Source of the DNA: Salisapilia sapeloensis CBS 127946
Taxonomy: Eukaryota > Protista > Oomycota
DNA length: 64,000 bases
Assembly: GCA_023334545.1 (NCBI GenBank)
Contig: JAADVB010000047.1
Location: forward strand, 29,476-93,475
Direction of reading: 5' to 3'
Shown here: positions 1 to 64,000 of the stretch, piece by piece
How the letters are laid out: each line of letters opens with the position of its first letter
How positions within the stretch are numbered: position 1 is the first letter of the stretch
Notes under the pieces: generated by a model
Told to the model about the DNA's origin: nothing
Seen by the model: the letters and a program-made list of their open reading frames with translations, nothing else
The model's database searches: none
Position numbers and translations under genes: made by a program

Positions 1-1051
1 TTGTTTCCACGTCCTCCTGTTCGTTGTCGATATAAATGGTTTCTACATCTTCCACTAGTTCCACTTGATCAAGCACTTCATCTGTAATGGGTAGTGACAA
101 TGCTTCTGCTATCAATCGAGTGGATAGACCCGCATCACATAGTGCCTTCTTGATATCATCCACATCAACTCTATTCAGTCTATCTGTATTTCCTGCTGCC
201 ACTTCCGACCGAGGTGTGTTAAAGTCATATATGGATATCAGATCTGTACTAAACCGCTCGCTACTTGGTCGGCCAAGTACTTGAATTCGCTTTAGTAATA
301 CCTAAATGGCCATCCTTTAGTACGATTCTTGCAGCTATCCAATTTATACAAGCACCTGTCGAGGAACATTGTCAATCATAGACATATACACAACTAATTT
401 TATGAATTTGCATCCATGCTCATTCATCTCAATACACCTTTCGTCCGACGAAGGTGTCATTGTTTGGTTACTCTTCCACATTGCAACCTCCCTACGTACA
501 TCCATCGTCATGCACTATTCTTTACATCCTGGAAACTAGCCATTGCAGGTAGATACGAACTACCTCAGCTTACCTACACGCACAGAAGGATGCTCCAAGA
601 AACTGCGAGATACTGTCCAGTCGTCGGGTGTGAACACTCAACTCGCTCGATAGAACAAACAGCGCTTGGACTGCACGTTTCTGTCTTTATTAATCGATTC
701 CCTAGACTATCAAACAAGTTGATAGTACCTTGAGAAGGTCGTCGACTACCATCCGCGACTAGCCGTAAGCATCGAACTTGATACAGCTCGGGTGTAAGTA
801 CTTCGATTCCGACTTCTTGCGGATAAGACTTGGTCCTACCTCCACGATTACCACATAAGAAGGAGTCAAGATACCCAGAGTACAAACCGATCGGAAGCCC
901 AAGTAACACTAAAGTCATCTTCATCCTCCACATTTGTCGACAGCAAATGACAAGACACATCTTTCCATTGACTTCCTCTTCCAAACTCCAATCCATTGAC
1001 ATCAATTAAACGAATCGGAAGCGACTGCAAGTCGTCTTGCTCCTCCATCAT
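1..1051 (-). CDS. Hypothetical multi-exon protein, partial (runs off the window start)
   Basis: Probable first exon 866-1051 (MMEEQDDLQSLPIRL...VLW, then a GTATCT donor). A stop-free minus-strand frame runs from about 300 to the window edge (VLLKRIQVLGRPSSERFSTDLISIYDF...EQEDVET) after an AG acceptor. I could not resolve the internal exon phases or recognise a family. Confidence 0.35.
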
Positions 1052-1148
1052 GACGATAACAAATACTCAGTTTGAAACGGATACAGGTATCTCCATTCTG
1101 TCGTTTTGTATTTTTCTCATGCTCATTGCTACGCTAGCTACAACCTTC

Positions 1149-2388
1149 CTAGACCTCTGAGGCATTCGTCAGCGTGCTCATGTAAATGTACGCGTCAACA
1201 CCGTGCCCGAGCATCGGCATCAACATCAAATCGCCACCAAAGTACTGTGCATACAATTGAGCGATGCGAAGACCGAAGGAATCGAGGAAGTTAATGCCAC
1301 TCGCGCGTCGTTCAAGAGCGGCAGCCACCGGGTCGTAAGACGATTTGCTGCCAGGTGCAGAAGACGTCTGTCTGTAGGAAAAGAGCGTATTGGCTTGTTC
1401 ACGAGTCATGCCGCCGCCGAGGTCAGAGACACGGATGCAGAATCCTTTCTCTCCTCCTGTCGCCAGGATGGACACTGGCGATAAGGATGATCCGTCATGG
1501 ATACTGTTCAACACAGCGTTTTTCAGCACTTCCGACAGGACCAGCTCCATGTGCTTCGGGATGCAGCGATAGGTCGCTCCCGGCTCACCAGTCACTTGGA
1601 TCTCCGGAAGCGTTCGACCGCTCAAACTAGGTTGCCACAGAGGTGTGACGGTATCCACGACCTGCTGCACGAGCTGCACCGGAGAGCATTCATCGCAGAC
1701 GACACCAGAGTACCCTGGCTGTGGATTCTGAGCAGCCACATGCTGATCCACGAGCGTCCGGACGCCGATGCGAGAGCTGTAGAAGCTATCGAGGCTTTCG
1801 CTGAGCCCTTCTGGTTCATAGTCCAGCGATTGCACGGCCTCCGAGACGTTCGAGTGCATGGTCGCGTGCTCATCACGAATCCGACGATGCATCTTCATGA
1901 ACTCACGCTCGCCTTCCAAGTTCTGAGGAATCGGGAAGCTACCAGCCCAGGATAGAATGAATAAATGCTTCATAATAGAGCTATTTACTACCGTCGTACC
2001 TGATCATTTCGTCAAAGCTCTCGATGAGTTTCTCACGTAGAGAAACGATAGGAGTCATGGATGGTAGATCATCCGGAAGATTTTCCAAGTCGACGATTCG
2101 TCTCGCGAGACGGATCGGTACTTGCTTGTGTAAGTTCTGAGCAGACATGACGATCTGAGGAGCATTCATCTCCTTCCACTACAATGAACAAGCAACTAGA
2201 TGAGTACCCTCGAAGGCTACAAAGGCATTGAAAACGTCTACTTTCTGGAGCTCCTCTGGATGGTCACGAAGATTCTGAGCCACCGCCTTGGACACTCGAG
2301 GACCACTTTGCACGAGCTCACGCAGCGTGATCGGTCGGACCGGGATATGGTGCAGGCGATATACTTCGGCGAGAACCTTGCTAGTCAT
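1149..2388 (-). CDS. PDK: Mitochondrial pyruvate dehydrogenase kinase / BCKD kinase family protein (3 exons)
   Basis: Motifs ITLRELV, VPIRLARRIVDLENLP, SRIGVRTLVDQH, EVLKNA (N-box), IRVSDLGGG (G1) and FGLRIAQLYAQYFGGDL...GHGVDAYIY. Introns read as AAA|GTAGAC...TTGTAG|TGG (63 nt) and AG|GTACGA...TGGTAG|C, joining three ORF-track fragments in frame. Confidence 0.9.
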
Positions 2389-2571
2389 TTCGTTCTATGC
2401 AATGAGGTATGGTCGGTGCCTTCCGGTATTGCGCAAATATAGTGCTGTGAAGAGTTGTACGCCGATCACGCAACATGATGTGCTTCAAGGTAGACATGGA
2501 GCTTTATTCATGTACTTAGAGCTACTATCCTACCATATATGTCTACAAAGTAGTCTTGGAGTCTTGGATCA

Positions 2572-3206
2572 TTAGATAGATGATCGCTTTGCCATTCTCG
2601 AGCGCTAGTACATAATTAGCCAGGAATACTAGTCGAGTAGATTATTATCTAAAGTACCTTGGTTGTCGGTCGTGTCAACACGCGTTCCTCCATTTCCTTC
2701 ATAGTAGCTACGGGAGCATTCGGGTCTTCATCAAGCCAAAACTTTTCCTACTTATGGCATAAGAAAGTGGATGACAAAGTAGATTCCTAGTAAAGTACTT
2801 GATCGATAGCTGTACTACGTCGCAAGTCCTGGTTACTCGGTACGACGAACTTGGCGACAAAGTCTATTCCTTCATTCGCCCATGATGTTGGTGGCGAAGC
2901 AAGTCGGAAATCATGTGAACTCGGTGGTCGGTACGCCGTTCGAATCGCATCATTCGTCCTCGCAGCACTCGTCTTGAGTTCATACGTTCCATCGACACGA
3001 ACGGCAGTCTGAAAGGACTTGGCTTGCATCGTCGGTGGTCGATACGAGTACTTTGGTGCTCGACTAATCGGCCTTCCAACCGTCTCAAAGTGTTCTCGTG
3101 GGAACGTTCGGTCATACCGATGCAAACAGTCTTGCAGTTGAAAAGAGCAAGTAGCATTCGTGAGCTCTCGTCGGATGTACTCAACTTCCGGTACATTCGT
3201 ACTCAT
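2572..3206 (-). CDS. Hypothetical protein (3 exons)
   Basis: ORF 2787-3206 continues through two GTAC...TAG introns into EKFWLDEDPNAPVATMKEMEERVLTRPTTK|RSRMAKRSSI*. No family recognised. Confidence 0.55.
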
Positions 3207-3339
3207 ATCGGTCCAAAGCTAAAATGAAAGACGTAAAGACCATCGGATAAGACTCGAAGAGATATAATATCATTTCTTCTTCCTACCTCTACCTACTTGG
3301 GCAAGTAAGAAAACATGAAACGGACAGCATCTGCGTCCA

Positions 3340-4782
3340 TTAGACATGGCACGTCGTGTGCCAGCGCCATTCATAGTACTGCACGGCATTCGCAAAGTGC
3401 ACTAGAGCTGCGATTAAGACACAGACATGCCAGAGCTGGTGACTGGAAAACCAAACGTCGAATCGTCCGGGGTAAAAGCGTTCTGGGAACTTGGTCGCGT
3501 AGATGATCGCGCCGAGCGTATAGAGCAATCCCATGAGCAGCAACGGTCCGATCATGACAGTCACATGCGGGTCGAACAGCCCAAAGTGCCAGATCAGATG
3601 GGATACAGGGATGACTCCGAAGAAACCAAGGGACAGGAAGATGGCTGTGCGCATGACGAGGAACTTGGGCGTCCCAAACGCCGGCACCATCGTCACACCG
3701 AACGTGATACCAGCTAGAGCTGTGATCGCCGCTAGATAGAAGCGCAGCATCCACGGGTGGCAGTAGAACGAGTAGTAGATGACAGGGTAGAAGGATCCGG
3801 CGATCATGATGGTGATGCCGCCAAAGTCGAGTCGAGAGAGAATAGCGTAGGCTGATCGACTGTGGACGAAGAGGAGGTGGTAGATAGCACTAAACGTAAG
3901 ACAAATGGCAGCGCTACCCATGAACACAAAGATCGGCCAGTGCGGCACGTCGTGCGAGTCGACCGTCGACATGATGTGCAGACCGTTGCGGACGCTGCCG
4001 GCCAGGCCGTGCAGCTCTTCCAGCGCGTACTGCACCGTCAAGTCGGCACCAACGTTGCTTGCTATCGTCTGCAAGAAGGACGAAAAGCTCTCGACGTGGT
4101 GGCTCAGACGTTCCTTGACACTACGCAGCTGCGCATTGTCCGTGGCATTGCCGAGACGGTGCTGGAGGACGCTCAGCTCATCTCGCATGAGCTGCAGCTG
4201 CGTGCTAGCCGCGTATGACAGACCATCCGCCTGCTCCTCTAGGATACCATGCAGACGCTCGACGCTCGGCATTTGGTGCAGACTGTGCTCAAAGATGGCG
4301 GACGCGACCTCGTAGTAGTAGCGTTTGCGGTCCTCTGGCACCTCGACAGCTTGCTTTACTGGACAATAGTCCGGTAGTGAGCTCTCGAACGCCATGCGTG
4401 GCGTATGCAATCCCTTGTGCAGGTACAGTCCGTCGTCATGACACCACGCCGGCGACGGACCAGCGTCCGACGAGCTCGCGATGAGTGAACTACCGAACGC
4501 TAGGTAGAGCATGAGCGAGACAAAGATCAAGGAGCCGACCATGTGCGTCCAGACATTGAGCGTCTCGTTATGCAGCTCAAAGAGCGATCGAAAGCAGTCG
4601 GCGAGACTGTAATTCAGCCGATAGCCAGACCGGATGTACGAATTATCGGCTAGATACGAGAATCCTTCTTGATGCAGCCTTTCAAACGATTGCAACTTGC
4701 GTTCCACTTGGTCTTGTACATTTGGCATGCTTTCATTCACTTCCTCCTCCATCTCTTTCGCCATCTTCCTCGTACGCACCAT
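3340..4782 (-). CDS. PAQR / adiponectin-receptor (haemolysin-III-related) 7TM protein
   Basis: Motifs DNSYIRSGYR, LHNETLNVWTH, SAIYHL, RLDFGGI, KFPERFYPGRFDVWFSSHQLWH. The zinc-binding His residues are present. The ATG at 4782 (MVRTRK) is preferred over the ORF-track start at 4920. Confidence 0.92.
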   Translation of the reverse strand: MVRTRKMAKEMEEEVNESMPNVQDQVERKLQSFERLHQEGFSYLADNSYIRSGYRLNYSLADCFRSLFELHNETLNVWTHMVGSLIFVSLMLYLAFGSSLIASSSDAGPSPAWCHDDGLYLHKGLHTPRMAFESSLPDYCPVKQAVEVPEDRKRYYYEVASAIFEHSLHQMPSVERLHGILEEQADGLSYAASTQLQLMRDELSVLQHRLGNATDNAQLRSVKERLSHHVESFSSFLQTIASNVGADLTVQYALEELHGLAGSVRNGLHIMSTVDSHDVPHWPIFVFMGSAAICLTFSAIYHLLFVHSRSAYAILSRLDFGGITIMIAGSFYPVIYYSFYCHPWMLRFYLAAITALAGITFGVTMVPAFGTPKFLVMRTAIFLSLGFFGVIPVSHLIWHFGLFDPHVTVMIGPLLLMGLLYTLGAIIYATKFPERFYPGRFDVWFSSHQLWHVCVLIAALVHFANAVQYYEWRWHTTCHV

Positions 4783-5109
4783 CTTCGACGAGTGGCTATT
4801 AATGGAATGACGTGAACACTTCCAATTTGTATGTGGTCCACAATCAAAGAAGAGTGTCTTAAGTTTCGACGCTAAATTTTGAATCGAAAAGATGACAGAC
4901 AAGACAGAAATGCTCATCACGAAGAGACATCTCTCCCTTTACGAATAAAATGTTTTCACTTTGATAAGAATTGGCATGAGACACGTACCTAGGATCGAAA
5001 TACCAAAGTGGATCTACAAGAGACACTCTGTACCAAACTGTACCACCACAGAATGCCACGTAAAATCCACGAATTTGTCAATCAAAAATCTTAGAAGAGG
5101 GAGAGAAGG

Positions 5110-6378
5110 ATGGAAGCCACGGAGCCCCTTGCGAGTCTACTAGACCAGCTCACAACACGCCTAGAGCGTGTGGAAGCCCAGATGGGCCTAGCCAACACCC
5201 AGCCAGCTGCCCCTGCCAAAACGGCATCCACGCCAGCTCCGCAGGAGGAAGGAGAGCTGTCTCCGCAGATGGAAGCGTATGACGAGTACGTCTCCCAATG
5301 CCTTCCTCGCTTCCTCGATGCCTGTGCTTCTCTCGGTGATGAAGCTAAGGCGTTGGGAGACGTCACGAAACGTGCTTTCGATGCCCAACGCTCGTACCTC
5401 TTAATGGCGAGCAAATGCAAGAAGCCTGCATCGCCCAACCCGGATCATCTCAAGGCTCTCCAGTCATGCCTCAAAGAGCTCAATGACATGCGAGACAACA
5501 GGAGCGACTTTGCCAATCACCAAAACATGGTGAATGAAGGTGTACAGGCACTCGGGTGGCTGCTAGTCGAGCCTGCACCCAAGCCGTTCATCGAGAGCTA
5601 CCTCGGTGGATCGGACTTTTGGGGCAACAAGATCCGCGTCCAGCACAAGGCGTCGAACCCAGCGCAGATCGAGTTCGTCGAGTCCTTCCGCAACTTGCTT
5701 GTGCAGCTCATGGCGTACGTCAAGGAGCACCACACGACCGGCGTCACGTGGAACCCGAACGGTCAGGACGTCGCATCCTACGCTCCATCCCAGTCGGCTC
5801 CTGCCACCCAACCGGCCAAGAAGACATCTCCCCCTCCTGCACCTGCCAAATCCACCGCAGCGTCCAAGCTCGCTGGTGCCAAGCCGAAGAAAGAGCCGAC
5901 GTGTGAGCAGCGTAATGGCAACTGGAACATTGAGTACCAGTCGAACCTCTCTCAGCCGATGACGCTGTCGGACATTACGCTCAAGCAGCAAGTGTACATT
6001 TTCAATTGCCAGGACGCTGCCATCATCCTAGAAGGTAAGGCGAAGAACATTGTGCTGGATACGTGCAGCAACGTCAAGCTGCTCTTTGACGACGCCGTGT
6101 CCAGTCTTGAGATCGTGAACTGTAAAAAGGTACAAGTGCAATGCAAGGGCACGGTGCCGTCCGTGGCGATCGACAAGACAGATGGCTGTCTCATCTTCTT
6201 AGCATGGGAAGGCCGCACGACGCAATTCGTGACGTCCAAGAGCTCCGAGATGAACGTCATGATGCCGGATGGACCTGGTAGTGAAGAAGTGATCGAACGT
6301 CCTTTGCCAGAGCAATTCGTCCATAAACTCACGGACGCGTTGGACGTGACGTCGGAAGTCTCGGACCTTTACAGCTAA
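5110..6378 (+). CDS. CAP1: Adenylyl cyclase-associated protein (CAP/Srv2)
   Basis: N-terminal RLE motif (LTTRLERVE), helical domain with ALGWLLVEPAP and FWGNKIR, Pro-rich linker, and C-terminal CARP beta-helix (VYIFNCQD, SIAIDKTDGC-type VAIDKTDGC, TSKSSEMNV, PLPEQF). Confidence 0.95.
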   Translation: MEATEPLASLLDQLTTRLERVEAQMGLANTQPAAPAKTASTPAPQEEGELSPQMEAYDEYVSQCLPRFLDACASLGDEAKALGDVTKRAFDAQRSYLLMASKCKKPASPNPDHLKALQSCLKELNDMRDNRSDFANHQNMVNEGVQALGWLLVEPAPKPFIESYLGGSDFWGNKIRVQHKASNPAQIEFVESFRNLLVQLMAYVKEHHTTGVTWNPNGQDVASYAPSQSAPATQPAKKTSPPPAPAKSTAASKLAGAKPKKEPTCEQRNGNWNIEYQSNLSQPMTLSDITLKQQVYIFNCQDAAIILEGKAKNIVLDTCSNVKLLFDDAVSSLEIVNCKKVQVQCKGTVPSVAIDKTDGCLIFLAWEGRTTQFVTSKSSEMNVMMPDGPGSEEVIERPLPEQFVHKLTDALDVTSEVSDLYS

Positions 6379-6419
6379 TTCCATCGTTTGCTAATGAACA
6401 ATCCAAGTGTCTTTTTGCT

Positions 6420-6947
6420 ATGGCCGTTTCACTCGACATGTTCTCGCTTGACCAAGTACAAGCTCTGGATGCAGAGGATAGTATACAGGATAAGCTTCGT
6501 GTCCTACAAGCATCTCTAGACATCAAGGCGTACGATCGGAATGACAAGAGTAGAGCCTTCGTAGACTATTATTTTGGTATATATATCTTCGGGAAAGAAG
6601 AGGCGCAGTTCACGCCTGCACAAGTCCATTTGCTGCTATCCATCGCACACCAAGTCTTTCTCAAAGCTACACAAGGCTCTACGGCGTCAGAAACGTATGC
6701 GCTCTTCGTACAGCTCTTACGAGACAAGTGCTCTGACTTGGATCCTTCCATCGAGATAGCCTTCACACTGCCGCAAGTAGAACTAGTCGTGACGTTCATG
6801 ACGTCTACCTTCTTCCGTCATGTACGTGCGTACCAGTACCTCTTCTCCCATACACGAGAGACATGTATCCATCTCGTGCCGCTGATGATCGAGAAACCTC
6901 TCGTCCCACCTCCTCTCCCTAGCTATAAGACACATGAACAAGAGTAA
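6420..6947 (+). CDS. Flagellar central-pair C1a-32 / CLAMP-family protein (CFAP119-like)
   Basis: 175 aa with FTPAQVHLLLSI and FTLPQVELVVTFMTSTFFRHVRAYQYLF followed by IEKPLVPPPL. This matches my recollection of the C1a-32 family pattern. Confidence 0.65.
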   Translation: MAVSLDMFSLDQVQALDAEDSIQDKLRVLQASLDIKAYDRNDKSRAFVDYYFGIYIFGKEEAQFTPAQVHLLLSIAHQVFLKATQGSTASETYALFVQLLRDKCSDLDPSIEIAFTLPQVELVVTFMTSTFFRHVRAYQYLFSHTRETCIHLVPLMIEKPLVPPPLPSYKTHEQE

Positions 6948-7009
6948 AGGAAGCAAATAAACGCTCTTGTCTTTTTATTTGCAAACTCGTCGTTTTGTGC
7001 ATGTCTGTT

Positions 7010-8245
7010 CTATCGTTGGAAGATCTTGGATATGCTATCGAGGTTCACTTCATGCATGGCCGTGATCGTGCCGTTAAGAATGATAAACGAACCAACAATT
7101 TGAGAAGTACGGATCGTCATGCCTTTCGGGAAGACGAGTGCCAAGACGGTTGCAGTCATGTATCGAGCACTTGGCGGAATGCTCTTCGGAACACGAGACT
7201 TGCTGTACTCGATAAAGTCCTCGATATGGACCTTGTAGCTCTTCTGAGGGTTCATGAGCTTCATCGTCGACAGGTTATGCGGGACGTGGCTAAAGTACCC
7301 AGAGCAGATACCTGCCAAGACACTCGCCGCTGCGTTCTTCATGAACGGACTCATGTCGAGTGGAATACGCTCCTCAAAGTAGTCGGACAATTGGTTCAGA
7401 CCGACACCAAAGATCACTTCACGCAAACAACGAGGCGCAAGACCTCGCATCCAGCGCGTCGTGAGCGACTCTGGGTTCATATGACCAGCGTTATAGGCTT
7501 CCAACAAACTACTGATGGGCGTCATGATAATGCCTGGAGATACAGCTTCGACTAAACGAACGGTCTGAGGGTACGCATAGTCATCCGCGTCGACGTGCTT
7601 TTCCAAGAGGTGACGAAGACCTTTGAAACCGTTAAAGTAGACGACTCGAGTCGGGACTTGGAGAGTCATGTTCGGGAACAATTGGCCCACGGGTTGACCT
7701 GTTAGACGAGCATTGAGCATCGAGTTCATGGCGCTACGGAAGAACGCTTCAAGAGAGGCCGCGACGGACGTCGCAAAGTACGGCGTCGGCTTGGCGTGTT
7801 GCTCCAATAGAGGTGTCTGCAAGAGCCACGCTTGGTGCCGGATCTCCTTGTTCAGACTCACGATGACTTCGCGAGAAGCGTCGCGGTCGGAGATGACCTC
7901 CTCCAGTCCATCCGCAGAGAGTTGGAAGCCCGTCACGGGCGTCGTCGTGGTACACCCGACGCTCGTGGTGTCCCGAGGTAGGATATGGTTGGCCCCGATG
8001 CAAGATCCGCCTGTGGCGACAGCCAAGACGTGCTCCTGGTCATCAATCGTCTTATGGCGCTCGACCCGTCCGGATTCGATCATGACCATTTCGGTCTGTC
8101 GCTGGCCTTCCGTGGCGATGGCATGGCCTCGAGGGAACGCGACGCGGGTGGCCCTGTCACAAATACTTCGGAGCGTCTTCTCCGAGCATTGGGAGAAGAT
8201 GCCACAGCTCGACGCCGTTCGCATACACGCCTCGTGATCGCCCAT
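7010..8245 (-). CDS. cNMP-binding-like domain fused to a divergent mitochondrial-carrier (SLC25-like) domain
   Basis: N-terminal cNMP fold (IFSQCSEKTL...FPRGHAIATEGQRQTEMVMIESGRV). Three carrier-like repeats follow, including RGLAPRCLREVIFGVG and ASVLAGICSGYFSHVPHNL. Confidence 0.7.
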   Translation of the reverse strand: MGDHEACMRTASSCGIFSQCSEKTLRSICDRATRVAFPRGHAIATEGQRQTEMVMIESGRVERHKTIDDQEHVLAVATGGSCIGANHILPRDTTSVGCTTTTPVTGFQLSADGLEEVISDRDASREVIVSLNKEIRHQAWLLQTPLLEQHAKPTPYFATSVAASLEAFFRSAMNSMLNARLTGQPVGQLFPNMTLQVPTRVVYFNGFKGLRHLLEKHVDADDYAYPQTVRLVEAVSPGIIMTPISSLLEAYNAGHMNPESLTTRWMRGLAPRCLREVIFGVGLNQLSDYFEERIPLDMSPFMKNAAASVLAGICSGYFSHVPHNLSTMKLMNPQKSYKVHIEDFIEYSKSRVPKSIPPSARYMTATVLALVFPKGMTIRTSQIVGSFIILNGTITAMHEVNLDSISKIFQR

Positions 8246-8669
8246 TGATTTATCAAGTGTTTGCGCGATTTTATATCTGAGTGGTGCTTCGTCGATCGGT
8301 TTTTACACACAATTTGTATTTGCGTGTCAGCGAATTGAATGATTATTAGGCGTTCTCTTTAACAAATTTGACGGCGAGTAGATGACAAGAGAGACTAGAT
8401 AGCGAACGTCATACGATTCTAGGTGTACTCGAAACAAGTGTCCGACCAGGCGGAAGCGATCGATAGGTGAAACATACATAGGAGATGGATGGACGACGTT
8501 TATGTATCTTTCCAAGGTACTGGTGGAAAAAGCATGTGGCGAGCGTGTATCGGATTCGAAGCGGCGGCGAAACGACGTTAGACGGTGCGAGTGGTACCTT
8601 CGAGAAACCTCGTTGGAGCGACCTCCGACACGATGGGCATCACTCGAGCACGCGAATCTACCATCTAGC

Positions 8670-9593
8670 ATGTTCAGCCGCTCTCTTCTTCGCTCACCGA
8701 TGCGCTCGGCCTTTAAAAATGCTGTGCTAAAGCCCAGTGGGAATCAAGCAGCTGCCTTCTCCAGTGCTCCTGACGTACACTTTCTATACTCCTTCCTACT
8801 CGACAGCAAACCTGAGCCTCTCATGCTTCTTGTCTGCAGATGCATGGCACGACCATTCTGTGCGTCCGCAAGAACGGCAAAGTGGTATGCAATCTAGTTC
8901 TATCCCATCCACTTCATCCCACACTGATTCAACCGATTGCAGTGTGTCATTGGCGACGGCCAAGTGTCGCTCGGAAGCACCGTCGTCAAGCCAAACGCCC
9001 GCAAGGTCCGCCGTATCAACGACGGCATCGTCGCTGGCTTTGCTGGCTCCACCGCGGACGCCTACACACTCATGGAGCGACTGGAAGGCAAGCTCGAGGA
9101 ACACCCTGGACAGCTCACTCGCGCCTGCGTCGAGCTCGCCAAGAACTGGCGTACCGACAAGTACCTCCGTCGACTCGAGGTAAACTATTTCTTCCCCAAT
9201 TACGACCAAATACCACTCTAATTCCCTTCTTTTAGGCCATCCTGATCGTCTCCGACAAGGATAATTCGTACACTTTGACCGGCAACGGCGACGTCGTCGA
9301 GCCTCACGACGGCATCATCGGTACACCCAGTATCCTCCATCTCTATCCCCTCCTCTAATCCTCTTGCACAGGCATCGGATCTGGCGGAACCTATGCACTA
9401 GGTACCTTTCCTTTTTTCTATACAAAAAGCAAGTCTAATCGATGCACTAGCTGCCGCACGAGCCCTCGTGGACATCCCGGAACTCGATGCGGAAGAGATC
9501 GGTCGTCGTGCCATGCGCGTCGCATCGGACATTTGCATCTACACGAACGACAATTACGTCGTCGAGACGATCGAAAGTGACTCGAAGGAATAA
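8670..9593 (+). CDS. hslV: Mitochondrial HslV (ClpQ) ATP-dependent protease subunit, 6 exons
   Basis: Arg/Ser-rich presequence [15 protein letters not shown]. Catalytic N-terminal Thr at HG|TTILCVRK, then [53 protein letters not shown] and ICIYTN. Five GT-AG introns (e.g. 8775-8839, 9402-9450). Confidence 0.95.
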
Positions 9594-9683
9594 ACGCATC
9601 AAAGCAAACATCTTGCCTATGCAAAGAAGTATGGTCGTGTATATTGTTCATGTGCGTACGATAGATCGTACGTCTGGCAATGC

Positions 9684-30743: not shown

Positions 30744-32194
30744 ATGGCGACCGTAGCAACGCAGGCCGCGGCACAGCGCGATGTCGATGAATTGCACCAA
30801 CGAGTTCGACATCGATCTGTGGCAGACCCAGGCAAATCTCTCTACTTTGGCAAATACGTGTCTCAAGAAGGATGTGAAAACCTGCTCACGTACGAGTACC
30901 ACGGCGCAGATCATTCCTACATCTATAAAAAGTTCCTGACGCCCATGAATAACTATCTGGTCGAATTGCTACCTCTATGGCTTGCACCCAATCTCGTATA
31001 CATTGCTTGGAAGAGTATGGAGATTGCAAGACTAAAGAGTGTCTGTGGCATAGATTACGCTTCTCGGACTACTCACCGTCGGAACGACGCATGTGCTTGT
31101 CTTTTTCTATTGCCCATTTCTCGAAGGCGACATTCCTCCATGGCTATGCACCCTATCAGCATTCGCACTCTTTGCCTACCAAGTACTTAATACCATCCCT
31201 AGCTCCTATCGTCACTAGCTCATCCATATACTAGACCCTGGACAACCTGGATGGCAAACAAGCTCGTCGGACAGGCACATCCTCTCCTCTCGGCCTTCTA
31301 TTTGACCACGGATGCGATGCTCTCAACGTCTCCGTCGGTCTTATCACCATGTCCTGCTTCATGCAGTTCGGGACCACGTGGAAGGCACTCGCCATGCTCC
31401 TCAGTGGCCACATCGTGTTCATTTTCGCTACATGGGAAGAGTACTACTGCGGCTCTTTGGAACTACCAGTCGTCAACGGTCCGACGGAAGGTGTGCTCAT
31501 CGGCATCGGTCTCAAGCTATTCACAGCCATCGCAGGCACGTCGTTCTGGACCTCGGAGACCATCCCAGGTGTCCAGAACAACACACTCTTCCTCTTCTCC
31601 ACTCTCTCCGGCACCATATGCACCATCATCGTCAAGTACTATCTTCCTCTTACTTGTAGTAAACTCGAGCTAAGACATGCATAGCGTTGTGAACGTCGTA
31701 CGCGCCGTGCGTCTACGCCACGATTCGATCGTCGTGGCTTGCACAAGACTAGCTCCCTTCCTCACTATCAACTCCATGGCAGCCGTCTGGGCACTCGTCT
31801 CTCCTTCAGACATCTTCACCATCTACCCTCGCCTCTTCCTCTGGATGCTTGGCTTCCTCAACAGCAAACTAGTGGTACGTCCTTCTACCTCCTACGAGTC
31901 ACTAATGTCACTCATGTAAGCTCCTAGCTCCATCTCATGCTCGCACACTTGTGCGGGGAAGAGTACCATCCGTTCCGAAAGACGCTCGTGCCTCTCTTTT
32001 ACGTCGCAGGCCATTGTGGCTTTAGTATGCTCCAAGGCATCTACGACGGCGTGAACGAGCTCTTGATCGTCCAAGAGTTTTTCTTCCTCTCTCTCGCTTC
32101 TTACATCCACATCGTCGTAACAGTCGTGTGGGAAGTGAAGACTGTCTTAGACATTCCTGTCTTCACTGTACCTCGGAAGCATAAACAAAAGTAA
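30744..32194 (+). CDS. CEPT1: Choline/ethanolaminephosphotransferase (CDP-alcohol phosphatidyltransferase), multi-exon
   Basis: LPLWLAPNL|ITLLG and the CDP-alcohol motif TLDNLDGKQARRTGTSSPLGLLFDHGCD, then TWEEYY...NGPTEG and LAHLC. It ends at TAA with no in-frame TGA. Confidence 0.92.
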
Positions 32195-32233
32195 AAAACA
32201 CACGAATCTACGCATCTCCCTCTCTTGTATTTC

Positions 32234-33337
32234 TTATATGACGTTGCCTGCTACCATGGATGCAAAGAGCCATGCACCAAGCCACTTGTTACTACCAAAC
32301 CTCTCCTGTAGATTCACTGGGTCATCTAGCTTGGCTGTGTTCACCTGCCACGCCAAGTGGCCAGCACTCGCGCCTAGACCGAGGTAGAATGGCCAGTCCA
32401 GACCAGCCATGTACCCGGCAGATCCGATGCCAAGCACCGTCGCGGCCGAGAAAGCGTTTAGAATCATCGGCGTCTTGTCGCCAAAGAGCAGCGCAGTGGA
32501 GCGCACGCCGATCTTCCGGTCGTCCTCCTTGTCCTGATGCGCATACAGCGTGTCGTACACGATCGTCCAGGCCATGCCACCGGCATATAGAGGTAGCACG
32601 GTTGCCCAGTCGATGGAGCCGTGGACGGCTGCCCACCCGAGGATTGCGCCGTAGTTGAACGTGAGACCGAGGAACGCCTGTGGCCAGTAAGTGAGTCGCT
32701 TCATGAGCGGGTACGTGGCGACGAGTGAGAGAGACGCAGCTCCTACGGCGATGCTGTAGTAGTTCAGCTGCAGTAATATGCCCAGACCAGCAGATAATTG
32801 AGCAGCGAGGAAGCCCCACGCCTGCTTGGACGTAAGCTTCTTCGCAGCCAATGGCCGCTGGTTGGTGCGTTCGACCTGCCGATCAAAGTCTCGGTCCCAC
32901 ATGTCGTTAATAGTGCACCCGGCACTACGCATGATGAAGGCTCCAGTGCCGAAGAGCGCGAGGAGCTTGAGATCCGGGAGCTGACCGACAGGTGCGGCCA
33001 GCGAGATGCTCCAGAAACATGGCCACAGGAGCATAAAGGTGCCTGCTGGACGATTGATACGAGCTAGCTGGATGTACGGGAGCAGCCAGTCAGGGCTATG
33101 ACGTTCTGCCCATGTGTGTTTTTCTAGCTTATAGACATCGTCCTGGAGGACGGATGGCTGCTTATGCTTGTCATGCTCGTGGGGTGACGAGCTAAAGGAC
33201 AGTGTTTGGCTCAGATTGACACATACCGATGGTCTATGACGTAGCAATGGTTGCGATCGAGATATGAAAGCCAAGGGCTGTAAGAATGCTCGTCGAGAAG
33301 ACGTGCGGATGGCCGCCGCAGCCGAGAGGAGTGCCAT
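32234..33337 (-). CDS. COQ2: 4-hydroxybenzoate polyprenyltransferase, mitochondrial
   Basis: Presequence, then PYIQLARINRP.GT.MLLWPCFWS, RSAGCTINDMWDRDFD.QVERT..RPLA, YPLMKR.TYWPQAFLG and YDTLYAHQDKEDD. Confidence 0.97.
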   Translation of the reverse strand: MALLSAAAAIRTSSRRAFLQPLAFISRSQPLLRHRPSVCVNLSQTLSFSSSPHEHDKHKQPSVLQDDVYKLEKHTWAERHSPDWLLPYIQLARINRPAGTFMLLWPCFWSISLAAPVGQLPDLKLLALFGTGAFIMRSAGCTINDMWDRDFDRQVERTNQRPLAAKKLTSKQAWGFLAAQLSAGLGILLQLNYYSIAVGAASLSLVATYPLMKRLTYWPQAFLGLTFNYGAILGWAAVHGSIDWATVLPLYAGGMAWTIVYDTLYAHQDKEDDRKIGVRSTALLFGDKTPMILNAFSAATVLGIGSAGYMAGLDWPFYLGLGASAGHLAWQVNTAKLDDPVNLQERFGSNKWLGAWLFASMVAGNVI

Positions 33338-33701
33338 CGATTATCGGGATGAGCTGATCGTGTCACATTATCCGTTCTGTATCCGGATGTTCCGACCTTT
33401 GAAGATCGCGATCTACTATGCAGGTACGATAAAGGAGTCTTCTATCTACGTTCAAGTTGGATGATAGATGTATGTGTTGATAGATAGAGATGTCATTCAT
33501 GTATGGTTATGACTAGGAACTATTCTTAGACAATATAGAAAAGATAGAGATAGAATGGAATGAGCCGTTGGACGATCTGGATGCAGGATGGAATAAGATG
33601 TAGGTTGAAGAGAGGTGTATATCGCCACTGGTGATTCTTTTCCTGGAAATCGAAAAGAAAAAAGATACGCAGTTATCGCTCTTTTAGAATTGACGGCGTC
33701 T

Positions 33702-33716
33702 TCATTCTTGTTTTGC
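33702..33716 (+). promoter_or_regulatory. Candidate oomycete INR(+FPR-like) core promoter
   Basis: TCATTCT matches the oomycete initiator YCAYTYY. It is followed by TGTTTTGC, an imperfect FPR (MWTTTNC), about 75 nt upstream of the ATG at 33781. Confidence 0.35.
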
Positions 33717-33780
33717 GTTGCAATCACAAGACCTCTTGTCCATCGCTCTTGCAACGTCGAAAGAAACAACGTCGACATCG

Positions 33781-34924
33781 ATGAAGAGTATTTTCGGCAT
33801 CAAGACATCGCCACCACACACATCGAGGCGGTCACCACCCGTGACACCACCGCCACTCGTTCTGTCGTCCATTTTTCCACCGAAAAACGATCTTGTTCCG
33901 CCCGACAGTGTCCACGATGCAGACACGACGGAGCCTTCCCATAGCTTCCTGCATCTCGATGCATCCGAAGTGTCAATTTATGACCACCACGATACGTCTA
34001 CTTCTCTCACACCTGCCATACCGTCACGGCAGCTACCACATCTGCATCCTTCACTACTAGTTGCGTCCATCGACATGTACGACGAGACCGCGAGTCCCCA
34101 CTTGAACAACTGTAAGTCTGCTACTCTAGCATAGACCAGCATTACACTGTCACTCATTACTATCCACAGTCCTACTTGATGACAGCTTCATGCCACCTCC
34201 ATCGAGCTACGTTTCTCCTTCTACAATAACACCGCATGCTCCTCTACCTTCATTCGTCTGCTCCACCGACTCTTCTACCTCTACTTTCCAGGACCCACTC
34301 CCGATCATATCACCGTCGACTTCCTACCCATATCTACCCGTGGCACCCGCAACGTCATTCCTAAAACATACGACTAGTACCTACTTTCCTACTGTCGACG
34401 CTAGATCCAACGTCGTGTCTCCGCTCGTGTCACCTGGTACTTCCACAGTCGACGCTGTCTCCATTCCTTCACAAGATGCTGCAATGCAGTCAACACCACA
34501 GCTCCAAAAGGCTCCGCAGTCAGCTCCAGAGCCTCGATATCGACGGAAGAAGATGTGTACCTACGAAGGATGTCCGAACCAAGCTCGGATGTTCCAGCGA
34601 TGCAAGAAGCACGGAGGCTTCAAGCGGTGTACGGTTCTAAATTGCTCCAACACCGTCCAAAGCCGAGGTTTATGCATTCGCCATGGTGGAGGCAGGCGAT
34701 GTCAGGTGTCTGGATGCGTCAACTCGGCCCAATCGAAAGGACGTTGCAAGCTGCACGGTGGTGGAAGGATGTGTCGAGTGGAAACCTGCGAGAAGAAGGC
34801 GCATTTGAATCGCCTGTGTCGCCAGCACGGTGGAGGCATTAAATGCAGCGTACGAGGCTGTGAGAAGTGGGCACAGAACCGTGGCATGTGTGTAAGTCAT
34901 GCCAAGGAAGCAACAACTAGCTAA
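33781..34924 (+). CDS. Putative transcription regulator with 5 C-x4-C-x7-9-C-x2-H-GG (WRKY19-like) zinc-finger repeats, 2 exons
   Basis: Ser/Pro/Thr-rich N-terminus, an intron GTAAGT...CCACAG (about 34111-34170), and five repeats such as CTVLNCSNTVQSRGLCIRHGGG. Confidence 0.85.
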
Positions 34925-35100
34925 GATTTTTAATCAATATATATAAAAAAATCGTGATGGAAAAAAAGTAAAAGTTAAAAAAACGATCGGCATTATACAT
35001 GGTTTTTGTATACGAGGCAATTCCGAGACGGGAGGCGCGAAAAGAGCATACAAAAAGCAAGTGAAAACGCTTTGAAAAGCACGCGAACTGGCATTCGGAG

Positions 35101-35253
35101 ATGATGGGGCAGAAGAAGAATACTGCCTATACGAAGCGCCATGACGCCGAGACGTTCCGCGTCGCAGAAGAGCTCATGATGCTGAGCTCCTCTTCGTCTC
35201 TATCTCACCGGTCGGGTATAAAGACCGGCGCATCGGCCACGAAGGTGGATTGA
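35101..35253 (+). CDS. Candidate 50-aa small ORF
   Basis: MMGQKKNTAYTKRHDAETFRVAEELMMLSSSSSLSHRSGIKTGASATKVD*. It is below the ORF-track cutoff and forms a GC-richer island in an AT-rich spacer. Confidence 0.35.
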   Translation: MMGQKKNTAYTKRHDAETFRVAEELMMLSSSSSLSHRSGIKTGASATKVD

Positions 35254-36261
35254 AATGACAGTTATTGCGTTTTGGAGGACGTGCTAAAGGATGCGTATGA
35301 ACATGTAGAATGCAAAGCACGCACATCGACCGTACAAGTCCATTGCCAAGTATGTGTGTATTGCGTCAGTCTTGTAGGAAACAACACTGATGACTACATG
35401 CATTTAGGAAGCATCGAAGCAGTGTCGACATGCCACCTCAGTCATCCAAAGTACATTTTTCAGCAAGAACACCTGTGGTACCTGCATACTAATTCGTATA
35501 GGCGGACTCGACACAGATCACATCATCCACGCCACACCGGTCACATCCAAAGCAAGCCTTTGAGGTATACATCTCGTCTCTCCTGGTCTACTTTCCATCC
35601 TAATACAGCCTAGATATCATTTAACTCTCGAGTCGAAGAAGACGTCTCGGTTTTACTACTAGAACATCGCACTCGCTGTCGCCACGTCCGTCGAAAGTAG
35701 CGTCTAGCACACACTCGATCGCCACATACGTTTACTCATATCTAACTAGATGGTCCATCTTCCAACGCAAGAGGGAATTCGACTACGCGCGGCAATGCGT
35801 CGTCCGAGGCATCTCCGTCCGTCGCCGTCTCGAGAACTTCCGTCGCGCCGCCACACCAGCTCCTCTCTAGCTGCCTTCATGTCTTTCCTCCGACGTGTGT
35901 CGCTTTCTTTTTAATTTTTTAAACTTGCTCTTTCTATGTCTGATTCAAAATGATATATTCCATCTTATTGCTATCGTCTCGTGTCTCGAGCTGGTCGATT
36001 CAAGTCGTAATGATACACCCACGTAGTAGCTTTTACACATGAATGAATACACGTACATGCCACGCATCTCACTTGTCTCTACGTATCCATAGAGAAAGAT
36101 GTACTACGTCTTCCATCGTCCACGTCCCATGCACCAAAATTTCTTGTCAATATTTGTCACATTCATAATCGTTTTCTACTGACCAGAACGAGGTCGATCG
36201 ATCGACCTACTTGGACCTAGCTATCTTAGTCACGATAGACCCACGATACGTCCACGCGTCC

Positions 36262-37446
36262 ATGCAGGCGCAGCCGACGCAAAGGCCTTACTCGATTGAA
36301 GAATCGAACCACCACTCGCTATCCGGGTGGGACGACTATCTCGGAACAGCGACCATCCCGCCACTCGCGATACCAGGTTCGACGCCGTGTGGAAGCTCCA
36401 TGGCGACACCGCCATCGTGGTACAATGCCTCGTCCCTCCGGTCGCCTTGGACAGCGTCCGACCCGAGTCCATCCACCGTCTCGAGCGGCGCACATGGATC
36501 TTACGCAGACGAAAGCGTCGGGACAAAGCGCTCGACGAGTGGAAGCACTAGTAAACAAAAGAAAGCACGTAGAAAGCACTCGTTATCTAGCTCCTTTGAC
36601 CTGCCGTCCGCTTTGGACGTGAACCCGTATGCGAACGGGAGCGCGGCGCCGGACGCGAGCGTGAATGAGATCAACAGCGACTGGCTCCAACCCAAGTCCA
36701 GCCAGAGCAATGGTCGGCACTTGCGTCGCGGGTCTTCAGGCAGGAGCCTCGACAATGCTCTCCGAAGTGCTGGGCTCTTTCCCAACGATCCGTTCGCGAC
36801 GGACGAAGGGCTGTACCAGATCTGGAACGGCGTCGACGCGTCTTCCGACCAGCCTCCGTCTAACATGTACAGCATGTCTCCGTCGGAAGACGGGTGGAAG
36901 GTTGAGTACCCTTCTCTTAGTGAGCTCGACGAGATCTACACGCCGCTCGAAGCGTCTCAACGCAAGAGCGAGGTCAAGACAGAACCAACGTCTCGACCTC
37001 CAGTCGAGAAGCGTCCTTCGACTCCCGTGTCGACACCAGCCCTCCCTTCTAAGAAACCCTCTCGCGTTCGTAGCAAACAGTGCATACATCCAGGCTGTCC
37101 GAACCGTGCGCGGAGCCATCAAAAGTGCAAGAAGCACGGCGGCGCACACCAATGCACGTTCGAAGGGTGCACGAAGAACAGTCAGAGCCGAGGCCTGTGC
37201 ATCGCCCATGGCGGAGGCTCTCGATGTCGCGTCGATGGCTGCAGCCGCGCGTCCCAGTCCAAAGGTCTGTGCAAAAGTCACGGCGGCGGCGAGTTCTGCC
37301 GCGTCGACGGCTGCAAGAAGAAGGCGCACCTCAAGCATCTCTGTCGCACCCACGGCGGCGGCGTCCGTTGCAAGCACTCGAGTTGCAACAAGTGGGCACA
37401 ACGCAAAGGTTGGTGCATGGCGCACGCGAAGGAGCAGCTCGCGTAA
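36262..37446 (+). CDS. Second WRKY19-like zinc-finger repeat protein (paralogue of 33781-34924)
   Basis: Five repeats, e.g. CTFEGCTKNSQSRGLCIAHGGG and CRVDGCSRASQSKGLCKSHGGG, after a Ser-rich region. ATG at 36262. Confidence 0.88.
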   Translation: MQAQPTQRPYSIEESNHHSLSGWDDYLGTATIPPLAIPGSTPCGSSMATPPSWYNASSLRSPWTASDPSPSTVSSGAHGSYADESVGTKRSTSGSTSKQKKARRKHSLSSSFDLPSALDVNPYANGSAAPDASVNEINSDWLQPKSSQSNGRHLRRGSSGRSLDNALRSAGLFPNDPFATDEGLYQIWNGVDASSDQPPSNMYSMSPSEDGWKVEYPSLSELDEIYTPLEASQRKSEVKTEPTSRPPVEKRPSTPVSTPALPSKKPSRVRSKQCIHPGCPNRARSHQKCKKHGGAHQCTFEGCTKNSQSRGLCIAHGGGSRCRVDGCSRASQSKGLCKSHGGGEFCRVDGCKKKAHLKHLCRTHGGGVRCKHSSCNKWAQRKGWCMAHAKEQLA

Positions 37447-37502
37447 CTTTATAAACATTAATATATATAAACTTTTATAATTTCCAACAATACATTTTTT
37501 AT

Positions 37503-39019
37503 TTACTCGTCTAAGAGACACTCGGGTGTCCACTCCGAGATGCTCGCATCAAAGAGATTATAGAGCTCCGACCATGGCAGTTCTTCACTCGCCACGACAC
37601 GACGTGGCTGCATGTCCGTAAAGAGCGAGTGGCTCTCCAACTCACTCTCAGACGCTAGCAAGTCCGGTATGTCCGGTGGAACGTACTGCTGCACAGCATT
37701 CTGCATCTCGTCCGACCCGAGCACTGGCTTCGGAGGATCCACAGGGACTTGCTCGAGCTTCACGACAGGCTCCTCGACCTTTGTGCGCTTCACGGGAGGC
37801 TCATCATCCTCGACTTTGACTGCTCGACGACTCGAGTAGATGCTAAACCGATCCGAACGTAGGCGCTCGAGGACATAGAGGTAGGAGCCCATGGGCTTCA
37901 TGAAAAAGACTTCCAAGACGTGCTGCGCGTCACTCCCGCTCATGCCTTGTCCGCGAGGAGCTGCCCAGCCGTAGTGCCACGCCTTGCACTCGGCGTTGAA
38001 CTCGAAGATGGCGGATTGGGAGGACGACTCCATGGCAGCACCGCGCAAGATACCTTCGTACAAAGGGTTCATCGGGTGCTCCTTACTCCGTACGCACGAG
38101 ACGACGTCGAGTCGATCGATCGTCTGGCCTGGGAATAAGTCCGGGCCGGAGATCGTCGGATCGAACGCGCCTTGGACGTTGACGAAGCGAGCGAAGGCGA
38201 CGACGGCAGGGCGAATCGTCTGGATTGGACAGATCTTGACGCCGCCAGACTCGGTGATCCGACTGATGCCGACGTGGACGCGGACCGAGTCGCCACAGAA
38301 GCCGGACGCAACGTGTCGGCCGTTTCGACAGCAAGGAAAGCAACGGAGGTTCTTCTGACCTCCTTTTTTATTATTACGCTGGTATCGCGGTTGGAAGAGA
38401 CGAAAGGTCTTGGTCGGCGCCACGAAGGACGCGCGGACGTTGAGGCCGTGCGGGTTCTCGCAACTGTCGTTACAGCACGGACCAGGGACGTTCTGGAAGA
38501 CCGGGTTCACGTCGTCATGCTCGACGTCATCGCCACGCATCGGACGAGTATTCCCGTCTGCCTCGACCCACGTGCCAAAGCCCGACTCGATCTGGTACGT
38601 CGGTGGCTCCTCTAGCAGCGAATCTCGAGCCGCGAGGAGCTTATAGAAGTCCGTACTCTCGTCATCGCCAGTGACAGGATAGATCTGTCGAACGGCACGG
38701 AGACTAGAGTACTTGACGATCGACGTGTACGTGTTTTCGCCCGGAGGAGGCTTCACGACGCAAGTCGAGACGTGGCCTTCCGTGTGCGTGTTCTTGAGGA
38801 TGAGACGCAAGAGACGCTCGAATTCGGTCGTGTGACGTCGAGTGACTTTCATACGCGTCACCATGACAGCCTAGGGGCATATTCGTATGAACAAGAGGTG
38901 GACGAATGGCGAGTAGAAACTAGTACCTCATCATGTTCATTCAAGTTGGTGGTCGAGAGCAATTCCCGCAGGACTCGGTACGACGAACTGCCGCGAGTGC
39001 TCTTGTCGTCCTCTGTCAT
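37503..39019 (-). CDS. Uncharacterised putative DNA-binding protein (2 exons)
   Basis: Exon 1 MTEDDKS...EHDE|GTACTA...CCCTAG|AVMVTR joins in frame to ORF 37503-38864. Motifs YQRNNKKGGQKNLRCFPCC, GFCG, WHYGW and FSIYSSRR, then an NLS-like PPVKRTK and an acidic tail. Confidence 0.75.
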
Positions 39020-39493
39020 CACTAATTCTACCAGGTGCAAGTACACGCGCGTGCCGAGGCGAGGAATACTGCTCGCTTGAGGGCTGATTAAGTCGTGTCC
39101 AGAATTATGACTAATTCCAGTAAGCATACAGAGTCTAGTCGTGGGAACACAGAATGCCACTTTACGGATGATAAACGTACTGAACTGGTACTTGTCCCGA
39201 CCTCTACTTCAGTTCATCTGATGCAAGTGCTTGGAGGAAAGAGATAGATGATAGTAGGATCTAGACTAGTCTGATATCGCGCTAGAATTAGATATAGATG
39301 TACTCGTGGTGAATAACATGCATTCCGGACGTGACGACATGACACCTTGGTGATGACATGAAGGCGGTCAGATGCCGATAATCAATACCCGTCTACTATC
39401 GAGAGTCTATCAGAAGAGAGATGATAAAAGTAATAGAATAAGCTTCAATTGGTTCCATTCAATTGCCTTAGATACTTGCTACGTTTATGAAAC

Positions 39494-40060
39494 TTATGTC
39501 GAGCTACTTGCAGATGCAAAGCCCACGACGATGTTCGGGGCAGCACAGTGGAGCAGCGCCGGTGGACACGTCGTCGGACTGGACTCCCGCAGCGAGAGGA
39601 GGTACGGGATCGAGTACCACAGCCGACTCTCTGTCGCGTAGTACTCGTCATAACACTGCTTGCAATACAGACACCCGTCCTCCTCGTCCACCACGAGCTC
39701 CCTATCCACTTGCCTACAAGTCGTGCATTTATCTACTGCCTTTAAAGCTTCTACACGACGTTCTACTAGCGTTACACTATCCTCCAAGACTCTGTACTTG
39801 GATAAAGCGTTCCGGAGATGACACTTGTCGATCAAGGCGAGTGCGTACTCGAAATACAGGATCGCCGTGTCTATCTCTTGCTGCGTCGCGTACGCCTCCG
39901 CGACATTGCGTGACAAAACAAAGGCAACCGCATAGTCCTGAATGCTGTAGGCCTCCTTTAGACCTTCCATCCACTTGGTCAGCGCATCTTGTGTCCTGCC
40001 AGCAGTCCACGCCGCCCTGCCGGCCACCAAGTCGCTCTCGGTATACTTTGTTTCAGTCAT
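39494..40060 (-). CDS. Small TPR-like + CxxC...CxxC zinc-finger protein
   Basis: TPR-like helices (GRAAWTAGRTQDALTKW; NVAEAYATQQEIDTAILYFEYALAL) and CTTC...YCKQCY. The C-terminal frame is uncertain: an alternative frame VVLDPVPPLAAGVQSDD looks more coding-like. Confidence 0.7.
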   Translation of the reverse strand: MTETKYTESDLVAGRAAWTAGRTQDALTKWMEGLKEAYSIQDYAVAFVLSRNVAEAYATQQEIDTAILYFEYALALIDKCHLRNALSKYRVLEDSVTLVERRVEALKAVDKCTTCRQVDRELVVDEEDGCLYCKQCYDEYYATESRLWYSIPYLLSLRESSPTTCPPALLHCAAPNIVVGFASASSST

Positions 40061-40068
40061 TTGGGAAA

Positions 40069-40600
40069 ATGAACGTCTGGACGGCAGCTAGCGACGGCAG
40101 CATCGACAAGGTCAAGAGCTACCTCGACGATGGCACCGATGTCAATGCACAAGATCCATACGGCTACACGCCATTGTACGACAAGAACGAAAGACATGGA
40201 CCAATGTTTTTACTAATAGCATGACTAGGCAGGCAGCCGTGAGCTACGACCATGCCGACCTCGTCACATTCTTAATCGAGCGTGGTGCAGATGTGAAACT
40301 AGGCGACCATGACATGGACACGCCATTGCACCGATGTGAAAGCGTCGCGTGTGCAAAGATCTTACTAGAGCACGGCGCAGAGCTCAACGCTCGCAATGCC
40401 GACGGTCAAACGGTACCGATTGTATGCATTTAGCTATTTTTCATACGTGACTAAACTATTCCTAGCCGTATGACGTTGCGATTGAAGACGAACATGTTGA
40501 TCTCATCGGTATGTTCGAGTCCATGGGTGCAGAAAAGTCCGACCGGATCCCGGAAGAAGATGAGGAAATGCCAGGAGATACAGACATGCCAGAAGAATAA
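40069..40600 (+). CDS. Ankyrin-repeat protein (yeast YCR051W-like), 3 exons
   Basis: MNVWTAASDG...DVNAQDPYGYTPL|QAAVSY...GDHDMDTPLHRCESVACAKILLEHGA...RNADGQT|PYDVA. Two GTAC...TAG introns and an acidic tail. Confidence 0.9.
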
Positions 40601-40848
40601 AGCAATTATGGATGTAATTCGCTCAGAAAAGCAAGTTATTATCGACACAGAAGATTCTGTTTCATTATATCAGTATTTTTATGCAAACATCATGGCGAAG
40701 TTCAAGCTAAAGGCAACTCAAAGTGCAAGCTAACGGCAACTCGAAGCAAAACGTAACAGCAAGCAAAAGGAAAAATGATTTGGAAAGAAAAAAGCGCGGG
40801 AAATCTCGACCAGTCATTTTCAGCCAATCCAATAGCGCTGTAAACATA

Positions 40849-42225
40849 TTAGCCAATCACATCCATGCGAGGATTCACACGAGATTTCCAAGCGCCGCAC
40901 GCCGTCGTCAGCACGTCCGCGATGCTTCCTACGTCCATGCCGGTCGCGCACAAGTCATTCAGCGTACGTACGTATTGAAGACTGTACGATGTGAACCCGT
41001 GGGCAATGCCAGTGTCTTTCACACCACACTTGGCTTCAAACAGCGTCAACACATCTTCCTGACAGTCGCTGTCGACATCGGCAATATTCGCCGTCAAAAG
41101 TTGCTTTTTCGCTTGAACCTCATACTCCCTTCGGATGCCGTCAAACATGGCATCAGCCTGCTCTCGTTCGTAAATCTCTTTCACAAGCTCTTTTGCAAAC
41201 GACCGACGGTCAGAACCCGTGGGCGCATCCAAGTACTCGTAGAACTTGGACACGAGCTCGACGTCCCGCGCACTCACGGCACTCGTCTCCTTCATCTTCA
41301 ACTCCGCGTTCTCCGCAAACTGCCCTGCAGTCATATCCTCTTCTCCACTGTCTGCCCCACTCATATCCAAAGTCGACTCAAAGTTTCCTAGGATCTCGCG
41401 CTCAATTTTCGGATCTCCGAAGCGCAGCACGTGACTCTTGCTCGTCTGCGTCCGGACCCTCGTGTACTGCTGCTCGACCTTTTCACTCGACAGATCCGTC
41501 AAGTCCGAGTCCTCCATCCAATTCACAGAGTACAGGTCACCTAGACAAGTATAGATCGGTTTGCCATTCACCATGGCATATGGAGGACAGTAAGTGCCCC
41601 ACGAACTTTCATGGGCATTCGCGGCCGTCGTGGCAAACGCATTGATCTTGCGCAGCCACTCGTCTGCAAACATCGACCCACTCTCACACGCTTCCATATA
41701 AAACATCAGCTCCTTGTACTTGCCTTGCGAATGCATCTCCTTCAATGTCTTTGTCAGCATCTTGGACGTCAATTTCTTGTCGTGGGGAAACACGACAAAG
41801 CCAGGGGCACCGTGGTCGACAAAGTTGATGAACACACGGTCCTCCTTGGTACTCGTGAGCACCTTGCGGCCTTGTGTGTACTCGGAATCTCCTAGCAGCA
41901 CATGCTGGAACATGTCCGGTGTCACGTCCTTGCCACTGTAGTCGACGTTGCAGCCAGCATACACGTCGACGGCAGAACTCTCATTTCCCGGTTTATTATA
42001 CAGCTTCCCGGGGAACGGGTTCCGTGGGCTGTTAGCGACGTCGTCGTACATCATGAGGATCGTGTTCTCTGCCGGGATCCCATGGCGACGTACGACATGG
42101 TAAGCATGGCAAGCATCGGCCTGGTGTCGGTAGTTAAAGTAGCCTGTGGATCCAGCCACGATAACAGCATAATTCTCCGCATACGCAGCGGAGAGCAAGA
42201 GCGAGAGGAAGAGAAGGATTCGCAT
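40849..42225 (-). CDS. Legumain / vacuolar processing enzyme (peptidase C13), secreted or vacuolar
   Basis: Signal peptide MRILLFLSLLLSAAYA, then AVIVAGS.GYFNYRHQAD, catalytic His in DHGAPG and catalytic Cys in EACESGSM, plus a C-terminal prodomain. Confidence 0.95.
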   Translation of the reverse strand: MRILLFLSLLLSAAYAENYAVIVAGSTGYFNYRHQADACHAYHVVRRHGIPAENTILMMYDDVANSPRNPFPGKLYNKPGNESSAVDVYAGCNVDYSGKDVTPDMFQHVLLGDSEYTQGRKVLTSTKEDRVFINFVDHGAPGFVVFPHDKKLTSKMLTKTLKEMHSQGKYKELMFYMEACESGSMFADEWLRKINAFATTAANAHESSWGTYCPPYAMVNGKPIYTCLGDLYSVNWMEDSDLTDLSSEKVEQQYTRVRTQTSKSHVLRFGDPKIEREILGNFESTLDMSGADSGEEDMTAGQFAENAELKMKETSAVSARDVELVSKFYEYLDAPTGSDRRSFAKELVKEIYEREQADAMFDGIRREYEVQAKKQLLTANIADVDSDCQEDVLTLFEAKCGVKDTGIAHGFTSYSLQYVRTLNDLCATGMDVGSIADVLTTACGAWKSRVNPRMDVIG

Positions 42226-42319
42226 CGTTTTCTTTCTTTTCTTTCAAGATACACTGGTCCAGTTTATTCTTTTCTTTTGTATCATTTAAAATGTGTCATA
42301 TGGAAAGCTGGGTACAAAC

Positions 42320-43175
42320 ATGGAACAGAAGCATGTCCGAGAGGCATGGGCGGACGAGCAGCTCCGTCTGAAGCAATTGCTACGCGAAGATGACTCGGTT
42401 CAATGGGATCTAGGCAGAGATGCACTCGATAGAGATGTAGATGTAAAACCATTGACTAGAGTTGCCGGCGTGGACATTAGTTTCTTGAAAGGCTCGAACG
42501 AGCATGCTTGCGCCTCGCTCGTCGTGCTAGATTACACCTCCCTCACTCTTCTCTACGAAGCCTTCACATACGTTTCTCTCCCAGCACCATACATCCCTGG
42601 CTTCCTCGCCTTTCGAGAAGTACCAGCGCTCTGTAAGCTCTATCGAGACCTCGAGACTCGATGTCCTGACTTGTTGCCAGACATGACGCTTGTCGACGGC
42701 AATGGCATTCTGCATCCACGAGGCTTTGGCCTCGCCTCTCACTTTGGCGTGCTCATGGACATTCCTACCATTGGCGTGGGCAAAACGTTCTTGCACGTCG
42801 ATGGACTGACCAAAGGGAGTGTAAAGACCCAAATGGAGGACGCAAAGGCCCATGGAGACACCGTGACTGAGCTCATAGGTGATTCGGGCAAAGTATCCTC
42901 TAGCTAGAACTAAAAGGGGCTACGTCCTAATGCCATGGCGATAGGTATGGGGAGCTGCCGTGTGTGGCACGACGATGGTACAGAACCCGACGTTCGTGTC
43001 TGTCGGCCACCAAGTGAAGCTATCGACAGCAGTGGAAGTGAATCGCCATTGCTCCAAGTATCGCGTGCCGGAGCCGATCCGACAGGCAGACCAGCGGTCG
43101 AGGAAGATCATTCGCGAGTGGCAAGACAAGAACGCAGTGGACACGACTCTAGACACATACCATCGACATGCTTAA
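42320..43175 (+). CDS. ENDOV: Endonuclease V (inosine-specific nuclease), 2 exons
   Basis: VAGVDISF, YIPGFLAFRE, LVDGNGILHPRGFGLASHFG, IGVGK, P.FVSVGH and RVPEPIRQAD. Confidence 0.95.
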
Positions 43176-43188
43176 GAAAGAACTCTTG

Positions 43189-44400
43189 TTACAAAATGAC
43201 ACACCATCGAGACACAAAGCTCGGCGGTTCATCCTTCTCTCCACTCTTGTTATACCGACGGATCGTCGTCGGGACGAATGTGCCAGTGGGTCTACCTTGC
43301 AGTCGATGGGGTGCTAGGAGGACACCCAAGAGATCTTCTAAATCCGAATCAGAGATATACGGATCCAAGTACCAATTCCTCACTTGCACATCGTCCGAAT
43401 TCTCGTCTGCATGCCCAAAGTTCAGCGTCGAAAGCAGATCCACCGCCTCGGACGTGTACTCTGGTGTCCCACTTTCCACGAACACAGCGTCCGATACTAT
43501 AGCCACATTTAACTCCTTCACTTGCGTTTTGTATGCTAATATGCGTACATTTCCATGAGACGATGGTCGCAGACGCTATATTGGCGCGGAAGAGCTCGTA
43601 GAGACCAGCGAGGAACGGGTGGCAGCCTATACTACCCGAGTACTTCTGAACAAACGCTTGGGTATGCTGTCGAAGACGATGCTGGTGGTCCAGCGACCGA
43701 ACATAGCTGTCATGCACACGAGGCTGGAGTTCTTGTGTGTCTGTATTTATATGGTACGATGTGCTTTGAAGTTGGGACAGTCGCGTATCCAAAGTCGAGT
43801 ACTTTGGAGGTGCATTGGTGTTTGTATACAAATATCAAGTCAAAAATAGAAAAGTACCTGCCGAGTGGCCGCATCTCGATGGAACTGTCCGCGGACCTTG
43901 GCATTCGACTGCTCGAACATGTCGAGACTGGTAGGAAGGTCTTGTGGTTAGTCTAAGGTAAAGAAGATGTGGAGACACAAAGAGTACGTCTCGTCAAAGC
44001 AGGATGCATGGTCTGGGTTTCCACATCGCTGGAGACCCAAGCTCTCCACGACGCTTTCCAAGGACGTGTCATCACTTCTAGAGTCATCCGCGTCTGCTTT
44101 CAACCTGATGCATTCCTATAAGCTATAGCAAATATACTCATGTCTCTCTTAGGAAGACATACACCACTTGATCTAGCTTGCATGATCCAAAGTAGTCCAA
44201 TACGCGCCTAGCGAATGCATCGTGGTCATAATAAAATCGTCGACACAGGTCCTCCCACTGTTCTCGCCTCTCTTGCGACCTCCTCTGTAGCTCCTCACAG
44301 TTGCATGCTACAAAGACGTAAGAAATCTACACTTTGATCCAACATGCTACCTCAGAAACAGCTCAAGTAGATAGAAATGCTTCCTACCGTCTTGCATCAT
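43189..44400 (-). CDS. Hypothetical multi-exon protein ending in a CaaX motif (CVIL)
   Basis: Spliced frames MMQD|ACNCEELQRR...DQV|ECIRLK..., ...YSGSIGCHPFLAGLYELF..., and a last exon ...GRPTGTF...SRWCVIL*. Several GT-AG introns, with approximate boundaries. Confidence 0.6.
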
Positions 44401-44507
44401 CTTGTTCCAGTACAAAAGTGTCAACTCATTTAGCCAATCCAGTATCTTGTATTTTCTTTTCAACCAATCCGATCTAAAGCTGCAATGTAGCCATGTCATG
44501 TTCAAGT

Positions 44508-45791
44508 TCAGATCTCTCGGAGCACTTCCAGGAGCTGCTGGCGCTGCTGAAGTACCTCCTGGTCACTCGTACGTGTCTCTTCATCCAGAGTCTCAAAGAT
44601 ACCTTCAAAAAAGTCCAATTGGACTTTGGCACGTTCCATCTCGTCATTGTTAAACAGCGTGATGGCGTAGTTCAGATGGAACAAGTGGTCACTTTCCATG
44701 TCAATGGACTTGTCAAACGCAGTACAAGCATTCTCAAAGTCATCCAGACGGCTCAAGGTAATGGCGAGGTACATGTATGAGCTAGCAAAGTCTGGCTTTA
44801 GATTAATCGCCGCACTAAAATAGTGGAACGCCGACGCATATTGACCAGTGTTCAGGTGCACGAGACCGAGGTTGTAGCACGTGATCCACTCGAATGGATC
44901 TAGATACAGAGCCCGTTTTAAACACGACACAGCTGCTACGAAACGCTGCTTCCCAAAGAAGCACATGCCGATATTATTCCACAATTGTGCTGACGCCGGT
45001 GTCTGCACGGCCGCCACGCGGTACTTGACAAGCGCGACGTCCATGTCTCCATTGTCCTGGATGATGGACCCGGCAGCCAGAATCGTCTTGGGATTGCGCG
45101 GATCGTGCGTGAGTGAGTTACCAAGATAATCAAAAGCTCGATAGTTTTCTCCAATGCGGAGGTAGAGTAGACCTAGCGTCGTCAGTATCTCTGGGTTCTC
45201 GGGTGAAAACTCGAGCGCTTCCAAATACACTTCAACCGCTTCCTTGTACTTTTCCTGTAGAGTAAACACCTTGCCTAGTTGGAGGAACGTCGCGTCGTGC
45301 CGAGTGATGCCATTCGCTCGCTGCAGATCGTCCACCGCGGCGTCGTAGTCTTTCAGGTACATGTGACAGAGACCGATGCTATAGAACACTTCCCAGTCCT
45401 CCATGCGACCAGAATCGACGATACCTTCATACACTTCGATGGCAGAAGTATGCTTTCCTAGTAAATATAACGACCTTCCGACTTGCTTCAGGTTCTCCTT
45501 GTTATCCGGATTTAGCACCGTCGCGGCTTGGAAGAGCTGTAGGCTGTCTTGGATACGGCCTCGATGGCGAAGTATCAACGCCTTGATGTAGATCGGGTAC
45601 TCGCTCAGTCCCTGATGCTCCCGTAAGACGCTTTCGACGACACGCAGACATTCCGAATGCTCCGAACGCAAGTAGAGTCGATGTAGGAACCAGTTCTGGT
45701 ACGAAGGTGGGACCACACCCGCGTCCCGTTGTACAGCTGCATGGTAATCACGTGGAGACTTGGCTTGATCGAGTAGATCCGACGTCGTCAT
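44508..45791 (-). CDS. BBS4: Bardet-Biedl syndrome 4 protein (BBSome TPR subunit)
   Basis: QNWFLHRLY, EYPIYIKALI, NLKQVGRSLYLLGKH, LTTLGLLYL, ILAAGSIIQ.NGDMDVALVKYRVAA and LWNNIGMCFFGK. Collinear with BBS4 over its whole length. Confidence 0.95.
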   Translation of the reverse strand: MTTSDLLDQAKSPRDYHAAVQRDAGVVPPSYQNWFLHRLYLRSEHSECLRVVESVLREHQGLSEYPIYIKALILRHRGRIQDSLQLFQAATVLNPDNKENLKQVGRSLYLLGKHTSAIEVYEGIVDSGRMEDWEVFYSIGLCHMYLKDYDAAVDDLQRANGITRHDATFLQLGKVFTLQEKYKEAVEVYLEALEFSPENPEILTTLGLLYLRIGENYRAFDYLGNSLTHDPRNPKTILAAGSIIQDNGDMDVALVKYRVAAVQTPASAQLWNNIGMCFFGKQRFVAAVSCLKRALYLDPFEWITCYNLGLVHLNTGQYASAFHYFSAAINLKPDFASSYMYLAITLSRLDDFENACTAFDKSIDMESDHLFHLNYAITLFNNDEMERAKVQLDFFEGIFETLDEETRTSDQEVLQQRQQLLEVLREI

Positions 45792-45886
45792 GGTGACAAG
45801 TAGCTACGTCGACCAACTTTCCATTGGTACTGTGAAACGGCGCGTGCTAATAATACATCTCGACGACAAAGGGTGGGCAAGAAGGA

Positions 45887-46393
45887 ATGGTAGAAGAAGG
45901 ACATGTAGTAGCTCGTTTAGATCCGATCGGGGATATTTTTGTTAATGGGCTCGCGAACGGGTATGCAGATGAGTACCCTGGTAATTGGGACGCGTCCTTT
46001 GCAGAGTACATGACAAAGGAAGAGTTTGACGACGCGATCAAGAAAATCAATGACGCACTCTTTGATCTGTGGCCGTGTATGCCGTGCACGACGCTTGCCT
46101 ACGGTTGCTGCCTATGTACGTGTGGCCTATCTATCTACGGTGCCTCTTTGCAAGTGAAGGAGGCTGAGGAACGCACGAGAGCACAGATCCAGCGGATCAA
46201 TGAACAAAATAATTTCAAAGCGAACAAGGTCGAGTGGAAGCTCGTACGCATCTGGTATCGACGCTACTCGTACATTGACATTACCACCACGTCTGCACCT
46301 ATTGCCGACGAAGATACTAGTAAGATGCAGTCTGTAGCTATGAGTCCAGACGCTCCGCCGACAGAAGAAATGGCACGAGTCCAGGCAGAATAG
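45887..46393 (+). CDS. Erf4/GOLGA7/CHIC-family cysteine-rich palmitoylated protein
   Basis: MTKEEFDDAIKKIN followed by a Cys-rich hydrophobic stretch (CMPCTTLAYGCCLCTCGLS), then IQRINE...VEWKL. Confidence 0.7.
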   Translation: MVEEGHVVARLDPIGDIFVNGLANGYADEYPGNWDASFAEYMTKEEFDDAIKKINDALFDLWPCMPCTTLAYGCCLCTCGLSIYGASLQVKEAEERTRAQIQRINEQNNFKANKVEWKLVRIWYRRYSYIDITTTSAPIADEDTSKMQSVAMSPDAPPTEEMARVQAE

Positions 46394-46459
46394 CCTTGAA
46401 TCAATTTTGAAACATGTCGTTTGCTTCTCACCATCCTTCCTACTCTCGTTAACACTAGA

Positions 46460-48682
46460 CTAATAAAACACAAAGGAAGCAGAGAGCTGTCGGCTGAACG
46501 ACCGACCTTCGATATTTCTTCGATTCAGACCAGACTCCTCGAGCGCCAAGGCTGTCGCAAAGCCTCCCTGTATTTCACTTTCACGGAAACAGCTCCGACT
46601 CGCGGAGCCGAATGTCCTCTTGCGGTCCACCTCTGCGTACCCCGTATTGTACCGATGCACTTGTAAACGGTTCATACTCAACCGACTCACTTGCTCCTGT
46701 GATAGCGACTCACATATCGCCCTGGGGCAATGGAGCGTATCAAGTAGATGCTGGAAGATGCCACTCGTCTTGAAAGTAGCAAAGGCATGATCATCTAAAG
46801 CAGCGAGGATCTCCTTTCGAGCGTCGTTGAACGTGTCCATCTGGACACTGTCTTCCCTCACGTCGTTCTCGATCGACTGCACCGTCTTCTTCGATATGGA
46901 CACCGGCATAGGCGCTTCCACCGCCAAGAACTTGAAATAGATCATCAAAGCAATCTCATGGTTCTGTTCATCACACCGGCGTTCTAGAGAGTGGCTGAAG
47001 CTTTCAATCGCTCGAAAGAGCTCCACTTCATTGTACTTACACCTTCGAGCCAAACAGTCTGCGCTCCACAATCGACACGCTTCGTAGTGCATCAAGACGT
47101 GCTCGACAGAACAACTTTCACGCAAACACTTGATACAAAACTCGGCGTAGAGCTGCGGTAGGTCTGAAAAGAACTCGTGAAATAAATCTTGACTCAATTG
47201 GAGAGCCAAGCAGTCTTTCGTCGCCTTCACCGTGATGAGCGATAAGGTATCTAGGAGAATCGCTTCTTGACCAAAGTACCCGCCTGGATATACTTTGATC
47301 ACTCCATCTTTCACATAGTCTGCAGTTCCGTTCGTCTTCTTGTCACCTACTTCCGATGGCAGCTTTTCGACTGTCGTTCCGTACTCTATCTCCACCTCTC
47401 CTGTTAAAAGTAAATAAAAGTCATGCGTCGGCGCACCCGACCACATGACGTACGTCCCGCTCATCCACTCGACTAGCTTACTGATAATACTAAGCTCTCG
47501 GAGCTTGTAGCTGGAAACTGCACCGAGGAACGTGGATCCCTGTCGTACCACCGAACCTATTTGCTGGAGCCGGATGTGCTCCTGTATAGCGATACGTATC
47601 CCAGGCGAGAGAGCTCCGACCATTTCAAATGTACTCCGATCAAAGGACAGGAGAAGCGAGTCCGAGAGTGCCGTCACAGTCGCCACTCGCGGCAGATCAT
47701 ATAGCAGTGTAATTTCGCCGAAGAAACTCCCGGAGCTCAAACGACTAAGCGCCGAGAACGTTTTGGTACTAGATGAGGAAGAAGCTGCTTGGTCGGAACT
47801 AGAGCCATCATCCTTCTTAGATACAAAACTGGAGGACGATGCCATGCGTTCGAAAGGCACACTTGCCTGTAGACTTCCTCGAACACATACGTAGAAGCAC
47901 TCTTCCCTTGCTCCTCGCTCATACAACAGTTCATCTCGAGAGATAAATCGGTACGTGCACAAGTTGCAAAGTGCCTCCAAAATCGAGACGTCGACATTCG
48001 CAAGGAACGGAATGTCCGCGAGGTAGATCACAAAGTCCGCTTCGATTATCGAATGCAAGTAGTGAATCTTTTCAGCCGTCGTCATGGTACGACCGTGCGC
48101 GTCACGTGACCTCGGGTCCGAGAAACGAGCAGTGTGCTTCGTATTGGGCTTATGAGCCATCGCTTGGTTCCGCAGCTTGGACAGCTCCGGCTTGACAAGC
48201 TTGAGTAGAGTGCAGCCAGTCGTCACATCCGCCGTAAAGAGGTTTCGATCCAACATGGCTTCCATGGATGGTCGATTCGATGCCTTCTGCTTGCTCGTCA
48301 CATTCGACCCATCGTCTGCAAAGCGCTTGACGAGCTGCTCTCGAACTGCGCATGCTATAAAATGTCCTGGTTTGCGCTGACCTAGTCTAGTCGTCTTGCA
48401 GTCCGTTACTTTCGTCACCTTCCTCGCAGCTTCCGCTGGCTCGGTGATGTAGCTCACATCCACGCCTCCTTCAGCGATAATATAAAAACTCCGTCCGTCA
48501 TTCTGGATTTTAGCTCCTTTGGCGACCGTAACGACTTGGAAGCAGTGCGCGAGGTCGTTTAAGAGATGGTCGTCCAAATGCCGCATGAAGGATGCTGTAC
48601 GTAGTGTTGCAACAATAAGATCGTGTGTTGGCCCACTCGGGTAACTGTATTTTAGCGTTTGCGTTGACAACAGTCCTCCCAT
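46460..48682 (-). CDS. Triple cNMP-binding-domain protein with C-terminal RGS-like domain
   Basis: N-terminus MGGLLS and three cNMP folds, the second with canonical FFGEITLLYDLPRVATV. RGS-like C-terminus: IYFKFLAVEAPMPVSISKK...DTFNDARKEILAAL...FATFKTS. Confidence 0.85.
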   Translation of the reverse strand: MGGLLSTQTLKYSYPSGPTHDLIVATLRTASFMRHLDDHLLNDLAHCFQVVTVAKGAKIQNDGRSFYIIAEGGVDVSYITEPAEAARKVTKVTDCKTTRLGQRKPGHFIACAVREQLVKRFADDGSNVTSKQKASNRPSMEAMLDRNLFTADVTTGCTLLKLVKPELSKLRNQAMAHKPNTKHTARFSDPRSRDAHGRTMTTAEKIHYLHSIIEADFVIYLADIPFLANVDVSILEALCNLCTYRFISRDELLYERGAREECFYVCVRGSLQASVPFERMASSSSFVSKKDDGSSSDQAASSSSSTKTFSALSRLSSGSFFGEITLLYDLPRVATVTALSDSLLLSFDRSTFEMVGALSPGIRIAIQEHIRLQQIGSVVRQGSTFLGAVSSYKLRELSIISKLVEWMSGTYVMWSGAPTHDFYLLLTGEVEIEYGTTVEKLPSEVGDKKTNGTADYVKDGVIKVYPGGYFGQEAILLDTLSLITVKATKDCLALQLSQDLFHEFFSDLPQLYAEFCIKCLRESCSVEHVLMHYEACRLWSADCLARRCKYNEVELFRAIESFSHSLERRCDEQNHEIALMIYFKFLAVEAPMPVSISKKTVQSIENDVREDSVQMDTFNDARKEILAALDDHAFATFKTSGIFQHLLDTLHCPRAICESLSQEQVSRLSMNRLQVHRYNTGYAEVDRKRTFGSASRSCFRESEIQGGFATALALEESGLNRRNIEGRSFSRQLSASFVFY

Positions 48683-49000
48683 GTCGCCTTAGGATCCTAC
48701 AAACTGCAGGTCGGGACAACGCGATAAAAGGCGATCCAGAGTTTCCAGTGCACGAGATTACCACGTCCCTTCAAGTCACTTTCTATCGAAAGACCTCGGT
48801 CCGTGAGCTAGTAAGCGCGCTCGACACTTGTTCTCTAGTAATTGGCTTCCTGCTTGACGTCCTCATCCTGACAAAAATAGATGCATGAGGTAGGACAAAG
48901 ATAGCATTCGGTCGAAACCTTCGGGAGGAGGCGCTTGGACGTGCCTACACAAACATTTGCGACTCAATTGACATCCGTCACATCGTGCTCAAACCTGATC

Positions 49001-52000
49001 ATGCCGTCCATGCAAGGCAGAATCGATAGCATGGGCACTGTTGGTATGTAGCCTTCTTTGATGGATAGACGACTAGGACTGATACTCTAACGAATGCCAT
49101 CTCGTCATGTAGCTTGGAACCAGTACCAGCGCCTTTTGACGGATGAACGCTTGATGGCGTACTTTAGTGCAGAGGCAGATCGCTTTGCGGCATCCACTTC
49201 CAAGCCGGATGACATCCTTCGGAGGTTCAGTCTCAGTGGCGACGGGTATCTAGATCTGAAAGAGTTCCAGCTTGCCATGAAACGACTTGGCATGTGGTCT
49301 GAACTTGACTTCTCTCATTCCACTTCCCATGCATCTGACGCAAGTGAGACGGCAATGAAACGAGCTCGGGAACTTTTCACGGTCTTTTGTCCAACCCACG
49401 TACGCAAATTGGACATTGGGCTCTTTTGCCGCATCATGACCGAATGGTCTCTTCGTCTGATGCGCAAGCGAGCGATTGAGAGTCGACAGTCAGCACCGTC
49501 ATTGCCAACACCTCGGGACTCTCTCTCGAGTTTAAATGACAATTTTATTCGTTCTTCGTACAACAATTTGGACGGCATCGCAGCACCGTACGCGACCGAG
49601 CGATCAAGGGTTGTGCAAGACCCGAGGAAGCCTCTTATACCAAATGAAGCAGAGCCGTACGCGGCACTCTGGCGACGTCTTGTTGAGCCGATCCACCGCA
49701 GTATGGAGAAACTCCAGCACATGTTCTTCAACATGGACATCGGAAGCACTGGCAGTGTCAAGCAAGAGGAATTCGAACTCGCTCTTAGTCACATCGGTGT
49801 CTTCCTTACTCCTCAAGAGTACCAGGACCTGTACAAGTCGTTCCCAGACAATGTGAAATTTGCAGGTGACCACGCGTCCGCTTTCGAAGTGAAATACGCC
49901 AACTTCCTTTTACTGTTTAAAGAAAAGGATCATCTAGAACACACTACCACCTCCTCTCATGCCACACCTCCAGTCGCTGGTGTTGGAAGTGGGAGATTAT
50001 GGGATCTAATCGTGATGGAACGAGAGAAACTTGCATCCATGTTCCACCAGTACGAACGCATTCATCAGTATGAGCTTCCACCCGACAGCTTTCGAGAATG
50101 TCTTCGCCAAGCCGGGATTTCTATGAGCAATGCAGACTTCGCTGCCCTACGTGTTCGTCTTCTACCATACACGTAAGAGCCATTAGCTTCTTTATATTAT
50201 ATAATTTATTAATATTTGTCTTTTGTAGAGACTCCAACGGATGTATACGGCTCTCTCCTCTCGTCCAGGCCATTGCAGACAGCGAGATCGCCACGCACAA
50301 GACGGCCATTGCTCCACAGTCCAAACCGCCAGCGCAAGCTGCGACGAATGAACCAAAGCAGGGCAAACGCACATCGCCAGGCCCACCACTGGACGATGCA
50401 CAGGACGAATATCAAGCTCTTCCTCGTCCAGCAGGAAAGTCTAATCAGCAACGGTACACTCTACGAGCCTCTTGTTATCTTCCGTAGGTGCTAACACCCT
50501 CCTTATTAGAGATGCGGAGGCGAACCGGTCCATCGTACGCATTCGAGACGAAAGTCGATGGAAGAGTAACTTGGGCCTCCACCTGACCCAGTCAGAGGAC
50601 CAAACGCCCGACAATACGGTACGCCAGAAACCCATGAACGTAAACGTCTGTGCTGCGTTGGAGGCGCTCGAGCAGCGGATCTTGTACAAAATGCATCAGG
50701 CGCAGCAGCTCGGACGGCCCAACGTCAACTCGGTACAGGCAGTGTTCCCAGGTGACCAGTTCGGGAAGATCACGCGAGGACAGTTTCGCCAGAGCCTTGC
50801 ACACATCGGTCTCATCGCTCGGTACGCTGAAGTCGAAGCTCTGTTCTGGAAGCTCGACGCTCTTGGTCGAGGGTACATTGAAAACGAAGCTCTGTACGCG
50901 CATCTCGCAAGAGCGAGTGCTCGGCGAGAGAGAAGACAGTCGGACGAGGTGGAAGGTAGCTCTTCCGTTCAGGATGAAGAAGCAGACAAGAGGAATGGTC
51001 TGTATGTCGATATATCCGATGAAGACGATCGAGAACAAGTGTCGTCTCGAAGCTTCTCTCGGTCGGTGCAAAAGATCTTTGAGGCCATGCTGTCTGATCT
51101 GCCGCTTGTCGTTCGACTGTGTCGGCAAGAAGACACCTACCAAACAGGCACAGTCTCCCGTGCGCAGCTTTTAGGTATCATGTATGAAGCCGGCATCCTA
51201 GCACCAGCGTCCGACATGCAGGCTGCTGTAGGCGCTTTGGCCAGTAAGAGCAGTGCTAGTCCGGACGACGTTGGCAGTTCAGAATCGACATCACCACGCA
51301 TTGACTATGTGGGCATGGAAGATAAGCTTATGAATCTATGTAGCGACCTCCTGTCGCCTTGTAAGAGTAGGCAGCACCAGTCCACGACGTCTGTCCTGCT
51401 GTCGCCCCACGAGCGTGCGAATGATGACAACCGTCGGACCTTGATGAGCAGTGGAGACTACCAGGAACACATCAGCCGACGTCGTGTGAACTACAACCAT
51501 CCAGCAGCAAAGTCTTCTCTTCGGATTGTTGATCCAGTCATGGAAACCAACGCGGTGGAACAAAAGGAGAGAAGCTCTCAAGGAGGAGAGCGACGCAATC
51601 GCCGAGCTCTAATCGTGATTCTACAAGAACTACTCGAAAGCCGAGGCATCTTAAAGACCGTCATGGACTTGTACAGACGAGCGGACCTGCATGGATACGT
51701 GACGAGGGCCGAGCTTGCAGACATCTTCCTTTCGTCCCGCCTCGCCTTGAATTTCTCCACATCACTCACATGTGGCATGTCCGTGCATGAGTTTATCGAC
51801 GAAATGTACCCTACAGATGGGACGGAGCCACGCCTTGTGTCGTTCCTGGATGTGATTAAGCGTGCAACTGACCTTTTCGCCGAGGTTACCAATGGAAAGC
51901 TCGACGGCTCGAGAAACGGTAGTCAAGCTACCAAGCACGATCGCCCGCAGCACTATCGATCTCGACGGAACCATACAGGAGGATGGGTCCAGGGCTTTGA

Positions 52001-52523
52001 AGGCGTCTTGGACTCGGTCGTCAAGAGTCCGCGCGCCTCGAAGCAATTTCTTGAAGCACGAGATGAGATGACGAGTCCCCCTGCAGTCCCACCAGCAGCA
52101 TCGCTCCGGAAGAAACTCTTGGAGCAAAGCCGCTTGAAAGGCCTCTTAGCAACCGAGCATGATCACATGAGCGCAGCTATTCTCGTGCGCCATGCATTCA
52201 AAGGCGTCTCCTCTCGCGAACTCGTCGTGCCGATCGACAATGGCGAGTTCGAAGCCATGTGCAGGACTGCAGATATCAAGCATGTGTGCCACCGCATTGG
52301 CATCGATCTAACTGTTCCGGAAGAACGACACTTGACGGTAACACTAGACAAGCACAAGACTGGCTTCGTCTCCTCTCCACAACTACTGCACTACTTTATT
52401 TGGCTCTCGAGGTCCAGCCAGTCTACGGACGAATGTACCCAGCAACCAAACAAGAGCAAGGATATGGCTGATATTAAGGATGAAGCAGTACGTGACAAGA
52501 GCGTTCGGTTCAGTCAGAGCTAA
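49001..52523 (+). CDS. Large multi-EF-hand protein (3 introns)
   Basis: EF-hand loops SLSGDGYLDLKEF, DIGSTGSVKQEEF, DALGRGYIE, DTYQTGTVSRAQL and DKHKTGFVSS. A short first exon MPSMQGRIDSMGTV|G(TATGT) joins in phase to ORF 49094, with further introns near 50172-50226 and 50453-50487. Confidence 0.7.
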
Positions 52524-52594
52524 ATTTAGAGTCGAGTGCTTCTACTTTTCAACAAATACACTTTGGCTTTCGTTTTTCTAGCTCACTGTCCTCT

Positions 52595-53053
52595 ATGTCT
52601 CGTAAGAATCTCCCTCGACTCAAGTACCCGCCGTCTCCGGACAAACAGCTCGCGTCGTCCAAGGATGCTCGGAACATGAACCGAGTGACGAGTGGTATCG
52701 CCGGCGCGTTGGAAAGCATGCGGACCAAGATGGAGATACTCGATCGAGAGATCCAGGCCGACGTAAAAGGCAAGAAAGAATACGATGACCAGCTTTTCCG
52801 TTTACGCAAGCGCCGAGCGGACTTGGAAGCGAAATTGAACGAAGGCAAGAGCTGGGTCGCGTCCTTCGACACGATGGTCAAACCACTGGAAGGTAAGTAC
52901 ACGGACATGACAAAAGGCATGGCAGAGCAATATGACGACGCGAAGAAACGGCATGCAGAAGGCATCCAAGTGCTGATTGAGAATTTTGACTACCATCCAG
53001 AGTTTAAACGGTTTAGTGATAGCTTTTCGGCCGTGCCGTTTCGACCAAAGTAA
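52595..53053 (+). CDS. SSNA1/DIP13-like coiled-coil protein (basal body/flagellum)
   Basis: ALESMRTKMEILDREIQAD...L.AKL...SFDTMV...E.KY parallels the SSNA1 pattern IEELCQKREELCRQIQEE...EFDRTI...E.AY. Confidence 0.5.
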   Translation: MSRKNLPRLKYPPSPDKQLASSKDARNMNRVTSGIAGALESMRTKMEILDREIQADVKGKKEYDDQLFRLRKRRADLEAKLNEGKSWVASFDTMVKPLEGKYTDMTKGMAEQYDDAKKRHAEGIQVLIENFDYHPEFKRFSDSFSAVPFRPK

Positions 53054-53099
53054 GACAATGCATAGAACGAGGTGGACAAAAAGAGCGTTATTTCGTTAT

Positions 53100-53519
53100 T
53101 TAAGCACTGCGGACGTTGGCACTGCTACGACGAATCCGTTCGTGGTACTCGAGATCGTCCTTGACGTCGAACTTGGTCGCGACGTAGCCCATGAGCATGA
53201 CTGAAGTGGACGCGATGAGGAAGCGAGAGGCGGCAAAGGGTCCCGTGACACGAATAAAGTCCGTGAACTTCCACTTGTCTACATTCGACGGCACTTGATA
53301 CGTCATCAAGTGCGAGAACTGCGACCGAATGATCCGAGCTTGGGCCCAATAAGCTCCGACGCCTGTCACACCACCCGCCGTGAATCCCAGCAGCGTCAGT
53401 GGCGGGTTCTCCTTGTTCTTATAGGACGCTGGTAGAGCGACGGATCGCCCGATGTTGTAGGTGACATACCCAGTCGTCCCTCCGACGATCACGACGCCGA
53501 CGATGATCGCAGGAAGCAT
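53100..53519 (-). CDS. Small hypothetical membrane protein
   Basis: 139-aa ORF with 2-3 hydrophobic, Gly-rich segments. Confidence 0.6.
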   Translation of the reverse strand: MLPAIIVGVVIVGGTTGYVTYNIGRSVALPASYKNKENPPLTLLGFTAGGVTGVGAYWAQARIIRSQFSHLMTYQVPSNVDKWKFTDFIRVTGPFAASRFLIASTSVMLMGYVATKFDVKDDLEYHERIRRSSANVRSA

Positions 53520-53807
53520 CCTAGTCTACTCAATCGATCAAAAATGAAGTCATACGAGTTTATTTTCTCCACCAACTGCCACTCATAATCGGTGTCAATA
53601 GAAGCGTCTGTCCCATGAGGAGTGATGGTCGTGACTGCGTCAACCTCGGAGGTGTCGTACTTACCCGAGAAGCGACATAACAGTGGAAAACTCCTGACAT
53701 GCGCCTACTAAAACCGGACAGCTCGTGACACCCATCATACTGCAGCTACTTTATCGAGAACGAGCCTACCAGTCAACAAATTCATAGCTAGTGCAGGTAG
53801 CAAGAGG

Positions 53808-55097
53808 ATGGATACATTCTCGGCGTCCATTGGTGTCAAATCGAGCTTGCTCGTCGAGCCGAGCGAAGAGCTCCGTGTCTATCTCGTCGGCGATCATGCG
53901 GAGGCATTCATGAAGCTATCGAACGTCTCGAGCGACCACCACGTCCTGTATAAAATTCGCACGACCAACGTCGACATGTTCCTTGTCAACCCACCACAAG
54001 GTACATACAAAATCTAGGCTTACATGTCTATAAACAGCAGCATGACATGTATTGGACTGGTGATAGGAGTACTACCACCAGGCTCTTCAATGCAAGTAGC
54101 AATCGACATAGCCACGAACGACGCGATTCGACTCCAGTCGATCCCTCGATCCGAACGAACGACAGAGCGCTTCTCCGTCCAAAGCGTGGACATTCCGGAC
54201 GACATGCGTGGCGTGCAAGAGTGTCTCCAGAACCCTTCCATCGACAACTTTTACCGTCTCTGGCGCCATATTCCCAAAGAAATCGTCGGGAGCTGCAAAC
54301 TGTCCATCGCTTTTGAAGACGACGATCCGCAGTCCAGATATCATCGCCGGCAGTCGTCGCTCCACGAACCGTCCCGTCGAGCCTCAAGCAACCAAAGCCA
54401 GTGCTTCCAGTCCACGAGGACGTTTTCACTGTCGCAGCTGTCTCGCCACTCGTCCGGCTCTCGCTCGGACGATACACGTAGATATAATGAAACTAGTAGC
54501 AACCTTGTTCCTCGAGCACGACCGCAGTGCTTTCTTCAGCCTTCCGACGCCCTTACCTTTCGATATGTCGGTAACGTCGCTGCCGTAGACGCGACCACCT
54601 TTTGCATCTACAACACCTCTCAATACACGTGCGTCGCGTATAAAGTCAAGACAACCAACCAGAGTGGGTACCTGGTCAAGCCGAATCGAGGCCTGATTCG
54701 AGCTCAAGGCAGCCAAACCGTCAACTGCTTCCTCTGCGACAGAGACAGCGACACTGATTTGACGCACATGGACGTTGCTCGAGCTCAGCAGCGAGAGGCG
54801 AACGACAGATTTCTCATCGAAATGCTGCACTTGGATCCGGTCCAGTACCAGCAGCTGCTGTCGATGGAGGAGCATCAAGGTCGGAAGGAGATCGGTCGAC
54901 TCTTCGTGGACATGCAGGAGGGAGAAAGGGAGAGAGTAGTCTTGCGATGTCGATTCATCCAAGTCGAAGGACAGTCTGATGGGACAAATACTAGACACAG
55001 TGGCCCCGTGCAGCCGAATAGGTCGACGAAGCGTTCTAGTAGACACGTAGAGCATGCTGCTCGACCTTCGGCATCCGATGGAGGATATAGTATATAG
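53808..55097 (+). CDS. Tandem MSP (major sperm protein/VAP)-domain protein, 2 exons
   Basis: MSP1 is LLVEPSEEL...LYKIRTTNVDMFLVNPPQ|GVLPPG and MSP2 is FLQPSDALTF...AYKVKTTNQSGYLVKPNRGLI. There is no C-terminal transmembrane anchor. Confidence 0.8.
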
Positions 55098-55192
55098 TAT
55101 GTAGTATATAGTATTTAGAGCTAGCTGCAGGAAAGATACTTTCTAAAGATACGCGACGCTTCATTTGACATTCTTGTCCGACTTAATACGTT

Positions 55193-56344
55193 ATGCTTCT
55201 CCTGCCGGCACTAGTCGATTCCCATCCACTGCTGCTGCGTATAGATCCTGATCATGATGCGTGGGATCAAGTCCAGTCCTTCTGTGCAGTGTCTAGCATC
55301 CAGATGATCCGCTGTAGAGGCCTCATAGCTGCACTGGACGACGTAGTGGATATACAGACCAAGTGCCGACATGATACAGCTGAAAGACTTCCAGGCTTTC
55401 TAGTTGGGAACCTCGATGCGGTAGACGATGATAGACCGTTTACTTGGATGCCTGGGACTACAGCAGAGATGGCAAAAGATTTGTGTCGGCATGTCGGAGC
55501 TGATGACGATGCATGCATTGGAGTAGTAGCGAAAGTATTAGACAGCAGTGTGGACTGGATGCAGTCGCTGCCAGAGTGCACCAGTGCTAACATATTACCT
55601 GGATCCCGAAGAGCAAAGCAGATTGCGGAAGTGGAGGACTTGATTACTGACATCCTGCGTGGACGTATCCGAGAGAAAGAGCCCAACCGCTTCGACGATA
55701 CTTATCCTGAAGATGCTGTTGCAGTCAACGCATCAAGTGCCATGGGTTATGGTCGTGCATTGAGCGATACGAAGACAGTGGATGCGATACAAGAAGCGGG
55801 CAATCAGGATACTACAGCAGCTACCATGAACACTGTCGTTTTGGGAACAACGCTCGTGATCGTATTCGGTTTACTACTGCTGACACGAACTGCTCTAAGC
55901 TGGTTGGGTGAAAAAGGTATCAAGTGGAGACTGCAATGGCAAGATCCAAAGAGCGTGATGGTGGAGAAGACCATGTCACTCTCCTCTGCCTGGACAAAGC
56001 GTGGCTGTGATGAGATACATCACGATTTCCCCTCTACCAAAGAAGAGCAAGATCACCTGAGTTGTGGAAATCGATCTAGTCTAATTGCGAGGCCTACTTT
56101 AGGACCAAGTAATGAGACGACGGAAATTGGTTCCTTCCTAGCAAAGCCTACCAAAATGAGCTTCGGAGCTGCGGCGACAGTTCTGCAGATTTCACATGGT
56201 CATATGGCGCTAGAGTGGATGCATGATAAGGCTTTTTGTAAGCCAACTATGAGAAAAGAAGCGACAAGGTCAACATTTCTACTGAGAAAACTTCAAAAAC
56301 GAGAACGAGGGGAACAAAGCGACCGATGTGAAGAGCTACCGTGA
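55193..56344 (+). CDS. Hypothetical single-pass membrane protein
   Basis: 383-aa ORF with a short hydrophobic N-terminus, two Cys-paired repeats (FC..SSIQMIRC; LC..VGADDDAC) and a TM segment (VVLGTTLVIVFGLLLLT). Confidence 0.6.
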   Translation: MLLLPALVDSHPLLLRIDPDHDAWDQVQSFCAVSSIQMIRCRGLIAALDDVVDIQTKCRHDTAERLPGFLVGNLDAVDDDRPFTWMPGTTAEMAKDLCRHVGADDDACIGVVAKVLDSSVDWMQSLPECTSANILPGSRRAKQIAEVEDLITDILRGRIREKEPNRFDDTYPEDAVAVNASSAMGYGRALSDTKTVDAIQEAGNQDTTAATMNTVVLGTTLVIVFGLLLLTRTALSWLGEKGIKWRLQWQDPKSVMVEKTMSLSSAWTKRGCDEIHHDFPSTKEEQDHLSCGNRSSLIARPTLGPSNETTEIGSFLAKPTKMSFGAAATVLQISHGHMALEWMHDKAFCKPTMRKEATRSTFLLRKLQKRERGEQSDRCEELP

Positions 56345-56555
56345 GCGATTGCATTTCAATGAGGAAAGTAGCTGCCGCTGTGAAGTTCCTGGTCAATCCA
56401 AATTTCAATTCGCTTTCTATTTAATTAGGTTTGTATCTATTAAGATTGAAAGTAGAAAAAGATCGACGAATACTCCCGAGTACTACAAATTACGAAAGTA
56501 TTACTATACAAGTTTTGTACTTTATATATGATATAAGCTACTATATTTTCAAGAA

Positions 56556-56627
56556 AGCACTTTGGCGCAGGGGAAGCGTGTTGGGCTCATAACCCAAAGG
56601 TCGGTGGATCGAAACCACCAAGTGCTA
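56556..56627 (+). tRNA. tRNA-iMet: Initiator tRNA-Met (anticodon CAT)
   Basis: 72 nt AGCACTT...AAGTGCTA with an A1:U72 pair, three G:C pairs in the anticodon stem (GGG CTCATAA CCC) and T-loop GATCGAAAC (A54/A60). A T6 Pol III terminator follows immediately. Confidence 0.97.
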
Positions 56628-57193
56628 CTTTTTTCATGCTAATAAGGGATGAAATTTTGCCTTCTACCCAACAAGACTGAGTAGCTCAGCGTGTCTACTG
56701 CTCTCCTAAGACTTTTCAGTCGAAAAGTAACTTTTTAATGCTTACTTGTCTGGTATTGATTGCTGTTTAAACGATACGGCATCTACTCATAATCAGTTTG
56801 ACCAGCTACTACGTTGACTGCTGCATGCCTGTCAAGGCGTACGTGCGATAGGATAGAACACAGATAGCTTATTTTGCTTTTCAATCAGTACATGGTGAAA
56901 CTGTGCTATCCAGTACAGCGACGTCACTTGATGGATATTTATTGAAAGAAAATCTCTGCATGAACTGTGAGTCGCCCGAAGCAAAGCTCATAGCACGCAC
57001 TAGATCGGCATGCATGAAGGCTATATGCCGCTTGCAGCAATGGTGAGTACAAGAGTATAAATTCGTCAATAAAATATACAAATTTGTTTAGATCAAACTA
57101 AGTAGGAATAGTGATCACACTGAGGCGCGTGCGTGCAGTTGGCTTCGGGGCGAAATAAATCTAAAATTTCATCCCTAATTAGCATGAAAAAAG

Positions 57194-57265
57194 TAGCACT
57201 TGGTGGTTTCGATCCACCGACCTTTGGGTTATGAGCCCAACACGCTTCCCCTGCGCCAAAGTGCT
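57194..57265 (-). tRNA. tRNA-iMet: Initiator tRNA-Met (anticodon CAT), identical second copy
   Basis: Exact reverse complement of 56556-56627, with its own T-run terminator. Confidence 0.97.
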
Positions 57266-57728
57266 TTGTTGATTGTATGATAGCTTATATAGTATATAAA
57301 AATTACAATTTGTATAACAGATACTTGGATCCTGTCTTCTCGTGATACTAGGTGGTCATTGTAGCTGACCAGCTACAATGACCATAAATATCTACACAGG
57401 CGAATAGCCAAAGTACTTGATGCAAGTCTTCAAATATTTACACTTTAATCCCAATCCTAGTACGTACTGTGCACTGCAAATACCGAACTAGACGTTGCTA
57501 TCTTGAAGCATGGTCAGCCTATTTTAAGCTACCTCGTGCTGCTGTTGCTTAGAAAGTAGAGCGTAGGGAATGGTAGGAATAGAAGCAGTGGAAATTGAAA
57601 CGGCCTCGTATTTATTCTTAAACGCATACTTGATCAGTGAAGAGACGGCCAAAAGACTCAAAAACTACCTTGTACACGCTGCGTGCACGAGTTAGACGTG
57701 CTGGATCTAGTGCTCTTCGTAGCAAGCG

Positions 57729-60700
57729 ATGATACATACGGAACAGCCTAGCAATGGGCAGTTTAAATTGACAACAGCAGACCTTATTCGGCTCATCGAA
57801 ACGCCGACAGAGCACCATGGGGAACAGTTGGCGAAACTCGGAGGGCTTGAAGGAGTCGCCTCCGCTCTCTGCGTCGATCCTCGCAAAGGCCTCGACTCGA
57901 ACAACACGAGCGATCTTAGACTACGTGAGACGACGTTCGGTTCCAACTACATCCCTCCGCCCAAGCCGAAGGGGTTACTGGAGCTCATGTGGGAGGCTTT
58001 CCAGGACCTCACGATCATCGTCCTGACGGTGTCCGGTCTCCTGTCGATGATATTGGCGCTGACGGTCGGCCACGACAAGAAGGAGGCGCTCGAAGGTGCG
58101 TGTATCATCTTTGCCGTGTTCGTCGTGACCTTCGTGACGGCCTTCAACGACTGGCAAAAGGATCGTCAGTTCCAGGCCCTGAACGCCGTCAAGGAAGACG
58201 AGAAGATTAAGGTCATCCGGAACGGAGAGCCGGCGGAAGTGAGCAAGTTTGGCATTGTCGTGGGAGACGTCGTCCGCGTGGACTTGGGCGACATTATTCC
58301 GGCTGACGGGGTCGTGTTTGATGAGAAGGAGCTCAAGCTGGACGAGAGCGCCATGACGGGCGAGTCGGACTTGATGACCAAGAACAAGGAATTTCCATTT
58401 CTGCTGTCCGGTACGAAGGTCATGGAGGGTCTTGGGAAGATGGTCGTCGTGTGCGTCGGCCAGAACTCCCAGGCAGGCATCATCAAGAAACTGATACTGG
58501 GCAAGCAAGGCGAGAAGGACGCTCCGAAGGCCCCTGCGAAGTCTGCGGCCGTGAAGCCAACGAACGGTGGAGGAAACGAAGCGGAGGGTCCAAAGGCGAA
58601 TGGGACGGTCGAGCAGGAGGAGACGTACGACGACCACGATGGCAAGTCGCCTCTGGAAACCAAACTGGCCAAGCTGACAATCATGATCGGGAAACTCGGA
58701 ACGGTCATCGCGATCCTCGTCTTCATCATCCTCTGCACCACCTTCTCCATCAAGACGTTTGGGAAGGAGGAAAAGGAGTGGGATAACGATTACATCCAGA
58801 CGTACGTGAGCAACTTTATCATGTCTATTACGGTCCTAGTCGTGGCTATTCCAGAGGGACTGCCGCTAGCTGTTACCATCGCTCTCGCCTACTCTGTCAA
58901 GAAGATGCTGGTTGACAACAACCTCGTCCGGCACTTGGACGCGTGTGAGACCATGGGGAGCGCCACAACCATTTGCTCCGACAAGACCGGCACGTTAACA
59001 ACCAACCGGATGACGGTCATGCAAGTGTGGCTCGGCGGAAGCGAGTTCTCGAGCGCCCAGCAGTGCTCGGACGAGATGTCGGAGCGCATGAAGGAGGTCT
59101 TTTGCAACGGCATCGCTGTCAACTCCACCGCCGAGATCTTGCCGCCGAAAGTCGCGGGAGGACAGCCAGAGCACACAGGCAACAAGACCGAATGTGCACT
59201 CCTGCAGTTCGTGCGAGACTGTGGCGTCGAGTACCCTGCCGTCCGGACTTCGACGGAGGTGGCGCACATGCTCACATTCAGCAGTAAGAAGAAACGCATG
59301 TCGGTCGTCGTCCGTCGGTCGCCAACCACGTGCAGAGTCTACACTAAAGGCGCGACGGAGGTCGTGCTAGGTCTCTGCAGCAAGATGAAGCGACTCGACG
59401 GTTCCATCGCGCCACTAGACGACAGCCAGAAGGAGATCATCGGCTCCAGCATCATCGACAAGTACGCTTCTCAAGGTTACCGGACACTCTGCATGTCCTA
59501 CCGAGACCTGGAGCACTCGGCGGAAGAGATCAGTCAGTGGTCCGATGATGACGTGGAACAAGACCTCACGTGCGTCGCGATCGTCGGCATCGAGGATCCC
59601 GTGCGTCCAGAAGTGCCAGAGTCCATCCGGCAGTGCCATCGAGCCGGCATCGTCGTCCGCATGGTCACGGGCGACAACATCATGACGGCTAAGTCGATTG
59701 CTGGCAAGTGCGGCATCCTCTCAGACGGAGAGAACCACCTCGTGATCGAGGGACAGGAGTTCCGGAAGCGAGTGCTTGACGGCAAGGGACAGATCATCCA
59801 GTCCGAGTTCGACAAGATTTGGCCCAACCTCCGCGTCATGGCGCGGTCGTCCCCAAAGGACAAGTACACGCTCGTCACGGGCTTAATGCAGTCCAACCTG
59901 ATGCCGTACGGGCCGCAGATCATCGCTGTTACGGGCGACGGCACGAACGACGCACCAGCGCTCAAGAAAGCCAACGTCGGGTTCGCCATGGGCATCAGCG
60001 GCACTGCCGTGGCGAAAGATGCGTCGGACATTATCTTGATGGATGACAACTTCACGTCCATCGTGAGCGCCATCAAGTGGGGTCGCAACGTGTACGACTC
60101 GATCGCCAAGTTCCTCCAGTTCCAACTGACTGTCAATGTCGTGGCCATCATGATCGTCTTCTGCGGCGCCGTCTTCCTCGGCTACACGCCTCTCACGGCC
60201 ATGCAGCTCTTGTGGGTGAACCTTATCATGGACTCTTTTGCGTCTCTGGCGTTGGCAACGGAAGCCCCGACGCCAGCGCTGCTCGAGCGCCGGCCGTACC
60301 CGAAGACGAAGCCTCTGCTGTCCAAAATGATGACCAAGCACATCCTCGGTCAGAGCCTATACCAGCTCGTGGTCTTGATGGTCCTGACGTTCCTCGACCG
60401 AGAACTCTTCAGCGTCAACGTGGACGCTTGGAAGGCCGAGACGGATGCAGCGAAGAAGGCGGAACTGAACGAACTGATCGACACGGAACAAATGACTATC
60501 GTGTTTAACTCTTTCGTCTGGATGCAGCTCTTCAACGAGCTCAACTGCCGCAAGATCCACGACGAAATCAACATCTTCAGCGGCATCCTGGACAACAGCA
60601 CGTACATCGGCATCTGCATCATCCAGGTGCTCTTCCAAATGCTCATCATCCAGGCCATCGGCGAGTACTTCAATTGCACCGCCTTGTCGTTCGGCCAGTG

Positions 60701-60851
60701 GATGATCTGCGTCGCCCTCGGGTCCATCTCGTTGCCCATCGGCTTTGCGCTGAGACTCCTATCGCCCAAGCGACTTCCGTCGTGGATGGCCGGCATCTGC
60801 CGCGACGCGTACGAAGACGTGTCTCCGAAGAAGGTCGGAGGCCAAGGATGA
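57729..60851 (+). CDS. P2B (PMCA/Pmc1-type) Ca2+-transporting P-type ATPase
   Basis: DESAMTGES, VAIPEGLPLAVT, CSDKTGT, KGATE, MVTGDN, VTGDGTNDAPAL, QFQLTVNV and LLWVNLIMDSFASLALATE. Intronless, 1040 aa. Confidence 0.97.
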   Translation: MIHTEQPSNGQFKLTTADLIRLIETPTEHHGEQLAKLGGLEGVASALCVDPRKGLDSNNTSDLRLRETTFGSNYIPPPKPKGLLELMWEAFQDLTIIVLTVSGLLSMILALTVGHDKKEALEGACIIFAVFVVTFVTAFNDWQKDRQFQALNAVKEDEKIKVIRNGEPAEVSKFGIVVGDVVRVDLGDIIPADGVVFDEKELKLDESAMTGESDLMTKNKEFPFLLSGTKVMEGLGKMVVVCVGQNSQAGIIKKLILGKQGEKDAPKAPAKSAAVKPTNGGGNEAEGPKANGTVEQEETYDDHDGKSPLETKLAKLTIMIGKLGTVIAILVFIILCTTFSIKTFGKEEKEWDNDYIQTYVSNFIMSITVLVVAIPEGLPLAVTIALAYSVKKMLVDNNLVRHLDACETMGSATTICSDKTGTLTTNRMTVMQVWLGGSEFSSAQQCSDEMSERMKEVFCNGIAVNSTAEILPPKVAGGQPEHTGNKTECALLQFVRDCGVEYPAVRTSTEVAHMLTFSSKKKRMSVVVRRSPTTCRVYTKGATEVVLGLCSKMKRLDGSIAPLDDSQKEIIGSSIIDKYASQGYRTLCMSYRDLEHSAEEISQWSDDDVEQDLTCVAIVGIEDPVRPEVPESIRQCHRAGIVVRMVTGDNIMTAKSIAGKCGILSDGENHLVIEGQEFRKRVLDGKGQIIQSEFDKIWPNLRVMARSSPKDKYTLVTGLMQSNLMPYGPQIIAVTGDGTNDAPALKKANVGFAMGISGTAVAKDASDIILMDDNFTSIVSAIKWGRNVYDSIAKFLQFQLTVNVVAIMIVFCGAVFLGYTPLTAMQLLWVNLIMDSFASLALATEAPTPALLERRPYPKTKPLLSKMMTKHILGQSLYQLVVLMVLTFLDRELFSVNVDAWKAETDAAKKAELNELIDTEQMTIVFNSFVWMQLFNELNCRKIHDEINIFSGILDNSTYIGICIIQVLFQMLIIQAIGEYFNCTALSFGQWMICVALGSISLPIGFALRLLSPKRLPSWMAGICRDAYEDVSPKKVGGQG

Positions 60852-61118
60852 GTGTACTAATAAGAGGAGCGTCTGGCGCGAGTGCCCTAGAGCAAGTAGA
60901 TCAGTTTCTTCCATCCTTTCCAATCCAAACTACAGCTTTCCTATACTCTTTCGTATCTAGTCGTGCATCGAAAAGCTCAGGAATCAGATACTTTGATACA
61001 ATTGATACGAAGACCACGTGTGACTCGACTTGAGTATGTCAATTTTGGAAGGTGCTGGAAGCGCCATCGGGAGATTCGAATCATCATTTGCAAATTATCG
61101 TCGTCAGCCAGGTGATTC

Positions 61119-63247
61119 ATGGTCAAGTTCGCCAAGAAACTAGCGTCGTCCGAGCGACAGGAGTGGAAGGGACACTACCTCGAGTACAAGCAGCTCAAGA
61201 AGCGTCTCAAGCATGTGATTGCGTCCACCAAGGACGGACGGCAGGAGACCACGACGGAGCAGGTCGAGGGGTTTGAGAGAGCCCTCGATTCCGAAGTCGA
61301 ACGCGTCGTCCTCTTCTTCCTCGCCAAACAGGGAGACTTTGCCAATACGCTCAAGAAACTGCGAGACGAGCAGGTGTCCATCGAAGGCAAGGACATGGAC
61401 AAGATGCACGAACTCGCTGACAAGTTCCGAGGCATCGGAGACGAACTCGTGCAGCTCCTGCACTTTGTCGAGCTCAACACCACTGGCATTCGCAAGATCC
61501 TCAAGAAGCACGACAAGGCCGTCCACGGACGCAACATCATGGGCACCTACCTCTCATCCCGAGCGGACTCCCAGGCGTCCCACCTCCAGCAGCTCTACCA
61601 CGACGAAGGCATCTCGGCCATCATCGCCACCGTCCGAGCGGCGCTGAGTGAACTACGCAAGGCAGAGGTAGCTTCCATATCTTTTTTCTGTTAATTAAAA
61701 TCCTAACGACTCGGATATAGCAACGCCTGGACTCGAGCGACCAGAAGCAGTCCATCCACAGACGCATCTCGGAGGACGAGCCGGTGCTAAAAAAAATCGC
61801 TCTAGCACGCAGTCGTCTGCAGCAGTCCACTCGCTACGTCAAGTCGGTCGCGGCCAGAGCGCTCATCTTCGACGACGAGAGCTCCGATGAGGACGAGGAG
61901 AGCGCCACGTACGAGTCCTTCCGACGCCTGCAAGAGAGCTCCACCATGTCTCGCTGGCTCAACATGATTTCCACCTTTTTGTACATGGCCAACTACTACA
62001 TTGTAGCTCCGACGAGCGGAGACTATGCCGCCAAGCTCGGTGGAGACGCCGCCTTGACCGGTGTCATCATCGGTATGACGCCCATCGCTTCTCTCGTCGG
62101 CGCCGTCTTGTACAGCTGGTGGGCCAACAAGTCCTACCGCCACCCGTTCCTCTTCGCCGGCTCGTGCCTCATGCTCGGTAACCTCCTCTACGGCGCCGCC
62201 ATCCGCTTCGAAAGCATCGAGATGGTGATCGCCGGACGTATCCTGAACGGATTCGGAGGCGCCAGAGCCATCAACCGACGGTACATCGCCGAGAACTACA
62301 GTCGAGAAGAGCGGACGCAAGGATCGGCCAACTTCGTCACGGCCAGCGCCCTCGGCATCGCCGCCGGACCCGCCACCGCCGCCGTGCTGAACAACATACC
62401 GAACTTTACGGTCCTCGGGTTTGATGTAACGGACGAGACGGCGCCCGGGTGGGTCATGTGCTTCCTCTGGCTGCTCTTCAACATCCTCATGCTCCTCTTC
62501 TTCAAGGAACCGACGCACCCGACACACCAGAAGCAGGATAAGCAGAGCCAGGACGAAATGGAGAAGGGCCAAGCCAGTCCGAACGAAAGCACTTCGCTCC
62601 TGAAACGCCGATCGACGGCCAGCAACCACGACCGCCCGCACTTGCGCACGCTTTGGCGCAACGTCCCGGTCGTCGTCTCGCTCACTATCTACGTCGTCCT
62701 CAAGCTTGTCCAAGAGTGCTTGCTCACGGGAAGCTCCACGATCGCAGAGTACAACTTCGGCTGGAGCACCACGACGTCGGGACTCTACCTCGCCGCTCTC
62801 GGCCTGCTCATGTTCCCCACCAACATGGGCGTCAACTGGCTCAGCTTCCGACACGACGACAGAGAGATCATGCTGCTGTCCGAGGTGCTCATGGCGGTCG
62901 GCATCGCCGTCATGCTCAACTACGGAACCTACTTTTTGGCCCAGTTCATCATCGGAGGCATGATCATCTTCGTCGCGACCAACGTCCTCGAGGACGTCAA
63001 CATGTCTCTCCTGTCCAAGACGGTGCCCAAGTCCTTTGCCAAGGGAACCTTCAACTCCGGACTGTTGGCGACTGAGTTTGGCACCTTTGGAAGATCCGTT
63101 GGGGACTTGTTGGTCACGGTCGCAGGTCTCCCAGGCATCGCCTACGTCCTGAATCTGACCTTCATCCCGCTGCTCGTTGTGACCCTCCTTGCCACCCTCT
63201 ACACCGCTCACACATACAAGCAGCTCGACTCAACGGATGACGACTAG
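61119..63247 (+). CDS. SPX-MFS phosphate transporter (PHT5/VPT-like), 2 exons
   Basis: SPX domain MVKFAKKL...YKQLKK...LNTTGIRKILKKHDK. An intron GTAGCT...GATATAG (about 61668-61719) is followed by an MFS domain (YMANYYIVAPT, GRILNGFGGARAINRRYIA). Confidence 0.93.
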
Positions 63248-63472
63248 TACTTTCTAGAGACAGCGCTTCAGGATATGTCGGCTCAAGCAAGAGGGACGAC
63301 CATCAGCATTTTAGTAACGCATGATATACATCCCCTTGTTCCAGCGTCTTCCTAGTCTTCGTCTAGCCAAAGCTACTCTCTACCAGTGCGCATTTTTCCC
63401 ATCGAGACGATGGTTGGCACAAGAAAAGCTTCCAATGAGATCACCAGTAAGTACCAGCGAAGGCATTCACAT

Positions 63473-64000
63473 CTAGTGGGAGGTGCACTTTGTGGTGTCG
63501 CCACTATTCTTCCCTTCATTGCCTGGATATCTGTCTGTCAGTCCTGACTGGGTCATACAGCGAAGACTCATAATAGATAGAGTAGTTCTACTACGAACGA
63601 GTACACCGAAGCCACTGTTGTCACGTACGATGCACCTAGAAAGGTGCTGGAGAATAGTGGTGGCTTTTGAGTTAAAAGTAAGACGCATTAAAATGTACCA
63701 CAAACTATCTTCTGCCTGGTCCAAGCCTTCATGCATAACATTTACGAGCCAAAATCTAAGATTAAAGCATATACAGGAACACTAGGTGGCTTTGTGCCAT
63801 TATTTACGCAATAGTTCTCAACCATGCTATAACATGGCTCATAGTTAATATTGTTCAAGCTGCTATACCAAGTACTCTCTTCCGGTTCGTCATACATGCC
63901 CTCGTGTTCACGCCCTAGATGCACAATTTCATTCGAGCGCAAAAACCAGACCAACCTCATTCTTGAGACGGAGAAATCCGTTAGATCGCTCCAGATCGTG
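63473..64000 (-). CDS. Possible 3' exons of a gene extending past the window end
   Basis: The minus-strand frame is open from the window edge (TIWSDLTDFSVSRMRLVWF...NNGTKPP), with a further short ORF at 63473-63736. No family recognised. Confidence 0.25.

Follow-up and report, generated by a model that had tools for sequence, protein, structure and literature searches.

A CNB-RGS fusion protein of the oomycete Salisapilia sapeloensis with a single canonical cyclic nucleotide-binding cassette and replaced canonical G-alpha contacts

According to reviews and RNA-seq papers (PMC9694693, PMC5322657), cyclic nucleotides and the single G-alpha are both important in oomycete spore biology, but these papers give no molecular link between them. 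Proteins of the CNB-RGS family are the obvious candidate for such a cyclic nucleotide/G-alpha link in oomycetes. One of them is encoded in the window analyzed here, i.e., a stretch of 64,000 nucleotides from contig JAADVB010000047.1 of Salisapilia sapeloensis CBS 127946, and raises the question of whether its product is, as an initial sequence-only reading had proposed, a membrane-anchored, cyclic nucleotide-gated GAP for G-alpha or rather a catalytically dead RGS adaptor.

The features of the gene are listed in Table 1. A stop codon located in frame two codons 5' of the ATG (sequence reading) supports the start codon and thus identifies MGGLLS as the true N-terminus. Seven homologs (36-39% identity) are collinear with the 740-aa protein over its entire length; for the Phytophthora-type proteins, identity is 36-41% over 91-100% of the length. 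An MG start and an S-x-S-F-V-F C-terminus are common to full-length homologs; as the homologs match end to end with conserved termini, the gene model is regarded as complete. RNA-like contigs cover the whole coding sequence at 100% identity, with no splice joint on the minus strand. Overall, the reading frame is unbroken, the gene is conserved, and the RNA-like contigs indicate that it is transcribed.

Table 1. Positions (within the window) of the CNB-RGS gene, its protein domains and an overlapping plus-strand intron
Feature	Residues	Coordinates	Strand	Remark
cNMP-RGS CDS		46460..48682	-	intronless, complete, 740 aa + stop
MGGLLST, predicted N-myristoylation signal (Gly2, Ser6)		48662..48682	-	motif reading
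CNB1	20-178	48149..48625	-	CNB fold, degenerate cassette
CNB2	205-372	47567..48070	-	sole canonical cNMP-binding domain
CNB3	373-508	47159..47566	-	pseudo-CNB
RGS-homology domain	509-652	46727..47158	-	Pfam RGS, nine predicted helices
C-terminal tail	653-740	46463..46726	-	two short predicted helices, then disorder
57-nt GT...AG intron		46649..46705	+	intron of plus-strand transcript (antisense or read-through); overlaps codons 660-678

The myristoylation consensus (MGxxxS) noted initially is indeed present, and M-G-G-L-L-S-T matches, by reading, the PROSITE PS00008 pattern (G-{EDRKHPFYW}-x(2)-[STAGCN]-{P}). An MG-type N-terminus is conserved among the oomycete homologs in the alignment; across the family, 53 of 92 RGS-bearing members start with MG, 24 of these 53 with a Cys at positions 3-6. 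At the other end of the protein, the tail loses its order at around residue 682 (pLDDT under 50 over residues 682-740 in the AF2 model) and ends in R-Q-L-S-A-S-F-V-F-Y, a terminus that is conserved among oomycete homologs as R-K-L-S-[TSK]-[SA]-F-[VL]-F.

Three cNMP folds had been claimed, and all three were confirmed, CNB2 and CNB3 by Pfam and CNB1 by structure matches. The cNMP_binding Pfam score for the whole protein was 76.6 bits, and scanning the domains one by one against Pfam gave 45.6 bits for CNB2 and 37.3 bits for CNB3, with no Pfam match for CNB1 even when scanned separately. The domain model of CNB1 (pLDDT 81.9) aligned with PKG I (3shr_A) at a VIA-align Z of 11.1 over 130 residues; its best 50 VIA-align rows were all of CNB/CRP type and its best 50 Foldseek matches were all CNB domains. 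Foldseek and VIA lists for the whole model were likewise filled with CNB matches. An NCBIfam scan returned only sub-threshold CNB-like matches (e.g., family 2B encapsulin at 42 bits, with the cutoff at 400), which were uninformative.

The cassettes of the three domains differ considerably. In CNB2, the cassette (positions 47675-47731, with FFGEITLLYDLPRVATV at residues 320-336) includes G318, F321-G322-E323 and P331-R332-V-A-T, and G318, F321, G322, E323 and R332 are each conserved in at least 90% of 76 sequences. CNB2 also contains a disordered Ser-rich loop (residues 279-308), and its R-V-A-T does not discriminate between cAMP and cGMP. In CNB1, the homolog alignment shows that the FGE motif is lost (I-A-C) and that the Arg is not aligned; an inserted helical stretch of roughly 25-35 aa (helices 114-124 and 130-144 in the model) takes the place of the phosphate-binding cassette. 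In CNB3, the cassette (positions 47228-47284, with YFGQEAILLDTLSLITV at residues 469-485) reads G-F-G-Q...S, with Gln472 in place of Glu and Ser481 in place of Arg. In a census of the CNB3 cassette, the peronosporalean-type members had GFGQ..S (P0005 alone had GFGH..S), Aphanomyces had GFGE..S, and almost every tabulated non-oomycete member had GFGE..R[TA]A[TS]. The two quoted cassettes are present as initially read, and the census agrees that the middle domain alone is canonical: judged by these residues, CNB1 and CNB3 are pseudo-sites, with Gly-Glu and Arg, which grip the phosphate and ribose of the cyclic nucleotide, retained only by CNB2.

As CNB1 and CNB3 are clearly degenerate, one might propose that the protein is free of cyclic nucleotide regulation, CNB2 binding another ligand or none, like the cAMP-independent trypanosome PKA regulatory subunits, and the CNB array serving only as a structural scaffold for the RGS-like domain. 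The presence of trypanosome PKA-R structures (6hyq and 6flo, with nucleosides instead of cAMP) among the structural matches shows that CNB folds can change ligand. We nevertheless consider this explanation improbable, as CNB2 retains every diagnostic residue at the conservation given above and superposes on a cAMP-binding CNBD (MloK1, 1u12_A; VIA-align Z 19.2) with an rmsd of 1.4 A.

The best structural matches (Plasmodium PKG over 553 columns, PKA-R and PKG I) belong to proteins in which, as in the window protein, long B/C helices connect one CNB domain to the next. Unlike PKA regulatory subunits and PKG, however, the window protein contains no kinase or inhibitor sequence, has an RGS output and keeps only one of three sites intact. 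The full-length AF2 model (pLDDT 82.5, pTM 0.80) implies defined interdomain packing, and in it helices 498-505 and 509-523 join CNB3 to the RGS domain.

The RGS-like C-terminus that had been proposed is also borne out by both the HMM and AlphaFold checks suggested with it. The domain scored 42.2 bits against Pfam PF00615 in the whole protein and 44.8 bits as an isolated C-terminal piece (cutoff 23.9), and the motifs quoted for it were all found, including IYFKFLAVEAPMPVSI (residues 581-596) and FNDARKEIL...F..F (residues 618-637). In the AF2 model, pLDDT exceeds 90 across most of residues 509-650 and nine helices are predicted (509-523, 526-531, 533-545, 550-565, 571-586, 598-609, 619-629, 632-638 and 641-650). 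The best sequence matches were R4/R12-type RGS domains, i.e., RGS18 (2dlv; profile E 5e-12), followed by RGS12 (2ebz), RGS10 (2i59) and RGS4 (1agr_E; 3e-7), with which the window domain shares the nine-helix organisation and core residues F618, E624, F634, F637, K638 and F643. The box that usually reads S-E-N does differ in the window protein, as had been noted (LWSADCLARRCKYNEVELF, residues 538-556).

The RGS4 residues that touch G-alpha were reportedly defined by Tesmer et al. in 1997; eight of these positions (S85, E87, N88, N128, L159, D163, S164 and R167) were compared, with RGS4 numbering verified from chain offsets and the alignment with RGS18. The window protein has K549, N551, E552, S595, A628, H632, A633 and T636 at these positions, i.e., it nowhere matches the canonical residue, and thus differs from R4/R12-type RGS proteins in every switch-contact residue examined. 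Conversely, the wider CNB-RGS family shows S/A, E, N, N, L, D, S/N and R at the same positions, and among 100 family RGS domains the canonical residue was found in 79 for E87, 87 for N128, 78 for D163 and 73 for R167. Ranked by entropy among 123 columns, E87 (rank 4), N128 (rank 3) and D163 (rank 8) are among the most conserved positions outside the oomycetes; inside the oomycete clade the contact columns belong to the least conserved of the domain, with ranks of 74 for E87, 113 for N128, 86 for D163, 122 for L159 and 91 for R167, and position 128 varies among N, V, K, R, S and M.

Loss of the canonical contacts, together with the long stem branch of the clade (see below), would also be seen if the RGS-like part were a decaying, functionless remnant, or the reading frame a pseudogene or chance ORF. 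We regard this as very improbable, and it is effectively already refuted by conservation. Within the oomycete clade, no domain of the protein is better conserved than the RGS domain (46% identity to clade homologs, as compared to 38-39% for the CNB domains), with 42 near-invariant columns, 17 of which are clade-specific (at positions 526-579 and 631). The frame of 740 codons is intact and covered by RNA-like contigs, and orthologues span Aphanomyces to Phytophthora; a pseudogene or chance ORF was rejected on these grounds.

The fusion itself is less novel than had been implied. Of 76 relatives (oomycetes, ochrophytes, a dinoflagellate, Rhizaria and a euglenid among them), 75 carry the cNMP+RGS pair according to Pfam, and the ESM Atlas holds a 336-member cluster automatically named [quoted passage not shown] (score 0.95), commonest in Oomycota. 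When the whole 740-residue model served as a shape query, the ESM Atlas gave nothing beyond generic CNB multidomain clusters (TM 0.30-0.36). Public assemblies gave no exact match to the protein. The combination is also mentioned in the 2014 survey by de Mendoza et al. (PMC3971589). An annotator could treat the gene as an ordinary member of a cluster that already carries a name. Searches of the literature (on RGS in Phytophthora, on RGS and cyclic nucleotide binding in protists, and on PsGPA1 and RGS) found no functional study of CNB-RGS proteins.

The window protein shares the domain order (two or three CNB domains, then RGS) and the MG N-terminus of the protist CNB-RGS family and nests in the family's oomycete clade, where it is placed between Aphanomyces and the Pythium/Phytophthora group. 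This clade (12 members) is monophyletic (SH-aLRT 100), and no other inner branch of the tree is as long as the one on which it sits (0.78). Ochrophytes form its sister groups (the named sequences from the sister clades are ochrophytes, none oomycete), and the ochrophyte members in the contact census retain the canonical residues. The canonical G-alpha contacts and the CNB3 cassette are kept in non-oomycete members but lost in the oomycete proteins.

Under one rival explanation, the window protein would be a true membrane-anchored GAP for the single oomycete G-alpha, gated by cNMP, and its replaced contact residues would reflect an interface that co-evolved with a divergent G-alpha. Several observations are compatible with this explanation, i.e., the RGS domain scores above the Pfam cutoff and is nearest to the GAP-active R4/R12 proteins, the clade conserves R-x-[NHQ]-E-V-x-L-F as its alpha3-alpha4 segment, and the remaining family appears GAP-competent from its residues. 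Phytophthora members still have Asn where RGS4 has N128, and the Ser of the window protein is found there in active RZ-type RGS proteins and is tolerated by some active RGS proteins. The reversal of E-N to N-E at 87/88, conserved as [NHQ]-E in the clade, could represent an interface co-evolved with the oomycete G-alpha. P. infestans, according to a review, has a sole G-alpha (PMC9694693). On the other hand, the N128, L159, D163 and R167 columns vary within the clade, which is not expected of a catalytic interface that is co-evolved and conserved. In general, G-alpha switch regions are highly conserved, and there is therefore little room for co-evolution. On balance, we consider a co-evolved GAP rather unlikely, if worth weighing.

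Of the two possibilities offered by the sequence-only reading, the contact residues and entropy ranks instead favor the adaptor and speak against the gated GAP. A repurposed RGS adaptor, in which the canonical G-alpha contacts have been replaced, appears moderately probable as compared to a classical cNMP-gated GAP. Non-GAP RGS-homology domains such as those of GRK2, axin and sorting nexin 13 likewise keep the fold with the canonical G-alpha-binding residues absent, and one survey describes the GRK RGS domain as inactive and assigns a scaffold role to some RGS domains (PMC3971589). The window domain nevertheless lies outside those subfamilies, as it matched GRK, SNX13 and axin more weakly (about 1e-6, 1.7e-6 and 5e-3, respectively) than R4/R12 domains; best scores against GAP-active RGS proteins, rather than against GRK, axin or SNX RH domains, are a counterpoint to repurposing.

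If the protein is such an adaptor, a single myristate would hold it at the membrane and CNB2 would bind one cAMP or cGMP. The resulting conformational change may be relayed via the C-helix of CNB2, the pseudo-CNB3 and the continuous helix into RGS helix 1, where it would alter the binding options of the RGS-like domain. As constraint has moved off the G-alpha face, classical GTPase acceleration on G-alpha is most likely not the output; cNMP-controlled binding of another partner would be more likely, or else an atypical, weak interaction with G-alpha. A sensor fused to a GTPase regulator follows the same logic as the established case of Epac, a cAMP-regulated Rap GEF, and the sensor-RGS fusion logic resembles that of RGS-LOV (PMC6099885) and 7TM-RGS proteins (PMC3971589). 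However, the sensor or output domains of Epac, RGS-LOV and 7TM-RGS differ from those of the window protein, and homology is limited to the CNB or the RGS part.

These residue comparisons suggest that the oomycete CNB-RGS proteins, including the window protein, probably changed function. A non-classical result should thus be expected from GAP assays or knockouts in Phytophthora, for which a canonical family member would be a useful control. Non-oomycete members, which keep every canonical residue, are presumed to be better candidates for true cNMP-gated GAPs; those of, for example, Triparma, Leptophrys and Ploeotia have every residue needed for this activity.

Four cysteines (Cys516, Cys519, Cys543 and Cys652) are invariant in the peronosporalean-type members and the window protein, a gain as compared to other CNB-RGS members. 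The C-x-x-C at the CNB3/RGS junction, together with C543 and C652, is a possible zinc or redox site that would clamp the terminal subdomain. As a tentative scenario, which we regard as unlikely in its full detail, a true cNMP-gated G-alpha GAP may have been converted in the oomycete ancestor, with constraint leaving the G-alpha face and a new conserved surface arising on RGS helices 2-5; the four invariant cysteines would have followed later, in the lineage of the window organism and Pythium/Phytophthora, to yield a cNMP-dependent, perhaps redox-dependent adaptor for a non-G-alpha partner. If true, this would represent a clean natural case of an RGS domain that switched its client while the sensor was retained.

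A link to zoospores, which had also been suggested, is unsupported by the available data. RNA-like contigs of the CNB-RGS gene occur in samples without any for the adjacent ciliary gene BBS4; as contigs cannot prove silence, this difference is a hint only.

Three of four RNA-like runs showed a joint (46648>46706) that skips 57 nt within the coding sequence, and the unspliced form was present as well. The skipped segment reads GTACCG...GATAG on the plus strand, whereas the minus strand would give CT..AC, and it was rejected as an intron of the CNB-RGS gene on the basis of this GT..AG polarity; moreover, the skipped residues match conserved residues of the homologs. The joint is exactly in frame, which by chance would be expected in one case out of three.

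The 740-aa cNMP-RGS protein is encoded by a single unbroken open reading frame, for which a model without splicing is sufficient; as a stop codon is located in frame two codons 5' of the ATG, the protein begins M-G-G-L-L-S. Seven homologs, 738-797 aa long (from Phytophthora and further sources), align with it over nearly the full length at 36-39% identity, show the same pair of Pfam domains (cNMP_binding and RGS) and share a C-terminus of the S-x-S-F-V-F type; most also start with M-G, although the annotation of one begins at a later Met and another carries the M-G-G motif internally. Among 92 family members, 53 start with M-G, 24 of them with a nearby Cys, which the oomycete members lack. In oomycete homologs, the C-terminal motif of the window protein has its counterpart in R-K-L-S-[TSK]-[SA]-F-[VL]-F at the very end of the chain; a disordered tail that contains a basic R-R-K patch precedes it. 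Speculatively, the motif looks like a basophilic kinase site with a hydrophobic C-terminal ligand motif after it.

Location of the cNMP-RGS gene, its neighbours and associated features (positions in the window)
Feature	Position	Strand	Description
cNMP-RGS gene	46460-48682	-	740 aa
C-terminal motif	46463-46500	-	residues ~729-740, R-Q-L-S-A-S-F-V-F-Y
C516, C519, C543, C652	46727-47137	-	four cysteines
Spliced joint	46649-46705	+	57 nt, GT...AG
RNA-like contigs spanning the joint	45871-47464		
RNA-like contigs over the spacer	48664-48854, 48818-49133		
Erf4-like gene	45887-46393	+	168 aa, Cys-rich, C-C-L-C-T-C motif; Erf4/GOLGA7 25 bits, sub-threshold (cutoff 29.3)
BBS4 orthologue	44508-45791	-	427-aa TPR protein, ciliary BBSome subunit; 6xt9_D, E 8e-129
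Divergent neighbour gene	49094-50176	+	360 aa, weak EF-hand matches

When the whole protein was scanned with Pfam, cNMP_binding scored 76.6 bits and RGS 42.2 bits (RGS gathering cutoff 23.9); scanned as separate pieces, residues 201-375 and 376-525 matched cNMP_binding (45.6 and 37.3 bits, respectively), the isolated C-terminal piece matched RGS (44.8 bits) and residues 1-200 matched no Pfam family. The full-length AlphaFold2 model, built from an alignment of 76 relatives, was graded confident (mean pLDDT 82.5, pTM 0.80); it is compact, with nine helices within residues 509-650 in the RGS region and the last helices of CNB3 continuing into RGS helix 1. As modelled, CNB2 superposed on the cyclic-nucleotide-binding domain of MloK1 with a Z of 19.2 (rmsd 1.4 A, 129 residues). 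The N-terminal domain (CNB1), modelled alone (pLDDT 81.9), matched PKG I (Z 11.1 over 130 residues); the 50 best rows of a structural search against 48,161 representative chains were all CNB/CRP-type domains, and the best 50 Foldseek matches were all CNB domains. The three cNMP folds proposed in the sequence-only reading are thus correct, CNB2 and CNB3 by Pfam and CNB1 by its modelled fold; each motif it quoted was found in place, and open reading frame, Pfam, motifs and models together confirm the domain anatomy that it described. A profile of nine RGS sequences was most similar to RGS18 (5e-12), RGS12, RGS10 and RGS4 in 1agr (3e-7), and scored worse against the RH domains of GRK, SNX13 and axin.

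That reading had left two functions open, i.e., a cNMP-gated GAP for G-alpha or a catalytically dead RGS adaptor. We consider the residues that contact G-alpha, for which the RGS4-Gi-alpha1 structure of Tesmer and colleagues (1997) is reportedly the source. RGS4 numbering was mapped via the RGS18 alignment and chain offsets; on this mapping the S-E-E-N box holds S85, E87 and N88, the E-V-N-L-D segment N128, and the D-S-Y-x-R segment D163, S164 and R167. Among 100 near-complete RGS domains of the CNB-RGS family, the canonical residue was found in 79 at E87, 56 at N88, 87 at N128, 70 at L159, 78 at D163 and 73 at R167. The window protein carries K, Y, N and E at positions 85-88 and S, A, H, A and T at 128, 159, 163, 164 and 167, and these positions are changed likewise across the whole oomycete clade. 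Conservation ranks over 123 columns were 4th, 3rd and 8th for E87, N128 and D163 in non-oomycetes, as compared to 74th, 113th and 86th (and 122nd for L159) in the oomycete clade. On these alignments, the shift in the pattern of constraint appears more telling than the replacements themselves. The oomycete RGS domain is nevertheless not decaying. Within the clade it is conserved better than any other part of the protein, with 46% identity as compared to 38-39% in the CNB domains, and it contains 42 near-invariant columns, 17 of them clade-specific (positions 526-579 and 631).

Four cysteines, i.e., C516 and C519 (a C-x-x-C at the CNB3/RGS junction), C543 (A-D-C motif) and C652 (H-C-P motif), are present without exception in the window protein and every peronosporalean-type (Pythium/Phytophthora-type) homolog and are a possible zinc or redox site. 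Aphanomyces has only C652 of the four, and non-oomycetes mostly have other residues at all four positions.

All CNB domains of the retrieved proteins were aligned to one HMM and the diagnostic columns were read. CNB2 has the cassette G-F-G-E...P-R-V-A-T, with G318, F321, G322, E323 and R332 at least 90% conserved among 76 sequences. In CNB3 the cassette is G-F-G-Q...S (Glu to Gln472, Arg to Ser481), a form found across peronosporalean-type members except the homolog P0005, which has His for Gln; Aphanomyces has G-F-G-E...S, and nearly all tabulated non-oomycete members have G-F-G-E...R-[TA]-A-[TS]. CNB1 lacks the Gly-Glu, and a helical insertion takes the position of its cassette; some non-oomycete members share this insertion and others keep a canonical CNB1. 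The census agrees with the earlier claim that only the middle domain has a canonical cassette. As the diagnostic residues are intact in CNB2 and degenerate in CNB1 and CNB3, ligand binding is likely at one of the three sites, and CNB1 and CNB3 would represent conserved pseudo-sites. The R-V-A-T of CNB2 would not discriminate between cAMP and cGMP as the ligand. In the wider-family alignment, non-oomycete members mostly carry R-T-A-T cassettes and oomycete CNB2 reads R-V-A-T or R-V-C-S. R-T-A-T resembles the PKG cassette, and a Thr following the Arg typifies cGMP-selective PKG sites; the oomycete and other clades may differ in the ligand that they prefer.

Overall, with contact residues lost and constraint moved, the dead or repurposed RGS is favored over the classical cNMP-gated GAP, and the interpretation given in the sequence-only reading is supported in part. 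We consider it somewhat probable that the oomycete protein is a cNMP-relayed, repurposed RGS with changed partner binding. A single myristate would provide weak or switchable membrane binding, and cNMP bound to CNB2 would act through pseudo-CNB3 on the RGS-like domain, with altered partner binding rather than classical GTPase acceleration as the output. The alternative, a genuine cNMP-gated GAP whose interface has co-evolved, seems rather unlikely given the altered contacts, although some active RGS proteins accept Ser at the N128 position and Phytophthora retains Asn there, which are weaknesses of the repurposed reading. Least probable is a functionless remnant, or a protein without cNMP sensing, set beside an RGS domain under constraint and an intact CNB2 cassette.

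In a quick maximum-likelihood analysis under LG+G4 (76 rows, 420 columns from CNB2 to RGS), the oomycete sequences formed one clade (SH-aLRT 100) on the longest inner branch of the tree (0.78). Inside this clade Aphanomyces diverges first, followed by the window protein and after it by the Pythium and Phytophthora groups; the source organism is probably an oomycete placed outside the latter two. Where members of the neighbouring clades are named, they are ochrophytes, and those tabulated retain the canonical contact residues. The simplest reading of this tree would be vertical descent within stramenopiles with a single burst of change at the oomycete base. A useful addition is the evidence, at the level of residues, that the oomycete clade has apparently departed from the canonical GAP mode; a second is the pointer to non-oomycete members as likely true cNMP-gated GAPs.

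The gene itself joins a family that is already known and annotated automatically, yet experimentally untouched. A profile search with the first nine sequences against 1.84 billion cluster representatives yielded 401 proteins at E <=1e-30, many matching profile positions ~200-625 (CNB2, CNB3 and RGS). A local HMM matched RGS in 129 of the 157 proteins gathered, and aligned members carried Pfam cNMP_binding in 76/76 and RGS in 75/76. Members include oomycetes (Phytophthora, Pythium oligandrum, Globisporangium, Aphanomyces stellatus), ochrophytes (Triparma, Florenciella), a dinoflagellate (Durusdinium), Rhizaria (Leptophrys, Mataza) and a euglenid (Ploeotia). An automatically named ESM Atlas cluster of 336 members, commonest in Oomycota, matches the query at 0.95, and de Mendoza et al. 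2014 (PMC3971589) name cNMP binding as one of the domains recurring in the RGS genes of distant taxa; as our literature search found no paper testing a cNMP-RGS protein, the fusion is known as an annotation and is experimentally uncharacterised. At NCBI, P0001 and P0013 (homologs from Phytophthora cinnamomi and Globisporangium splendens) are labelled [quoted passage not shown], probably a propagated misannotation; P0001 has cNMP_binding and RGS as recorded Pfam domains, and P0013 aligns over the CNB region without an RGS match.

Four runs, all from one study, are apparently RNA, as they show no contig on BBS4 while the flanking genes are covered, and contain a GT..AG joint. Their contigs, which indicate presence and not expression level, tile the full coding sequence at 100% identity. 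This absence of BBS4 contigs from all four runs suggests samples from a non-flagellate stage. The only joint on the gene lies inside minus-strand codons 660-678, was spliced in three of the four runs and is also present unspliced. Its removal would leave the minus-strand reading frame intact, but on that strand the polarity reads CT..AC, which rules it out as an intron of the cNMP-RGS mRNA. With its plus-strand polarity it belongs to a transcript, either antisense or read-through, of the convergent Erf4-like gene, whose stop codon is 66 bp from that of the cNMP-RGS gene; this implies a transcript that begins close to the Erf4-like gene (the contigs begin 16 nt 5' of its ATG) and reaches 1 kb or more into the RGS-coding part. 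RNA-like contigs also covered the 411-bp spacer that separates the start codons of the cNMP-RGS gene and its divergent neighbour.
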